Origin: a candidate division WOR-3 bacterium
Lineage (GTDB): Bacteria > Hydrothermota > Tepidihabitantia > Tepidihabitantales > Tepidihabitantaceae
Direction: 5' to 3'
DNA: 64,000 nucleotides
Assembly (NCBI GenBank): GCA_965648905.1
Contig: CBFGIT010000006.1
Coordinates: 63,598-127,597 of the forward strand
The position numbers and the translations under genes are program-made. How positions within the stretch are numbered: position 1 is the stretch's first letter; each line of letters opens with the position of its first letter. Of the stretch, positions 1 to 64,000 are shown piece after piece. The notes under the pieces are model-generated. The model was given only the letters and a program-made list of their open reading frames with translations, ran no database searches and was not told the origin of the DNA.

Positions 1-527
1 CCGCTGTCGCCGGTAATCAGCACTGTTGCCGAGGTCGCCGCCGCCTTGGAAATTGCGGTGAAGACCCGCTGCATCGCTTCCGATTCACCGAGCAGGCCAT
101 GATGTGCCGGCGCGCCGACCGGAGGCCGTTCCTGAGAGGCAAGCCTGACCTTCAGCTTCTTCAGCGCGCGCTGCACCGCCGCCAGGAGCTCCTCCTCGGT
201 GAACGGCTTGGCCAGATACTCCTCGGCCCCGGACTTGACCGCCTGAACCGCACCTTCCACGGTTGCGTAACCGGTAATCATCATCACTTCAGTGTCACGC
301 AGGTTCTCCCGGACGTGGCGCACCAGGTCGAGACCGTTCACGCCCGGCATTTTCAGGTCGGTAATCACCAGGTCGATGTGAGTGTCGGCCAGGACCTTGA
401 GCGCCTCGGCAACACCCGGTGCGGTCAGGACAGCATAGCCGTGCGCGGTCAGATTACGTTCGAGCAGCTCCAGCATCGTCGGCGAGTCGTCAACGACCAG
501 GATTCTCGTCTGCCCGTCATCTGGCAT
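1..527 (-). CDS. NtrC-family sigma-54 response regulator, N-terminal part (gene runs off the window start)
   Basis: Manual translation from ATG 527: MPDDGQTRILVVDDSPTMLELL (receiver) ... GLLGESEAMQRVFTAISKAAATSATVLITGDSG (start of the AAA+ domain). Overlaps the kinase stop. Confidence 0.88.
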   Translation of the reverse strand, partial: MPDDGQTRILVVDDSPTMLELLERNLTAHGYAVLTAPGVAEALKVLADTHIDLVITDLKMPGVNGLDLVRHVRENLRDTEVMMITGYATVEGAVQAVKSGAEEYLAKPFTEEELLAAVQRALKKLKVRLASQERPPVGAPAHHGLLGESEAMQRVFTAISKAAATSATVLITGDS

Positions 528-2247
528 CGCTCTGCTCCCGTCTTGAGGCCGTCACCGGCAGCAGCACGCGGAAGACCGAGCCTTTGCCCGGTTCGCTGCT
601 TACCTCGATGCGACCGGCGTGGCCGGTAACGATGCCGTGGACGACCGGCAGCCCGAGACCGGTACCTTCGCCCACGCCCTTGGTTGTGAAGAATGGCACG
701 AATATCTGACGCTTGATGTCCTCACTCATGCCGATGCCGGTATCCTCAACCGCCAGGACAACATAGCCGTCCTCGTGGGTCGTACGGATCGTCAGCCTGC
801 CGCCGCGCGGCATCGCCTGGATGGCGTTGACGACCAGATTGATTAGCACCTGGTGCAACTGCCCCGGGTCGGCAACGATGTCGGGCAGGTCGTTACCGTA
901 GACGCGGACCAGCTCGACGTCCGACTTGGCGCACCGCGCGCTCAGGAAGTACAGCCCGTCCTGAATCAGCTCGTTCAGTGCGACCCGGGTCTTGGTTGGC
1001 GGCTTTTGGCGGGCGAAAAGCATCAACTTCGACACGACCTCACGGGCGTGGAGCGCGGCGTCGACGATCTTCTGCACGTCGCGCGCCGCGGAATCAGGCA
1101 GCCCTGGCGTCTTCTGCACCAACTGGCCAAAACCGAGGATACTGCCCAGCGGTTCGTTCAGCTCGTGTGCCACACCTGCGGCCAGTTGTCCGATGGTCGC
1201 GAGCCGGTCCGCGTGGCGCAGTTGCGCCTCGAGCCCGACCCGCTCCTCTTCAGCCTGCTGGTGTTCAAGCATCAAGGCGACCTGCTTTGCCACCGCGTCA
1301 ATCAGACTCCGCTCCTCATTCAGAAACGGCCCCTGGTCCAGGTCCGGCATGGTCTGCGAATAACACACTTCCACCACGCCGCGCTGCTGACCCCGGACAA
1401 CCACCGGGGCCGACTGCACGTGTGGACCGCCGAAATCGCCGGCGGTGAATACCGCGCCGTCAACGATAATCCGCGCCGATGCCAGATGCGGATAGAGCCA
1501 CGCCGGCGGCAGCAGTGCAACAACGCCCTGCAGGCGTTGGGCGAGCGTTGCGCCGGTCTGCTCAAGCACCCGGTCAATGCCATAGAGGCACGTCAGTTCC
1601 TTCATGCGCTCACGGAGTGCCGCCTGGGCCCGGCGATCGGCCAGGGCAACGCCAATCGTCTGTGCCACCCCTTCGTAGAAGCTGATGTCATAACGGCGGA
1701 AGACCGCGGGCTCGCGGTCCCAGAACAGCACCAGCCCGTGACTGTCCTCGCTCACCGCAAAACGGATGATGGCGAGCGAGCGGTGCGACGCGTCAATGTT
1801 CACCTCAACCCATCCCCCGGGCGAGGACAGTGAGATTGACTTTGACGTATCGTCGGTCCAGAAGCTGCCGTTGGCGGTGAAGTGAGCCGACGACCGGTCC
1901 ACCTCCCCGAACATGACGCGCTGACACAGCAGCGTGAGTCCCGGCGTATCTCCGGCACAGGCGGCCGACTCAGGCTCGACCCCAGATTTCCTTGTTCTCA
2001 TGCTGAATCGATAAGAGTTCCGGTCACCACTATGGAGCACGCCGCAGAAGAACCGCCGGCCGTCATTGACTCTGATTTCGACCTGATCAACCTCCGAGAA
2101 CTCGACCAGCAGCCTGAGCACTTCGCGGACGAACTCGATCCGAGGTACCCCCTGATTTGCCGAACGGAGGATCTCCCGAGTCAGACCACTGAACTCCTCG
2201 GCAAGCTGGTGGGAGTAGTCAGGACCATCACTCGAGTCAGGCTTCAT
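517..2247 (-). CDS. Sensor histidine kinase with GAF-like input domains
   Basis: H-box AGVAHELNEPLG, N-box NLVVNAIQAM, G1 DTGIG, F/G2 FFTTKGVGEGTGLGL; coupled to the response regulator. Confidence 0.92.
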   Translation of the reverse strand: MKPDSSDGPDYSHQLAEEFSGLTREILRSANQGVPRIEFVREVLRLLVEFSEVDQVEIRVNDGRRFFCGVLHSGDRNSYRFSMRTRKSGVEPESAACAGDTPGLTLLCQRVMFGEVDRSSAHFTANGSFWTDDTSKSISLSSPGGWVEVNIDASHRSLAIIRFAVSEDSHGLVLFWDREPAVFRRYDISFYEGVAQTIGVALADRRAQAALRERMKELTCLYGIDRVLEQTGATLAQRLQGVVALLPPAWLYPHLASARIIVDGAVFTAGDFGGPHVQSAPVVVRGQQRGVVEVCYSQTMPDLDQGPFLNEERSLIDAVAKQVALMLEHQQAEEERVGLEAQLRHADRLATIGQLAAGVAHELNEPLGSILGFGQLVQKTPGLPDSAARDVQKIVDAALHAREVVSKLMLFARQKPPTKTRVALNELIQDGLYFLSARCAKSDVELVRVYGNDLPDIVADPGQLHQVLINLVVNAIQAMPRGGRLTIRTTHEDGYVVLAVEDTGIGMSEDIKRQIFVPFFTTKGVGEGTGLGLPVVHGIVTGHAGRIEVSSEPGKGSVFRVLLPVTASRREQSDAR

Positions 2248-2470
2248 CCTGTTCCCTCGGTCGCACTCGAATTGACCAATGCGGGTCTGTTGCCCGCATG
2301 AAACTGCGGCAGTCGGCCGCGGCGGTCGTAGCAGAACGTTCCAACTCTGGTCTTGCCCGGATAATTCTTGACTCTCTGGTTAGTGCTGTCACGGCGGGTC
2401 CGAGCGCCGCACAAGATTATAGTCCTGAGCCAACCAGGGTCAACTGCTGCGAGCTAGTCCTGGCCCAAAG

Positions 2471-2830
2471 ACTAGTTTACATATACTGTAACCCATCAGC
2501 TACCGATGTATCAGACTAACCATTTGGTATGCTGCGACTTAGTTCGATACCACATTTCCGGTGGGGACAGTCCCCCCTGCCACTTGCAACGCGGCTTTGC
2601 TCGTCGCCATGAGAGTGGCTTGACCGGTCTTGGGCGGCGCTGCTCTGGCTGACGCCGGCTCTGGTGCTCTCCTTGCCGAGATATCTGTCGCTCTGTCTGT
2701 CGCTCTGTTCCTGGCTCGGCTCCTGGCCGGCTGAGCCGAACCGACCTGCGCTCGGACCGAAACTCTGGCCGTGATTCCGACCGTGGCTCTGACCGTGATT
2801 GGCACCGCTGCTTGCCTTGGGTCAGGTCCG
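2471..2830. repeat. Dispersed periodic element family A, copy 1 (terminal palindrome + IHF-like dyad + 12-bp periodic array)
   Basis: Aligns nearly without gaps to 35900-36345 and 42372-42830. Starts actagtttacatatactgtaaccc; dyad at 2517-2541; minus-strand 12-mers of type GNCAGAGCSACG. Confidence 0.85.
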
Positions 2831-2928
2831 GTTGTTCGAGGCATTACGCTTGACATGGTCTGGCTCCGGGTTATATTTGCCGCTGTATGCTGGCAGAGGC
2901 TGCTAACCGACGGACTGGAGACTAGAGA

Positions 2929-3141
2929 GTGGCCAGAACCAAGGTCGTGAAGAAGAGCGGCAACGGTGCGAACGTCGGGCCTCTGCTGAGACTGCGAATC
3001 GCAAACCGGATGCAATCCTGTACCCTGGCCGCCATCCGCGACGCGCTGTTGCCGAAGCTGATGAGCGGGGAAATCGAAGTCGGACAGGCAAGGGCGTCGG
3101 ACAAGTCAGACCAGTCGGACAAGGATAGCCGGAATGGGTGA
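2929..3141 (+). pseudogene. Collapsed type I R-M remnant: HsdM-like N-terminus fused to HsdS C-terminus
   Basis: VARTKVVKKSGNGANVG resembles HsdM starts (..NGANLGFE..). PLLRLRIANRMQSCTLAAIRDALLPKLMSGEIEV is the typical HsdS C-terminal LRDxLLPKLMSGEI motif. Promoter TTGACA-16-TATATT lies upstream. Confidence 0.7.
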
Positions 3142-3702
3142 GCTGATTCCGAAGCACGGCGGGTATCGGAAACTGAGGAGCTTTCAGGTTGCTCAGCAGG
3201 TCTACGACCTGACAGTGGAGTTCTGCGACCGGTTCATCGAGAAGCGGTCGCGCACGCACGACCAGATGGTGCAGGCGGCCCGAAGCGGCGTGCAGAACAT
3301 CGCCGAGGGCAGTATGGCTTCGGCTACCTCGAAGAAGACCGAGCTGAAGCTGACCGGCGTGGCACGCGCAAGCCTGGAGGAGCTGCTGTTGGACGTGGAG
3401 GACTTCCTGCGCCAGCGCGGGCTGAAGCAGTGGCGCAAGGACGACCCGAGAGCGCTGGAGGTGAGAAGGCGCTACCGGTCGGACAAGTCAGACCAGTCGG
3501 ACAGGTCAGACGCGTCGGACCGGTCAGACATGTCGGACCCGGAAACCGCGGCCAACACGCTCGTCTGCCTCATCAACCAGGCGAGCTACCTGCTCGGCAG
3601 GCAACTGGAGAAGCTGGAGCAGCAGTTTCTGGAGGAGGGCGGGTTCACGGAGAGGCTGTACAGGAGTCGGACGAGTAGGACGCGTCGGACAGGCCGGACA
3701 GA
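3080..3702 (+). repeat. Nonamer (TCRGACNNG) tandem tracts upstream of, inside and at the end of the four-helix-bundle gene
   Basis: 3 units at 3097-3123, 7 units at 3479-3541, 4 units at 3667-3702. The 26 nt at 3096-3121 and 3478-3503 are identical. Confidence 0.9.
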
Positions 3703-3709
3703 TGCCTGA
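3134..3709 (+). CDS. Four-helix-bundle protein with suffix domain (23S-IVS protein / Avd-like fold family)
   Basis: GGYRKLRSFQ..YDLTVEFC, RTHDQMVQAARSGVQNIAEGS, ARASLEELLLD, and suffix ANTLVCLINQASYLL..QL..LE..FLEEGGFTERLY; internal SDx repeat. Confidence 0.88.
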   Translation: MGELIPKHGGYRKLRSFQVAQQVYDLTVEFCDRFIEKRSRTHDQMVQAARSGVQNIAEGSMASATSKKTELKLTGVARASLEELLLDVEDFLRQRGLKQWRKDDPRALEVRRRYRSDKSDQSDRSDASDRSDMSDPETAANTLVCLINQASYLLGRQLEKLEQQFLEEGGFTERLYRSRTSRTRRTGRTDA

Positions 3710-3890
3710 GCGGTTCAGCGAATCCACTGTCGAAGACGCGGCCCTGGTTTGGCTGGCAGAGCTAGGCTGGGTAGTCAAGCACGGGCCGGGCATATCGCCT
3801 GACGGCGATACCCTCACTCTGTTCGTCTCCTCTTGGGAGAGGAACAGCTAATGCGAGGTCGTCCTGCTGGAGCGGCGGATGCCGCGGCCA
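3702..3890 (+). pseudogene. hsdR: HsdR (type I restriction subunit) N-terminal fragment
   Basis: MPERFSESTVEDAALVWLAELGWVVKHGPGISPDG...ERNS*CEVVLLERR matches the HsdR N-terminal pattern FxESxVExAALxWLxxLGxxVxHGPDIAP. In-frame TAA at 3849-3851; the rest of the gene is absent. Confidence 0.8.
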
Positions 3891-3906
3891 GACTGTTTTT
3901 CAGGCA

Positions 3907-6900
3907 CTAGCGCTGGAGCACGAGTTTCTGCGCGAGCGAGTGGCGGCCTGCGGTCAGACAGAGGGTGTAGACTCCGGCAGGAAGGTTGCGGAGGTCAAGA
4001 GGCAATGACGAAGTCCGAATGACGAATGACGAGTGCAGGACGAGCCGACCGGAGACATCGAACAGGGAGAGGACAGGATTTGAGGCGTCGAGGATTCGAG
4101 GGTTCAAGTGAATGGTCGCAAAGCCGGGGCGCAGCGGGTTGGGCGAGATGCGCATGAGGCTGGACGCATCAGGCATCATGTCGGCCTGGGTACCTTCTCT
4201 GGCGTCCAGCGCAGGTCGTGACGTGTGAGGCGTCGTTCCTGGCGTGTAGCGCCAGAACTCCAAGGTCTTGTTGCCTTTGAGCGCGAACAGGCAGTCGTGG
4301 GTTCCGACGATGTCTGCCCCGGCCTTGACCTTCTTCGACTTGCCTGAGCTGCCGAGAAGCGGCATCGGCTCAAGTTCGGTCCAGGAGTCCAGTTCCGGGT
4401 CATAGCGCCAGAACTCTTGGGTATTCCCGCCTTTGAGGGCATAGACGTAGCGGTCGAGCACTGCGGCACTGCCGCCGTCTTTGGACTTCTTCTTCTTGCC
4501 GGAGGCGCCGATGAACGGCATCCCGGTCAACTGGCGTGAGAACCAGGTGTCGGTTATCGGCTCGTAGGCGAACAGTTCATGGAAGTTGGCCTTGTGGCAG
4601 TAGATGATTCCGAACTCAGCCGGGACAACGCCAGCCGGCGCGTAGGTGAGCCACGAGCCTTTCGGGTACTTGTTCGTGCGCCTCAGGCCGAACGGTGCTT
4701 CGGGCATTGTGCGCCAGGAGTCGCGCTCGATGTCGTAGAGCCAGAACTCGTTCTTGTCGCCTTTGAGCAGATACAGCCGGTCCGGGTACTCGCCGAGGTC
4801 GCTGACGTAGACCATGTCGGTCCCGCCTTTGACCTTCTTGTTGCTCATGCCGAGCGGGATATCGGCCATCTGGTGCCAGGAGTCCTGACTCGGAGAGTAG
4901 CGCCAGAAGCCCTGGGTGTTGTTGCCTTTGACTGCATAGACGTAGTTGCCACCGGCTGCTCCGACCGCACCCTTGCCTGGTTTTCTGCCTTCACGACCGT
5001 CAGGAATCGAGGCGAGCGTGGTCCAGGAGTCGCGTTCGATGTCATAACGGTAGAAGTCCTGAGTCTTGTTGCCTTTGGCTGCGTAGATGTAGCTGCCAGC
5101 ACAGGCAAGCCAACCACCGTCTTTTACCTGCTTGGACGAAGGCAACAAAGGTATCGAGGTCTTTTCGAGCCAGCCAGGTGCGTTGCCAGCACTGACCGTG
5201 AAAACGTTGCGAGCTGAGTCGTTTGCCGGCACAAGGTCGTGGTCCAGCGCGGTCCAGGCAAGGGTAGTGTAGTTGCCAGCCGGACCAGCAGTCCAAGACC
5301 GGGTGAAGGAATGGTCGCGCGTTTCCCCTGGGTTCAGTGCTACGTCGGTCTCGGTCGTGTCAAAGACAACGGTCGTGCCGGTGATGACCAGCCGAACCGG
5401 AAACAGCACCGGAACCGAGCCAGAGTTGCGGAGCCGAACCTGCGGGGTCACGACCGTGCCTGCGCCAATTGTACCTGCAGGTGCGATGATTGTGCTGAGT
5501 TCCACGTCCAGGACCCTAACCTCAACTTGGCCTATAGACCGGTCGTTGTTCGGCCGTGAGTCAATCGCCAGTTCGGTAGAACACGAAACCGCATAGGTTC
5601 CGCGTGCACCGGCAGTCCATGCCGGGAAGGTGACGTGTAGATGCGTTCCTGGCGCATGATTCACCACTGAGGCGGTCTGGTCATAGCCTGAGCCGACCTT
5701 CATGCGCACCGCGTAGGATTCAGGCATGTTGCCGTAGTTGTACACGGTGCACGCAGGCACGACCAATGTGCCGGAATCGACCTGGCCTAGCGGCGCAATG
5801 ACTTGGGTGCAGCCCACGTCGTGCTGGGGTGGTCGCAGTACAGTTACTGATCCTGACTGGCGGTTATTCGCCTGAACCAGGTCACCGGTGAGTTCGGTCG
5901 AACAGGAAACCATATGGGTCCCAAGCTGAGTCACGGCCCAGTCCGGGAATGTGACGCGGATCGTCGTGCCTGGTGCATGGCCGGAGACCGTGGCGGTCTG
6001 GTTGTAGAACGCGCCGACCTTCATGCGTACCTGATAACTCTCGGTAGTCGAACCCGGATTTGCTACTGAGCATGTCGGCGTCACGGTCATGCCTGAATCA
6101 ACTATGCCTGAAGGTGAAAGCAGGCGCTGGCAGGCAACATCGCGCACGCGTACGGTCACATTGCCGGTGGCGAGGTTGTTCACCGGTACCATATCACCGG
6201 TGAGCATTGTGGTGCAGCGCGTGGCGAGCGTGCCGCGCGGCCCTGCGGCCCAGTTAGTGAACGTGACCGTGGTCGAGGCCCCGGATGCGAGATTGGTCAC
6301 GGTCTGGGTGTTCGAGTATCCGCCCTGGATATCGAAGCGGACGTTGAAGGTTGCTGGGGCGGTGCCATTGTTGCGCACATTGGCCTGCGGTGCGATAGTA
6401 GCTCCTGAGTCAACCGTGCCGGTTGGAGCGATAATGGACAGAGTCTGCGCGTCGAGCACCCGGACCGTGACCGAACCTGAGGCTTTGTCATTGGCTGGCG
6501 TCACGTCGGACGAAAGCTCGGTCGAACAGGTCACGGAGAACGTGCCCCGGGGCCAGGTCGAGTAAGCCGGAAACGTGACGTGGAGCTTCGCGCCCGGCGC
6601 GTGGTTTGTCACCGATGCGGTCTGGTTGTAGAAGCCACCGACTTTGCAGCGGACGTTGTACGACTCAGTGCTCGTGCCATAGTTGTAGACCGTGCAGGCC
6701 GGAGTAACCGATGCGCCGGAGTCGATTGTGCCAGTAGGTGCGACTACTACGGTCGCGCCGACATCGCGGACCGGAGCGACCACAATCACATCCTCAAGCG
6801 GGCCTTTGTCATTCCAGCCCCAGGCGACGTTGCGGCCGCGCGCGCGGTAGAAGTACGTTCCCGCCGCCTTGCCGGTGAAGCTGTACATGGTGTCGGTGAT

Positions 6901-8712
6901 ATTCGAGGAAATGGTCGTGCGGCCGGAGAAGCTCGGGACCGGCCAGACGTCGTCGATGTAGACGCCGGTGCCCAAGGTGTTGTCGTCGGTCATGTAGCGG
7001 AACCGGATGAACACCGACTTGCCGACCCATGGGGAGAGCGAGTACGCCCGGCGCACCCAGCCATTCGAATTGCCCGTGAACCGGTCGTGGAGCTGAACCC
7101 ATTCCTTGCCCTCAAGCGACACCTCGGTCGTGACCACGTCGTAGTTGGTCTCGGTGTTGTACCATATCCAGTAGCGCAGGCTGTCGCCGGGCTGGACCGG
7201 GTACGGGTCTTTGGTGACGATGTAGTTCGCGACGTTGTTGCCGTTGCGGAGCTGGAAGCTATAGCTGCCTGAATGGCGCTGGGCCGTGGCGAGCACCGCG
7301 CCCATCGTGTCCCACCTTGTGAACCCGGACTCAAAGCTGTCAAGGATGACCGACAGCCCGGTCAGCTCTTCGAGTTCCCAGCGGTCCGGATGGTTGTGCT
7401 CGGGACGAGTCGGGGTCCAGTGCAGGGTGAAGTTGGGGCCGACCGTGTCCATCGGCGCGAGGATGGGCCGCGGCACTCTGCCTTCAAGCGTGGCGATGAT
7501 TGAGTCGGAGCGGAGCATCTGGTACCACGCGCCCTTGAAGTTCTGAGTCTGAATGTGGTCGAGCTGGCTGGTGTTCTGGTAGAACGCGGTGCCGACCTCG
7601 ACCGTGTACGACATGCACGGAAACCCGCCGATGTAGTGGGCCCAGCCATACATCCAGTCGTCTGAGCCGCAGTTGGTCGGGTAGAGATAGTTCGACTGCT
7701 GGGGCGTGTAGTACCCGCCACCGAGGCGCTGAATCTGGGCCGCCATGCCCTGGCCCAGGTTGCGCAGGTAGACCGAGTCAGGGGTCAGCTCGCCGTGGCC
7801 ATAAGGCCAGAGCACCAGCTCGCTGTATGAGTGGTAGGAGATGACCGCCACGAACGTGCGCTGCTTGAAGAACTCGCTGAGGTGGTAGATTTCCTTGCCC
7901 CACCCGCCTGAGCCGCCGAAGAAGGTTTCGTTCGAGGGCAGGTGCGACGTCGAAGAACCGGACACAAGCGAACCCCAGTCGCCCATCCGGTTGCCGTTGC
8001 AGCAACCGTTGTAGTCACGGTTCGGGTCACAGCCATAGCTGCTGCCGAACGGCTGGCGGTCCTTGCGCCACGACCGCTGGGCCGGGTAATCATAGACGTA
8101 GCCGTCGACGTTGATGACCGGGAAGATCCATGTCTCATGGGTGTTGATGAAGTTCCGGAAGTCGACGTTGGACGAGTAGTTGCGTGCCAAGGTGTCGAGG
8201 ATGTGGCGGCACACCTGGGGCGTGGCCCACTCGCGGGCGTGATGCAAGCCGACGTAGAGCAGCTCAGGCTCATCCTCGTCCAGACCCGGGTTGTCGCTCA
8301 GCTTCACGCAGTAAATCCACCGGTTCTCGTGGGTCGTGCCGATGCTTTCCAGTCGGCAGATAGAAGAGTAGTTTGTACAGAACCAGCGCATCACCCGCAC
8401 CAGCGAGTCATAGGACTGGTAGTAGCCATCGAGCATCGCCTGCTCCGCAGCCTTATCCACGTCCGGCACCACGACCGTGTTCGCCAGGCCGCAGGCCAGC
8501 ACCCGGTCAAGGTCTTGCTCGTCCAGCATCAGGTCATATGACGTTCCTATGTCGGCGCCGGCAATCGTGATTGACGTGCCCTTGAAGTCAAGGTGCCGGC
8601 GCAGTTCTTCGTAGGAACGGGCCTGGACCCGGACGATGAGCTGGCGTGGTGCAGCCGAGACTGCGGCAGCGAACGCGGCAAAGACGAGGACAAGCAGAAA
8701 GGAATTCTTCAC
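3907..8712 (-). CDS. Secreted M14 (carboxypeptidase T-like) metallopeptidase with beta-sandwich domain, 5 CARDB-like Ig repeats, Kelch propeller and T9SS/FlgD-like CTD
   Basis: GGAGG then GTG 8712; signal peptide. HHAREW (HxxE), DPNRDY, SYHSYS, TVEVG. Five D-V-x-x-x-x-I/V-x-A/S-P-x-G..DSG repeats. YAAKGNKTQDFYRYD Kelch. C-terminus LPAGVYTLCLTAGRHSLAQKLVLQR. Confidence 0.9.
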   Translation of the reverse strand: MKNSFLLVLVFAAFAAAVSAAPRQLIVRVQARSYEELRRHLDFKGTSITIAGADIGTSYDLMLDEQDLDRVLACGLANTVVVPDVDKAAEQAMLDGYYQSYDSLVRVMRWFCTNYSSICRLESIGTTHENRWIYCVKLSDNPGLDEDEPELLYVGLHHAREWATPQVCRHILDTLARNYSSNVDFRNFINTHETWIFPVINVDGYVYDYPAQRSWRKDRQPFGSSYGCDPNRDYNGCCNGNRMGDWGSLVSGSSTSHLPSNETFFGGSGGWGKEIYHLSEFFKQRTFVAVISYHSYSELVLWPYGHGELTPDSVYLRNLGQGMAAQIQRLGGGYYTPQQSNYLYPTNCGSDDWMYGWAHYIGGFPCMSYTVEVGTAFYQNTSQLDHIQTQNFKGAWYQMLRSDSIIATLEGRVPRPILAPMDTVGPNFTLHWTPTRPEHNHPDRWELEELTGLSVILDSFESGFTRWDTMGAVLATAQRHSGSYSFQLRNGNNVANYIVTKDPYPVQPGDSLRYWIWYNTETNYDVVTTEVSLEGKEWVQLHDRFTGNSNGWVRRAYSLSPWVGKSVFIRFRYMTDDNTLGTGVYIDDVWPVPSFSGRTTISSNITDTMYSFTGKAAGTYFYRARGRNVAWGWNDKGPLEDVIVVAPVRDVGATVVVAPTGTIDSGASVTPACTVYNYGTSTESYNVRCKVGGFYNQTASVTNHAPGAKLHVTFPAYSTWPRGTFSVTCSTELSSDVTPANDKASGSVTVRVLDAQTLSIIAPTGTVDSGATIAPQANVRNNGTAPATFNVRFDIQGGYSNTQTVTNLASGASTTVTFTNWAAGPRGTLATRCTTMLTGDMVPVNNLATGNVTVRVRDVACQRLLSPSGIVDSGMTVTPTCSVANPGSTTESYQVRMKVGAFYNQTATVSGHAPGTTIRVTFPDWAVTQLGTHMVSCSTELTGDLVQANNRQSGSVTVLRPPQHDVGCTQVIAPLGQVDSGTLVVPACTVYNYGNMPESYAVRMKVGSGYDQTASVVNHAPGTHLHVTFPAWTAGARGTYAVSCSTELAIDSRPNNDRSIGQVEVRVLDVELSTIIAPAGTIGAGTVVTPQVRLRNSGSVPVLFPVRLVITGTTVVFDTTETDVALNPGETRDHSFTRSWTAGPAGNYTTLAWTALDHDLVPANDSARNVFTVSAGNAPGWLEKTSIPLLPSSKQVKDGGWLACAGSYIYAAKGNKTQDFYRYDIERDSWTTLASIPDGREGRKPGKGAVGAAGGNYVYAVKGNNTQGFWRYSPSQDSWHQMADIPLGMSNKKVKGGTDMVYVSDLGEYPDRLYLLKGDKNEFWLYDIERDSWRTMPEAPFGLRRTNKYPKGSWLTYAPAGVVPAEFGIIYCHKANFHELFAYEPITDTWFSRQLTGMPFIGASGKKKKSKDGGSAAVLDRYVYALKGGNTQEFWRYDPELDSWTELEPMPLLGSSGKSKKVKAGADIVGTHDCLFALKGNKTLEFWRYTPGTTPHTSRPALDAREGTQADMMPDASSLMRISPNPLRPGFATIHLNPRILDASNPVLSLFDVSGRLVLHSSFVIRTSSLPLDLRNLPAGVYTLCLTAGRHSLAQKLVLQR

Positions 8713-8901
8713 AGGGCCTCCTTGGGCAGTTATGTGTGACCGGTTCTGGACTCTCACTATCCAGCCAGTGCAACCAAGATTCTAGGTCGGGCCGGCTCAG
8801 CGGTCAACGACGGTAGCGCAGGCTGAGCCGGACAGGCCAGACGCCGGGCTTGGCAAAGGAGATGAGCCTGCTAACATCTGCTGTCGCAGCACAAGACCGT
8901 C

Positions 8902-9996
8902 ATGAACCAGCAGCCAGAATACTCAAAGACCTTTGATGCCCAGATACGCGACCTGTTCCAGCGTGCCTGGCAGCAGTCCCTGCTTGACCCGGGCCGCGCC
9001 CTGTTCTTTGCCCGAACCCTGCGCAGTCAGCGCCGCGCTGCTCGACGACGCAAGGACTGGGAGGCCAAAGGTGTGCATGTGCCGCCGCTGGTCATCGTCA
9101 GCGTCACCAACCGCTGCAACCTGAACTGCAGGGGCTGCTATGCCCATGCGCTGAGGACTGCGGCCGAAGGAGAACTGGAGCCGCAGAAGTTCCGCTCGGT
9201 GCTTGACGAGGCGCGTGAGCTCGGAGTGTCAATCATGCTCCTGGCCGGCGGTGAGCCGCTGCTGCGGCCCGAGGTCATTGACGTCACCAGGGACTTCCCG
9301 GAGATAGTCTTTCCGGTCTTCACCAACGGCACGCTGATTGACGACCGTTGGATTGAGCGGTTCAGGAAGCAGCGTAACATCATCGCGGTCGCAAGCATCG
9401 AAGGCGCGGAGGCCGAAACCGATGCCCGCCGTGGCGAAGGCATCTACGCCCGGCTCAAGTCGCTTGCCGGCCGCGTGCAGGGCACGGGTATCTTCTGGGG
9501 GTGCTCCCTGACCGTGACGCAGCAGAACTTCGCGGTGCTGACGCAGACCGAGTTCATCCGACGGCTCATCAAGGCCGGGTGCGGCGCGTTCTTCTTTGTC
9601 GAGTACGTGCCGGCCCGGGCCGGCACCGAGGAGTTGACCCTGCTCCCGGAGCAGAAGACCGAGCTTCTCTGCCGACTCGACCGGTTCCGCGCCGAACTGC
9701 CCGCGCTCTTCATCGGCTTTCCCGGTGACGAAGAGCAGTTCGGCGGCTGCCTGGCCGCGGGCCGAGGATTCGTGCACATCAGCGCATCGGGTCGGGTCGA
9801 AGCCTGCCCGTTCGCGCCTTTCTCCGACACAAGCATCAAGGACATGTCTTTCAGGGAAGCGCTCCGCTCCAGCCTGCTTGCGACCATCCGTGAAAACCAC
9901 GACCGACTCAAGGAGACCAGGGGCGGCTGTGCACTCTGGGCCGAACGCAAATGGGTCGCGGGCCTGCTTGCGCCCGACTCACCGGCCCACGACTGA
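8902..9996 (+). CDS. Radical SAM protein with SPASM/Twitch-like C-terminus
   Basis: CNLNCRGC motif, AGGEPLL, FTNGTL, GCLAAGRG..VEACPF. Confidence 0.9.
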   Translation: MNQQPEYSKTFDAQIRDLFQRAWQQSLLDPGRALFFARTLRSQRRAARRRKDWEAKGVHVPPLVIVSVTNRCNLNCRGCYAHALRTAAEGELEPQKFRSVLDEARELGVSIMLLAGGEPLLRPEVIDVTRDFPEIVFPVFTNGTLIDDRWIERFRKQRNIIAVASIEGAEAETDARRGEGIYARLKSLAGRVQGTGIFWGCSLTVTQQNFAVLTQTEFIRRLIKAGCGAFFFVEYVPARAGTEELTLLPEQKTELLCRLDRFRAELPALFIGFPGDEEQFGGCLAAGRGFVHISASGRVEACPFAPFSDTSIKDMSFREALRSSLLATIRENHDRLKETRGGCALWAERKWVAGLLAPDSPAHD

Positions 9997-9999
9997 CCG

Positions 10000-11805
10000 C
10001 TATCGGTTCCCGACCCGCCAGAACAGCAACGGCTGCAGCCGGCCAATCCGCCTGCCCTGCATTCCCGAGCCGGCGCGAAACGCCTCCAGCACCTGACCGA
10101 CGCCGGGCCCGAGTTGTGCACCAGCGTCAAGACCCGGGCTCGGGGAAGCTGGGACGGTTCCTGTTACTTCCTCGGGGCTGACTAGCACCGACTCTGCTTT
10201 GCCTGCCCGGCTCAAAGCCTCGGAAAGCCCGGATAGCCCCTGCATGAACCGCTCGCCGATGCCCAGGGCCACGGCATAGACATAGTACTCCTGCCAGATG
10301 ACGGAGAGCTCGAGCGGCGCCTGCTCGATTGCCGAGAAGTCAACCAGAAACCGCCGGAAGCTCTGCCAGCGCAGGTGCTCGTAGTAGGCAGGCGGACTCC
10401 AGCGCAGAATCGCCCGGCCCAGGTACGAGTACACGGCGCTGCTGAGCGCGAACGTCGCAAACATCAGAACCACCCGGAGCCGGAACGACAGGTCGATCGA
10501 GATGAGCACGAAGTTGAAGGGCACGAGGAGCCAGACCAGCGCCGTGGCCAGGGGCGCAACGAGGCAGAAAACCTGGTACGCGATCGAACTGGCCGGCTCC
10601 AGAAAACCGATGCCCAGCTTGGTCCACCACCAGTACCGGCCCTCTTGGCTCATCTGTTTGAGCCAGAACAGAAACGCATCCGGCTTCTCCGTGGCGTAAC
10701 GCCGGACGTCTTCAGCAGTGACAAAGCTCCGGCCCGCACTCACTCTGGTGAAGTAGTAGTCGATGACCTTCCGGCTCAGCTCATCAAGGTCACTGACCCG
10801 GTCCGGATGGGCCAGCACAAGACCGCGGCCTGCGCCGGTGCGCGCGTCACCCGGTATCAGGTCAAGCGTACCTCTGCGCGCGGCGTCGACCAGGGTTGCA
10901 AGGGTCGCGTCCAGGGTTTGCTCGGGCAACTCGGTCAGGTCCGGGGCCTGGCGCATGATCGGCGGCACAGCCAGAGGGGGAACAAGCTCGGGCGGCTCGC
11001 GCTCGTACAGCGCCTCGTGGCTGACGCGCGGTTCCCGACCATAGAGAAGATAGAGCACCAGCAACAGGACCAGCGGCAGCACCAGCAAACCAAGCCCGAA
11101 GTAGCGTCGCAGTGGTCCAGCTTCATCTGGTTCAGGTGGCATATCCTGTTCAATCGTAGGTGTGCTGGTTTCCACTTCTTGCATCAGTCCGGGCGTCCGC
11201 GGTAAGTCCTCGAACACGCCCGGGTCGGTCAGAACGTCGACGGTCAGTTGGTCGCCCCGTTCTAGGTCGTAGCGGATGAACGAGCCGCTCCTGCGGTCCT
11301 GGCTCACCAGGAAGTCAGCGCTGTCGGCAAGCTGAAAAGTTCTGGTCGCCGCCTTGGGCAGGCGTAGTTCCACCGTTGCCCGGGCAATCGAACCGCCGGC
11401 GTGGCCGACAACCGGTACTCGTACATGTGCAACGTCATCGTAGCACCGGACCGCGCGTTTGACCGTCAGGTCGATATGATAGCGTCTTGCCTGGTCTGTA
11501 GCGCGCGGCACCCAGGCCACGGTCAACGCTCCAGCTTCGTATCTGACGTCAACTTCATTGCCCGGCACGCGGTCATGTCCGTCATGCCCGGTCAGGCCAT
11601 TGAAGAGCACCCCGCTATCGTGATACAGAGCCGGGAAACTCAGGCGCACGCGGCGGTGCTTGCCTTCGAACCGACAGGTCAGCTCCTGTACCACATGGGC
11701 GCTGCCGTCCGAAGACAGCTCGACCACGGTCCTGATAGCCGGGAACGACACGCCGGCCAGAGTCAGCGCAGGCAGCAAGAACAGGCCAGCGAACCGGCGA
11801 ATCAT
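10000..11805 (-). CDS. DUF2207-like membrane protein
   Basis: Signal peptide, DGSAHVVQEL start, GREP/YEREPP after the first TM helix, C-terminal WQSFRRFLVDFS..IWQEYYVYAVALGI. Confidence 0.8.
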   Translation of the reverse strand: MIRRFAGLFLLPALTLAGVSFPAIRTVVELSSDGSAHVVQELTCRFEGKHRRVRLSFPALYHDSGVLFNGLTGHDGHDRVPGNEVDVRYEAGALTVAWVPRATDQARRYHIDLTVKRAVRCYDDVAHVRVPVVGHAGGSIARATVELRLPKAATRTFQLADSADFLVSQDRRSGSFIRYDLERGDQLTVDVLTDPGVFEDLPRTPGLMQEVETSTPTIEQDMPPEPDEAGPLRRYFGLGLLVLPLVLLLVLYLLYGREPRVSHEALYEREPPELVPPLAVPPIMRQAPDLTELPEQTLDATLATLVDAARRGTLDLIPGDARTGAGRGLVLAHPDRVSDLDELSRKVIDYYFTRVSAGRSFVTAEDVRRYATEKPDAFLFWLKQMSQEGRYWWWTKLGIGFLEPASSIAYQVFCLVAPLATALVWLLVPFNFVLISIDLSFRLRVVLMFATFALSSAVYSYLGRAILRWSPPAYYEHLRWQSFRRFLVDFSAIEQAPLELSVIWQEYYVYAVALGIGERFMQGLSGLSEALSRAGKAESVLVSPEEVTGTVPASPSPGLDAGAQLGPGVGQVLEAFRAGSGMQGRRIGRLQPLLFWRVGNR

Positions 11806-12177
11806 GACCTGATTATCAGCACCAACCCGCCACGGTCAAGCCAGGCTGTCAGCCCCAAGATGCGACCCGCTGTTCCAGACCCTGCTGCTGCCGGAGTCTA
11901 TTGCGGACACGACGATGTCAGTAGTCAGAAGCAGAATGACGGGGGCCAGGTCCGGCACAGGGGGATTGGGGAGAGGTCGTTCCCTGGGCCGCAGTTGGCT
12001 GTGAAGTGACCTGACTTGCCGGTGGTCGAGTACACCGTCGTCTGCCTGTCTGCGTTGGCGGTTGTCGGGGCGTCGGTCGAGGTCTCTGCTCAGCTTCGGC
12101 TTCAGCGATGCCAACTCAGATGCGGTCTGTCTGCCGCGGTTGACTATCGCTGAGCCTTACCTAGAGTGTAGCAGCTT

Positions 12178-12768
12178 ATGTCCTATGTCCAGGGCATGCA
12201 CATTGCCGACCTTGACCTTGATGGTTTGGCTCTGCTTGTTCTTGAGAACAGGTTGTGTTTTGTCTGTTCGTTGCTTGAGGACGAGCGCCGGTCTGATTTC
12301 GCCGGGGTCGAGTGTCAGGTGCGGCCTGAGGCCCTGAGACGGCTGGTGGCCGATGAGCGGTCCGGCGTGAAGGTGGCGGTGCAGGATGGCAGGGTTGTCG
12401 GCTATGCCGTGTTCGGCCGGCCCGAGTTGTTCCCGAGCCGGACGCGCCTGGGGTTTGAGTTCGACGACACCGGGCTGCTCATCGCCGCGCTCTACGTGAC
12501 CGAGCCGGCAAGGCAAGCCGGTGTTGACGTCATGTTGTTGTTGGAGATAATGGACTTTGCCATTGAGGCAGGGTACGAGATTGTCCAGGCGGTCTGTCGG
12601 ACTGATGACCGGTCAGGCCCGGAAGGTCCGATACGCCTGTTTGAGGCCGCTGGGTTCAGATTGACCGAGCCGGCTAACGGCTTGGCAAAGGCTGAGATTA
12701 GTCTGGAGGAATGGGCCGAGCGGCAGGAGACCGACGACGAGGAAAGCGGCCCGAATTCGGACATATGA
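12178..12768 (+). CDS. GNAT-fold N-acetyltransferase-like protein
   Basis: VAVQDGRVVGYAVFG, IAALYVTEPARQAGV (motif A-like), LFEAAGF. Confidence 0.7.
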   Translation: MSYVQGMHIADLDLDGLALLVLENRLCFVCSLLEDERRSDFAGVECQVRPEALRRLVADERSGVKVAVQDGRVVGYAVFGRPELFPSRTRLGFEFDDTGLLIAALYVTEPARQAGVDVMLLLEIMDFAIEAGYEIVQAVCRTDDRSGPEGPIRLFEAAGFRLTEPANGLAKAEISLEEWAERQETDDEESGPNSDI

Positions 12769-12772
12769 TATT

Positions 12773-12860
12773 GAGGGGCACGGAGTCAGCGAAGTTACCA
12801 AGGCTCGGTCACCTTATTCGACCTCGGATTCGCGAGCTCTCGTGACCCCTCTTTCCTTTT
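12773..12860 (+). ncRNA. Candidate structured small RNA, copy 1 (homolog of 13442-13531)
   Basis: gagggg-cacg ... cgtg-a-cccctc closing stem; apical AAGG-CUCGGUCA-CCUU; pyrimidine/U tail tttcctttt. Confidence 0.5.
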
Positions 12861-12876
12861 GCTGGTGAGCCGGGGC

Positions 12877-13326
12877 ATGTCTTCTCAATCCGAGACCCGC
12901 CACCAGTTTCGCGTTCGCACTGCAACAGTCGAAGTCAACACCCGGGGATTCTGTGACGTCATCGACATCACTGCCGAAGTGCGACGCGCTGTCGCTGGTT
13001 CCGGCATCCGCGATGGCATAGTATGCGTAGCCAACCCCGGCTCAACCGCGGGCATCACGACCATTGAGTTCGAGGCGGGTGCGGTCGAGGACTTGAAGGA
13101 GGCGCTCGAGAGGATTGTGCCGCAGAACCGACGTTACCGTCACGACGATGCGTGGCAGGACGGCAACGGCTTCGCCCATCTGCGCAGCGCACTGGTTGGA
13201 GCGTCGAGGTCGCTCCCGGTGAAGGATGGCATGCCGGTTCTTGGCACCTGGCAGCAGGTGATATTGGTGGACTTCGATAATCGGGACCGGCGTCGGCAGT
13301 TGGTCGTCACAGTGGTCGGAACATGA
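12877..13326 (+). CDS. yjbQ: YjbQ/UPF0047 family protein (secondary thiamine-phosphate synthase-like)
   Basis: VIDITAEV, GSTAGITTIE, YRHDDAWQDGNGFAHLRSALVG, LGTWQQVILVDFD. Confidence 0.9.
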   Translation: MSSQSETRHQFRVRTATVEVNTRGFCDVIDITAEVRRAVAGSGIRDGIVCVANPGSTAGITTIEFEAGAVEDLKEALERIVPQNRRYRHDDAWQDGNGFAHLRSALVGASRSLPVKDGMPVLGTWQQVILVDFDNRDRRRQLVVTVVGT

Positions 13327-13441
13327 AAAGAACCAAGACCGGCGCATGATGATTTCGCCGTGAGGCTGTACCAAGTTGTGAGCAGGGGTCTTGGCGCGCT
13401 TGGCCCAGAAGTCCGAAGCCGGGCTGCATCAGACTCGCACG

Positions 13442-13531
13442 AAAAAAGTGAGAGTCACGAGCAGTCCAGTGTCACGGCAATCTTGGTGACCGAGCCGATT
13501 CTTGATACCGAACTGTCGTGCTCTCACTAAT
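13442..13531 (-). ncRNA. Candidate structured small RNA, copy 2, with intrinsic-terminator U tract
   Basis: Minus strand AGUGAGAG-CACGA-CAGUUCGGU ... ACUGGACUG-C-UCGUG-A-CUCUCACU-UUUUU; apical GG-CUCGGUCA-CC. Confidence 0.55.
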
Positions 13532-13532
13532 C

Positions 13533-13560
13533 TTAGACGGCCCGGGCGGCAGAAAGGTTC
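13533..13560 (-). promoter_or_regulatory. ECF (sigmaE-type) promoter driving the candidate sRNA
   Basis: GAACCT (13560-13555), 16-bp spacer, GTCTAA (13538-13533), immediately upstream of the hairpin. Confidence 0.55.
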
Positions 13561-13614
13561 GCCGGCTTTCCCGGCCGTTTGGTCACCAAGAGTATTCTAG
13601 CCCCATTTACTGAG

Positions 13615-14880
13615 ATGTCAAGATTTCACGACCTCGCAATAGTGGGCGGAGGAGCGGCCGGACTGGCTTGCGGCGTGGCCGCGGTACGTCTTGGGCTGAA
13701 CGTGGTAATCATCGAGCGCAACTCAACTTGCGGCCGTAAGCTCGCCCTGACCGGTGGCCGCAAGTGCAATTTCACCCATGCTGAGACGCCTCATGCCATG
13801 GTGGCCCGGTTCGATTGCGCTCCTGAGCGGATTATGCCTTTGCTACGCCGATTCCCGTATCAACGGATAGTTAAGTTCTTCGAATCGCTGGGGATAGCTG
13901 CCCGCATTGACGATGAGGGCTGCGTCTGGCCCTCGCGGGCCGATGCTTCCGGAATCGTTGATTCCCTGGTCGGTGAGCTTGTCCGCGCTCGAACAACCGT
14001 GATTGTCGCAGCACGGGTGGTCGGGCTTGATGAAGGTTGGTCGGTGAGGCTTTCTGACGGTCGGCGCATCAATGCCAGAAACGTCTGTCTTGCAACTGGC
14101 GGCGCGAGCTATCCTCATACTGGTTCGACTGGTGACGGGCTGAGCCTGGCAGGTCGACTCGGGCTGGTGACCGTGCCGTGGTTTGCTGCCCTTGCCTCGC
14201 TCAGAACCAGGGAGAACCTGCGCGAGCTTGCCGGCATCTCTCAGCCGCGCGTGGACATGTCGCTTCTGGTCGGACCGAGCCGGGAGTCGCTTCAGGCCGT
14301 GCGTCGTGCTCAGGGCCACTTCATCTTCGCCCACGAGTACATATCCGGCTCCAGCGTTCTGAACCTATGCGGGTTTGCGGCCCGGGCTCTGGCCCAGTGT
14401 CGGCACGTCGTACTGCAAGTTGACTGGGCGCCGGACACGCGCCAGGATGAACTTGCCGCCCAACTTGCAACTGCCCGAGTCAATCGGCCCAGGGCAAAGC
14501 TTGCAACTGTCCTGGCGAGCTTTGTCTCACGGCGACTGGCGACCCGGCTTTGTCAGATGGTTCGGGTTGACCCGGACCGGCTGATGGCCGGATTGACGCG
14601 CCGCGATGCCGAGGCGATTGTGCGTGCGCTCAAGAGCACCGACCTCGAAGTCGTTGGTACTGAGCCGCTCGAGCGCGCCACCGTTGTCGGCGGAGGAGTG
14701 AGCCTTGATGAGGTTAACCTGCTGACCATGGAGGCGAAGCGGCGTCCGGGACTCTATCTTGCCGGCGAGATGCTCGACCTCTGGGCCGAGACCGGGGGGT
14801 ACAACCTGCACTTTGCCTGGGCATCAGGCATCGCTGCGGCTGAGGCAGCAGCGGGTCGGGCGCGGGCGGAGACCGCTTAG
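13615..14880 (+). CDS. HI0933/BaiN-family flavoprotein (NAD(P)/FAD-dependent oxidoreductase)
   Basis: GGGAAGL, GRKLALTGGRKCNFTH, ATGGASYPHTGSTGDG, TVVGGGV, TGGYNLHFAWASG. Confidence 0.92.
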   Translation: MSRFHDLAIVGGGAAGLACGVAAVRLGLNVVIIERNSTCGRKLALTGGRKCNFTHAETPHAMVARFDCAPERIMPLLRRFPYQRIVKFFESLGIAARIDDEGCVWPSRADASGIVDSLVGELVRARTTVIVAARVVGLDEGWSVRLSDGRRINARNVCLATGGASYPHTGSTGDGLSLAGRLGLVTVPWFAALASLRTRENLRELAGISQPRVDMSLLVGPSRESLQAVRRAQGHFIFAHEYISGSSVLNLCGFAARALAQCRHVVLQVDWAPDTRQDELAAQLATARVNRPRAKLATVLASFVSRRLATRLCQMVRVDPDRLMAGLTRRDAEAIVRALKSTDLEVVGTEPLERATVVGGGVSLDEVNLLTMEAKRRPGLYLAGEMLDLWAETGGYNLHFAWASGIAAAEAAAGRARAETA

Positions 14881-16208
14881 TTCAGGGCAGTGAGCTTGGC
14901 TTTGCTTGTGACCGAGCCCGGAACATGCATCTGTACGACGTAGACACCGGTGCTCGGGGGCAGGAAGCGGTACGAGTATCGTCCCGCACCGAGCTCGGCA
15001 TCAACGAGCGTCTCGATGACGCGACCGGAATTGTCGAGCACGCGCAGCTCGACCAGGCCGGACTTGACCAGCTCAAACGCAATCGTCCTCCGGCCGCGGC
15101 CTGAGGTCGGCAGCACGGCAACAGGCCGAGCCAGGACCGCCCCGGGCTGGTCTTCAAGTCCGACGCCATTGCGTGTGCGCACTTTCATTGAGTCCACGGC
15201 CATGTTGCCGGCTACGTCTGAGGCGCGGACGAGAATCCAGTATTCAGCATCGCCGACCAGGCCGCTTGCCCACTTGCCGTTTACGTCCGAGGACTCGATG
15301 ATTGAGTCACCGTCGGTGTTGGTGACGATGAAGTAGTAGTTGCGATAGTCGTAGTCACCTTGGGAGCGGCAGGTGTTGTCGCGCTTATAGACGACGCTGA
15401 CGTCCGAGCCGTTCAGGATGTTCGAGAACTGGACGCCAATCGTCCACGGTACGACGACTAGGCCGTCGGCGCGACGAATCATGTAGTCGAGCTGGTAGGG
15501 GGCGAGTTTGTCCCAGGTCGCGTTCCCGGTCGAGACCCCGGTCTTGTCGTAGACCTTGGCGATGATGTCAACGTCGCCGACCACCGAGTCGGGATTCAGG
15601 TAGCTGTTGTTGGCATTGTCCCGGCAGATTGCGAAGCGCCAGCTCGACCGGGTATTCTCAAACACTGGCACCTCGGTGTCGGTGTTCGGCTGAATAATGG
15701 TGAGCGGGTTCTGGATGAACCACCAAGTGACGTTGGGAAAACGCATCCAGGTCGCGCCGGTATCGGAGATACGGGCGAAGTGGCAGTGATCAAAGGTCGC
15801 GGCAATCGGCCACGCAACAAGATAGCCAATGACTTCGCCCTCCTGCACCTCGTCGCCCACGTTCCTGTGCCAGCGGGCCGCGTCAATGTGGGCGTAGAGC
15901 CAGCCTTCGGCCCGGCCGGTGAAGTCCGGACTGGTATCGCAGACCGCGAGCCGGTAGTGCAGCTCGGCCTGAATCGTGCCCCACCCTTTGACCCAGCCGT
16001 GGCGGACAGCCCGGACCTCAGAGCCCGAGGTGTCGGGGGTGATGACGTCGATACCGTTGTGGAAGTAACCGCCGCTGCCGTAGTTCTGGTAATTGCCCCA
16101 GTTGTTGCCCATCGGATGGACAACGTTGACCGGCGGAATCGGCCAGTTCGTGGCAAGAGCAGCCCGGGCAAGCAGCACGGAAAGCAAGAGCAATCGAGTG
16201 ATTCGCAC
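14877..16208 (-). CDS. Secreted M23-like peptidase domain protein with T9SS/FlgD-like CTD
   Basis: GGAGG then GTG 16208; signal peptide; FHNGIDV (HxxxD), YAHI, DHCHF (HxH); CTD STGVYVVQM..KAKLTALN. Confidence 0.75.
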   Translation of the reverse strand: MRITRLLLLSVLLARAALATNWPIPPVNVVHPMGNNWGNYQNYGSGGYFHNGIDVITPDTSGSEVRAVRHGWVKGWGTIQAELHYRLAVCDTSPDFTGRAEGWLYAHIDAARWHRNVGDEVQEGEVIGYLVAWPIAATFDHCHFARISDTGATWMRFPNVTWWFIQNPLTIIQPNTDTEVPVFENTRSSWRFAICRDNANNSYLNPDSVVGDVDIIAKVYDKTGVSTGNATWDKLAPYQLDYMIRRADGLVVVPWTIGVQFSNILNGSDVSVVYKRDNTCRSQGDYDYRNYYFIVTNTDGDSIIESSDVNGKWASGLVGDAEYWILVRASDVAGNMAVDSMKVRTRNGVGLEDQPGAVLARPVAVLPTSGRGRRTIAFELVKSGLVELRVLDNSGRVIETLVDAELGAGRYSYRFLPPSTGVYVVQMHVPGSVTSKAKLTALN

Positions 16209-16350
16209 GAAGCCTCCGAATATCATTCTGTTCGTCTGGTAGTGCAGCCGGCCTATCCGGCTGCACCATATTCTAGGTCGCAGCAGGACGGTGTCAAAGC
16301 CCGCCATTCGCCGTTTGACCCGTCCGACAGCCGCGCTATAATCAGCAGTC

Positions 16351-17727
16351 ATGCTTCCCCCAATCTTCGGGATCTCCGGGCTGCGCGGCGTGGTCGGGCA
16401 GGACCTGTTGCCTGAGACCGTGACCCGGGTCGCGGCCGCGTTCGGTGCCTTTGTCGGGCCGGGCACGGTCGCAATCGGCCGGGACACACGTACCTCGGGC
16501 GAGATGATGCTTGCGGCCGCAACCGCCGGCCTGCTTTCGACCGGCTGCGAGGTCGTGGACCTGGGTATCTGTCCGACTCCGACCGTGCTGCACTATACCC
16601 GGCTTTCGCGGCTGGCCGGGGCGATTGCCCTGACCGCGAGCCACAATCCCGAGCAGTGGAACGGGATGAAGTTCGTCAGCCGGGACGGCGATTTCATCTC
16701 TCCGGAGGAGCTGGCCGCGTTTCGCAAACTGGTCAAAGCCGGACCGCCCCGTTACGCGGGGTGGGACGGAGTGCGGCCGGTCAAGACTAATCCCAACGCA
16801 GTCTATGCCCACGTCAACGCCATCATCGGCAACCGGCTGTTTCGGGACATTCGCACTGCGGTCATCGGCCGCAAGCTCAAGGTGGGCGTGGATGCGGTCA
16901 ACGGCGCAGCCTCGAATGCCGCGCTCCAGCTCGTCGATGCGCTCGGGGCCGAGCCGGTCAAGCTCTACTGCTCGATTGAGCCGCGCAAGCCACTCGGGTT
17001 TCCGCGTCGGCCTGAGCCGACCGCCGAGAATATCACCGACCTCTGCAACTTCGTCAAGGAGCGCAAGCTCGACCTGGGTATCGCCTTTGACCCGGATGGC
17101 GACCGGTTCAGTTGCGTGGACGAGACCGGTACGGCGCTGGGCGAGGAAGCGACCATTTGTCTGGCCTGCAAGTACGTCCTTGCCCGACGCAAAGGGCCGG
17201 TCGTCGTGAACCTCTCGACCTCGCGCGCGGTGGATGAGGTCTGCGCCGGTTTCGGCGTCGCGGTTGAACGGACTCCGGTCGGAGAGGCTTCGGTGGTCGA
17301 GCGGATGAAGGCGGTCAACGCCGTTGTGGGCGGAGAAGGAAATGGCGGCGTGATTTTGCCCGAGCTCAATCTGACCCGGGACGGTCTGGTTGCCGCGGCG
17401 ACGGTTATGGGTCTGCTGAGCGAGAACAGCGGGCCACTTTCCGCCATCCGGCAGGCATTGCCGGCCTTTGTCATGGTTAAGATTACCCTGCCGATGAATC
17501 GGGATGATTTTGCCGCCCGCCTGGACCGGCTCGTTGCCGAGTTCAGCCCGGCTCGGGCCGACCGACACGACGGGCTGAGGCTGGATGGTGATGACTTCTG
17601 GCTGCACTGCCGGGTCTCCAACACCGAGCCGATTGTCCGGATTATCGTTGAGACAAGGGAACAGGCACGGGCCGTGGAGCTGGCCGAGCGGGCGCGGGGC
17701 GTACTCGCGACGCAGGAGAAGGCCTAG
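16351..17727 (+). CDS. glmM: Phosphoglucosamine mutase
   Basis: SGLRG, GRDTR, TASHNP, FDPDGDR, GGEGNG; directly upstream of glmS. Confidence 0.88.
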   Translation: MLPPIFGISGLRGVVGQDLLPETVTRVAAAFGAFVGPGTVAIGRDTRTSGEMMLAAATAGLLSTGCEVVDLGICPTPTVLHYTRLSRLAGAIALTASHNPEQWNGMKFVSRDGDFISPEELAAFRKLVKAGPPRYAGWDGVRPVKTNPNAVYAHVNAIIGNRLFRDIRTAVIGRKLKVGVDAVNGAASNAALQLVDALGAEPVKLYCSIEPRKPLGFPRRPEPTAENITDLCNFVKERKLDLGIAFDPDGDRFSCVDETGTALGEEATICLACKYVLARRKGPVVVNLSTSRAVDEVCAGFGVAVERTPVGEASVVERMKAVNAVVGGEGNGGVILPELNLTRDGLVAAATVMGLLSENSGPLSAIRQALPAFVMVKITLPMNRDDFAARLDRLVAEFSPARADRHDGLRLDGDDFWLHCRVSNTEPIVRIIVETREQARAVELAERARGVLATQEKA

Positions 17728-17730
17728 CCC

Positions 17731-19557
17731 GTGTGCGGCATCGTCGGTTACGTGGGTCCGCGTGACCTGTCGAACGTCATCCTTGTCGGGTTAGAGCGGC
17801 TGGAGTACCGCGGGTACGATTCCTGCGGCATCGCCACGGTCGACTCAGGCAGCATCACAATTCGTAAGACCACGGGCCGGTTGAAGCAACTGAAGGACAT
17901 CCTGGCCCGGCAGCCGGTCAAAGGCAGCGTCGGTATCGGCCATACTCGATGGGCGACCCACGGCCGCGTAACCGATGAGAACGCTCATCCGTTTGCCGAC
18001 TGCACGGGTACCATCGCTCTGGTGCACAATGGCATTGTCGAGAACTACCGGGAGCTGCGCGAGCGACTCATCAAGCAGGGCCACCGGTTCGTGTCCGGGA
18101 CCGACACCGAGGTCGTGGTTCATCTGATTGAGTCGTACTACCGGAACGACCTGGCCGTCGCGATTCGGCGGGCTGCGGCCGAGCTCGCGGGTTCTTTCGC
18201 CCTGGCCGTGATCTCGGTGCGAGAGCCGGACAGGCTCTTTGCTGTGCGGACCGGTTCGCCGCTGGTTATCGGTCGGGGTCGGCGTGAATGCGTGCTGGCG
18301 TCGGATGCGCCGGCGCTGGTGGGAATCGCCCGCAGGATGATGCCGATGCACGACGGCGAAATCGCGGTCGTGTCGCGTGATTCGGTCCAGGTTACTGACC
18401 TTGCCGGTCGGCCGGTCGAGCACGAGTTCACCGCTCTGGAGCTGAAGACCAGAGCGATGTCGAAAGGCAGATACCCGCACTTCATGCGCAAGGAGATATT
18501 CGAGCAGCCCAGGGTCATCAGCGAGAACATCGAACGCCGGTTCCGCGACCGCGCGGTCGTGCTCGACCCGGAGTTTCTCTTTTATCCGGACGAGGTCGAA
18601 AAGGTTGAACGGATTGTCATTCAGGCCTGTGGGACGTCGTACCATGCCGGGCTGGTCGGCCGATACTACTTCGAGAAGTTCTGCCGGATTCCGGTCTCGG
18701 TCGAAATCAGCTCGGAACTGCGAACTTCGGAGTACGTCTACGACGGCCACACCTTGATGGTGCCAATCAGCCAGTCAGGCGAGACTGCGGATACGCTCGC
18801 TGCGCTGCGCGAGGCGAACCGGCGCGAGATTCACTCGCTCGCGGTGCTCAATACCAGACGGTCGTCGATTGACCGCGAGGCCAGTTCCTCGGTTTTCATC
18901 CATGCCGGACCGGAAATCGGGGTTGCCTCGACCAAGGCCTATACGGCGCAGATTTTCACGCTGCTCAGTCTGGCCCTGTACTTCGGCCGGATTCGTAAGT
19001 CGATTTCGGACGAGAAGTTCGACGAGATTGCGGCCCACGTGCGCCGGCTGCCGGAGCAGTTGACCGAGGTGCTCGGTCTGGACAAGCGGATTCGTGACGT
19101 GGCGGGTCGGCTTTCGTTCGCCCACGACTTTCTGTTTCTCGGCCGGGGCATCAACTACCCGTCGGCGCTTGAGGGTGCGCTCAAGCTCAAGGAGATATCC
19201 TACGTGCATGCCACCGGCTACCCGGCCGGCGAAATGAAGCATGGACCGATTTCGCTTGTCACTGAGAATGTGCCGGTGATTGGGATTGCTCCGCGCGACT
19301 CGGTGTATGACAAAATGGTTTCGAACCTGGCCGAGGCGAGGGCGCGCAAGGGCCGGATTATTGCGGTCGGGACCGAGGGCGATACTGCTCTCGCCGAATT
19401 GGCCGAGACCGTGTTTTCGGTTCCGGAGATGCCGGAGTATCTCTCGCCCATCGTTGTTGCCCTGCCCCTGCAATTGCTCGCATATCATGTTGCGGTCCTG
19501 CGTGGCTGCGACGTAGACAAACCCCGTAACCTGGCCAAGTCGGTCACGGTTGAGTGA
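17731..19557 (+). CDS. glmS: Glutamine--fructose-6-phosphate aminotransferase
   Basis: MCGIVG, LEYRGYDS, GHTRWATHG, SQSGETADT, PRNLAKSVTVE. Confidence 0.98.
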   Translation: MCGIVGYVGPRDLSNVILVGLERLEYRGYDSCGIATVDSGSITIRKTTGRLKQLKDILARQPVKGSVGIGHTRWATHGRVTDENAHPFADCTGTIALVHNGIVENYRELRERLIKQGHRFVSGTDTEVVVHLIESYYRNDLAVAIRRAAAELAGSFALAVISVREPDRLFAVRTGSPLVIGRGRRECVLASDAPALVGIARRMMPMHDGEIAVVSRDSVQVTDLAGRPVEHEFTALELKTRAMSKGRYPHFMRKEIFEQPRVISENIERRFRDRAVVLDPEFLFYPDEVEKVERIVIQACGTSYHAGLVGRYYFEKFCRIPVSVEISSELRTSEYVYDGHTLMVPISQSGETADTLAALREANRREIHSLAVLNTRRSSIDREASSSVFIHAGPEIGVASTKAYTAQIFTLLSLALYFGRIRKSISDEKFDEIAAHVRRLPEQLTEVLGLDKRIRDVAGRLSFAHDFLFLGRGINYPSALEGALKLKEISYVHATGYPAGEMKHGPISLVTENVPVIGIAPRDSVYDKMVSNLAEARARKGRIIAVGTEGDTALAELAETVFSVPEMPEYLSPIVVALPLQLLAYHVAVLRGCDVDKPRNLAKSVTVE

Positions 19558-19746
19558 CCGTCGTTCAGTTCCGGGCCGCGGCGGTCCTACGTGGTTTGAC
19601 AGTAGTGCCCGGGTTGGGGTATACTTAAGATGAGGCGTCGAAGCATGACGGAACCAGTGGGAGCCGCTGCGCAGACCGGTGTCCGGTCCCCGGTCGGCAC
19701 GACTCCCCAGAACCAGCGATGGCACCTATAAACTACTGGAGGCTCT

Positions 19747-22700
19747 GTGAAGCGCTATCTTAGTCTGGCAATGCTGCTTGCGGTTATCACCGGGGCACGG
19801 GCCAGCACGTGGTCCGGCAACTTCCGTTTCTCGACCGGCACGATTGACCTTTCCACGACGACAAGAGACGGCAGGACATTCGTTCTGGTGAACCCGGGTC
19901 CTCAGCCGACACCCGGGCTCTATGCGGTACCAGGCGCGGAGCCAGGCAAGCCACTGCTGCCGGCATGGAGTTTCACAGTCGTCATCCCTCAGGGCATGCG
20001 CGTGGCCGGCGTCGAGGCCGTACCGGCCAGCACTCAGCAATTGCCTGGACGATGCGAGGTGTTTCCGGCTCAAGAACCGGTGCCGGCATCGGTGCGCGAG
20101 CTGCCTCCGTTCCGGCCCGGCGACGCTTCAGTCTACGGGTCGGACAACGCCTATCCCGGCGTGAGCGCAACCGTCAGTCCGGTCGGGATCAAGTCCGGGT
20201 TCAGGCTGGTGACGGTGACGCTCCATCCGGTTCAGTACCATCCGCTTTCCGGCCGACTGGTGCTGGCAACCGAGCTTGCAGTCAGACTGACGTTCGAACC
20301 TGATCCGACCGCGCAGCCGGAGCGTCTGACCCGGGCCCAGCTTGAGAACTTCGGCGACGCGGTTCGGGCCTTGGTCTACAATCCGAACGACGTAGCCCGG
20401 TACGCGCCGGTTGAGCGGCAGACCGACTGGGGCAACATTGACTACATCATCATCACCAACGATGCGCTCCAGAACGAATTCGCTCCGCTGGTCCGATGGC
20501 GGACCAAGAAAGGCTACCGGACCGAAGTCAGGACCGTTTCCTGGATAAGCGCGAACTACCCGGGCCGCGACAATCAGGAGAAGATCCGCAACTTCATCCG
20601 TGACTACTACAACAACCAAGGCACGCGCTGGATTCTGCTCGGGGGCGACCATACGGTCGTTCCGACCCGCCTGGCCCGGGCAGTGGTCGGCAGTTACACC
20701 GGGGACATCGCCTGCGACCTTTACTACGCAGACCTGCAATGGTCATGGGACGGTAACAACAACAACATCTTTGGCGAGTCAGGGGTCGACACGGTCGACC
20801 TCTACTACGACCTGTACGTCGGCCGGGCGTCGGTCGAGACCGCAACCGAAGTACAGACGTTCATCAACAAAGTCCTGACCCACGAGAAAAACCCGCCGAC
20901 CGACTACCTCCGTCGGATGCTCCTAGTCGATGCCCTGCTCTGGTCCGGATACAACCACCAGCAGTCAAATGATTCCATCGCCAACATCACGCCGGCAGGC
21001 TGGACTGACGTATTCATGCACGACCCGGTTGGGACGACCATCGTGCGTGACTCATTGAACAACGGTTTCCAGTTCTGCCACATGGTTGGTCACGGCAACG
21101 AGGTTGGCATCTACAACGGCGGAACCGCATACTACGGCAACGGCGCGGTGCCCGGTCACAACAACGGCCCCCGGGTCGGGCTTATCAACTCAATTGCCTG
21201 CTACCCGGGGTGCTTTGACTACTCGGTCTCTGATTGTCTTGCTGAGCTGAGCCACAATTGTACCACCGGCGGCGCACTGGCAGTTATCTTCAACTCCCGG
21301 TACGGCTGGGGGCAGCCGCCTTCGATGGGGCCGTCAGAGCGGCTCGACATCAGGCTCTACGACTATTTCTTCAATCACGACACGATGCCGATGGGCATCA
21401 CTCATGCTTTGTCAAAAGAAGTCTACCGCGACTGGGCCATGAACCAGCAGGTCTGGCGCTGGTGCTACTACGAACTGAACCTGTTCGGCGACCCGCTACT
21501 CTTGATGTACGAGAACGTGCCCGCCGCACTGAATGCGTCGTTCACCAGCCCGATTGCGCTCGGCAGTCAGAACTTCACGGTCACGGTGACCTCGGGGGCC
21601 AGCAACGTCAACATGGCGCTGGTCTGTCTCTGGAAGGGCAGCGAGGTGTACGACCGGAACTATACCAACGCCTCGGGACAAGTGACCTTTTCGATCAACC
21701 CGGCGACCGGTGGCTACATGTACGTGACCGCGACCAAGCCGAATTACCTGCCGGACGAAGACTCCTGTGAGGTGATCGCCGGCTCGACCGACGTCGGCCC
21801 GACCCGAATCGTTGCTCCACTCGGGACGCTCGATTCGGGCACCGTAGTCACGCCCAGCGTCTGGGTGAAGAACTTCGGCAGCCTGTCAGCTACCTTCCCG
21901 GTGACGATGCGTATCGGCACCGGCTATAGCGACAGCAGGACGGTAACCAATCTGGCACCGCTTGATTCGGCCCAGGTCTGGTTCAACAACTGGACCGCAT
22001 CGCCGCGTGGCACTCATGTGGTTCGGTGCAGCACCGGCTACTCCCAGGACCAGAATCGCGCCAACGATACACTCTCGCGCCCGGTCTCGGTCCGAGTCGT
22101 TGACGCGGCGGCAATCCGCATCGTTTCGCCCACGGGCGCGGCTGACTCGGGGACGGTCATCACGCCCCGGGCCTGGGTGCGGAACTGCGGAACCGGCATC
22201 GCCTCGTTCAATGCGACATTCAGCATCGGCACCGGCTACAATGACGTGCGGGCGGTCAGCAACCTTGGCTCAGGCGACTCAGTACTGGTCAGTTTCAGCG
22301 ACTGGACCGCAGGGCCGTGTGGTGCGCACGCTTCGCGCTGTACGGTTGCGCTGGTCGGCGACATGGTCTCAGCCAATGACCTGGTATCGGGCACGGTCAC
22401 GGTCGGGGTCGTTGATGTTGCTCTGACGCGGATTGTCGCACCGGTCGGTGCGATTGATTCCAAGCAGGTCATTGTCCCCGCATGTACGGTCGCCAACAAC
22501 AGCACGACCGCACAGGCTTACAGCGTCAGGCTAAGCATCGGCACCTGCTATGACCGGGTCGTGAATATCGCCGCCCATCCACCGCTCTCCAAGCTGTTTG
22601 TTCAGTTCCCGCCGTTTGCCGACTGGCCGCGCGGCACGCATCAGGTGACCGCGTTCACTATTCTGCCCGGAGACCAGGTTCCGGCCAACGATACGGCCCG

Positions 22701-24948
22701 CACCGCGATCACGGTCAGCGTCAAAGACGTTGCCTGTGCCCGATTGCTGGAGCCGTTCGGCACCTATGACTCGGGCACGACCGTCACGCCCGCCTGCTCT
22801 CTTGACAACTTCGGCAGTGCGGCCGTGACCTACTCGGTACGGATGCGGATTGGCTCGGTCTACAGCCGGGCTGCGACCGTGACCAACCACGCGCCCGGGA
22901 CCCGCGTCTATCTGTCGTTCCCGAACTGGGTTGCCAGCCCGGTCGGCAACATGCTGGTTCGCTGCTCGACCGAGCTGGCCGGCGACTGTCGCAGCGCCAA
23001 TAACCGGCAGACTACGGTCATCACGGTTCGGAGTATGGGCGGCCACGACTTGAGCTGCACGCACATCCTTGCTCCGGTCGGCCAGGTGGATTCGGGCGCA
23101 CCGATTACACCGGCATGCACGGTGCGCAACTACGGCGGCTTCACCGAGGACTACACCGTGCGGATGAAGATCGGCTCGGTGTACAATGAGGTGGTTGCGG
23201 TTGCCGGCCACGCGCCGGGTACGAGTCGAGCAATTGACTTTCCGGAATGGCGCGCCTGGCCGGTCGGGCCGGCGGTCGTCACCTGTTCGACCGAGCTCGG
23301 AACCGACAACACGCCGCTCAATGACCGCACCGTGGGCAGCTTCGTCGTGCTGCGGGCCGGGCCGGATGTCGGCTGCACCCGGGTCACGTCGCCGGTCGGG
23401 CCTTATCCTGAGGGCCGCATCGTCGCACCGGCCTGTTCCGTCTTCAACTTTGGCAACGCGCCAGCAACCTATGCTCTGCGGCTGACAATTGACACGCTCT
23501 ACGATTCGACCGTGACGATTACCGACCACGAGCCGGGCACTGCCCGTCATGTCTGGCTGCCGGTATGGGTCACCCGGCCGGCTGGCAGCTACACGGTCAC
23601 TGCCTACACGATGCTGGCCGGGGATCTGGGTCCGGGTAATGACACAGCTCGAAGCCAGTGTGTCGTGCTGCCGCCTTCGGTCAAGCCCTGGTCGGAACGG
23701 ACGCCGATGCCGCTGCCATCTTCGGTTCGGCCGGCCGGCGATGGTGCCTGGCTTGCTTATCATGCGGGACGCGACGTCGTCTTTGCGGCCAAAGGCAACA
23801 AGTCGAACGACTTCTACCAGTACAACCCGAACACCGACGTCTGGCTCCACCTGACATCAATCCCGATGGGCGTCTCGAACCGGTATGCAGGCAAGGGCGC
23901 ATGCGGCACGACCGACGGAGCCGAGTATGTCTATGCGGCCAAAGGCAACAACACAGCCGAGTTCTGGCGCTACAGTGTCGCTCGCGACTCATGGGCGGCG
24001 CTGGCCGAAGTACCGCTGGGCCCAAGCCGCAAGAAGCTGAAGGGCGGCGGGGATATGGTCTTTGTGCCGGGTGATACCGACTTCGTCTATCTGCTCAAAG
24101 GCCACCGCAATGAGTTCATGCGCTACCGCATTGATACTGACACGTGGGAATTACTTGAACCCGCGCCGACCCAGGGTCGGCCCAAGTGGGACAAGGGTTC
24201 ATGGCTGGTCTATGACCAGGCCGGGGCGCTCTACGCTCACAAGGCCAAGTACCACGAGCTCTGGGCTTTCGACCTGACTATCGACCGCTGGGACACGTCT
24301 CGTCACCTGACGGGCATGCCCCAGGTCAGCCGTCAGGGACGAAACAAGAAGTCCAAGGACGGCGGCTGCGGTACCTTCTACGCCAACATGCTCTACTCAC
24401 TCAAGGGCGGCAACACTCAGGAGTTCTGGCGCTACGCGATTGACGGCGATTCGTGGACCGAGCTCGAGACCCTGCCGGTCTATGGTGCGACGCAGCGGGC
24501 CAAGAAGGTGAAGAACGGTGCCGACATCGCCAGTGACGGCCAGGGCCTGCTCTTTGCCCTGAAGGGCAATAAGACGGTTGAGTTCTGGTGCTACACAATC
24601 ATGGGCGGATTTGCCGGGTCCGGTTCGATTGCGCCTGACGCCAGCGAAGGTGTGATGGCGGAAAGGAATCCTGCCTCGCATAGCGGCGCGGGCATTGTGC
24701 GCGTCTTCCCGAACCCGCTCCGCAACGGCTTCGTGACAATCAGACTGAGTGGTGAGCCGGTCAAGTGGCCAAGTGGTTCGGCAAAGGTCAGGATTGTCGA
24801 TGTCTCGGGCCGTGTTCGGCAGACTGCAACCTGCAACCTGCATACTGCCGTTCAACTCGACCTGCGTGCGCTGCCGGCTGGGGTCTACACCCTGCAACTG
24901 ACCGTCGGCGACCGCTCGGTCAACCAGAAGCTGGTGATTCAGCAGTAG
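19747..24948 (+). CDS. Secreted C25 (gingipain-like) cysteine peptidase with propeptide, 6 CARDB-like repeats, Kelch propeller and T9SS/FlgD-like CTD
   Basis: GGAGG then GTG; signal peptide. DYIIIT, LLGGD, DLYYADL, YVGRA; catalytic GHG (MVGHGN) and SIACY; LFGDP. Kelch KGN repeats. C-terminus LPAGVYTLQL..QKLVIQQ. Confidence 0.92.
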   Translation: MKRYLSLAMLLAVITGARASTWSGNFRFSTGTIDLSTTTRDGRTFVLVNPGPQPTPGLYAVPGAEPGKPLLPAWSFTVVIPQGMRVAGVEAVPASTQQLPGRCEVFPAQEPVPASVRELPPFRPGDASVYGSDNAYPGVSATVSPVGIKSGFRLVTVTLHPVQYHPLSGRLVLATELAVRLTFEPDPTAQPERLTRAQLENFGDAVRALVYNPNDVARYAPVERQTDWGNIDYIIITNDALQNEFAPLVRWRTKKGYRTEVRTVSWISANYPGRDNQEKIRNFIRDYYNNQGTRWILLGGDHTVVPTRLARAVVGSYTGDIACDLYYADLQWSWDGNNNNIFGESGVDTVDLYYDLYVGRASVETATEVQTFINKVLTHEKNPPTDYLRRMLLVDALLWSGYNHQQSNDSIANITPAGWTDVFMHDPVGTTIVRDSLNNGFQFCHMVGHGNEVGIYNGGTAYYGNGAVPGHNNGPRVGLINSIACYPGCFDYSVSDCLAELSHNCTTGGALAVIFNSRYGWGQPPSMGPSERLDIRLYDYFFNHDTMPMGITHALSKEVYRDWAMNQQVWRWCYYELNLFGDPLLLMYENVPAALNASFTSPIALGSQNFTVTVTSGASNVNMALVCLWKGSEVYDRNYTNASGQVTFSINPATGGYMYVTATKPNYLPDEDSCEVIAGSTDVGPTRIVAPLGTLDSGTVVTPSVWVKNFGSLSATFPVTMRIGTGYSDSRTVTNLAPLDSAQVWFNNWTASPRGTHVVRCSTGYSQDQNRANDTLSRPVSVRVVDAAAIRIVSPTGAADSGTVITPRAWVRNCGTGIASFNATFSIGTGYNDVRAVSNLGSGDSVLVSFSDWTAGPCGAHASRCTVALVGDMVSANDLVSGTVTVGVVDVALTRIVAPVGAIDSKQVIVPACTVANNSTTAQAYSVRLSIGTCYDRVVNIAAHPPLSKLFVQFPPFADWPRGTHQVTAFTILPGDQVPANDTARTAITVSVKDVACARLLEPFGTYDSGTTVTPACSLDNFGSAAVTYSVRMRIGSVYSRAATVTNHAPGTRVYLSFPNWVASPVGNMLVRCSTELAGDCRSANNRQTTVITVRSMGGHDLSCTHILAPVGQVDSGAPITPACTVRNYGGFTEDYTVRMKIGSVYNEVVAVAGHAPGTSRAIDFPEWRAWPVGPAVVTCSTELGTDNTPLNDRTVGSFVVLRAGPDVGCTRVTSPVGPYPEGRIVAPACSVFNFGNAPATYALRLTIDTLYDSTVTITDHEPGTARHVWLPVWVTRPAGSYTVTAYTMLAGDLGPGNDTARSQCVVLPPSVKPWSERTPMPLPSSVRPAGDGAWLAYHAGRDVVFAAKGNKSNDFYQYNPNTDVWLHLTSIPMGVSNRYAGKGACGTTDGAEYVYAAKGNNTAEFWRYSVARDSWAALAEVPLGPSRKKLKGGGDMVFVPGDTDFVYLLKGHRNEFMRYRIDTDTWELLEPAPTQGRPKWDKGSWLVYDQAGALYAHKAKYHELWAFDLTIDRWDTSRHLTGMPQVSRQGRNKKSKDGGCGTFYANMLYSLKGGNTQEFWRYAIDGDSWTELETLPVYGATQRAKKVKNGADIASDGQGLLFALKGNKTVEFWCYTIMGGFAGSGSIAPDASEGVMAERNPASHSGAGIVRVFPNPLRNGFVTIRLSGEPVKWPSGSAKVRIVDVSGRVRQTATCNLHTAVQLDLRALPAGVYTLQLTVGDRSVNQKLVIQQ

Positions 24949-24969
24949 CCGGCCGGGAGCAGATTGACG

Positions 24970-24999
24970 AATCAGGGCGGCCTTCGGGCCGCCCTGATT
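24970..24999. terminator. Hairpin between convergent genes (likely bidirectional terminator)
   Basis: Perfect 13-bp stem aatcagggcggcc/ggccgccctgatt with a C(UUCG)G loop. Confidence 0.8.
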
Positions 25000-25054
25000 G
25001 TTCAGGATGCAGGCGAGAGCGCCGGTACGGTCTGGGCGGGCGCGCTGCCTGGTT

Positions 25055-25369
25055 CTAGACCTGAGCCGGCACCGACTCCGGCTCAGGTACCGGCTCGGCC
25101 TCGACCGTGGTCTCGGGCGCTGGCTCGGCTGTGGACTGAATCGGCGCAGTCTGTGCCTTGGCGAGTGGGCCGGCCGCGTTCACCTGGGCCAAGGCTTCGC
25201 GGATAAGCCGGATGCGGGATTCAACCGAGAGCCTCCGGTTGAGAATCAGACGCCACGAATCACGGAGGCGGCAGAGCCCGCCCTCGCTCTTCAGGTCGGC
25301 GTAGGCCAGTCTCACACCCAGTTCCTTGCAGGCCTGCTCCAGCGCATCAAGGGTCTTCTTTGTGCTCAT
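25055..25369 (-). CDS. Hypothetical protein (ImmA/IrrE-like N-terminal segment without HExxH; Pro/Glu-rich tail)
   Basis: 4-nt start/stop overlap with the epimerase; LGVRLAYADLKSEGGLCRL..LILNRRL. Confidence 0.65.
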   Translation of the reverse strand: MSTKKTLDALEQACKELGVRLAYADLKSEGGLCRLRDSWRLILNRRLSVESRIRLIREALAQVNAAGPLAKAQTAPIQSTAEPAPETTVEAEPVPEPESVPAQV

Positions 25370-26325
25370 AGCCAGTTCATCTCCTCATACCATCGAATTG
25401 TCTTGGACATGCCGGTCTTGAGGTCATACTCAGGCACGAAACCCAGCTCGGTTCGTGCCTTGTCCGAGCTTGCCACCCAGCACGGCTGGGTCAGCTCCCG
25501 GGCCTTGTCCGGGTTGAAAATCGAGCCGTTGCGGGCGGTCTTCTCACTCAGCCAGGCCGCAGCGTGCACGAACCAGCGGGGCAGCCTCACGGAGACGGGC
25601 CTGGAGCCGAAAGCTGAGCCCAGGATTCCGGCCATGTCGTTGAACGTGTAACACTGGCCGTCGGTGACATAGTAGACCGTGCCTGAAGGTACGTCGCGTT
25701 CAGCCGCCAGTGCCGCAGCCCGGACTGCATCGCTGACATAGACGGCGGAGAAGCTGCCGCCGAACACTGGCACCAGGCCACGTTTGGCCCAGCGCAGGAG
25801 TGCAACCAGGTCCTGGTCGCGTGGGCCATAGACCGCAGGTAGCCGGAGAATGACCGACCGGAGCTGATTGCATAGGTCTTGAAGCACCGCTTCGGCTGCC
25901 AGCTTGCCCCGGCCATAGCGGCTGACCGGCTCGGGTGGTTGAGCTTCGCAGCGCGGCTCTTCAGGACTCGGAGCCGGACCACCTGCAGCCGCGCTTGAGA
26001 AAAGGACAAACCGCCGCACCCGCGCGTCGATGCACGCCTGAGCCAGGAGTCTGGTGCCGGTGCAGTTGACCTGCTCAAAGTCACGTGCGTCGCGCACGCT
26101 TGCCCCGAGGTGGAAAACGACCTCAATGCCGTCTGCGGCCCGGTGCAGCGACTCGGAATCGCGCAGGTCGCCGTAGACAAGCTCCACTTGGGACGAGATG
26201 TGAGTCAGCCAGCGCAGGTTGCTGGTCCGGCGCACCATCCCGCACACCGAATGGCCGAGTTCGAGCAGATGCTCGCATAGATGCGAGCCGATGAAACCGT
26301 TGGCCCCGGTGACGAGCGTCTTCAT
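25366..26325 (-). CDS. NAD-dependent epimerase/dehydratase (extended SDR)
   Basis: VTGANGFIGSHL, SSAAA, YGRGK (YxxxK), VYGPRD. Confidence 0.92.
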   Translation of the reverse strand: MKTLVTGANGFIGSHLCEHLLELGHSVCGMVRRTSNLRWLTHISSQVELVYGDLRDSESLHRAADGIEVVFHLGASVRDARDFEQVNCTGTRLLAQACIDARVRRFVLFSSAAAGGPAPSPEEPRCEAQPPEPVSRYGRGKLAAEAVLQDLCNQLRSVILRLPAVYGPRDQDLVALLRWAKRGLVPVFGGSFSAVYVSDAVRAAALAAERDVPSGTVYYVTDGQCYTFNDMAGILGSAFGSRPVSVRLPRWFVHAAAWLSEKTARNGSIFNPDKARELTQPCWVASSDKARTELGFVPEYDLKTGMSKTIRWYEEMNWL

Positions 26326-26328
26326 GCT

Positions 26329-27204
26329 CTACCCGTGCCGGCCGGTCTTCACGTTCCTGCCGGGCCGGGACAGCTTCGGCGCAATCTCGCGTTCGTAGTA
26401 CTCAAGGCACTGCAGCGCTGCTTCCCTGGGCCGGACCTCGAACACAACCAGCGCACTCGTCCGGGCCAGCAGCCGGAAGAACGGAAGGAAGTCGACGTTG
26501 CCTCGCCCCAAGACCTGATGCTCGTCGCGCTGCCCGGAATTGTCGTGGACGTGACTGTGGAAGATGAGTGCTTGATGCTTCCTGAAGAACTCAAGCTCCC
26601 GGGCCCGGGGCGCTGGCGCAAGCGTGTTGATATGGCCGATGTCAAGACACAATCCCAGGCTGCCGCCGAGAACCTGGTCGAGCACCCGGAACGTCAAGTC
26701 ATAGCGGAACCCGCCGACGTTCTCGACGCACAGGCGCGTGGTCCTGCCCGCGTGCTCTTTCAGCTCCAGCAGAAGCTCGGTCAGCATGGAACGATAGTAG
26801 TCCGGGTACTGCTGATGCGTGAACCCGGTTCCGGTTGAAGTGCCGTAGTTCATGTCGTGGCCCAGGTGCATCACGACAGTGGCGATTTCGGTGTCTGCGG
26901 CCCGATCGAGCAGACGCTTCAACTCGGCCACGCCGCACCGCCGGACGCGTTCGTTCGTGACAAAGAACGACGGCCCTTCCCAGGCGTGAAGGGCCAGGGT
27001 CACATTGTGCCGCCGGCAGGTGGTGCGGATTCTGGCCCGTTCGCGGGCACGGGCCAACTGCTGAAGGAAATGGACGTTGCCCAGGTTCAGCTCCAGCACT
27101 GCCAGCCGGCGGCCAGCGGCGAAAGCGACCGCTTCGGTTGCGTCGGTGAAATCGAACAGGACCTGTACGCCGAGGCGCGGCCGCAGCAGCTCAGCCAGAT
27201 GCAC
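26329..27204 (-). CDS. Sugar phosphate isomerase/epimerase (xylose-isomerase-like TIM barrel)
   Basis: VVMHLG, LCVENV, LCLDIGHIN, HVHDNSGQRDEH, VFEV. GTG 27204 lies 6 nt after a TTGACT-17-TATAAT promoter. Confidence 0.82.
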   Translation of the reverse strand: MHLAELLRPRLGVQVLFDFTDATEAVAFAAGRRLAVLELNLGNVHFLQQLARARERARIRTTCRRHNVTLALHAWEGPSFFVTNERVRRCGVAELKRLLDRAADTEIATVVMHLGHDMNYGTSTGTGFTHQQYPDYYRSMLTELLLELKEHAGRTTRLCVENVGGFRYDLTFRVLDQVLGGSLGLCLDIGHINTLAPAPRARELEFFRKHQALIFHSHVHDNSGQRDEHQVLGRGNVDFLPFFRLLARTSALVVFEVRPREAALQCLEYYEREIAPKLSRPGRNVKTGRHG

Positions 27205-27459
27205 GTGCCGATTATACGTCGTGGCCCGGGGCAAGTCAAAGCACGAGACGCGCCGGGCGTTTCCTCGTGTGTCGGACCGCGCGGCAAGCTCGGCCCCACG
27301 GCTCAACCTCGGGCAACACTCACCGCCGACACTGTCGGCCCTGCACGCTCTGGCGCGCGTTCTGCGGCACGAAGCAACGACAACACGAGTGAGCAGATGG
27401 GCTCGTCCCCGATCAATCCGCGAGTAGCACAGCGGCGCGGTTTGCTGTATGCTACAGGT

Positions 27460-28851
27460 GTGAAGACCGTTGCTGTCGTCGGCGCCGGGCTGGCCGGGTG
27501 CGAGGCAGCACTACAGTGCGCTCGCCGCGGCGTGCCGGTGCAACTGTTCGAGATGCGGCCCGGTCGAATGACCGAGGCGCACCGAACCGGAGACCCAGCC
27601 GAGTTGGTCTGCTCCAACTCGCTCAAGTCCTTGGAACCCACGAACGCACACGGCCTGCTCAAGGCCGAGCTGCGTATCTATGGTTCGGTGCTGCTCGAGT
27701 GTGCTGAGCGGGCACGCATACCGGGCGGCAAGGCGCTGGTTGTCGACCGGAAGCGATTCTCGGCCGAGGTACTCGACGAACTGAGTCGCGCCGGCGTGCC
27801 GGTCGAGCAGGATGAGGTTACCGGGCCTGGGTCTGGGTCCGGCCCAACCGTTGTTGCCACCGGCCCGCTGACGTCCGGGCCGATGGCCGATGCGCTGCAA
27901 CGCCTGCTTGGAGCTGAGCGCCTCTTCTTCTACGACGCGATTGCGCCGATGCTGGAGGAAGAGTCGCTGGACCGAAGCACCGTGTTCGAGGGCTCGCGCT
28001 ACGGTGCAGGAGCTGATTACCTGAACTGCCCGATGACTGAGACCGAGTACGACCGGTTCGTGGCCGCGCTGCTTGAAGCAGAGCTGCATCCGCTGCACGA
28101 GTTCGAGACCGCGCCTTTCTTCGAGGGTTGTCTGCCGGTCGAGGAGATTGCGCGCCGTGGTCGGCTGGCGCTGGCGTTCGGGCCGATGAAGCCGGTCGGG
28201 ATTCTCGACCCGCGCACCGGCCGGCGGCCGTTTGCGGTCGTGCAACTGCGGCGCGAGAATGCGACCGGAACGATGTACAACATGGTCGGTTTCCAGACCC
28301 GGCTCAGACACGCCGAGCAGGAGCGCGTGTTCCGGCTGATTCCCGGGCTGGAGCACGCACGGTTCCTGCGCTACGGCAGCATTCATCGGAATACGTATCT
28401 TGACGGCCCGCGGGTACTGGACCCGACCCTGCAGACGCGAGCCCGGCCTGACCTGCTTGTTGCCGGGCAGTTGACCGGCGTTGAGGGTTACGTTGAGTCG
28501 ATTGGTGCCGGGCTGGTGGCGGGCGTGAACGCAGCGCGTCTGGCATTGGGGCAATCGCCGTTGACCTGGCCGACCACGACGATGCTCGGCAGTCTGCTGG
28601 CATACGTCGCAGGCTTGACGGGTCGAGGGGCTGTCGCCGCTGGCCCTCGATTTCAGCCGATGAACGCGAACTTCGGCCTGCTGCCGCCTGCGGCCGCGCC
28701 GCACCGAGGCTGGCGCCGCCGACAGATACTGTCTGAGTCAGCATTGACCGTGGCCCGGGAATTCGGCAGAATGGCAGGTTCTGAGCCGATTGCAGGCCGG
28801 TCACTTTGCCGCAACGGAAATGGAGGAAGTCGTGATGAAACCGCTGCCTGA
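27460..28851 (+). CDS. trmFO: Folate/FAD-dependent tRNA (uracil-5)-methyltransferase
   Basis: VVGAGLAGCEAA, AELVCSNSL, FFYDAIAP, FEGCLPVE, FGPMKPVG, NMVGFQT, GQLTGVEGY, FQPMNANFGL. Confidence 0.96.
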   Translation: MKTVAVVGAGLAGCEAALQCARRGVPVQLFEMRPGRMTEAHRTGDPAELVCSNSLKSLEPTNAHGLLKAELRIYGSVLLECAERARIPGGKALVVDRKRFSAEVLDELSRAGVPVEQDEVTGPGSGSGPTVVATGPLTSGPMADALQRLLGAERLFFYDAIAPMLEEESLDRSTVFEGSRYGAGADYLNCPMTETEYDRFVAALLEAELHPLHEFETAPFFEGCLPVEEIARRGRLALAFGPMKPVGILDPRTGRRPFAVVQLRRENATGTMYNMVGFQTRLRHAEQERVFRLIPGLEHARFLRYGSIHRNTYLDGPRVLDPTLQTRARPDLLVAGQLTGVEGYVESIGAGLVAGVNAARLALGQSPLTWPTTTMLGSLLAYVAGLTGRGAVAAGPRFQPMNANFGLLPPAAAPHRGWRRRQILSESALTVAREFGRMAGSEPIAGRSLCRNGNGGSRDETAA

Positions 28852-30523
28852 GAAGACAACCGAGATGATGGACTGGGCCTGGACTGATTTTGGGCCTCAC
28901 TATGCCGAGCTTGCCGGCCGCGAGTTGACCGCGGCCACGGCTGAGCAGTTCCTGTCGGACTGGACCCGGCTGCACGACCGGGGCGAGGAAGTCGGCTCGC
29001 GCCTGTCAGTTGCCAAGGATGCCAACACCGCGGACAAGGATGCTGAAGCGAGGTTCAATCGCTTCATCGAAGAAGTCTACCCGAAGATGCAGGAGGCCGA
29101 ACAGCAGCTCAAGGACAAGCTGCTCAGAAGCGGCACCAGGCCGGCCGGTTTCGAGCTGCCCCTGCGCAAGATGCAGACCGAGGCTGCCATCTACCGCGAG
29201 AAGAATCTGCCCCTGCTGGTCGAGCAGCAGAAGTATAACACCGAGTACGGCAAGATTGTCGGCAGCCAGGCCGTCGAGTGGGAAGGCAAGGAAGTTACGG
29301 TCACTCAACTGCGGCCCGTGCTCTTTGAGCCCGACCGGGCCCGGCGTGAGGCGGCATGGCGGCTTTCGTCCCAGCGCCAGCTTGCCGACCGGGACGGAAT
29401 CAACCAGCTCTGGCAGAAGTATCTGAAGCTGAGGCTTGAACTGGCCGCCAATGCCGGATTTCGTGACTACCGCTCGTTTCGCTGGCAGGAGATGCTGCGG
29501 TTTGACTATTCTCCAGAGAACTGCCGCGAGTTTCACCAGGCGATTCTCGAGGCCGTGGTTCCGGCCGCAGGCCGAATCTACGAGCGGCGCAGGAAGCGAC
29601 TGGGCGTGGACCGGCTGAGGCCATGGGACCTTGACGTTGACCCGATGGGCCGACCGGGGCTCTCACCGTTCCGGACTCAGGGCGAGTTTCGTTCCGGAGT
29701 CCATTCGATGCTTGCCCGCGTGGACGCAGAAATCGGCAGTCAGTTCCGAACCATGATGGATGAAGGTCTGCTTGACCTGGATAATCGAAAGAACAAGGCA
29801 CCGGGCGGATACTGCACTTCTTTCGATGCAGTTGGCAGGCCGTTCATCTTCATGAATGCGGTTGGTTTGCACGGCGACGTGATGACCCTAATACACGAAG
29901 CCGGCCATGCGGTACACAGTTTCGCGGCTCACCGGCTTCCCTGGTTCCAACAGCGGCAGGTCGGTATGGAGTTCGCTGAGGTCGCGTCCATGGGTATGGA
30001 GCTCCTGGCCTCGCCCTTCCTCGCCCGGGACCAGGGCGGGTTCTACTCGAAGGACGATGCCGAGCGTGCCTTCCGCGATACGCTTGAGCGGAATGTCCAG
30101 TTTTGGCCGTACATGGCGGTGGTCGACGCGTTCCAGCACTGGGTGTACGAGAACCCGACTGATGCCATGAACCCGGACAACTGCGACCGACAGTGGTTTG
30201 GGCTCTGGGAGCGGTTCATGCCGGGCGTGGACTGGACCGGGCTCGAAGCCGAGTGCGCGACCGGCTGGCACAGGAAGCTGCACATTCACATGGTTCCGTT
30301 CTACTACGTGGAGTACGGTCTGGCTCAACTGGGGGCTTGCCAAGTCTGGGCCAATTCACTGAACGATTATGCCGGCGCGGTACAGGCGTACAAGCGCGGT
30401 CTGGCTCTGGGAGGTACCAGGTCTCTGCCCGAGCTGTATTCGGCCGCCGGGGCGCGATTTGCATTCGACGCGGCCTCGCTCGGCTCGGTCGTCGGCCTGA
30501 TGTATCAGAAGCTCGAAGACTGA
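28835..30523 (+). CDS. M3 family oligoendopeptidase
   Basis: GGAGG SD; RPWDL, KAPGGYC, HEAGH, AEVASMGME, PFYYVEYG. Confidence 0.93.
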   Translation: MKPLPEKTTEMMDWAWTDFGPHYAELAGRELTAATAEQFLSDWTRLHDRGEEVGSRLSVAKDANTADKDAEARFNRFIEEVYPKMQEAEQQLKDKLLRSGTRPAGFELPLRKMQTEAAIYREKNLPLLVEQQKYNTEYGKIVGSQAVEWEGKEVTVTQLRPVLFEPDRARREAAWRLSSQRQLADRDGINQLWQKYLKLRLELAANAGFRDYRSFRWQEMLRFDYSPENCREFHQAILEAVVPAAGRIYERRRKRLGVDRLRPWDLDVDPMGRPGLSPFRTQGEFRSGVHSMLARVDAEIGSQFRTMMDEGLLDLDNRKNKAPGGYCTSFDAVGRPFIFMNAVGLHGDVMTLIHEAGHAVHSFAAHRLPWFQQRQVGMEFAEVASMGMELLASPFLARDQGGFYSKDDAERAFRDTLERNVQFWPYMAVVDAFQHWVYENPTDAMNPDNCDRQWFGLWERFMPGVDWTGLEAECATGWHRKLHIHMVPFYYVEYGLAQLGACQVWANSLNDYAGAVQAYKRGLALGGTRSLPELYSAAGARFAFDAASLGSVVGLMYQKLED

Positions 30524-30546
30524 AGGACCCAGACCGGACAAGATGA

Positions 30547-30575
30547 GCAGCGGGAGAGGAATCCTCTCCCGCTGC
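30547..30575. terminator. Hairpin between convergent genes
   Basis: gcagcgggagagg-aat-cctctcccgctgc, 13-bp perfect stem. Confidence 0.75.
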
Positions 30576-30592
30576 AATGGTGTTCGGGCTGA

Positions 30593-31438
30593 CTAGTCGG
30601 CGGGCTTGACGGTGTAGGGCAGAAGCCAGCCGTTGAAGTCGTAGGGTTGGTCCGGGGTCGAGAGCGTGGTCGAGGTCATCAGGTCGAAGATGGCGAACTT
30701 GAAGCCGGAAATGAGCTGAGCCCGCCAGGTTCCCTGGAAGATGCCGTTGCCCTGATAGGTGAACTCGGGTCGGACGTAGAACGGCCAGACCAGGATGAAG
30801 GTGTGCAGGAACGCACGGCCACTCGTAGCGTCGGTGTACAAGGTTACAGTCAGGCTTTCGGCCGGAGTGAACGATATGAGGCTGTCGAGTCGGAAGAAGC
30901 TGGCGAGCGGGTCCCGCAGTACGATGTTTCTCAGCGCACTCGCGATGCGAACGCTATCAATCGAAACCGTCTGAGCCGAGTCAGACCGGCCGGTGGCCAG
31001 CGAAATCCGTTTCAGCTTCCAGCCGCGGTCGGTGTCCGAGACCTGGCCGTCGCGTCGGAAGATGGCACAGAGCTTGACCGTTTCGACCACGTCTTTGACC
31101 CAGCGGACGGCGGTCGACTCTGATGTCCGCGCCCAGATGAACAGGTCGCCGTAATTGTGCTGGGACCATTCGACCCAGCCTGAGTCACCAACTACTTCGA
31201 CCTTGAGACCGGGTGCGGTGTCGTGGGTCTGAGCGCCGCGCCACCAGAACACCACGGTTGTGTCGTCGAGCAGGTTGCCGGTTGAGTCGCCGTTCGTGCC
31301 AGCCGGGAAATGAGTTGTGTCGGACCGTACCAGGGTCTCAAGCGCGGCCTTGTCCTTGGCCACGTCCTGCTTCTTACAGGCAAGACTCACTACGAGCGTT
31401 GCTGCAACGAGCAGGGTCAGGATCATGGTTCTGTTCAT
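30593..31438 (-). CDS. Hypothetical lipoprotein
   Basis: MNRTMILTLLVAATLVVSLA-CKK lipobox-like N-terminus; AAGGA upstream. Confidence 0.7.
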   Translation of the reverse strand: MNRTMILTLLVAATLVVSLACKKQDVAKDKAALETLVRSDTTHFPAGTNGDSTGNLLDDTTVVFWWRGAQTHDTAPGLKVEVVGDSGWVEWSQHNYGDLFIWARTSESTAVRWVKDVVETVKLCAIFRRDGQVSDTDRGWKLKRISLATGRSDSAQTVSIDSVRIASALRNIVLRDPLASFFRLDSLISFTPAESLTVTLYTDATSGRAFLHTFILVWPFYVRPEFTYQGNGIFQGTWRAQLISGFKFAIFDLMTSTTLSTPDQPYDFNGWLLPYTVKPAD

Positions 31439-31488
31439 CGAACGTTCCTTTCTGGTTGCATTGGAATGTTGTCTGTACGGGTTGTGCT

Positions 31489-33243
31489 TCATCGGCTCAG
31501 AACTACTTTGCCAGTTGCGCAGCCCCGGCTGGTTTCCAGCCGCACGAAGTACGTGCCCGCCTGCACCGACCGGACATCCAAGGCGAATGATGCGTCTGCC
31601 CCGAGTTCTGACCGCATGAGCACGCGACCGAGCGCATCACAGAGCAGAAGAGTGCTGCCTGGTGTTGCACTGCCCCTGAGCCATCCTCGAACCGGAGTCG
31701 GCACAAGGAGCGTCGGCGGCTGCAGTAGTGTCGGTGACCCGGTTTCCATGTTGACGGTCGTGTCGCCGATGGCGAACGGCCGCGGTGTCACGGACGAGCG
31801 TGCTCCCTGGGGGCCGGTGACGGTGTAGCGCAGGAAGCAGTCAGGCGAGGTTGTGCCGGTGGGCACAGTCCACTGATACCGGCCGTTGTTGCGCAGGCTG
31901 TCGACGACCAGTTGCCAGGGGCCGCCTGCGCCCTGGGTCGAGAGTTCCAGCCGCACGCGGGTTGACTCCGCGTCTGGCGCCGAACTCCACCAGTCGACGA
32001 ACTGAACCGAGCCATTCTTGAACTTCTCGCCGCCGCGCGGGAAGACTGGGAAGACGCCTAGGCTCTCAGCCGGGCTTGCCTCGCGGAATGCGTGTGGATA
32101 GTTCCGGTCATTGGGCCAGTTCCCCTCGCGCGTCACCAGTGCCATGTCAGGCAGGCCATTGTGGTCGATGTCGGCACCGACGCGAAAGGCCGAGTATGTA
32201 CTGGGTCGGTTGAGCGGGAACTCGGCCGCCTGAGTCCAATTGCCGCTGCCGTCACCGGTCCAGATGCGCACCAGTCCACGCCTCAGCCCGCACAGGTCCA
32301 CAAACCCGTCCGCGTTCATGTCACAGAGTTGAGTCGCATAGAAGCTGTCAACCGCTGGCAGGTTGCCCGAGCGGCTCTGCCAGCGGCGGCTGGATTCGTC
32401 CCAGACCCAGACTTCGACTCCCTTACTGTCATTGACAAAGGCAACGTCGCAACCGCCATCGTTGTCCACGTCGCCGACCGACAAACCAGTCAGGCCGTAG
32501 CTTGAGGTCGGCAGCCCAGTGTCGCATGGCACCATGCCGCCTGCGCCATCGCCGAACCATACACTGCCATACCCATGCGCGGCAATCATGTCGGCATTGC
32601 CGTCCCGATTGATGTCCCGGAGGTAAAACTCCATCTGACTGTTGCCGCCGCTGAACCCGAAGGTACGGCGCCAGGCCCCGTTGCCGAGGTTCAGGTAGAC
32701 GTGGATACCGTCGTCAGCACCGAACGAAATCGAGCCGACATCTAGGTCGCCGTCGTTGTCGATATCGGCGAAGTCAGTCGCGAACATGCCCCAATTCTGG
32801 CCTTCCTGGGCCAAGCTGTCATCCCAAGGGATCCACATCCGGCCGGTGCCGTCGCCGAGCGCCACCTCGATCAACTGGTCGCCCAGGTCGTCGTGAGAGT
32901 AGTTATGATGCATACCGTAACCTACGTCGAGGAATCCGTCGCCGTTCACGTCGCCGACCGCGACGCCGCCGTAGCCGAACTCGCCGTACTGATAGACACT
33001 CCAGTTGCCGCGGCCGTCGCCGAACCAGACGGTTACACCGTGTTGGTCGGTGTTGATGTACGGACTGCCGTGGTCGCCAATCATCAAGAGGTCCGGGTTA
33101 CCGTCGTTGTTAAGGTCAGCAAACTCAAGCTCGGTGCGGCCGCCTTCCATCTGGGGCGTACTGAGTCCGTTCGAGCACTCGACATATTGCAGTAACGGCG
33201 TCTGGCCGATGCAGATGGCCAGCAAGATGAAGAATCCGATCAT
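31489..33243 (-). CDS. Secreted FG-GAP/VCBS-repeat beta-propeller protein with T9SS/FlgD-like CTD
   Basis: Repeated DxNxDGxxD motifs (ADLNNDGNPD, GDVNGDGFLD, DIDNDGDLD); PRGGE Ig-like domain; AGTYFVRL..KVVLSR. Confidence 0.85.
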   Translation of the reverse strand: MIGFFILLAICIGQTPLLQYVECSNGLSTPQMEGGRTELEFADLNNDGNPDLLMIGDHGSPYINTDQHGVTVWFGDGRGNWSVYQYGEFGYGGVAVGDVNGDGFLDVGYGMHHNYSHDDLGDQLIEVALGDGTGRMWIPWDDSLAQEGQNWGMFATDFADIDNDGDLDVGSISFGADDGIHVYLNLGNGAWRRTFGFSGGNSQMEFYLRDINRDGNADMIAAHGYGSVWFGDGAGGMVPCDTGLPTSSYGLTGLSVGDVDNDGGCDVAFVNDSKGVEVWVWDESSRRWQSRSGNLPAVDSFYATQLCDMNADGFVDLCGLRRGLVRIWTGDGSGNWTQAAEFPLNRPSTYSAFRVGADIDHNGLPDMALVTREGNWPNDRNYPHAFREASPAESLGVFPVFPRGGEKFKNGSVQFVDWWSSAPDAESTRVRLELSTQGAGGPWQLVVDSLRNNGRYQWTVPTGTTSPDCFLRYTVTGPQGARSSVTPRPFAIGDTTVNMETGSPTLLQPPTLLVPTPVRGWLRGSATPGSTLLLCDALGRVLMRSELGADASFALDVRSVQAGTYFVRLETSRGCATGKVVLSR

Positions 33244-33252
33244 GTTGACCTC

Positions 33253-34194
33253 CTAGCCGGTTCGATCCGGCAGCTCAAAAAGTGCCCAGACCGGTGCGTG
33301 GTCTGAGCGTGGGTATCCGGCAACGCGCTCGCTGTGCCAGTAGATGTCGCCTTCGAGCAACTGGTTCTCGATGCCGACCGCGACCAGTCCGAGTGACAAC
33401 TGCGGGCTGACCAGAATCCCGTCCATCAACTGGCGCCGGCCCCGGCGTATGTAGGAGAACGCACGTTCACTTGGGACCTGCCGAGTCACCGCAAACAGCC
33501 GACGCTGCTCCATGAAATCGAGCGTTCCCAGTTCATCCTCATCGAGGGCTCGGAGTGCGGCGAGGGCCGGTGAATCGGGTCCGTCGTTGAAGTCGCCGAG
33601 CACGGCAAAGTGGTCTGCTGCTCGGGTCTCGACCGCGTCGTCGAGCAGACTTCTGAGCCCGGTCGCTTCGAGCAGTCGTTTGGTCGTTGCCAACGCCTTC
33701 CCGAGAACACGCGACTGCCTCGGGCTGAGTGTAGCGGGCACTTCATCGCTTTCGGCCCGCTGCGACTTCAGGTGCACGGCTGCGCAGAAGAGCGTCTCGT
33801 TGTTGGGCAGGGCGACCTTGAACCACGGCACCGGCCGCCGGAACCGCAGGGTCGAAGGCACGTCGGTCTGCTCGGGCAGGACCGCGGGGAACTCGAACCA
33901 CTGTCCCCGCTCTTGTACGTGCAAACGGGAGAGAAACCCGGTCTGGATGAGCCGGTATTTCTCGGGTGCGTCGGACAAGGCACGGAATGAGTAAATGCCG
34001 AGCCGGTCGGCCAGCTCAGCGAAGCTCTCCGGTTCACGTACTTCGTTGATGACAACGACGTCGGCGTCGAGCCGGGTAAGCACATCGGTCAGGTACTGAA
34101 GCTTCGACTCATACGTCGCTGGGTCAGGGTTGTCGGCCCGCCCCAGGTTGTGGACGTTGAACGTCGCCAGCTTGAACCGGACCCGACTATCCAA
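33253..34194 (-). CDS. Endonuclease/exonuclease/phosphatase (EEP) family protein
   Basis: ATFNVHNL, DVVVINEV, VHLKS, LGDFND, SDHAPV. Confidence 0.9.
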   Translation of the reverse strand: MDSRVRFKLATFNVHNLGRADNPDPATYESKLQYLTDVLTRLDADVVVINEVREPESFAELADRLGIYSFRALSDAPEKYRLIQTGFLSRLHVQERGQWFEFPAVLPEQTDVPSTLRFRRPVPWFKVALPNNETLFCAAVHLKSQRAESDEVPATLSPRQSRVLGKALATTKRLLEATGLRSLLDDAVETRAADHFAVLGDFNDGPDSPALAALRALDEDELGTLDFMEQRRLFAVTRQVPSERAFSYIRRGRRQLMDGILVSPQLSLGLVAVGIENQLLEGDIYWHSERVAGYPRSDHAPVWALFELPDRTG

Positions 34195-34615
34195 GGTCAG
34201 CGACTTTCTCGACCAGATAGGTCTTACCGACTTTGGAGTACTGGTACAGCTCGGTGTTGTGGAATCCCTGGCACAGACCTGTCATCACTGGCCCGAACCC
34301 CTTGGGGAAATGGAGGTGCAGCTTGGTGTTCAGCCGCAGGAAGCCCGCCCACTCCGGCTGCTCCTCAGGGACGACCGTGGACTCGGTCTCGACTTCGGCC
34401 ACCATCACGATGTGCGTGGTTCGTTGGTCAACAACGACGATGTCCGGATGCATCTCCTCGCGGTCGAGTGTGAACACCGCCTTGGTCTTGGTTGGGTGGT
34501 TCACGTACGTGATAAGGTTGGGATGGGCCTGACTGGGGTAGTTGTACATCTCCTTGCGTAGGACCTGGATGATGTGGTCGTGCAGGATTTGTTCGTCGAC
34601 TTCTCGTGACACCAT
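34187..34615 (-). CDS. Hypothetical protein, possible PD-(D/E)xK-like fold
   Basis: GAGGAGG SD; HPDIVVVD...VAEVET; overlaps the EEP gene start. Confidence 0.65.
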   Translation of the reverse strand: MVSREVDEQILHDHIIQVLRKEMYNYPSQAHPNLITYVNHPTKTKAVFTLDREEMHPDIVVVDQRTTHIVMVAEVETESTVVPEEQPEWAGFLRLNTKLHLHFPKGFGPVMTGLCQGFHNTELYQYSKVGKTYLVEKVADLG

Positions 34616-34805
34616 GCTGCCTCCTCACTTGCCAGACTGAGTCGTTCTCTTGCTGACCCGGCTGAGCGTCCGGCCGGCTGAATTCATACGCTATACTAAG
34701 TACCACGATTTGCCCGTCTTGTCAAGCACTGCCCCAAACCGACGGTAGTGTCCTTAGTTGTGTGTAAATTGACTGGAAAAGTGCCGGGCAGGGCGTATCC
34801 TCTCA

Positions 34806-35895
34806 GGGATGTGTTCACAGTTTCTGTTGATGAACACCTGGATTGCAGGTGACGGTTTGGTGTAGCCGCAGATAGACGGTGACGCGCAGTTGCATCGAGT
34901 CCGGGTCGTTGACCGTCCCGATCGCCTGTCGTAGCCGACGGTGCATCGACTCTACGGCGCTGGTTGTAGTCGGCAGGGCTAGATCGGGATGATGCAGGTA
35001 GGTCCGGTAGTGCTGCAAGCGTCGGACAAAGTACTGCGCCGTGTAGCGTAGTCCCAGCGTGCAGTTGGGATGACGGCCCAACCTGAGAACTTCATCACAC
35101 AACGCTGTTGCACGCTCGCTGTCAGTGGTATCGAGCGCCTCTTCAACCGCCGCCAGTATGCCTCGTCCCGGTTGTTGGATGGCTCGTTGCCGTCGCGGAT
35201 GGCCGAGCTTTCTCTCCAGACTCCGCAGCAGGTGGCGATGACAGAGCTGCAGCAGCCAGCCACGGCCTTCCACCAGCCGCTCGATGCCCGGTATACCATC
35301 GGCAACCACCGCTTTGATGCGGGCCGCAAGCGCTGGCGGAATCGTTGCGATTGCCGCCTCCCAGCCACGTACGCTCTCGTGCCCGCCCTGTAAGTAGGGA
35401 TCAAGAAACCAGGCCCGGTTCGTCGTCGCCGGCTTGAGCGTCTGATTGTACAGCACCCAGCACTGGCCGCGCAGGATCGACCATATGCCGTCTACCAGCA
35501 GCGCCAGGTCGCCATCCGGGATCGCCCGCTCGGCCGGCGCGGCCACGATTCGCTTGTAGGTCTGACGTAGTCGTCGGCGAACACCGGCCGGTGAACGCCG
35601 GAAACGCCGGGCCAGCAACTTGGTTGGTGCCCTCTCCCGCAACGCCAACTCCGCCAGCCACGTTGCCGGCCGTTCGGCGCTTGGTCCGCGCCTTCGGTGA
35701 CGGACCGACCATGTCCTGCCACAACGACTGCACCTTCTCCGGCGACCGCCGAACCGATGCACCGGAGCATGACAGCACTGAGATTTCGCATGTAACGTAG
35801 CCATACACGCGAATCGTGCATCCAGACAACACCCAACTCACGCCGCACCAAGTGGTTGCCGATCAGACTTTCAACAGAAACCCTGCACACATCCC
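34806..35895 (-). mobile_element. Insertion sequence, IS256/Mutator-like, 1090 bp, with 25-bp imperfect terminal IRs
   Basis: gggatgtgttcacagtttctgttga (34806-34830) vs tcaacagaaaccctgcacacatccc (35871-35895), 22/25 complementary. No target duplication seen. Confidence 0.82.
34815..35804 (-). CDS. Transposase (N-terminal Cys zinc ribbon + IS256-like DDE core)
   Basis: CC...CSRC; LLVDG, GHES, VVADGIPGI, QLCHRHL (CxxH), PTTTSAVESMH. Confidence 0.82.
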   Translation of the reverse strand: MATLHAKSQCCHAPVHRFGGRRRRCSRCGRTWSVRHRRRGPSAERPATWLAELALRERAPTKLLARRFRRSPAGVRRRLRQTYKRIVAAPAERAIPDGDLALLVDGIWSILRGQCWVLYNQTLKPATTNRAWFLDPYLQGGHESVRGWEAAIATIPPALAARIKAVVADGIPGIERLVEGRGWLLQLCHRHLLRSLERKLGHPRRQRAIQQPGRGILAAVEEALDTTDSERATALCDEVLRLGRHPNCTLGLRYTAQYFVRRLQHYRTYLHHPDLALPTTTSAVESMHRRLRQAIGTVNDPDSMQLRVTVYLRLHQTVTCNPGVHQQKL

Positions 35896-35899
35896 CTCT

Positions 35900-36345
35900 T
35901 GTCGCTACCCCTGCTCAACTGGAGATTGGGTCCAACCGTTTTCTATGTCGCGACTTAGCCCACTGCCACACTTGAGGTGGGTACGGTCTCCCTTGCCACT
36001 TGGGCCGCGGTTCCGGTCGTCGCTGCGAGAGCGGCTTGGCCGGTCCCGGTCGGTGTCGCTCGGGCCGACGCCGGCCCTGGCGTTCTCTCTGCCGAGACGG
36101 CTATCCCCGTGCCTGTCGCTCCGTTCCCGGCTCGGGTCTTGGCCGGCTGCGTCGCTCCGTGCTGTGCTCGGGTCTCGGCTCTGGCTGCGGTTCTGGTCGT
36201 GGTTAGCCCGGTCGCTTGCCTTGCTGCTTCAGGCGCTGCGCGGCACGATGGGTGCCGAGAGCACCGATGATTCATTAGCGGTGGCGCGGCGTCAGGCACG
36301 AGACGAGAGTGCCCTGAATGCGGTTCGGGAGCAAGTTCAAGACCG
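35900..36345. repeat. Dispersed periodic element family A, copy 2 (terminal palindrome replaced by the IS end)
   Basis: Colinear with 42372-42830; dyad caaccgttttctatgtcgcgactta at 35933-35957. Confidence 0.85.
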
Positions 36346-36350
36346 GCAGG

Positions 36351-37157
36351 TCAGCAGCGCGTGTTCGGAGGCCGAGAGCAGGAGGTGGCGAGATGGTCGA
36401 ATTCGGCCAGGAGCGCGGCATTGAGCCGGGCAACTTCGGCCCGCAGCGCGGCACGGTTCCGGAATCGGGCCACATTGGGCTGAATCGGCTCACCGACGGC
36501 GAGCTCAATACGGGTGTTGAACAGATTGCCGGCGACCGTGAGAAAGCCGGTCCAGCATTCGCGGGTCTGAGTGTTTGTATCAACTTGGTTTTCGAACCGG
36601 AGCCGGTGAATGTACACGGGCAGAATCGGTGTGCCCGTACGGGCAGCGAGGTAGGCAGCGCCGTCTTCGATAAGCTCGAGCCGACCGGTTGTGTTGAATC
36701 TGCCTTCCGGGTAGATGCCGATGCTCGCACCATGCCGCAGAGCGCGGATACAGTGTCGGATACCCGCGGCTGAGCCGAGCGGGTCGTCCGGGCTGACCGG
36801 GACCGCGTCGCAGATATGCCACATGATGAAGCGCGAGAACCGGGTCCTGAACCAGCGTGCCGAGGCGACGAAAAACAAGCGGGTGCGAAGCGCGGCCTGG
36901 AGCACGACCGAGTCCGCGCCGTTCAGATGGTTGGCGGCAACGATGAAACCGCGGCGCAAGGGCAGAGCGACGCGGCCGACAATTCTAACCCGGATGCAAC
37001 AGGCGTAGCAGGTCAAGAGCAGTTGCTTCAGCCGGGTCCAGACCGTCACGCGTAACCGGTCAAGCCGGCACGCCGGCCCGGGCAACGGCACTGCCTGGTT
37101 CTTTCCGGACGGCGCAATGCCGAAAGGGGCCTGTTCTATTCTGTCCGGCCTGCTCAT
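36351..37157 (-). CDS. Lysophospholipid acyltransferase (PlsC-like)
   Basis: AANHLNGADS (NHx4D), IYPEGR, GAAYLA, PILPVYI. ATG 37157 lies 7 nt after TTGACA-16-TACAAT; the longer 636-aa ORF call is an extension artefact. Confidence 0.8.
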   Translation of the reverse strand: MSRPDRIEQAPFGIAPSGKNQAVPLPGPACRLDRLRVTVWTRLKQLLLTCYACCIRVRIVGRVALPLRRGFIVAANHLNGADSVVLQAALRTRLFFVASARWFRTRFSRFIMWHICDAVPVSPDDPLGSAAGIRHCIRALRHGASIGIYPEGRFNTTGRLELIEDGAAYLAARTGTPILPVYIHRLRFENQVDTNTQTRECWTGFLTVAGNLFNTRIELAVGEPIQPNVARFRNRAALRAEVARLNAALLAEFDHLATSCSRPPNTRC

Positions 37158-37220
37158 GTTTTCGATTGTAGGCCAGTGAGACGAGGTGTCAATATGCTGA
37201 CGGGATGGCCAGCGCAGGCC

Positions 37221-37310
37221 ACAGGCAACGGCGTGCACCTGCTCAAGCTCGTCGCGGCCAAGGAACGGGTGACGCACAAACTGGTGGTGCGGCGGCAGGG
37301 CGGGGAGTGA
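37221..37310 (+). pseudogene. Orphan T9SS/FlgD-like CTD tail fragment
   Basis: Manual translation TGNGVHLLKLVAAKERVTHKLVVRRQGGE*, matching the GVYxxxL...KLV end of neighbouring secreted proteins, with no upstream gene body. Confidence 0.5.
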
Positions 37311-37559
37311 GGCAACGCGCGAGGTTGACCTGGCTCTGCTGAACGGTAGACTGTCTCGTGTAGAGACAGCCGTGAACGCTTCTCGATTCCGGTTGATGCT
37401 CTTGGCCTGCTTCCTGCTGGCCGGCGGGGTAGCGTCCGGTGGCTGGCTGCCGCCCGATAGCGCTGGGAGACAGGCCAGGGTGAAAATCGTCTCGTCTTCG
37501 AGCACAATCTGTTCTGACCTTCGCTGGAAAGAGCCAATAATGATTGTGGAGCAAGTCTG

Positions 37560-38879
37560 ATGCGTTGCTGGCGATTCCCGTTCGTCCTGCTGTTGGCCGG
37601 GTTGACCCCGGACGTTAGCTCGGGTCAGTACTTGGAGGCGAGTATCCCGACCGGGCTGGGGCCGGTTGGGGTAATCTGGAACCCGACCGCCAACAAAGTG
37701 TACACCGCTGACGGCACCGGGAACTCTGTGACGGTGATTGACGGTGCGACAAATCAGGTGCGCGCGACGCTCCCCGTGGGTGCGTACCCCGGAGGTATGA
37801 GCTGCAACCCGAAGACGAACAAGGTCTACTGCCTGACCGGCGAGACGGTCGGTGAGTATGCCGTGGAGGTCATCGACGGCTCGGGCGACAGCATCCTGAC
37901 CCGGCTGCCTCTTGAGAACATGCCCTGCCAGTCGGTTGTCAACGAGGGCATGAACAAAGTGTACGTGAGGTGCAGTGAGCCGACCGAGTGCATCGTAGTG
38001 CTGGACGGCGTGGCTGATACGGTAATCAAACTGGTCCGGACGCGGCACTTGGGCGACATGCTCGTGCACCCGGCCAGCAACCGGCTGTTCTTCTATACTG
38101 ACGGAGACTTTGACACGGTGAAGGTCCTGGACTGCGTCACCGATGAAGTCGTCGTGCGGCTGCCGTTCACGACTCCTAATAGGAGTTTCAGCAATTGGAG
38201 CTGGAACCCCGTGACTGGGCTCGTGTACCTGGGTGGGAGTGGAGGCAACGGCGGTACCCACGTGTTGACTGCAGCGGGCGATTCAGTCGTGGCCTACATC
38301 GCCGGGTCTACGCAGCGCTTCTGTGCCGTCCCCTTCCCCAACAAGATGTACATCAAGAAGGGCTGGGACTGGCTCTGGGTAGTAGATGGAAATACGCACG
38401 TCGTCACCGACACGGTCGCTGTCCAAGGTGGTCCCATGGTGTGCGACACGGTGCGGGGCAAAGTGTACACCTGCCAGTACAGCCCCGAGTTGGTCTCAGT
38501 GGTTGACGCGCGTGCCGACACGCTCCTCATGTCCCTGTCTCTTCCCGGTTGGGGTTCGATAAACCTGTGCTGGAACCAGACCAATTCTCGGGTGTACGTT
38601 GTCCAAGAGATGGCGAACCTGGTACAGGTGATTCGTGACACTTCGACGGCGATTGCAGAAGCGCGGCAGGTCCAGCCATCCAGGTCGCTGAAAGGCGCAA
38701 TGGTCCAGGTTGCCTTCTATTGGCCTGGGCGAGAGCCTGGGCAGGTGATTGACGCATGTGGGAACAAGGTGGGCGAGGTCTTTCCCGGAGCGAACGACCT
38801 CAGCCGTCTGCCTGCAGGCGTCTATGTCGTGGTCGGGGCCGGCTCCTGCGCGACCGCGAAGTTCGTTAAGCTGAGATAG
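37560..38879 (+). CDS. Secreted YncE/YVTN-type beta-propeller with short CTD
   Basis: Repeats NKVY...SVTVIDGATNQV; NDLSRLPAGVYVV..KFVKLR. Confidence 0.85.
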   Translation: MRCWRFPFVLLLAGLTPDVSSGQYLEASIPTGLGPVGVIWNPTANKVYTADGTGNSVTVIDGATNQVRATLPVGAYPGGMSCNPKTNKVYCLTGETVGEYAVEVIDGSGDSILTRLPLENMPCQSVVNEGMNKVYVRCSEPTECIVVLDGVADTVIKLVRTRHLGDMLVHPASNRLFFYTDGDFDTVKVLDCVTDEVVVRLPFTTPNRSFSNWSWNPVTGLVYLGGSGGNGGTHVLTAAGDSVVAYIAGSTQRFCAVPFPNKMYIKKGWDWLWVVDGNTHVVTDTVAVQGGPMVCDTVRGKVYTCQYSPELVSVVDARADTLLMSLSLPGWGSINLCWNQTNSRVYVVQEMANLVQVIRDTSTAIAEARQVQPSRSLKGAMVQVAFYWPGREPGQVIDACGNKVGEVFPGANDLSRLPAGVYVVVGAGSCATAKFVKLR

Positions 38880-38909
38880 GCGCGCAGAAGCGCGCCTGAG
38901 ACCACAGAA

Positions 38910-41900
38910 ATGAAGGTAGGCATGAAGACAGCTTCCTTGCTGTCGCTGGTCCTGCTGCTCGGCTCCGCAGCCATAGGGCAGTCGGATTTCGGTGTTCTGG
39001 CCATCTGGTCTCCGCCGGACACTGTTCGGTTCAACAGCGAGACCATCCCGCAGGTCCGAATCTACGCTGACGAAGACAACGTCGGGGAGGAAGTCTCGGT
39101 TCTCCTGCGAATCGGGACCGAATACGAGGAGACCGTCGCAGACACGACGGTTGTGCCGGGGGACACGATTACAGTCGCCTTCCCGCTCTGGGAGGCCGAG
39201 TCCACCGGCAGCTTCACTGTTCTGTGTTCACTGTACTCGGACGACGATACTCTGTTCGACAACGACACCCTCATCGCCGAGGTCCACGTGCTCCCGCCGT
39301 GGCTCGACTACTCATTGGATGCGCTCGTTGACCTGCCCGACACGACTCCCTACGGCGAGGACTTGGTATTGCGTGCTGCCGTGTCCGCGTCCGACAGCAA
39401 TGACTTGGAGCCGGACACTCTGCTCGTGCGCCTTAGGGTGGACTCGACCTTCTACGACACGCAGGAGGTCATAGTCGCGCCCGGCGAAGTGGATACCGTT
39501 GAGTTTGAGGACTGGCACGCGAGGCCTTTGGGTAAGGTCAGTGGTCTGCGAACTGCTCGTGGAGGACAGCGTCTGCAACAACAACGCGCTGGTCGCGACT
39601 ACGTTCGTCTATCTGCCCGCGGGCTGGACCGAGCTCGAGGAGATGGAAGAGACCGAGGGTCAGAACCTGACGAGGAGGGTGAAGCAGGGCGGGTGGCTCT
39701 GCTGGAACGGAGAGCAGGTCTTTGGCAGCAAGGGCAACCGGACGCCGGAGTTCTACTCTTACGATGTCGACGGCGACGCCTGGGACGGAATGTCCGAAAT
39801 CCCGCTCGGGACCGAGGGAAAGCTGCCCAAGGGCGGGGCTGCCGCAACTTCAGACCCGACCGGCCAGTACCTCTACGTCACCAAAGGAGCGAACTCTCTG
39901 GGCTTCTGGCGCTACAACACCGCCGAAGACACTTGGGAGTAGATGGACGACGTGCCGGCCGGTACGAACCGTAAGAAGGTGGCCTACGGCAGCGACGTGG
40001 CCCACGCGGTCCGCAACGACACCGGATTGGTGTACCTGCTGAAGGGCAAGTCCAAGACCTACGAGTTCCACGCTTTCAACACGACGACTAACCACTGGCA
40101 GCAGCAACCTCCGAAGCCTGCTCCGCCGGGTCCGAGCGGGCAGACCTACTTGCCCGGGTCATTCTTGGTCTACGATGGCGACCATACCGTCTATTGCCAC
40201 AAGGCCAAAGTGAACGAGCTATTTGCATACGACGTCAACGGCGATACCTGGTGGAGCCAGCACCTGGACGGCATGCCGTTCTACAACCCCGTTACCGGCA
40301 AGTACAAGAAGTCGAGCGAGGGCGGGTGCGGAGCCTGGTACGATGGGCACCTGTACGCGCTCAAAGGCAACAATACCGGTGGGTTGTGGCGCTACTCGCC
40401 TCCCACAGAGTCCACGCCTGACGGAACGTGGACGGCGCTGGACACGATTCCCAAGGTCGGCTCGACCGGGAAGAAGAAGTGGATTAAGGGCGGCGCTGAC
40501 ATCGTGTCGAACGGTGACGGTGTGTTCTACGCGCTTAAGGGTAACAACTGCCTTGAGTTCTGGTGCTACGTACCGACGGCAGAGACTCCGGGGTTCAGGT
40601 CCTATGCCCGGTGCAGCCCGGGGCGGGGTGCTGACGGCGGCGAGACCGGGCTGGCTGAGGGGATGGAGGCAATCACGCCGAGGTGGAACGCGCAGGGGAC
40701 TGCGGTCTGTTACGTGCGCGAGGCAGATGATGGCGTCGGCGCAGGCTATGACCAGGTCTTCATCGTTCGAGCATCAGAGCCAGGGACCGAGGTCCGCTTG
40801 GTCGACGTCGCCATGGACTGCTCAGAGCCGGTGTTCCATCCGTCCGGAAGTCACATCTGCTTTGTGCTCGACGACACGGTCACCGACCGACTGCAAATCG
40901 CCACCGTCCTTGTGCCCGACGCGGACCTGCCCGCGCCCACCTGTCTGCGTGCGACGCACAGGCAGGGGCAGGCGGACCTTGCCCGCGAGCAGCAGGAGAA
41001 GACCGAAGAACGAGCGGTGACGAACGATGGCGCAGGAACGGCGACAGAGCAGAAGGAGAGCAGCGTGCGCCTGACAAGACCGGTGCAGTTGCCCGTTGCC
41101 GCGGGTCGGGACAGGTTCGTGGTTCCGGGGTTGTACACGACCGTCTGCCTGGAGGACAGACCTGAGGTCCACAGACGCCGACGTTCTTGACCGACCACGA
41201 CCGGGACCACTTCTCACCGAGCTACAGCCCGTCGGGCGGGTTCATCTGCTACTGCAAGGACGACGAGACCGACCGGACCCAGCTCTACGTCATCTCATCC
41301 TGGGGCGGGACCGAGCAGGCCCTGACCGACTACTCTGACGCCGACTGCGAGTCACCGAGCTTCCTCGATGATGAACACGTCCTCTTCGTCTACTCCAAGG
41401 ACGGCGACTATGATAGAGTGGCAAAGCTCAACATCAACACCGGCACACGCACGGTGCTGACCGACGGCGAGTACGATACCGAGACACCAGACCCGGCCAA
41501 GGATGGGAAGAGCGTCTGCTTTGCCACCCAGGACAACGACGGCACGTACCAGGTCGGACTGGTCAGAAGCGACGGGACCGGCGAGCGGCTGGTCACAAGC
41601 TCCGGTCTTGACCTTGAGGAGCCGGACTGGTCTGGTGACGCGGTCTCGATTGCTGCAGTCCGATGGTTTGGCCTGACCAGCCAGATTGGCATGGTGGACA
41701 TTGCTTCGGGCGACTTTACCCGCCTGACCGACTCAAGCTGCATCTGGGACAACCCGGACGTGCACTATGCCCGGTTCACGGGCATGAACTTCGTCGTGTA
41801 TGAGCGCGAGGACCCGAACCTGACCGACCGAGTCCGGCCCAAGCCCAGACCAAGGCCGGGTAACGGCATCTTCCTGGTCCGGCACAAGAGAAAACAGGAC

Positions 41901-42206
41901 GGCGTAATGGGCGCAGGGTTGACCACGGAACTACGCCGGGCCAGCCCGAATCCGGCCCGAGGCCCAGTCTCAGTGTTCTGGCAGGTGGCAGCAGCCGGGA
42001 CCGACGCCACGGTCAAGGTTTACGATGCCGCGGGCAGACAGGTCAACGTCCTGTTCTCAGGCAAAGCAGGTGCGGGCCTGAACGAGACAGTCTGGACCTG
42101 CTTGGACCAGAAAGGCAGGTCCGTTCCAGCGGGTGTGTATTTCTGCACGCTCGAAACGCCTCATGACCGCATAGGCAGGAAGGTGATTCTGACCGGGAAC
42201 GACTGA
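38910..42206 (+). pseudogene. Disrupted secreted protein: 2 CARDB-like + Kelch + TolB/PD40-like propeller + FlgD-like CTD
   Basis: Four ORF pieces. Frameshift near 39540; in-frame TAG 39940-39942; another frame break near 41100-41160 with TGA 41163-41165. The Kelch block is homologous to those in the M14 and C25 genes. Confidence 0.8.
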
Positions 42207-42228
42207 ACTCTATAGGCTTAAACAGGCA

Positions 42229-42252
42229 GCGGCCCGCGTTCGCGCGGGCCGC
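42229..42252 (+). terminator. Hairpin downstream of the disrupted gene
   Basis: gcggcccgcg-ttcg-cgcgggccgc; no U tract. Confidence 0.55.
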
Positions 42253-42371
42253 GGTGCTGGTTGACCGGTCGGCAAGGGTGCGGCTCAGGCCACGCGGTCC
42301 CGCTCTGCCATGACCAGTTGTCCGAGTCGTTCAACCAGCCCGGGCACGCCTAGACGGCCCAACTTCACTCC

Positions 42372-42830
42372 ACTGGTTTACATATATTGTAACCCCTGGG
42401 CAACCGGGACTTGGGCCCAACAGTTTGGCAGGCTGCGACTTAGCCCACTACCACATTTGAGGTGGGTACGGTCTCCATTGCCACTTGGGCCGCCGCTTCG
42501 GTCGTCGCTGTGAGAGCGGCCCGGCCTGTCCCGGTCGGGGTCGCTCGGGCCGACGCTGGCCCTGGCGCTCTCCTTGCCGAGACCTCTGCCCCCGCGCCCG
42601 TCGCTCTGGTCTTGGCTCAGGTCTTGGCCGGCTGCGTCGCTCCGACCTGCGCTCAGGTCTTGGTTCTGGGTGCGGTTCTGGTCGTGGTTGGCACTGCCGC
42701 TTGCCTTGCTGCTTTGGTTGCGGCGCGCTACTTTGAGTGCCCGAGGATTGAAGATTCGCTGGCTGGCGATGTAGTGTCAGGCAACAGGCGAGAGTGTTCT
42801 GGCGGGCGGTTGGGAGTAAGTTCAGGGCCG
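42372..42830. repeat. Dispersed periodic element family A, copy 3
   Basis: actggtttacatatattgtaaccc end shared with copy 1; dyad at 42418-42442; about 100 bp from the tRNA-Arg 3' end. Confidence 0.85.
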
Positions 42831-42933
42831 TGAGTCGCGGTTGCGGAGTCAATCTGTCGTGTCCTGCCAGCCCGTCGGTCGCCTGCAGACCAGTCGTGCC
42901 GGTTGTCGGCAGCGGGTAGCGGCTATTCAGCTT

Positions 42934-43010
<77 letters not shown>

Positions 43011-43075
43011 GTCGGGCATGAAGCCCAAGTCAAAGGTCAGAAAACAGTCACATGTCCGCAGACAGAGGAATTGAA

Positions 43076-43150
43076 TCGGGGAGACTGGATTCGAACCAGC
43101 GACCCCCACGTCCCAAGCGTGGTGCGCTAACCGGGCTGCGCTACTCCCCG
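43076..43150 (-). tRNA. tRNA-Pro(TGG)
   Basis: CGGGGAGTAGCGCAGCCCGGTTAGCGCACCACG-CTTGGGA-CGTGGGGGTCGCTGGTTCGAATCCAGTCTCCCCGA; CCA not encoded. Confidence 0.96.
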
Positions 43151-43234
43151 AGCCGAGCCTCTGCCGGGCAGGCGTGACAATCAACTGCTCGGACACAGGC
43201 CGTGGTACAACTATATGGGCTCAGAGGCCCGAAG

Positions 43235-43858
43235 TCAACCGGATGAGGAGAAAAGCTCGGTCTGGGTCGGGACGAGCCGGCGCAGGTGTTCGATGACTCG
43301 ACGCAGGGCCCGGGCGCGGTGGCTGATGCGGTGTTTGACGGCGAGACCGAGTTCGGCAAACGTGAGGCCGTAGTCGTCCGGAATGAAGATGGGGTCGTAG
43401 CCGAATCCGGCGTTGCCTCGGGCAGTATGGGAAATCCGGCCCGAGCAGGAGCCGGTGAAGAGCGTTTCGGTCTTGTCCGGCCCGACCAGACACATGACGC
43501 AGCGGAACCGGGCAGTGCGGCGTTCGTCAGGAACCGCGATCATCCGGTCGAGGACCTTGCGCATTCGTTCAGCGTCAGTCGCCTGGTCACCGCAGTAGCG
43601 GGCCGACAGCACACCCGGTTCACCGTTGAGCGCGTCAATCTCTAGTCCGGCGTCTTCGGCCAGGGTCCAGTCGACACCGAGCGTGGCCGCGGCACGCGCT
43701 TTCTTGCGAGCGTTGTCTTCGAATGTCTTGCCGTCTTCAACCACGGCCGGGAAGTCAGGGAAGCGGTCGAGACCGAGCACGGTCCAGCCTGCCCGCTGGA
43801 GCGGCCCTTGCACTTCGACAATCTTGTTGCGGTTGCGGGTGGCGACAAGCAGCTTCAC
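43235..43858 (-). CDS. rdgB: Non-canonical purine NTP pyrophosphatase (HAM1)
   Basis: ATRNRNK, EDGKTFEDNA, AEDAGL, PGVLSAR, GFGYDPIF, ISHRARA. Confidence 0.95.
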   Translation of the reverse strand: MKLLVATRNRNKIVEVQGPLQRAGWTVLGLDRFPDFPAVVEDGKTFEDNARKKARAAATLGVDWTLAEDAGLEIDALNGEPGVLSARYCGDQATDAERMRKVLDRMIAVPDERRTARFRCVMCLVGPDKTETLFTGSCSGRISHTARGNAGFGYDPIFIPDDYGLTFAELGLAVKHRISHRARALRRVIEHLRRLVPTQTELFSSSG

Positions 43859-44928
43859 AGGAACCGGGTTCCGTTCTTCAGTTCGGCAATGCGGGCGAGC
43901 AGTTCTTTGATGCCATCCAAGGCGTCGGAGCGGGCAACGAGCACAGCATCGCCTGACCGGACCACGACCGTGTCGTCCATGCCGAGCAGGGCGACTATTC
44001 CGACGTCCGAGTCAACAATGCACTTGGAGCAACCCTTGAGCACGGCCAGGCCGCGCACGACGTTGTCTCGGTCGTCCGGTTGAATGTGGCGGGCAAGCGC
44101 AAGCCAGGACCCGACGTCGTCCCAGTCGAAGGTTGCCCGCACCGCAGCGATGTTGGTTGCCTTCTCCATTATGGCGTAATCGACCGAGATTGCTGGTGCC
44201 CGGGCGTAGAGCCGTTTCAGAGCCGCGGCTTCGGTGCGTCGGCCGATGGTCTTCTTGAACCGCTCCAGGTCGGCGTAGAACTCGGGCATGAACTGCTGGA
44301 CCGCGCGCAGGAAGTTGTCGGCACGCCAGACGAACATCCCTGAGTTCCAGACGTAGCTGCCCTGGTCCAGATACCGCTGAGCAGTCAGGAAGTCAGGCTT
44401 CTCCTTGAATCCGAGCACGCGGTGGGCTGCGACTTCGCCCCGACTGGAAATCAGGTTGCCCAGTTGGATGTAGCCGTAGCCGGTATCAGGCCGGTTCGGC
44501 GGAATCCCAAAGGTGAGGAGCAGTCCCTGCTGAGCGAGCTCGGCAGCCAAGGTCACGCACTTGAGAAACTCAGCCTGGTTTTCGATTAGATGGTCGGCAG
44601 GCAGGACGACCATGGTTGCGTCCGGGTCGCGCTTGAGCAGATAGAGTGCGGCCAGGGCAATAGCCGGAGCGGTGTTGCGCCCGACCGGTTCGATAACGAG
44701 ATTGTCGGGTTTGACCTTGAGCAGTCGGCGCACAATCGGCACAAATCGGGCCGGAGTCACGAACAACTGCCGCGAGACCGGACACAGCGGTTTGATGCGT
44801 CGGCTGGTTTCCTGGGTCAGGGAGTTCTGGCCAATCATCGGGATGAACTGCTTGGGGGTTGCCAGCCGGCTGCGGGGCCAGAATCGTTCTCCTTTGCCTC
44901 CACACAGTATTGCGGCGTACAGCTTCAC
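43855..44928 (-). CDS. manC: Mannose-1-phosphate guanylyltransferase
   Basis: ILCGGKGERFWPRSR..PKQF, EPVGRNTAPAI, PADH, TGYGYI, FKEKP, WNSGMF, WDDVGSW. Confidence 0.93.
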   Translation of the reverse strand: MKLYAAILCGGKGERFWPRSRLATPKQFIPMIGQNSLTQETSRRIKPLCPVSRQLFVTPARFVPIVRRLLKVKPDNLVIEPVGRNTAPAIALAALYLLKRDPDATMVVLPADHLIENQAEFLKCVTLAAELAQQGLLLTFGIPPNRPDTGYGYIQLGNLISSRGEVAAHRVLGFKEKPDFLTAQRYLDQGSYVWNSGMFVWRADNFLRAVQQFMPEFYADLERFKKTIGRRTEAAALKRLYARAPAISVDYAIMEKATNIAAVRATFDWDDVGSWLALARHIQPDDRDNVVRGLAVLKGCSKCIVDSDVGIVALLGMDDTVVVRSGDAVLVARSDALDGIKELLARIAELKNGTRFL

Positions 44929-45596
44929 CTTGCCTCCTTTGCGTTGTGGCGCAGGTACGCGCTCACGACCATGCCGCCGAATCGAGCCCGAATCATGACC
45001 GGCACGCGGTCTCGCTCGGCTGAGACGAGCACGGTGCCGAGCGGCGAGCCGGCGCTCGGGTTTAGCAGCCAGCAGTCAAACACCCCGGCCGGAGTTCTGA
45101 TTTGGCGCCGGCCCGCAACCGCCACCGAAACCACGTGGTTTCGGCGGTCGGCATGGACCCGGGCACGGACCGTGTCGCCCGCTTTCAGGTCCAGGGTTCG
45201 GAACAGGTACCAGAGTGTGAGCATGTCGCGCGATGAGTCGGGCAGGAAGTAGTCCACGCCCGGAGAGTACCGGACGCTGCATCGGGCCGGGAAGTAATCT
45301 GCAGTCCATTCGGCCCGGTAGTTCGGTTCCTGAGTCCGCTTGTATGAGCGCAGGGTGACCAAGTCGGTCCGGCGCGCCCAGCTCTCGAGCCGGTAGCTGG
45401 CCCAGAATAGCCAGGAGAATGACCGGCTCAGTTCCAGCTCGGCGCGGAAGTGATAGCAGGTCTCGCCCTGCACTGTGTCCGGGGCAAGGGTTTCGAGCAC
45501 GAGCCGGCCGAGGGTCACCGGACCGTAGCGGACGTCGTACTCAAGGTTCTCGCCGGGCACGACCACGCCGGCCGCAAGCAGCAGGACCAGAATCAC
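44925..45596 (-). CDS. DUF3108-like exported protein
   Basis: GENLEYDVRYG, IRTPAGVFDC, RVPVMIR pattern. Confidence 0.7.
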   Translation of the reverse strand: MILVLLLAAGVVVPGENLEYDVRYGPVTLGRLVLETLAPDTVQGETCYHFRAELELSRSFSWLFWASYRLESWARRTDLVTLRSYKRTQEPNYRAEWTADYFPARCSVRYSPGVDYFLPDSSRDMLTLWYLFRTLDLKAGDTVRARVHADRRNHVVSVAVAGRRQIRTPAGVFDCWLLNPSAGSPLGTVLVSAERDRVPVMIRARFGGMVVSAYLRHNAKEAR

Positions 45597-45681
45597 GGTG
45601 CAATCTTAGAAGCGGATGTTCGCAAGTCAAGCCTGCCCCGACGTATCCTTGACACCGGTGCCCGGTTCACTAGAATCCCCC

Positions 45682-46176
45682 ATGCCCATAACGCCGCTCG
45701 ACGTCAGAAAGAAGACGTTTGCCACCCAGCTTCGCGGTTTTGCTCCGGCCGAGGTGAAAGCGTTTCTGGTCCTGGTGGCAGATGAGCTGGAGGAGCTGCG
45801 CAAGGAACGAGGTACCCTGGTCGAGAGGCTGGATGAACTGACCGGTCGGCTCGAAACTTTCCAGAGAACCGAGCAACTGCTCAAGGAGACGCTCGTGACC
45901 GCGCAGAAGGCAACCGGTGAGTTGCGCGACGCGGCCCGTCAGGAGGCAGAGGCGATTCTGGCTGAGGCGCGTGCCCGTGCCCAGGAGTCGGTTCACGAGA
46001 TCGAGGCCCGGGTCCAGGAATTGCGGGAGGAGCTGCGCCTGCTCCGCATTCAGCGGGCGAACCTGGTGGACGAAATCAGCGGCATCGCGCACACCTATCT
46101 GGCAATGGTCGAGCGGCATCGGGGAACGCCGGCCAGGCCGCCACGGCAGGAAGGCCCGGGGCCGGCCGGGACTTAG
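45682..46176 (+). CDS. divIVA: DivIVA domain protein
   Basis: MPITPLDVRKKTF..LRGF...EV..FL, then coiled coil (ETLVTAQK). Confidence 0.85.
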   Translation: MPITPLDVRKKTFATQLRGFAPAEVKAFLVLVADELEELRKERGTLVERLDELTGRLETFQRTEQLLKETLVTAQKATGELRDAARQEAEAILAEARARAQESVHEIEARVQELREELRLLRIQRANLVDEISGIAHTYLAMVERHRGTPARPPRQEGPGPAGT

Positions 46177-46183
46177 TGCCACG

Positions 46184-47029
46184 GTGAACAGAGACAGAAG
46201 TCCGGCCACACCTGGTCTGGCTGCTCAAGTAGCGGAGAGCGTTGAAGTAATCCGGAGTCAGACCGGGTTTGTGCCCGAAGTCGGAATCATCCTCGGCACC
46301 GGACTCGGACGGGTGGCACGCGACGTCAGTGCCGAGAATGTGGTTTCTTATGATGAGATACCCCATTTCCCGGTTCCGACCGTTGAAGGCCACCGGGGTC
46401 GGCTGATTCTCGGGCGACTGAGCGGCCGGCCGGTCGCAGTGATGCAGGGTCGATTTCACTACTACGAAGGGTATGACATGCTCCAGATTACGCACCCGGT
46501 CCGGGTACTCAAGGCGCTTGGGGTGCATACCCTTATCGTCTCCAATGCCTCGGGCGGGGTCAACCCGCAGCTTCGCGCCGGTGACGTCACGGTCATTACC
46601 GACCATATCAACCTGACCGGCCAGAACCCTTTGCGCGGGCCGAACGACGACTCGCTCGGGCCGCGTTTTCCCCACATGCACAACTGCTATGACTCTGGTC
46701 TGGTCGAACAGGCTGAGGCCGCCGCACTCAGGCTCGGCTTCCGGTTGCCGCGTGTGGTCTATGCCTGGGTCACCGGTCCGAACCTCGAGACTGCAGCCGA
46801 ATACCGCTACATCCGGCTGATTGGGGCGGACGTGGTCGGCATGTCGACTGTGCCCGAGGTGATTGTTGCCCGTCACTGTGGCCTGAACGTGCTCGGGTTC
46901 TCGGTTGTCACCGATATGGGCCTGCCTGATGCCATGACCGCGGTCTCGCTTGAAGACGTGCTCAAGGCTGCATCTGAAGCCGAGCCGAAACTGACCGCGC
47001 TGGTCAGGGAAGTCGTAGCGAAGTTATGA
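46184..47029 (+). CDS. punA: Purine-nucleoside phosphorylase (trimeric PNP I type)
   Basis: GIILGTGLG, PTVEGHRG, QGRFHYYEG, GPNLETAAE, VGMSTVPEV; start position approximate. Confidence 0.92.
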   Translation: MNRDRSPATPGLAAQVAESVEVIRSQTGFVPEVGIILGTGLGRVARDVSAENVVSYDEIPHFPVPTVEGHRGRLILGRLSGRPVAVMQGRFHYYEGYDMLQITHPVRVLKALGVHTLIVSNASGGVNPQLRAGDVTVITDHINLTGQNPLRGPNDDSLGPRFPHMHNCYDSGLVEQAEAAALRLGFRLPRVVYAWVTGPNLETAAEYRYIRLIGADVVGMSTVPEVIVARHCGLNVLGFSVVTDMGLPDAMTAVSLEDVLKAASEAEPKLTALVREVVAKL

Positions 47030-47775
47030 GGCGGCTGGCAGGGCTTGGCTGCGTGCTGCTGGTGCTCCTTGTGCCGGCGTGCCGCAAGCGCCAGACCATT
47101 GCCCCGGTCATCCAGGACCCGGAACAGGCGTTGAGCGATGCGCTGGCCGACCTTGACGCCCGGCGCTATGTCAAGGCCCAGGAGAAATTGACGTTCCTGA
47201 TTTTCAATTCCCCGGGCTCGCGGCCGGCGTCAGATGCCCAGTACTGGCTGGCCGAGAGCTACTTTGCCGCGGGTGACTACATCCGCGCTGAAACCGAGTT
47301 CGATTTCTACCTGAAGAGTTTTCCGAACGGCCGTTTTCAGGAGAAGGCGAGTTACCGGCTGCCGCTCTGTTATTTCCGCTCCGCGCCCGGGCACAGCCGT
47401 GACCAGTCCCGGACCATCAAGGCGCAGGAGCTCCTGGTTGAGTTTCTCGACCTGTACCCCGGGTCTGAGTTCAGAACTGAGGCTGAGTCGGTCCTGGCCT
47501 TGATTGAGCAGCGTCTGGCCCGGCGCGAGTTTGACGCGGCCCAGCTCTATTTTCGCTCGGGTGAGTACCGGTCCGCGCTCGTCTACTACCAGTACGTGCT
47601 GGACAATCATCCCCGGGCAGGCTGGTCCGGGCAGGACCGATTGCAGCTCGGAGTAGCGTATGCCGAAACCGGGTTTCGGGACAAGGCACGCGAGGTGTTC
47701 CAGGAGATACTGGCCGGGCCCTACGACAAAGGAGTGCAGCAGCAGGCTCGCAACCGCCTGGCCCGGCTGGACTAG
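47026..47775 (+). CDS. bamD: Outer membrane protein assembly lipoprotein BamD
   Basis: Lipobox VPAC; TPR repeats; RDQSRTIKA, FLDLYPGS, AAQLYF..YRSA. Confidence 0.82.
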   Translation: MRRLAGLGCVLLVLLVPACRKRQTIAPVIQDPEQALSDALADLDARRYVKAQEKLTFLIFNSPGSRPASDAQYWLAESYFAAGDYIRAETEFDFYLKSFPNGRFQEKASYRLPLCYFRSAPGHSRDQSRTIKAQELLVEFLDLYPGSEFRTEAESVLALIEQRLARREFDAAQLYFRSGEYRSALVYYQYVLDNHPRAGWSGQDRLQLGVAYAETGFRDKAREVFQEILAGPYDKGVQQQARNRLARLD

Positions 47776-47782
47776 GCATCTG

Positions 47783-48424
47783 ATGCGGCTCGGGGTTCTC
47801 GGTGGTTCATTCGACCCGGTGCATGCCGGTCATCTGCTCGTGGCCGAAGACGTGCGGCAGAAACTGAAGCTCGACCGGGTGCTGTTCATTCCGTCGTTCG
47901 CGCCGCCGCACAAGCCTGCTCCAATTGCGTCGTACCATCACCGGCTGAGCATGATTCGGCTGGCGATCAAGTCCATGCCGGGCACGGAGCTGCTTCCGGT
48001 CGAGGAGTCGCTGCCGGTTCCGTCCTACACCGTGCATACCTTGAAGGCAGTGAAGGAGCGGTTTCCCGGATCAAGCCGGTACTTTCTTCTCGGCGCAGAC
48101 CAGTACCAGACCATGGCGCACTGGCACGAGCCGCTTGCGCTTGCCCGACTGGCCCGGCTTGTGGTGATGAGCCGACCGGGCGTGCCGAAGCCGGCTCTTT
48201 TTCCCGGCCACACCCCCAATCGAGTCAGAATGCTCGATGTCGTCGCGGTTGCGGTCTCGGCCGCGGTCATCAGACAAAGGCTTGCCAAAGGTCTTTCGGT
48301 TCGCTATATCTTACCCGAAGCCGTGCTTGAGTACATCAACCGGCACCGTCTGTATACTAGTTCCGCGCCCGGGCCGGCCGGTCGAACCCGACCCAAAGGT
48401 CCGGGTCAACAAAGGAGAAAATAA
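47783..48424 (+). CDS. nadD: Nicotinate-nucleotide adenylyltransferase
   Basis: LGGSFDPVHAGH, PPHK, SYTVHTL, LLGAD, VSAAVIR. Confidence 0.93.
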   Translation: MRLGVLGGSFDPVHAGHLLVAEDVRQKLKLDRVLFIPSFAPPHKPAPIASYHHRLSMIRLAIKSMPGTELLPVEESLPVPSYTVHTLKAVKERFPGSSRYFLLGADQYQTMAHWHEPLALARLARLVVMSRPGVPKPALFPGHTPNRVRMLDVVAVAVSAAVIRQRLAKGLSVRYILPEAVLEYINRHRLYTSSAPGPAGRTRPKGPGQQRRK

Positions 48425-48747
48425 TGCCTGGTATCGCTCTGGCCCAGTCCGCGACCCCGCCGGCCACACCCACGGGCGGCGGCATGAACTCGATTCTCGG
48501 ATTCCTGCCCATCATACTCATCTTTGCCGTACTGTACTTCCTGATGATTATGCCCCAGCAGCGCCGACAGAAGAAACAGCAGCAGATGATTGAGGCGCTG
48601 AAGCGCGGGGACCGGGTCGTCCTTTCTTCAGGCATTCACGGAATCGTCGCCAATGTGAAAGAACACACGTTCCTTGTCAAGGTCGCGGAGAATACCGAAA
48701 TCGAAGTTGACAAGAGCGCGGTGTCGTACAAGTTCGGCGCCCAGTAG
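48424..48747 (+). CDS. yajC: Preprotein translocase subunit YajC
   Basis: FAVLYFLMIMPQQRRQK, LKRGDRVV..GIHG. Confidence 0.95.
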   Translation: MPGIALAQSATPPATPTGGGMNSILGFLPIILIFAVLYFLMIMPQQRRQKKQQQMIEALKRGDRVVLSSGIHGIVANVKEHTFLVKVAENTEIEVDKSAVSYKFGAQ

Positions 48748-48752
48748 ACGAG

Positions 48753-49286
48753 TTGACACCGGCCGGACGTAACCTTCGGGTCGTACTCTACGGCAACCCG
48801 GTGCTGCGCCAGGCAGCCCGGCCGGTCACGCGCTTTGGCGATGACCTGCACCAACTGATGGCTGACCTGAAGGCGACGATGCTTACCCAGGACGGTCTGG
48901 GCCTGGCCGCAAATCAGATTGGCCGGGCGGTCTCAGTCTTTGCGCTCAGCCCGCGCGGCGCGGACCAGGACCGGGAGCCGTACTGCGTTGTCAATCCGGT
49001 CGTGGTTGCGACTGAGGGCCGAGTCGAAGCAGAGGAAGGCTGCCTTTCCCTACCGGGTGTGTACGACTATCTGAGCCGGCCTGAGTTGGTACGGATCACC
49101 GGGCTGGACGAGACCGGTCGGGAGATGACGCTTGAGGTTCACGGCCTGCTGGCCCGCGCTGTGCTGCACGAGGTCGACCATCTGCACGGCGTGCTGTTCA
49201 TCGACCACTTGAGCGAGACCCGACGCCGGATGCTCGGAACGCGGCTTAAGGAACTTGAAGCTCAGGAGGCAGAAGTCTGCGGCTAG
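48753..49286 (+). CDS. def: Peptide deformylase
   Basis: GLGLAANQIG, EGCLSLP, HEVDHL; TTG start uncertain. Confidence 0.95.
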   Translation: MTPAGRNLRVVLYGNPVLRQAARPVTRFGDDLHQLMADLKATMLTQDGLGLAANQIGRAVSVFALSPRGADQDREPYCVVNPVVVATEGRVEAEEGCLSLPGVYDYLSRPELVRITGLDETGREMTLEVHGLLARAVLHEVDHLHGVLFIDHLSETRRRMLGTRLKELEAQEAEVCG

Positions 49287-50209
49287 CGTTCTTCGGGACT
49301 TCGGATTTTGCCGTGCCGCTGCTTCGGGCACTGGTCCAGGCCGGGCACGAAGTGGCGCTGGTCGTGACTGCGCCGGGCCGGCCCCAGGGCCGGGGCCGCA
49401 GAATCAAGCCGAGCCCGGTCGAGACCGCGGCGCGCGAGCTCGGCTGTCCGGTGGCAACGCCTCTGGACCCGAACCTGCCGGGATTCGCCGCCCAACTGAG
49501 CGGCTATCACCCTGAGGTCGCAGTGCTCGCAGCTTACCGGTTCATCCTGAAGGCGGGCCTTCTGGCTGTGCCGAAGCAGGGTTTCATCAACGTCCACCCT
49601 TCACTCCTGCCCCGATACCGTGGGGCCGCGCCGATTCAGCGGGCAATCATGGCCGGCGAGCAGAAGACCGGGGTGAGCATCATTCAGTTGGCGCCTGAAG
49701 TCGATGCCGGTGACATCATCGTGCAGCAGTCGGTAGAAATCGGCCCGGACGAGACCGCAGGTGAACTGGCCGCTCGACTTGCCGAACTGGGAGCTCGGCT
49801 GCTGGTCGAGGTGCTTGCGCAGATGGCCCGCGGTCAGATGACGCGCACGGCCCAGGACCCGGCCCAGGCCACATTCGCGCCCAGACTGACAAAGGCGGAC
49901 CGGCACGTCAACTGGTTTGAGCCGGCAGACCGGATTCACAACCTCATCCGCGGCCTTGCGCCCGAGCCGGCGGCGGTCGGTTCGTTTCGAGGGCAGCGAC
50001 TGCTTCTGCTCGGCTCGCGCCGGCGCGAGGTCGAGTCCGACCACGCGCCGGGTGAGGTTCTGGTTGACCGGCCGGGCCTGGTTGTGGCGACCGGCCGGGG
50101 CACAATCGAATTGACAACGGTCAAGCCCGAGGGCAGCCGGGTTCAGACCGGCGCGGCATTTCGCAACGGCCATCGGCCCAGAGCCGGAGAAAGGTTGACC
50201 GCGCCATGA
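49277..50209 (+). CDS. fmt: Methionyl-tRNA formyltransferase (apparent CTG start)
   Basis: (M)RLAFFGTSDFAV N-terminus begins at CTG 49277, 7 nt after AGGAGG; NVHPSLLPRYRGAAPIQ, DAGDI. Confidence 0.92.
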   Translation: MRLAFFGTSDFAVPLLRALVQAGHEVALVVTAPGRPQGRGRRIKPSPVETAARELGCPVATPLDPNLPGFAAQLSGYHPEVAVLAAYRFILKAGLLAVPKQGFINVHPSLLPRYRGAAPIQRAIMAGEQKTGVSIIQLAPEVDAGDIIVQQSVEIGPDETAGELAARLAELGARLLVEVLAQMARGQMTRTAQDPAQATFAPRLTKADRHVNWFEPADRIHNLIRGLAPEPAAVGSFRGQRLLLLGSRRREVESDHAPGEVLVDRPGLVVATGRGTIELTTVKPEGSRVQTGAAFRNGHRPRAGERLTAP

Positions 50210-50952
50210 AACGAAGCAGACGCGGCCGGAGAAACCTTGCCCTGGCAGTGTTTCTCTTTCTCCTCGTGCTCGGCGCAATCCTCGTCGTGGTGCTCAACTG
50301 GGTAGTCATGCCTCTGGTGGTTGGTCGCGGCCGGGAGGTAGTCGTGCCCAACGTCGTGGGAATGAGTCGGCTTGCGGCAGAAGAGACTTTGGTCAAGGCC
50401 GGGCTTGTGCTCGGCGAGGTTCGCCATGTTCCGAGTGCCACGGTTGCGGCGGAGAACGTCATCGGTCAGTCGCCGGCGGCAGGTCGGCGGGTCAAGCGCG
50501 GCCGGGAAGTGGCGCTTGATGTCAGTCGGGGTGCGGGTCGGCTTCGGGTTCCGCACACCGAAGGGTTGTCGGTTGCCCGGGCAACGGCATTGCTCGACGA
50601 AATCGGCCTGATTGTTGACGGAGTTGAGTCACTGCGCACGAGCGGCGTTCCGGTCGGCCAGGTGGTCGGGACGCGGCCGAGTGCCGGTACCGAGGTGCTT
50701 CAGGGTGACCATGTCATGGTTCAGGTCTCATCCCGGGTTGGTGCTTTTCCGATGCCCAATCTCGTCGGCACCCTGGTTGAGACTGCTCAGGGCATCATTG
50801 CGTCTCAGGGTTTGGTCTTGGGTGAGCTGCGGCGCACGCCGAGCGACGAGCCGGTCGGCTCAGTACTGGTTCAGTATCCGGAAGAAGGGATGAGTGTGCG
50901 GGCCGGAGATACGGTCCATCTGATTGTCGCGTCTGGTGCGCACGAGCGATGA
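50206..50952 (+). CDS. Membrane-anchored protein with three PASTA domains
   Basis: N-terminal TM helix; VPNVVG, VPHTEG, MPNLVG repeats; no kinase domain. Confidence 0.88.
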   Translation: MKRSRRGRRNLALAVFLFLLVLGAILVVVLNWVVMPLVVGRGREVVVPNVVGMSRLAAEETLVKAGLVLGEVRHVPSATVAAENVIGQSPAAGRRVKRGREVALDVSRGAGRLRVPHTEGLSVARATALLDEIGLIVDGVESLRTSGVPVGQVVGTRPSAGTEVLQGDHVMVQVSSRVGAFPMPNLVGTLVETAQGIIASQGLVLGELRRTPSDEPVGSVLVQYPEEGMSVRAGDTVHLIVASGAHER

Positions 50953-51611
50953 ACGTCTCGGTCTCGATTCTCGATTGCGACTTTCTGCATCTGGAAGACG
51001 AACTCAAGGCAGTTGTCCAGGCCGGAGCTGATGCGATTCACCTTGACGTGATGGACGGGCACTTTGTTCCGAATCTGAGCTTTGGTGTGCCGTTGGCCCG
51101 GGCAGTGCGCAAGTGCGTTACCATCCCGGTGCGCGCACACCTGATGGTTCTGGAACCGGAATGGCTGGTGGAGAAGTTCCTGCCTTATGCTGACCGCATC
51201 ATCTTTCACGTCGAGGCGACCGAGCTGGCTGAGCAGTGTCTTGAGACGATCCGGGCCGGGGGGAAGAGCGCCGGTGTTTCGCTCAATCCCGGTACGCCGA
51301 TTGAGCGGCTGGGGCCTTTCATCGGCCAGGTTGATGAAGTGCTGGTGATGAGCGTTCATCCTGGTCTGGGCGGGCAGCAGCTTATCCCCGAGTCGCTGGA
51401 GCGCATCCGGCGGATTCGGGCGCTCATCGACAGACAGGCCCGGGACCACGGGCGCGTTCTGCCCGCTGTTTCAGTTGACGGCGGGGTCAACTCCGCGAAC
51501 TGCCGGGCCGTGGCTGCAGCCGGTGCCACAACTCTGGTTGCCGGCAGCGCGGTCTTCCGCAGTTCGGACTATGCTGCCGCCATCAGGGAGCTTAAGTGTT
51601 CGGACTCCTGA
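50949..51611 (+). CDS. rpe: Ribulose-phosphate 3-epimerase
   Basis: IHLDVMDGHFVPNLSFG, HLMV, VMSVHPG, VDGGV, VAGSA. Confidence 0.96.
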   Translation: MNVSVSILDCDFLHLEDELKAVVQAGADAIHLDVMDGHFVPNLSFGVPLARAVRKCVTIPVRAHLMVLEPEWLVEKFLPYADRIIFHVEATELAEQCLETIRAGGKSAGVSLNPGTPIERLGPFIGQVDEVLVMSVHPGLGGQQLIPESLERIRRIRALIDRQARDHGRVLPAVSVDGGVNSANCRAVAAAGATTLVAGSAVFRSSDYAAAIRELKCSDS

Positions 51612-52882
51612 CCGACAAGCTGACCGCGCTTCAGCGCCGGCTGCGCGGCTTTGGCCGGCTCAGTGACCGGGAGCTGAGCCAGTCGCTGCGCGAGGTTCGA
51701 ACCATCCTGCTTGAGGCCGACGTCAACTACAAGGTTGTGGGTCATTTCATCCGGTCGGTCGAAGCGGCACTCAAGGAGAAGAACGTTGCTGCCAGTCTGA
51801 AACCGGGCGAGGTTGTCGCGGTCACGCTCTATGAGCAGATGACCCAGCTTCTCGGGACGACTGCGCCGAAACTCGACCTGTCGGCCGCACCTTCGGTCAT
51901 CAGTCTGGTCGGGCTGCAGGGAACCGGCAAGACCACGCTGGCCGGCAAACTCGGATTCCGGCTCAAGTCGCGCCGGCCCCTGCTTGTTGCCTGTGACCCG
52001 AAGCGGCCGGCTGCAGCCGAGCAGTTGCAGTCGGTTGCAGGCCGCGCCGGCTGTGACTTCTTTCCGGTCTCAGGCAGCGTGGTCGACACCTGTCTTGCCG
52101 CTCTTGAGCAGGCCCGCGCCCGGGGCAACGGTGTCGTGATTCTCGACACAGCCGGACGACTGCACATCGACGAGGAGATGATGGCCGAGCTGGTTGCGGT
52201 CGAGCGGTCAGTCCGGCCCCAGGTGACCCTGCTTGTGCTCGACGGCATGGTCGGGCAGGATGCGGTCAATCAGGCCGAGCAGTTCCGTGCCCGGCTCAAA
52301 CTGACCGGCTGCTGTTTTACCAAGCTCGACGGCGATGCCCGGGGCGGCGCGGTTGTTTCGGTGCGTCACGTTACCAGCCTGCCGGTCGTGTTTGTCGGCA
52401 CCGGCGAGCATCTGAACGACCTGGAGGAGTTCCATCCAGACCGGATTGCGTCGCGGATTCTCGGCATGGGCGACATGCGGACCCTGGCGGACAAGGTCCA
52501 GGCCGCGACTGAAGGCGTGGACCAGAAAGCCGTGGCTGAGAAGTTCCTCAAAGGCAAGTTCGACTTCGAGGACTTCCTGAATCAGTTACGCACGGTGCGG
52601 AAGATGGGCAGTCTGTCCAAGCTCGTGGCGATGATTCCGGGCGCAAAGGACCTTGAGGTTGACGAAAATGAGTTCACCCGGGTCGAAGCGATGATTCAGT
52701 CGATGACCCGGGAAGAGCGCCACCACCCGGACATCATTGACGGGTCGCGCCGACGCCGCATTGCTGAGGGCAGCGGTACGAGCGTGAGCGACGTCAACCG
52801 GCTGCTCAAGGAGTTCGAACAGGCACGGGTGCTCTCCCGTCAGCTCTCAAGCGGGAAGCTGCCCAGAATCCGAACCCGCTGA
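51596..52882 (+). CDS. ffh: Signal recognition particle protein
   Basis: LLEADVN, GLQGTGKTT, DTAGR, TKLDGDARGG, RILGMGD, IQSMT..ER, SRRRRIAEGSG. Confidence 0.97.
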   Translation: MFGLLTDKLTALQRRLRGFGRLSDRELSQSLREVRTILLEADVNYKVVGHFIRSVEAALKEKNVAASLKPGEVVAVTLYEQMTQLLGTTAPKLDLSAAPSVISLVGLQGTGKTTLAGKLGFRLKSRRPLLVACDPKRPAAAEQLQSVAGRAGCDFFPVSGSVVDTCLAALEQARARGNGVVILDTAGRLHIDEEMMAELVAVERSVRPQVTLLVLDGMVGQDAVNQAEQFRARLKLTGCCFTKLDGDARGGAVVSVRHVTSLPVVFVGTGEHLNDLEEFHPDRIASRILGMGDMRTLADKVQAATEGVDQKAVAEKFLKGKFDFEDFLNQLRTVRKMGSLSKLVAMIPGAKDLEVDENEFTRVEAMIQSMTREERHHPDIIDGSRRRRIAEGSGTSVSDVNRLLKEFEQARVLSRQLSSGKLPRIRTR

Positions 52883-52897
52883 CCAGGGGCGGGCGCC

Positions 52898-53068
52898 CTA
52901 AGGTCCGACCGCGAGCCGCACGTACCCGACGACCTTTTCGAGCTTGAACGATGCGATGACCTCGTTTCCCTTGAGCAGCGTCAGATAGTCGTCACTCTTC
53001 TCGACCCGGTCGGCATCAACGCTGACCTGGGGTCGCTTTTCAGAATCAAGGTAGACTTCTATCGGCAT
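52898..53068 (-). CDS. Small hypothetical protein (56 aa)
   Basis: AAAGGAG SD before ATG 53068; upstream TTGACA-16-GATAAT promoter. Confidence 0.6.
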   Translation of the reverse strand: MPIEVYLDSEKRPQVSVDADRVEKSDDYLTLLKGNEVIASFKLEKVVGYVRLAVGP

Positions 53069-53172
53069 GACAGTTCTCCTTTCAGGCCCGTCCGGGCCGG
53101 AATCGCTCAACGATTATCAGCCCCGGCAGCCATCTGTCAAGCCAGGCGCGACCGCACCGGCAGCAGGAAGAG

Positions 53173-54693
53173 CTAGCGCAGTCGGACAATGCGGCGGGCC
53201 GGGTCAGTGCCGGCCGACTTGAGGAAGTATACACCAGGGCTTAGCGAAGAGAGGTCATTGGGTCCGGAGCAGAGTGTCCGAGAAGTCCGACCATCGGCGC
53301 GGACAAGCGAGAAGCTACGACCAGTACCGGCTGGCAGACTGAGCCAATTGCGGACAATGGTCGGACCCAGCGGGTCCTGCTCGGCTGGGGTGCGCGTCTC
53401 GGCAATGTCCTGGAGTCTTACCGGTGTTGCCAGGGTAGCAATACAGGCCAGGGCAAGCTGGGTTGTTCTTCTGACCTGCGCGAGCGTGAGGTTGCCGATG
53501 GTGTCGTGGGTCGTGTGGTAGTGCGGGTTGGAGCCATTCCAGATGCCCATTTCCGAATCCTCAAGCGCAAATACCGAGCGATAGCCGCGCTCCCAGAACG
53601 GGGTGTTGTCACCGGCGCAGTCCTCGTCCAGATAGTTCATCACCCGCAGGCCGATTGCGTACCAGTTGTTGACCGATTCGGCCAGAACCGCAAGCGGCGT
53701 CGAAGGGGTGTTGCGATTGACAAACAGCAGGTTGGAGTCGGCCGCAGTATAGGCGACCATGTCGATGTTGTAGACCCCGGCGATTTTCATGGCCTGGGGC
53801 ACGGCCGTAGATTCGACCCAGTGGTACGAGCCTTTCATCCACTGCTCTTCACCGGAGAAACCGAGCAGCTTGACGGTCCAGCGCAGTGGGGTGTCCTTGA
53901 GCACGCGGCCGATTTCGAGGATGGCTGCCGTGCCGGTGGCGTTGTCGTCTGCCCCGGGTGCGTTGGTCACAATGTTCGAGTAGGAATCGAAATGGGCACA
54001 GGCGATGACCACGCTGTCCGGCTGAACCTGGCCTGGAATCGTCGCCTCGACATTGAACGCGCGGGTGGTCGGCTGGCGCAGGTAGTAGGTATCGAGGCGC
54101 ATGTCGAGCCCAAGGGCTGAAAACCGCTCGTACAGGTAGAAAGCAGCCGATTCGCACTTGATGTTGTACGAGTAGCGCGTGCCGAACCCGACCAGGTCGC
54201 GCATTGTGCGGACCAGAGTGTCGAGCGACACGAGCGAGACCAGCCGGGCAATCGTTGTGTCCGGCTCGTCCGCAACCGCGAGCCGGGCCGGCTCAGGCGC
54301 GATGGGATGGGCAGACTCAGCCAGTCGGGCCATCGGATACCCGGCGGCTCGATAGGAGCGGGCTTCAGGCTCGGCCAGGCGGACCAGTCGCCAGCGGGGA
54401 AAGTCACAGAGCAGCTTTCCCGGAGCCGAAGCAAGTCCGGCACCGGCCTTGTAGACAATGAAGTACTCGCCCGGAGCAAGAACCGGGTCGAGCACCTGAA
54501 CCGACCAGTCCGGGCGCGCGCAGAGAGCAGCGGAATCGAGCGGCAGAATCAGGCGCGTGCCCAGGTCTTTGTACACCGGGATGCCGAGTTCAACCAGTTC
54601 CTGGCGCTGCTTAGCACTGATGTCGAGTAACGCCAGGCAGTCGGCCGACGCCACGACCCACAGGCAGCAGAAAAGAGCGGCCAGTCTTGTCAT
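53173..54693 (-). CDS. Secreted M28 family peptidase with short CTD
   Basis: CAHFDS, GADDNATG, SGEEQ, NIDM, YHTTHDT; NDLSSLSPGVYFL. Confidence 0.88.
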   Translation of the reverse strand: MTRLAALFCCLWVVASADCLALLDISAKQRQELVELGIPVYKDLGTRLILPLDSAALCARPDWSVQVLDPVLAPGEYFIVYKAGAGLASAPGKLLCDFPRWRLVRLAEPEARSYRAAGYPMARLAESAHPIAPEPARLAVADEPDTTIARLVSLVSLDTLVRTMRDLVGFGTRYSYNIKCESAAFYLYERFSALGLDMRLDTYYLRQPTTRAFNVEATIPGQVQPDSVVIACAHFDSYSNIVTNAPGADDNATGTAAILEIGRVLKDTPLRWTVKLLGFSGEEQWMKGSYHWVESTAVPQAMKIAGVYNIDMVAYTAADSNLLFVNRNTPSTPLAVLAESVNNWYAIGLRVMNYLDEDCAGDNTPFWERGYRSVFALEDSEMGIWNGSNPHYHTTHDTIGNLTLAQVRRTTQLALACIATLATPVRLQDIAETRTPAEQDPLGPTIVRNWLSLPAGTGRSFSLVRADGRTSRTLCSGPNDLSSLSPGVYFLKSAGTDPARRIVRLR

Positions 54694-54698
54694 GTTCT

Positions 54699-55403
54699 CT
54701 AGCGCAGCCGGAACTCGCAGGTCACGGTAACAGTCACGTCCTTCTGCCGGGTTGCGGTGCTGTAGATGCCGTAGTCTGACACCTCGGTCGAGAACGGCTC
54801 GGTAATCTGGAAGATACCGGCCCGGGCTGAAGCGAGCGGGCCGAGCCGGGCACCAGAGTTGCGGGCGATTTCCCGGGCACGCTGGAGCGCATCTTTGGTC
54901 GCCTCGGCAAGCAGGGTCTTCTTGATTTCGGGCAGTTGCGACAGATAGTACTCAAGGTTCGAAGACTGAAGCGTCACGCCCCGGGAAATCAGGGCGTCCG
55001 GGCTGAGCGCCAGTTTCTCAACCTTGGCAATGTCGGACGATATGACGTAGACACTCTGGCTGAAGTTGTAGCCGCTGACGCGGCCATTGTTGTCATAAGT
55101 CTCGTGCCGGTTCACCGGCTGCACGGTAATCTCAGACTCCTTCAGCCCGGCCTGGGTCAGCTCGGACAGAAGCAGAACAAAATCGGCGCGGGTCTTCTGG
55201 TATCCGGACTGCACCTCAGACAGCCCGACCGCATGACCGACCGATGCCCGCCACTTGACCACATCGGACTCCTGACGGCTGGTCGCTGCGCCGATAACCC
55301 GGATTGTGTTGCCGGCAGTGCGGCTCCGGTAGAAGAAACTGCCCAGCACGACCGCGCCGGCGACGAAACTGATACCAAGAATCAAGGCAATTGACGCTCG
55401 CAT
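54699..55403 (-). CDS. SIMPL (DUF541) domain protein
   Basis: TIRVIGAA, LLAEATKDALQRAREIA, ARAGIFQIT, KDVTVTV. Confidence 0.85.
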   Translation of the reverse strand: MRASIALILGISFVAGAVVLGSFFYRSRTAGNTIRVIGAATSRQESDVVKWRASVGHAVGLSEVQSGYQKTRADFVLLLSELTQAGLKESEITVQPVNRHETYDNNGRVSGYNFSQSVYVISSDIAKVEKLALSPDALISRGVTLQSSNLEYYLSQLPEIKKTLLAEATKDALQRAREIARNSGARLGPLASARAGIFQITEPFSTEVSDYGIYSTATRQKDVTVTVTCEFRLR

Positions 55404-55447
55404 AAGGACAGTATAGCGCCGCGTTCGGACGGGTAAAGGTCGGGTGA

Positions 55448-55825
55448 ATGCCACAGGCAAAGCCGAGTCGAAAACCGCAGCAGACACTGCGGCAGACGCT
55501 GACTCGAACGCGCAATTGCCGGCCGAGACACCTGCCCGGCAATCTGCTCAAGCTGCTGCCTGAGCTTGTGCTCGCGGCATCGTGCGCGCTACCGGACGAG
55601 ACACGACACAAGATGGCACTTGAGAAAACGCCGGAGCAGACGTTGGCGAAGTCACGCGCGGCAAGGCAGAAGCACACGCCAGTTCAGACATGCTTTCAAC
55701 CGCACATTCAGATACTATCTGGGGAGCCGGGGAGTCTCCGGACGCCTCTGACGTGCATCCCTTTGACCTGCAATAACTTATTTTGATTCCAGCAGATTCG
55801 GCCCATGATAGTTATTACTATCATG
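55448..55825 (+). repeat. 12-bp-periodic array ending in an IHF-like dyad and a 9-bp palindrome (element 4)
   Basis: Units ccgcagcagaca/ctgcggcagacg/ctgactcgaacg/ccggagcagacg; dyad at 55756-55780; catgatagt-tatt-actatcatg at 55804-55825. Confidence 0.6.
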
Positions 55826-56031
55826 CGAGACTTTTCTCGCCCTCATTTCTTGGGCTTCTGTTTGTCACTCTCAAGGCTTACTGGGTCAGACAACCCACGA
55901 CCTCTCAGGCTCTCCAGCCACTGGTAGTGAGCAGGGTGAACCTCGGGCACGGTCTGGAGGCCCTCAAGGAGCAAGGCGACGAACCATGCTCGCCGCCCTG
56001 CCCTGTATCCTGTATGCTGTCTACTGTCCGG

Positions 56032-58698
56032 CTATCTCATCATTACCGCTTTCTTGACGTTGCGGTAGTCAGGAGTGTCGAGCCCGTAGAAGTAGATGCC
56101 GTTGGCCACTCTGCGGCCTCTTGTGTCGGTTCCGTCCCAGGTCGCAGTGTACTGGCCCGGCTTGCGCGCGAACTTGGTGCCGTTGTTGGCCCTGGTCGCG
56201 CCCGGTCCGGCGTTGGAGACGTTGAACGAGTCGGTCTCAAAGCTCGGGATGCCGCAGGTGTCGCCTGAGTCCGCAACCACCTTCATGTACTAGAGCTTCA
56301 CCCTAACCTGGTCGATGCTGGGGCTGACTGAGGACGACTCGGCCAGGGCGTGCGGACTGGCCAGACTGGTGTCCGGGCAGGAAGCCAAGGTCACGATGCT
56401 GTCCCGCACCCGGGCATAGATGTTCCAGACTCCTGAAACCTGCTCCTGCCACACGGTCACCCCGCAACCGGCATAGACCGAATTGGCCTTCTCCGTGGTT
56501 CCGGTGGTTCCGCTGCTCGGATTGGCTCCCAAGACCCAGTCCTGGAACATTGATGTCGGGCTCAGGTCGCAGGTCGAGTGGCAGATGTTGAACGTATCCG
56601 TGCTCTGGCCCGCGACTCGCTGCACCCAGACGCAGTGCAGCACATCGCCCTCAAGCACCGACATCGGCCCACGGCCACGTGCGGTCACGAGCTTCAGACT
56701 GGACCACGCTGCGGGCCGGCTCCAGTTGCCCGGGCCATAGTCCTTCAGCTCGCTTGACACGACCGAGTCGCTGTTGGCGATGTTGATGCACGGGAAGCTG
56801 TCGGCAAGATTGGCGGCAACTTCGACCGTATCGAGCACGACCCGGCCGGTGTCGCACTTGGCGAACATCACCCGCGACTCATTCCCCTGCTCATCGTACA
56901 CGACCCAGGACAGCGCGGCCACCTTCACGCCGTCCGACTTGCCCGGATACAAGGCTACTGACGGCTGGCCGATGACCTCGCCCTCAGCGCCGACGTACAC
57001 CGTCTCCTGCGACACCCAGTCGTACCAGTACGGATACCACCAGTTGCAGAACAAGGTGCAGCCTTCAACGTAAGCCGCGCAGAGGATGCTGTCTGAATCC
57101 AGCGCCAGAGCCGGCTTCTCGCCCCACCCGGGGCTGCCCGCGCTCACCCACGTCGCGCCGTTGTCCGTCGACAGGTCCATGCACACGGTGCTATCGGCGA
57201 TGAAGATGCGATGCAGATACCCACAGCATTCATCGAGTTGCTGTAGCCCACGGCTGACGTTGTCGTTCACGGCAGATGGGGGCACCGTGACCCAGGACAC
57301 GTCCCTGAGCACACAGAGCCTGACCATCGGCCACCCGGCAGTCGCGCTGCTCATCTGCCTATAGACCACGTCCAGTTCGACTGCGTCGCCGTAGACCGAC
57401 GCTTGGTCGTGGTTGATGCCCGGTAGGCGGATCGGTGGTATCCAAGTATTCGAGTTATGCTGACGCGTGGCATCGTTCGACACAGTGACGTAGGTAGCGT
57501 CCGGGAAGTTAGGCGTCAGTGGAGCATTCGAGTGGTAGACCATTGCAAGGTTGTCTCCACTGCACCACAGATTCGGGGTTCGCATTCGCCCACCGGTCGG
57601 ATACCAGTTGGGCAGAACCTGAGTCTCGGTAGTCGGATATGGCACTATCTCGTCATCATCGTCGCGGTAGGCCAGTACCTTCCAGATGCGCGAAGGCCCT
57701 GACCCGGTGTGACGGGTGAAGGCCACCAGGATCGAGTCGTGGTCCGGCAGCGATCCGGTGTATGGGGCAATAACCTGAATCGACGGGAAGCTGTCGACCC
57801 CGTTTCCTTGCGACGCTTGGGCACCGTAGTACCCACCGGTGGCCGTCCTGAACCCCGCGAATACCCGCATCCGCAAGCTCGGGTTCGGTAGACGTTGGTG
57901 CGCAACGAAGAAGTCCTCTGCGTTGCTGCCGACGCCGCATTGGTCCCAGGCAATTGACGGGAAGTCCGCCTGGAGAGCTCCATTAGCTTGTTCCTCGACC
58001 AGGCTCGACCACGCGTGGTGATTCGGACTCGGTGGGTTCCCATCGGCAACATCGACTAGTCCGTAGAAGATGTACCAGCCGAGCGGGAGATAGTCCTCGT
58101 CGTGTATCATTTCGCACGAGTCAGCCCAGGTCACCACGGCATGCGGGCCTTCGCCTTCTCGTCCCTCGTGCACCATGACGATGGACGGGTTTCGTACGAG
58201 GTAATGGAACCACCATTGGCGAACGCCCGTTGGCAACTCGACCGGGCCGGGCCAAGTACCCTGGTTGTTGTTTGCACCGTTGAGGTAACAGACCGCGCAC
58301 ATCACGCGCGTAGGTATGTCTGTTTGCCCGTTGGGGGCGCTGCAATAGGCGAACGCAAGAGTGTCGAACCACGGCAAGTTCCTGCTCGCCACAACGCCCT
58401 CACAGGCATAGATGTCGGGGTCGGATACCATCCAGGGGTCCTTCCAGCCATTAGTGAAATCGAACATCCGGTGGTAGACGTGGCGCTTCTCATTCTGTGG
58501 TCGGTCGGAGTACACGACGTGGATGCGTCCGGTCTGCCTGCGGGTCACGCTCCAGCCGTTGTTCGAAGCGAGCGCCACTGAATCACTAACTGCGACCGGG
58601 GGCGGCACGGCATAGATTATCCATCGAGCGTGAGATGTGCCACTCAGACCGACCATGACCAGAAGACACAATGCGGAAGTGCGCAATCGGCGTTTCAT
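56032..58698 (-). pseudogene. Disrupted large secreted protein (BNR/propeller-like) with FlgD-like CTD
   Basis: Signal peptide; STDNGATW Asp-box. In-frame TAG 56292-56290 separates the body from the tail ...PGQYTATWDGTDTRGRRVANGIYFY. The CTD front half appears deleted. Confidence 0.7.
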
Positions 58699-58846
58699 AT
58701 GGACCTTCTTTCCAGGTTAGCGTTTGTCGAAATTGGCACCCGTCAGCGCTCCCGGCGGGCGTGGTGCCGCGGGCCCGCCGTGTACTTCGTCATAGGCATC
58801 CTCCCATTGGTGGTTCTGCTGCCGTCCAGCTACGTCCATTGACAGA

Positions 58847-60244
58847 ATGCTCCCCTATCGCTACACTCGGAGCGTGATAGCTGCAGGATACTTGGGCCTT
58901 GTGGCGCTTTCGTCTTTCAGTTGTACGCTGTCGGCCGGGCGCACGGGCGACCGCGAATCTTGGGCGATGGTTGCCGTAGCTGATCTTCCCTTCGCGCTGT
59001 TCAGCGTAGTACCTTGCGGTGATGCCGACCACGACGGCCTCAGAGAGTTCTGCGCCTTCGCCCGCGACGACTCCGGGTGGCCTCACGCGGTGGAGTACGT
59101 CGACAGCGGCCACTTCAGCAGCGCGCGAATCGGCCGTCGCCTGTCGATCCACACACTGGGTGATCTCGACCGGGACGGGTTTGGAGATGTCGTCGCCAGC
59201 GGTGACTTCGCCGGGTTCAAGGTGCTGGAGAGCCCGGACTCGTTCTCAGTACCGACGGTCCCCGTATGGCAGACGCCTGATACAATCGGCTGTGCTTACA
59301 GCTTCACAACGGCTGACATCGACGTCGACTCCGCCCGTGAGTTTCTTGTTGACTACGCCAGCAAGCACCTGGTCATCTACGAGTGTGTCGGAAACAACCG
59401 ATTCGAGCGCAAGCAGCTCATCCGCCCAGGCGGAGTACCAACCCAGACACCCGACATGGACCGTGACGGCGTGCCGGAGTTGGTGGTAGGTCGTGATGGC
59501 GGTTGCGTGGCGTTCTACGAGGCAGCCGGCGACGATTCCGTTGTCTTCAGAGATACCGTTAGGATCTCAGCGGCAGCGGACCACAGCTACTTCTTTGCCA
59601 TGACGGGAGCCCGAGACATGGACCGGGACGGAAGGCACGAGTTGATAGCTCCGTGCTGGGACCGCGACCATGCGGTGCTCCGCCTCGCCGTGCTGGAGTC
59701 GCCGGCCAACGATTCATTCGTTGTCGTCTGGGCCGAGGAACGCCCTGGCGGCTGGCTCTGTTCTGTCTCCAGCGGGGACATCGATGGCGACTCTACGCCT
59801 GAGTTCATGTTCGCCTCTGGCTCGATCATGCTCTACCGCAGCATCGGCGACAACCAGTACGCATGTTTCTGGCAGACCGATAGTGGGAGCAAGAATGCCG
59901 CGCTCTACGATATCGACGCCGACGGCAAGGACGAGCTCATTTATGACCGGCCTGCGTGGCATACAATCATACGTAAGTGGCTGCCGGTCGGGGTTGAAGA
60001 GTGGACCAAGGCCGCGCTGGAGCGCTTGGCCGTATTGCCATCAGTCGCTCGGCGCAGTGAGGTCGTGCGCGTCGCTGGGCTGCCTCAGTCGGCCCAATGC
60101 GACGTCGTGGATGCCTCCGGCCGCATCGTTGCCGCGTTGGCTTCGGGCGTCTGGCGTCCAGCGTCAAGCACGGCTGGCACCTACTTCCTCCGCATCCGCC
60201 TCGACAACCAGGCTGTTGTGCGCAAGGTACTGGTCGTAGAATAG
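58847..60244 (+). CDS. Secreted FG-GAP/VCBS-repeat protein with CTD
   Basis: GDADHDGLRE, GDLDRDGFGD, DMDRDGVPE, GDIDGDSTPE; AGTYFLRI..RKVLVVE; start uncertain. Confidence 0.8.
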   Translation: MLPYRYTRSVIAAGYLGLVALSSFSCTLSAGRTGDRESWAMVAVADLPFALFSVVPCGDADHDGLREFCAFARDDSGWPHAVEYVDSGHFSSARIGRRLSIHTLGDLDRDGFGDVVASGDFAGFKVLESPDSFSVPTVPVWQTPDTIGCAYSFTTADIDVDSAREFLVDYASKHLVIYECVGNNRFERKQLIRPGGVPTQTPDMDRDGVPELVVGRDGGCVAFYEAAGDDSVVFRDTVRISAAADHSYFFAMTGARDMDRDGRHELIAPCWDRDHAVLRLAVLESPANDSFVVVWAEERPGGWLCSVSSGDIDGDSTPEFMFASGSIMLYRSIGDNQYACFWQTDSGSKNAALYDIDADGKDELIYDRPAWHTIIRKWLPVGVEEWTKAALERLAVLPSVARRSEVVRVAGLPQSAQCDVVDASGRIVAALASGVWRPASSTAGTYFLRIRLDNQAVVRKVLVVE

Positions 60245-60620
60245 CGCGCAACACTCAGCGCTCAGCGTTCATCATTCGACTCTCACTTCTCCAGATTGTC
60301 AAAGAGCTGTCCCCAGATCCCTCCGTCAGTACCCGATTCGCCCGGCACCTCTTCGTGTCCTGGCGCCTTGGCGGCGAACGACCCTGTTTCTATTGCAGGC
60401 ACCCACTTCGCCTGCTACAATGATGCGGGCAGCATGGAGCGCAAGCTCCAATACCTGAAGTTCTTGGCGGAACGGCAGGCGCTGCCCTTTCACTTTCAAG
60501 GGCCAGCCAAGGGAAAGGCGCTACGTCACCGAGGCTCCCCTCTTGGTCATTGGTAATTGGTCAATGGTCATTCGCGCCCAGTATCCTGTATGCTGTCTAC
60601 TGTATTCTCGGCACCACGAC

Positions 60621-63104
60621 TCATTTCACCACCACCACGCGCCGCACCGAGCTCTCCTGCGCGGTCCTCACGAAGTACACGCCCTCGGGCAGGCTGCGAA
60701 CGTCGTTCGTGCCCGGCTTCAGGTCAGTGACCCTGCGCCCCGCCGCGTTCACGAGTTCCACCCTGTATCCTTCATGCTGTCTACTGTCTACTTCAGGCAA
60801 CACCAGGCTGCCTCGTACAATGCTGGTCCCCGGCGCAGTGCGTGATGCGTAGAGCGTAAAGCGTCCCGCGATACCGACCGACGTATCGCGGAGCACCGAC
60901 AGACTCGACCCAAGGTAGTTCGCCACATACGTTCTGCCCGTGCTCGGGTCCCAGACCAGCTTGTTCGGCTCACGCCCAACCGTAACCCGGGCGACTAGTA
61001 CGCTCGTGGCGCCGTCGATGACGTACACGCTGTCTGACCCGGCGCAGGCACAGTAGACCCGGTTACGGACAGAGTCGTAGCTCAGCGCCTCCGGCCTCTG
61101 GCCAACAGCCACGGTGGCAATCACGCTATCATTCGTGCAGTCGATGACACTTACCGTGCCGTCGGTCCGGTTAGCGCAGTAGACACGGTCCTCGGCCGAG
61201 TTGTAGCGCAACGCCGAGGGCTGGTTCCCGACGCGCACCGTCGCCACGGCGCTGTCGCGAACGCCGTCTATCACTGTCACCCGGTCGCCCCATTCGCTCG
61301 CGATGTATACCTTGTTCTGCCGGCTGCTCCAGCACATCGGCCCGGGCCACTGGCCGGTCGGAACCGTCGCGATGACCGTGTCCGACGTTCCGTCAATCAC
61401 CGAGACCGTACCACTACCGTAGTTGGCACAATAGACCTTGTTCGACGTCGGGTTGAATAGCAGCGCCCGCGGCCGGTTTCCCACAACCACGGTTGCCAGC
61501 ACAGTGTCAGCGTAGCCGTCAATAACGGTAACGGTCGAATCCTGCACCGGCCACATTCCGTAGTTGGCCACGTACGCCTTGCTGCCGACCGGGGTGACTT
61601 CGATGTCACACGGCCCGCTGCCCGCAGGCAAGCGTGCGATGGGGCACAGCGAGTCCGCATCGAGAACCACGACCGTCCTAGCAGCGCCGGCAGCGCAGTA
61701 CACCTTGCGGGTCAGCGGGTTGCCGTGCAGGGCAAGCAGGCTGTCACCTACGTAGACTGTGTGCACCGCTTTGCCCGCATCGGGGTCAGCCACCGTCAGC
61801 ATGCCGCTGCACAGGTTGGTGATGAAAACCCGCCGCGTCACGGGGTCGAACCATAGGTCAGTAGGGTAGTCACCGACGTAGACGCGGCCGAGCACCGAAT
61901 CCAGTGCCCCGTCTATGACCGCGATGTCATGTCCGACGCGTTCGGCGCAGAAGATCAAGCTGGCGGTAGTATCGATGCAGAGCGCTGTCGGCGTTGACCC
62001 TGGCTTGACTTCTCTAAGTAGCGTGTCCCGTGCGCCATCAATGACCGCCACCACGCCAGCGTTGGGCGTCGCACCATACAGCTTGTTGGACTGGCGGTTG
62101 TGGCAGAGGACCGATGGACGTCTGACGCCGATCGTGCCCATCAAGGTGTCTCCGCTACCATCAACGACGAGAATGTTGTCGTTCTGCGCGCTGGCACAGT
62201 AAAGCTTGCCCAAGACACTATTGTAGCCCAGAGCCATGATATAGGGTGTCGGCAGAAGACGGATGAGTGTGTCCGGGCCGCCGTCGATTATCCAGAGACT
62301 GCCACCAAGCTGGCGGTCAGCAGCATACACCTTATTCTCGTCCGCGTTGTAGCAGAGCTTGTGTGGGCTCGCCTCGCGACGCAATAGGAGCGTGATCACT
62401 CTGTTCGTTGCTCCGTCTATTACACATACCCGACCCGACCCGCCCTCTGGGCAGGCGACGTATATCTTGTTGCCGTGCGAGTTGTAGACGAGGTCCCACG
62501 CGTTGCTACTCACGAAGACGGCAGCGATGACTGAATCGAGTTCACCGGAGATAACCTTGACCAGGAACTGACCTCGGAGACTGCAGTATATCGTGTTCTG
62601 TCCCGAGTTGCAGCACAGAACCTGCGGCTTGCCACCGACCGGGAGCATCCTGATGAGGGTGTTGCGGCTGCCGTCGATGATGGTGATGGTGTTGCTGGAT
62701 TCGTCCGCGCAATAAACCTTGTTGTCCGGTTGGGTGCAGAGCAGGGCCGCGCCGCCGCGACCCGAGGGGATGCGGGCGACCTTCTGCCACGTACGGGCGT
62801 CAATCGCGATGACGCACTCGCTCACCTCGCTGGCAACGTAGACCTGATTGTTCATCGGGTTCCATGCGATGGCCCGCGGATAGCTCATCCCGGCGAGCGA
62901 GTCGGGCAGCCAGATTGTCGTCTCAAGGAATTGACCGTGAAGGGGAGCATACAGCAGACAAGAGATAGCGCACAGAAATACAGCCATCGTCGCTCGGCCG
63001 CTTCGCGCGGCCCGGGCCGGCGCACAGCTTCGGTTGTCATTCTCCGGCGCGGCGGCGCGCCGGGTTTGCCCGAACTCAAGAAACCTCGACAAGACGTTCC
63101 TCAC
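60621..63104 (-). CDS. Secreted double YncE/YVTN beta-propeller with short CTD
   Basis: GGAGG then GTG 63104; many NKVYCA..TVSVIDG..D repeats; NDVRSLPEGVYFV..RVVVVK. Confidence 0.88.
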   Translation of the reverse strand: MRNVLSRFLEFGQTRRAAAPENDNRSCAPARAARSGRATMAVFLCAISCLLYAPLHGQFLETTIWLPDSLAGMSYPRAIAWNPMNNQVYVASEVSECVIAIDARTWQKVARIPSGRGGAALLCTQPDNKVYCADESSNTITIIDGSRNTLIRMLPVGGKPQVLCCNSGQNTIYCSLRGQFLVKVISGELDSVIAAVFVSSNAWDLVYNSHGNKIYVACPEGGSGRVCVIDGATNRVITLLLRREASPHKLCYNADENKVYAADRQLGGSLWIIDGGPDTLIRLLPTPYIMALGYNSVLGKLYCASAQNDNILVVDGSGDTLMGTIGVRRPSVLCHNRQSNKLYGATPNAGVVAVIDGARDTLLREVKPGSTPTALCIDTTASLIFCAERVGHDIAVIDGALDSVLGRVYVGDYPTDLWFDPVTRRVFITNLCSGMLTVADPDAGKAVHTVYVGDSLLALHGNPLTRKVYCAAGAARTVVVLDADSLCPIARLPAGSGPCDIEVTPVGSKAYVANYGMWPVQDSTVTVIDGYADTVLATVVVGNRPRALLFNPTSNKVYCANYGSGTVSVIDGTSDTVIATVPTGQWPGPMCWSSRQNKVYIASEWGDRVTVIDGVRDSAVATVRVGNQPSALRYNSAEDRVYCANRTDGTVSVIDCTNDSVIATVAVGQRPEALSYDSVRNRVYCACAGSDSVYVIDGATSVLVARVTVGREPNKLVWDPSTGRTYVANYLGSSLSVLRDTSVGIAGRFTLYASRTAPGTSIVRGSLVLPEVDSRQHEGYRVELVNAAGRRVTDLKPGTNDVRSLPEGVYFVRTAQESSVRRVVVVK

Positions 63105-63271
63105 GGTCACCTCCAATACTGCGCTCGACGGTCACGGACTTGCGGATTGCCCGGCTGCCAATCGACAGTCAACATCGACATCGCTCCAAGCCCGTGTCAG
63201 GCTATCCGCTCTGCCACCATTATGAGCCCGCACGGTTGGATGTCAAGCATGAATCGCCCCCCCCATCTTGC

Positions 63272-63840
63272 TAACACCTTGCAGCTTCGTCACTTACCAG
63301 CCGCGCCATCTGACACGTGGCGGGAGGACCGCAGGGGGGTGATAATCGCAGCCCGACTGCCTCTTGCCTCGCACCCAGCCAGGATGCGCGGGCAGGCGGG
63401 TCTCCTGCTTCCCGTCGTGACCATGGCAACAGATTGACAGTCAACTAGTTACACGCGCAGGCCGGCCCTCGGGCACTTGTTCAGGCATGTCCAGTAGGCA
63501 GTTCCCTGAAGCACTCCTATTGTTACTCCAGTCTGGACGACCAGCGTGCTTGTTCGACTCGGCGGTCTCGGCAACTCAGATGACATGTCCGGCGGAATCT
63601 GAGAAGTCCAGCCAGTCCGCACTTGGCGCGGCATTGGTGTCGGCAGGAACTTCGTGACGCTGGCCGGCACGACTGACGCGACTTCACGCGGCGCCTGTTT
63701 CAGCACGACCTCCGGCACTTCAGGCATGACAGCCACCAGCACTTCACACGGCACGACCAGCAGCCCGGTTCAAAGCCCAGGGAGTTTTCAGCCTGGCTGT
63801 GCGTCCTGCTTGCGCCCTGCTGCCTGCCTGCTCCTCCCGA
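63272..63840 (-). repeat. 12-bp-periodic array with two IHF-like dyads (element 5)
   Basis: Dyads taacaccttgcagcttcgtcactta (63272-63296) and caacagattgacagtcaactagtta (63427-63451). The minus strand shows a 4-codon period (PCEV LVAV MPEV PEVV..PREV ASVV PASV). Confidence 0.6.
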
Positions 63841-63913
63841 CCTCAGGACCGCTGGCCAAGGAAGATCGAGTAATGTGAGTGCTATATGATTATGCCGATG
63901 CCGGAAGCCGAGC

Positions 63914-64000
63914 TTGACAGGAAAGCTGTCCCGCTTTCAATTGGTAGTAGCAAGTGTCCGTTAATGACCTACCAACGAAAGGAGACAGCAATGACTGTCG
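63914..64000 (+). promoter_or_regulatory. Promoter and SD for a gene starting at 63991 (runs out of the window)
   Basis: TTGACA-16-TTCAAT, then AAAGGAG and ATG ACT GTC. Confidence 0.55.

Follow-up and report, generated by a model that had tools for sequence, protein, structure and literature searches.

LuxO is a sigma54-dependent regulator. In Vibrio cholerae, this NtrC-type activator is required by one side of a system in which two classes of ncRNA, Qrr1-4 and QrrX, pair through conserved sequences (PMC9732341). The CrfA/SisA-D system of Caulobacter comprises paralogs that have unrelated promoters and contain a motif of ~10 nt complementary to one ncRNA (PMC12559287). The sRNA sponges in the published work considered here were found by Hfq-based ligation methods; QrrX requires Hfq (PMC9732341), and the Caulobacter system is likewise Hfq-dependent, with mRNA targets proven for the siblings (PMC12559287). 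The sigmaE sRNAs MicV and VrrA (PMC6694218) and FoxI and FoxJ of Fusobacterium (PMC9546586, PMC11005410) have promoters of the stress-sigma type (GTCWAA/AAC), comprise several RNAs with one seed and repress envelope mRNAs, and FoxI works without Hfq. CpxQ, which is derived from the cpxP 3' UTR, together with the 3'-derived sponges SroC and PspH, illustrates a further arrangement in which a motif precedes the terminator of a messenger (PMC9438474).

The window analysed here is a stretch of 64,000 nucleotides from a candidate division WOR-3 bacterium, in which two small hairpins face each other across the yjbQ gene. The assignment to WOR-3 agrees with the name of a protein of 94% identity. Together with a second RNA encoded elsewhere in the genome (the sigma54 RNA), they would constitute a system that resembles a known sRNA-sponge pair in working, with both RNAs absent from Rfam and Hfq not found in the genome. 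The likeness to the Vibrio system (PMC9732341) lies in the presence of two ncRNA classes with conserved complementary sequences, one of which is tied to an NtrC-type activator. The WOR-3 pair has no sequence relation to QrrX and Qrr (no Rfam match), and its arrangement is reversed: the RNA linked to the activator mostly has one copy and its complement several, and this complement is under ECF promoters whereas QrrX is under a LysR regulator (PMC9732341). Paralogs with unrelated promoters and a short motif complementary to one ncRNA recall SisA-D (PMC12559287), but the WOR-3 siblings are closed 19-bp hairpins and no mRNA target was found for them. They share with the sigmaE sRNAs the promoter type (the Fusobacterium sigmaE motif resembles the hairpin ECF motif; PMC9546586), the use of one seed by several RNAs and, in the case of FoxI, a setting without Hfq, but their regulon is chaperone-centred and the only conserved complement found lies in another ncRNA.

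A search of the literature outside the supplementary tables of motif surveys found nothing relevant on small or structured RNAs of WOR-3 or on this combination of elements. Genome comparison alone, in a lineage in which no Hfq was found, thus yields a pair of uncatalogued RNA families together with a specific interaction of the two that can be tested. If true, the interaction would provide post-transcriptional cross-talk between heat-shock and envelope ECF regulons and sigma54 signalling, and would point to pairing without a chaperone or to a new RNA chaperone. The length of the two RNAs permits direct in vitro tests.

Two hairpins beside yjbQ and their family

Copy 1, of type A, occupies positions 12773..12860 on the plus strand (65 bits with model R2; U-rich tail), and copy 2, of type B, occupies 13442..13527 on the minus strand (86 bits; U6 tail), with a predicted +1 at 13527, 6 nt past the -10 box. 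An earlier note on this DNA had described two homologous hairpins of like fold at these coordinates, with matching closing stems and bulged A, middle helices, an identical 12-mer and U tails, and all of these elements are present where it placed them. The predicted fold of 12773-12860 (+) has an energy of -38.8 kcal/mol (z -4.2) and that of 13442-13531 (-) an energy of -41.4 kcal/mol (z -6.3); none of 200 shuffles folded equally well in either case, and both strands of the hairpins fold well. The two copies have 39 of 81 columns in common in a structural alignment and are therefore homologous, and a joint covariance model identified exactly two matches in the whole genome, which are copies 1 and 2. 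The identical 12-mer (12802-12813; 13496-13485) occurs four times in the genome. Its reading as an 8-nt loop closed by GG/CC did not hold, as only 19 of 90 copies have the first C of the CC and the closure forms in neither MFE structure; what is conserved is the primary sequence GGCUCGGUC(A), part of which is paired in the predicted folds. The apical motif GGCUCGGUCA, the predicted pairing seed for the sigma54 RNA, lies at 12802..12811 (+) in copy 1 and is conserved at 13487..13496 (-) in copy 2. The failure of the first reading to match the hairpins with a known RNA family was borne out by Rfam 15, for which the gathering matches in the window are two tRNAs only and the best E value at the locus is 0.15; the SRP RNA, 6S RNA and tmRNA of the genome are encoded away from the hairpins.

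The hairpins occupy the gaps between three genes. The GNAT-like gene (12178..12768, +) is a conserved neighbour, found upstream of type A copies in several genera, and copy 1 begins 4 nt past its stop codon. No promoter of its own with correct spacing was seen for copy 1 at the locus, and its RNA may therefore arise by read-through and processing. yjbQ (UPF0047; 12877..13326, +) is a syntenic neighbour that is dispensable for the RNA pair, and the HI0933-like flavoprotein gene (13615..14880, +), divergent from copy 2, is the commonest neighbour of type B copies. This flavoprotein belongs to the family that includes YhiN/RdsA, the 23S D2449 synthase. The glmM and glmS genes lie downstream of it (16351-19557). 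The possibility that the hairpins are the structured ends of a mobile unit carrying yjbQ is contradicted by a genome of the same genus in which both RNAs are kept, facing each other without an intervening yjbQ, and by a BLAST comparison of 24 family relatives, in which a close yjbQ ortholog (E<1e-50) was found in 11 and the RNA in 22.

A family covariance model made from 25 copies describes an RNA of ~82 nt. It matches 40 of the 41 genomes sampled from one WOR-3 family (1-12 hits each), and the hairpin is present in all 29 high-quality genomes, which as related genomes are not independent samples. No significant match was found in 22 genomes from other families of the order (one had an E value of 0.45), and a search of 136 genomes outside the family with a narrower type-B model gave none; because the training copies of both models came from this one WOR-3 family, distant homologs may be missed. 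A GTDB-wide pattern search of 3 of 64 parts returned 118 loci with one strong match among 100 examined, the pattern being too loose, and a single viral candidate copy was rejected for lack of a model match.

Type A accounts for 14 of 90 distinct copies, and types A and B have stems of equal length. The stem comprises 19 bp with two-sided changes at 12 of the 19 pairs; its covariation score was reached by none of 500 shuffles and was much lower in slid controls. The covariation was repeated on 75 distinct metagenome copies (taken from 79 of 123 loci found), whose alignment was fitted to the model. These results, with the presence of the RNA in nearly all sampled family genomes, support the proposal that the hairpins belong to a structured ncRNA family. 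Against this covarying background, the elements GCACG/CGUG-A-C and the apical GGCUCGGUC are nearly without variation: CACG is invariant in 90 of 90 distinct copies, without covariation, the UG-C of the 3' strand is invariant wherever the copy is complete (88 copies), and 76 of 90 carry GGCUCGGUC exactly. Of 88 copies, 73 end in a U-rich tail. Loop pairing does not account for the invariant bulged basal stem GCACG/CGUG-A-C, which may be a protein-binding element.

Promoters and the loop motif outside the hairpin

The ECF (sigmaE-like) promoter motif GAACCT-N16-GTCTAA noticed earlier directly ahead of copy 2 is present at 13533..13560 on the minus strand (read 13560-13533). Across the family, 49 of 90 copies have an ECF-type motif (GAACC-N16/17-GTCTAA) directly ahead of them and 16 of 90 have one of sigma70 type, with few copies carrying both; when the searched interval was shifted by 60-240 nt, ECF matches fell to 0 of 90. 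A matrix built from hairpin promoters gave 30 matches in the genome, the best of which was copy 2, itself a member of the training set. Nine of the 29 other matches lie before genes for ClpB, a ClpC-like ATPase, two Hsp20 proteins, GrpE, GroES, the regulator Rrf2, rubrerythrin and a thioredoxin-like DUF255 protein. The reading of the promoter as a stress promoter is supported, in that it lies at the 5' end of the hairpins and has its motif in common with heat-shock genes. On contig C19, the motif lies upstream of an ECF gene that is followed by a zf-HC2 anti-sigma gene; the product of this ECF gene is probably the cognate sigma factor of the hairpin promoters and seems to serve this lineage as its heat-shock sigma factor. 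Promoter matches lie on contigs C9, C10, C11, C15, C20, C22, C3 and C5 of this genome (G000), and a TetR gene and rpsA likewise bear the ECF motif.

An additional sigma70-type promoter, TTGACA-16-TAGAAT, is found upstream of copy 2 (13594..13621, -) as a consensus match only. A start from this promoter would give a longer copy 2 RNA, the leader of which (13577-13587) contains 11 nt complementary to the 3' part of the copy 2 loop and could mask it. This arrangement was seen in this genome only.

The loop motif also occurs without the hairpin. In a second ECF operon, an ECF gene and an anti-sigma gene are followed by two spy/cpxP-like genes, and GGCUCGGU lies within 60 nt past the last stop codon, ahead of the terminator, at 18 of 30 such loci, with one further locus carrying the motif with one mismatch. 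Among the 11 loci without the 3' motif, in five a full hairpin that lacks a U tail separates the two spy genes and is immediately followed by an RBS, and six have neither motif nor hairpin. Since the motif travels without the hairpin, its primary sequence matters apart from the fold. The motif was present in none of 12 spy 3' regions located among 19 loci fetched from other families. In this genome, the last spy/cpxP-like gene of the operon has the bare motif in its 3' UTR (G000:C33:17688-17697; L283). The motif is located ahead of the terminator as in CpxQ, SroC and PspH (PMC9438474), and marks a candidate CpxQ-like 3'-derived RNA. The likeness concerns this sister element on C33 and not the hairpins, and the full hairpin between the spy genes at five of the 30 loci is unlike CpxQ. 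In genera g3, g7, g9 and g10, the spy 3' UTR adds a second helix to the pairing with the sigma54 RNA described below, which is not the case in this genome; as a general feature this extended pairing was rejected, being lineage-specific (for 8 of 18 UTRs the cognate partner ranks among the best 6 of 30) and poor here.

The sigma54 RNA and its complementarity to the loop

Exact complements of the loop in five small genomes of the family gave 144 sites, of which 91 (including only 7 of the 42 in genome G008) were examined and mapped to this genome. Six anchors were common to at least two genomes, and one, which is non-coding, was common to three. This is the locus of the sigma54 RNA (G000:C4:141090-141281, minus strand; L523, L567), which sits in an ORF-free stretch behind an atypical NtrC-type activator gene and comprises a sigma54 promoter, the site GACCGAGCC, a GCGCUCC motif and a terminator. 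The site itself (C4:141206-141214, -) is the exact complement of the hairpin loop.

Thirty partner loci were then fetched via the activator protein alone. A sigma54-type promoter matching a strict pattern is present at 22 of the 30, with GACCGAGCC after it. The site is exact at 19 of the 30 loci, has one change at nine and has three wobble-compatible changes at one, and the complementarity between the two ncRNAs is thus conserved; the one locus without the site has its counterpart in an RNA with the exact site on another contig. Five further partners from genus g10 have the exact site, and two more did not match the read-out pattern. The partner RNA is ~150-200 nt long, with a second conserved motif, GCGCUC, a covarying terminator and a mean column identity of 52%; Rfam had no match at the partner site in nine loci. 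Its model matches 38 of 41 family genomes and all 29 of high quality, and partner and hairpin occur in the same 15 of 151 genomes of the phylum. Promoter motifs and terminator-like ends are conserved in both RNAs. Second copies of the sigma54 RNA, L576 (G024:C27) and L577 (G017:C145), have lost the site and kept the remainder, including the GCGCUC loop.

Loop and site show matching changes in genome G005 and genus g13. In G005, two of three hairpin copies have the loop GGCUUGGUC opposite the partner site GACCAAGCC, a two-sided change (loop C-to-U opposite partner G-to-A) that was found in this one genome only and with a third copy that keeps the C. The AGCU loop variants of G013 and G021 have AGCU opposite them in the partner; for a third AGCU variant (G014) the partner site is undetermined in the assembly, and its genus mate has U. 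Nine of ten altered partner sites are C to U opposite G, by which a wobble pair is kept. Loop changes that would break the pairing were found in five of 90 copies, three of them in multi-copy g10 genomes and two operon-internal. No partner was found in G008 (88% complete), the loop variant of which predicts a partner site of GACUGAGCC.

With the energy needed to unfold each RNA deducted, 35 of 38 cognate pairs have a net pairing energy below -5 kcal/mol; in this genome it is -10.4 kcal/mol for copy 2 and -7.3 kcal/mol for copy 1. These values are circular as tests because the partner was chosen by complementarity. The MFE dimer predicted for the two RNAs of this genome lacks the seed duplex, and most of the partner site is paired in predictions: of 29 local folds, only two leave 6 or more of its 9 nt free. 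Pairing of the 5' strand of the hairpin with the GCGCUC loop of the partner as a second helix was rejected, as such a helix has no cognate preference across genera (mean rank fraction 0.49), and a loop-loop kissing geometry is unsupported by the local folds. Where the earlier note left it open whether the loop binds a protein or base-pairs with a target, base pairing with a second ncRNA is now favoured over a protein. We consider it probable that the loop functions by base pairing with the sigma54 RNA.

Two other complementary sites deserve mention. Another sigma54-type promoter lies behind an NtrC-type regulator on contig C13 (G000:C13, minus, from 13332), and its leader holds ACCGAGCCG ahead of a gene for a secreted protein as a possible second binding site. 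GACCGAGCC also overlaps, possibly by chance, the stop codons of homologous secreted-protein genes in two genera, ahead of the terminator (L458, G002:C8:1604; L481, G020:C8:230122).

Possible roles of the pairing

The most likely function of this complementarity is that the two RNAs would bind and neutralise each other. Our leading, though tentative, proposal for the direction is that the hairpin serves as a stress-made sponge or antagonist of the sigma54 RNA, in an sRNA-sponge pair that links ECF stress with sigma54. The hairpins would be stand-alone small RNAs made mostly under stress by the ECF sigma factor of the chaperone genes, with some paralogs expressed from sigma70 or other promoters. 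Their stable 19-bp stem would present a single short motif, GGCUCGGUC, for pairing with GACCGAGCC near the 5' end of the ~150-200-nt sigma54 RNA. The likeliest result would be titration or coupled decay, by which the stress RNA would switch the sigma54 RNA off; the GCGCUCC loop of the latter may be its own targeting seed, and the spy/cpxP-like operon of the second ECF, with its bare motif or internal hairpin, may act as a second stress input. The hairpin is favoured as the antagonist because it has a single conserved exposed module, because no mRNA target of its seed was found, and because the second partner copies of G024 and G017 gave up the site for the hairpin and not GCGCUC.

The same pairing could also operate in reverse, with the hairpins and the spy 3' UTR as siblings that repress mRNAs and the single-copy sigma54 RNA as their sponge. 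The known systems argue for this opposite direction, since in SisA-D/CrfA (PMC12559287) and Qrr1-4/QrrX (PMC9732341) the multi-copy RNAs are the regulators and the single-copy RNA the sponge, and it has further precedent in the common seeds of the sigmaE sRNAs MicV and VrrA (PMC6694218), in CpxQ as an sRNA from a cpxP 3' UTR (PMC9438474) and in the motif of the 18 spy 3' UTRs. The search for targets gave it little to act on, and we regard it as unlikely, although a serious contender. Start codons have no excess of seed complements nearby (11 of 363 sites, inside the range of shuffled 8-mers), and the matches found in leaders lie in unrelated genes; these results concern exact 8-9-mers, and wobble targets may exist. 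Two candidate targets failed on conservation. Of the mRNA candidates that were rejected, the adjacent GNAT gene has two complement sites that lack conservation, and the leader of a secreted-protein gene has the site in 1 of 30 orthologs. A seed-plus-RBS pattern gave 107 matches against 71 in the reversed control, in unrelated genes, and the 'TEP' codons of the HI0933 gene reflect ordinary codon use (GAA in 5 of 28). Targeting or mimicry of stable RNAs was likewise rejected, with no exact complement of the 10-mer in the 23S rRNA of the genome, nothing within two mismatches of the 11-mer in 16S rRNA and only two-mismatch matches in tRNAs. Enrichment of the loop across the genome was rejected as well, with 46 occurrences compared with 36-46 expected.

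An improbable extension of the pairing would be a switch operating without Hfq, through which two ECF pathways and sigma70 act on the sigma54 RNA. Three interchangeable carriers of the 9-nt motif (free hairpin, operon-internal hairpin and bare 3' UTR) would converge on one partner, and the invariant bulged stem would recruit an RNA-binding protein or nuclease to the duplex, so that the hairpin would be a guide or tether and not a passive sponge. Hfq (PF17209) was not found in the 99.6% complete genome and neither was CsrA, so that no chaperone is known for the pairing.

Like Y RNAs, which they resemble in size, the hairpins combine a bulged terminal stem with a large apical region and a U tail. 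A protein decoy of the CsrB/RsmZ, GlmY or Y-RNA kind, with a loop that binds protein and a merely incidental site in the sigma54 RNA, would account for RNAs that are multi-copy and highly structured, for the invariant bulged stem and for the same motif in an mRNA 3' UTR. We consider this less probable still: among the proteins that such decoys would engage, CsrA, Ro60/TROVE and Hfq were not found in the 99.6% complete genome, the alignment has no conserved GGA loops, and, in comparison with Y RNAs, the bulge is on the 3' strand and Rfam gives no match. UTRs show no enrichment of the sense motif, and a decoy would leave unexplained the conserved exact complement, with matching changes, in another RNA.

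It is slightly more doubtful again that the pairing acts as a trigger or assembly step, in which the seed displaces the partner's GGUUCUC or builds a two-RNA complex, possibly with a protein-bound stem. Such a role would fit the predictions for many genera in which the partner site pairs with a GGUUC of the same RNA, the CACG that is invariant in every distinct copy without covariation, and the long second helix possible in genus g11 and G002; it is at odds with the lack of cognate preference of that helix across genera and with the absence of the GGUUCUC strand in some lineages, and no candidate protein was identified.

That the hairpins are DNA-level repeats, ends of mobile units (REP/MITE/attC-like) or mere terminators is very improbable, for although one genus has up to 12 model matches per genome, several near toxin-antitoxin or HEPN genes, and both strands fold strongly, there are two copies in this genome, without the many scattered copies or paired ends with cargo of such elements, and usually one or two elsewhere, the distance from promoter to 5' end is fixed, scanning of 164 neighbouring ORFs revealed no integrase and one transposase fragment, G-U covariation and the U tails fit an RNA, and both copies remain where yjbQ is absent. 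In genus g10, units of promoter and RNA are duplicated up to ~11 times per genome (L229, L221, L223, L054, L059, L252). The extra copies lie in variable regions near toxin-antitoxin genes, often beside AbiE, BrnA, HEPN, zeta or DUF4411 genes, and some have other promoter types. Genome G004 carries a tandem array of three copies (L209).
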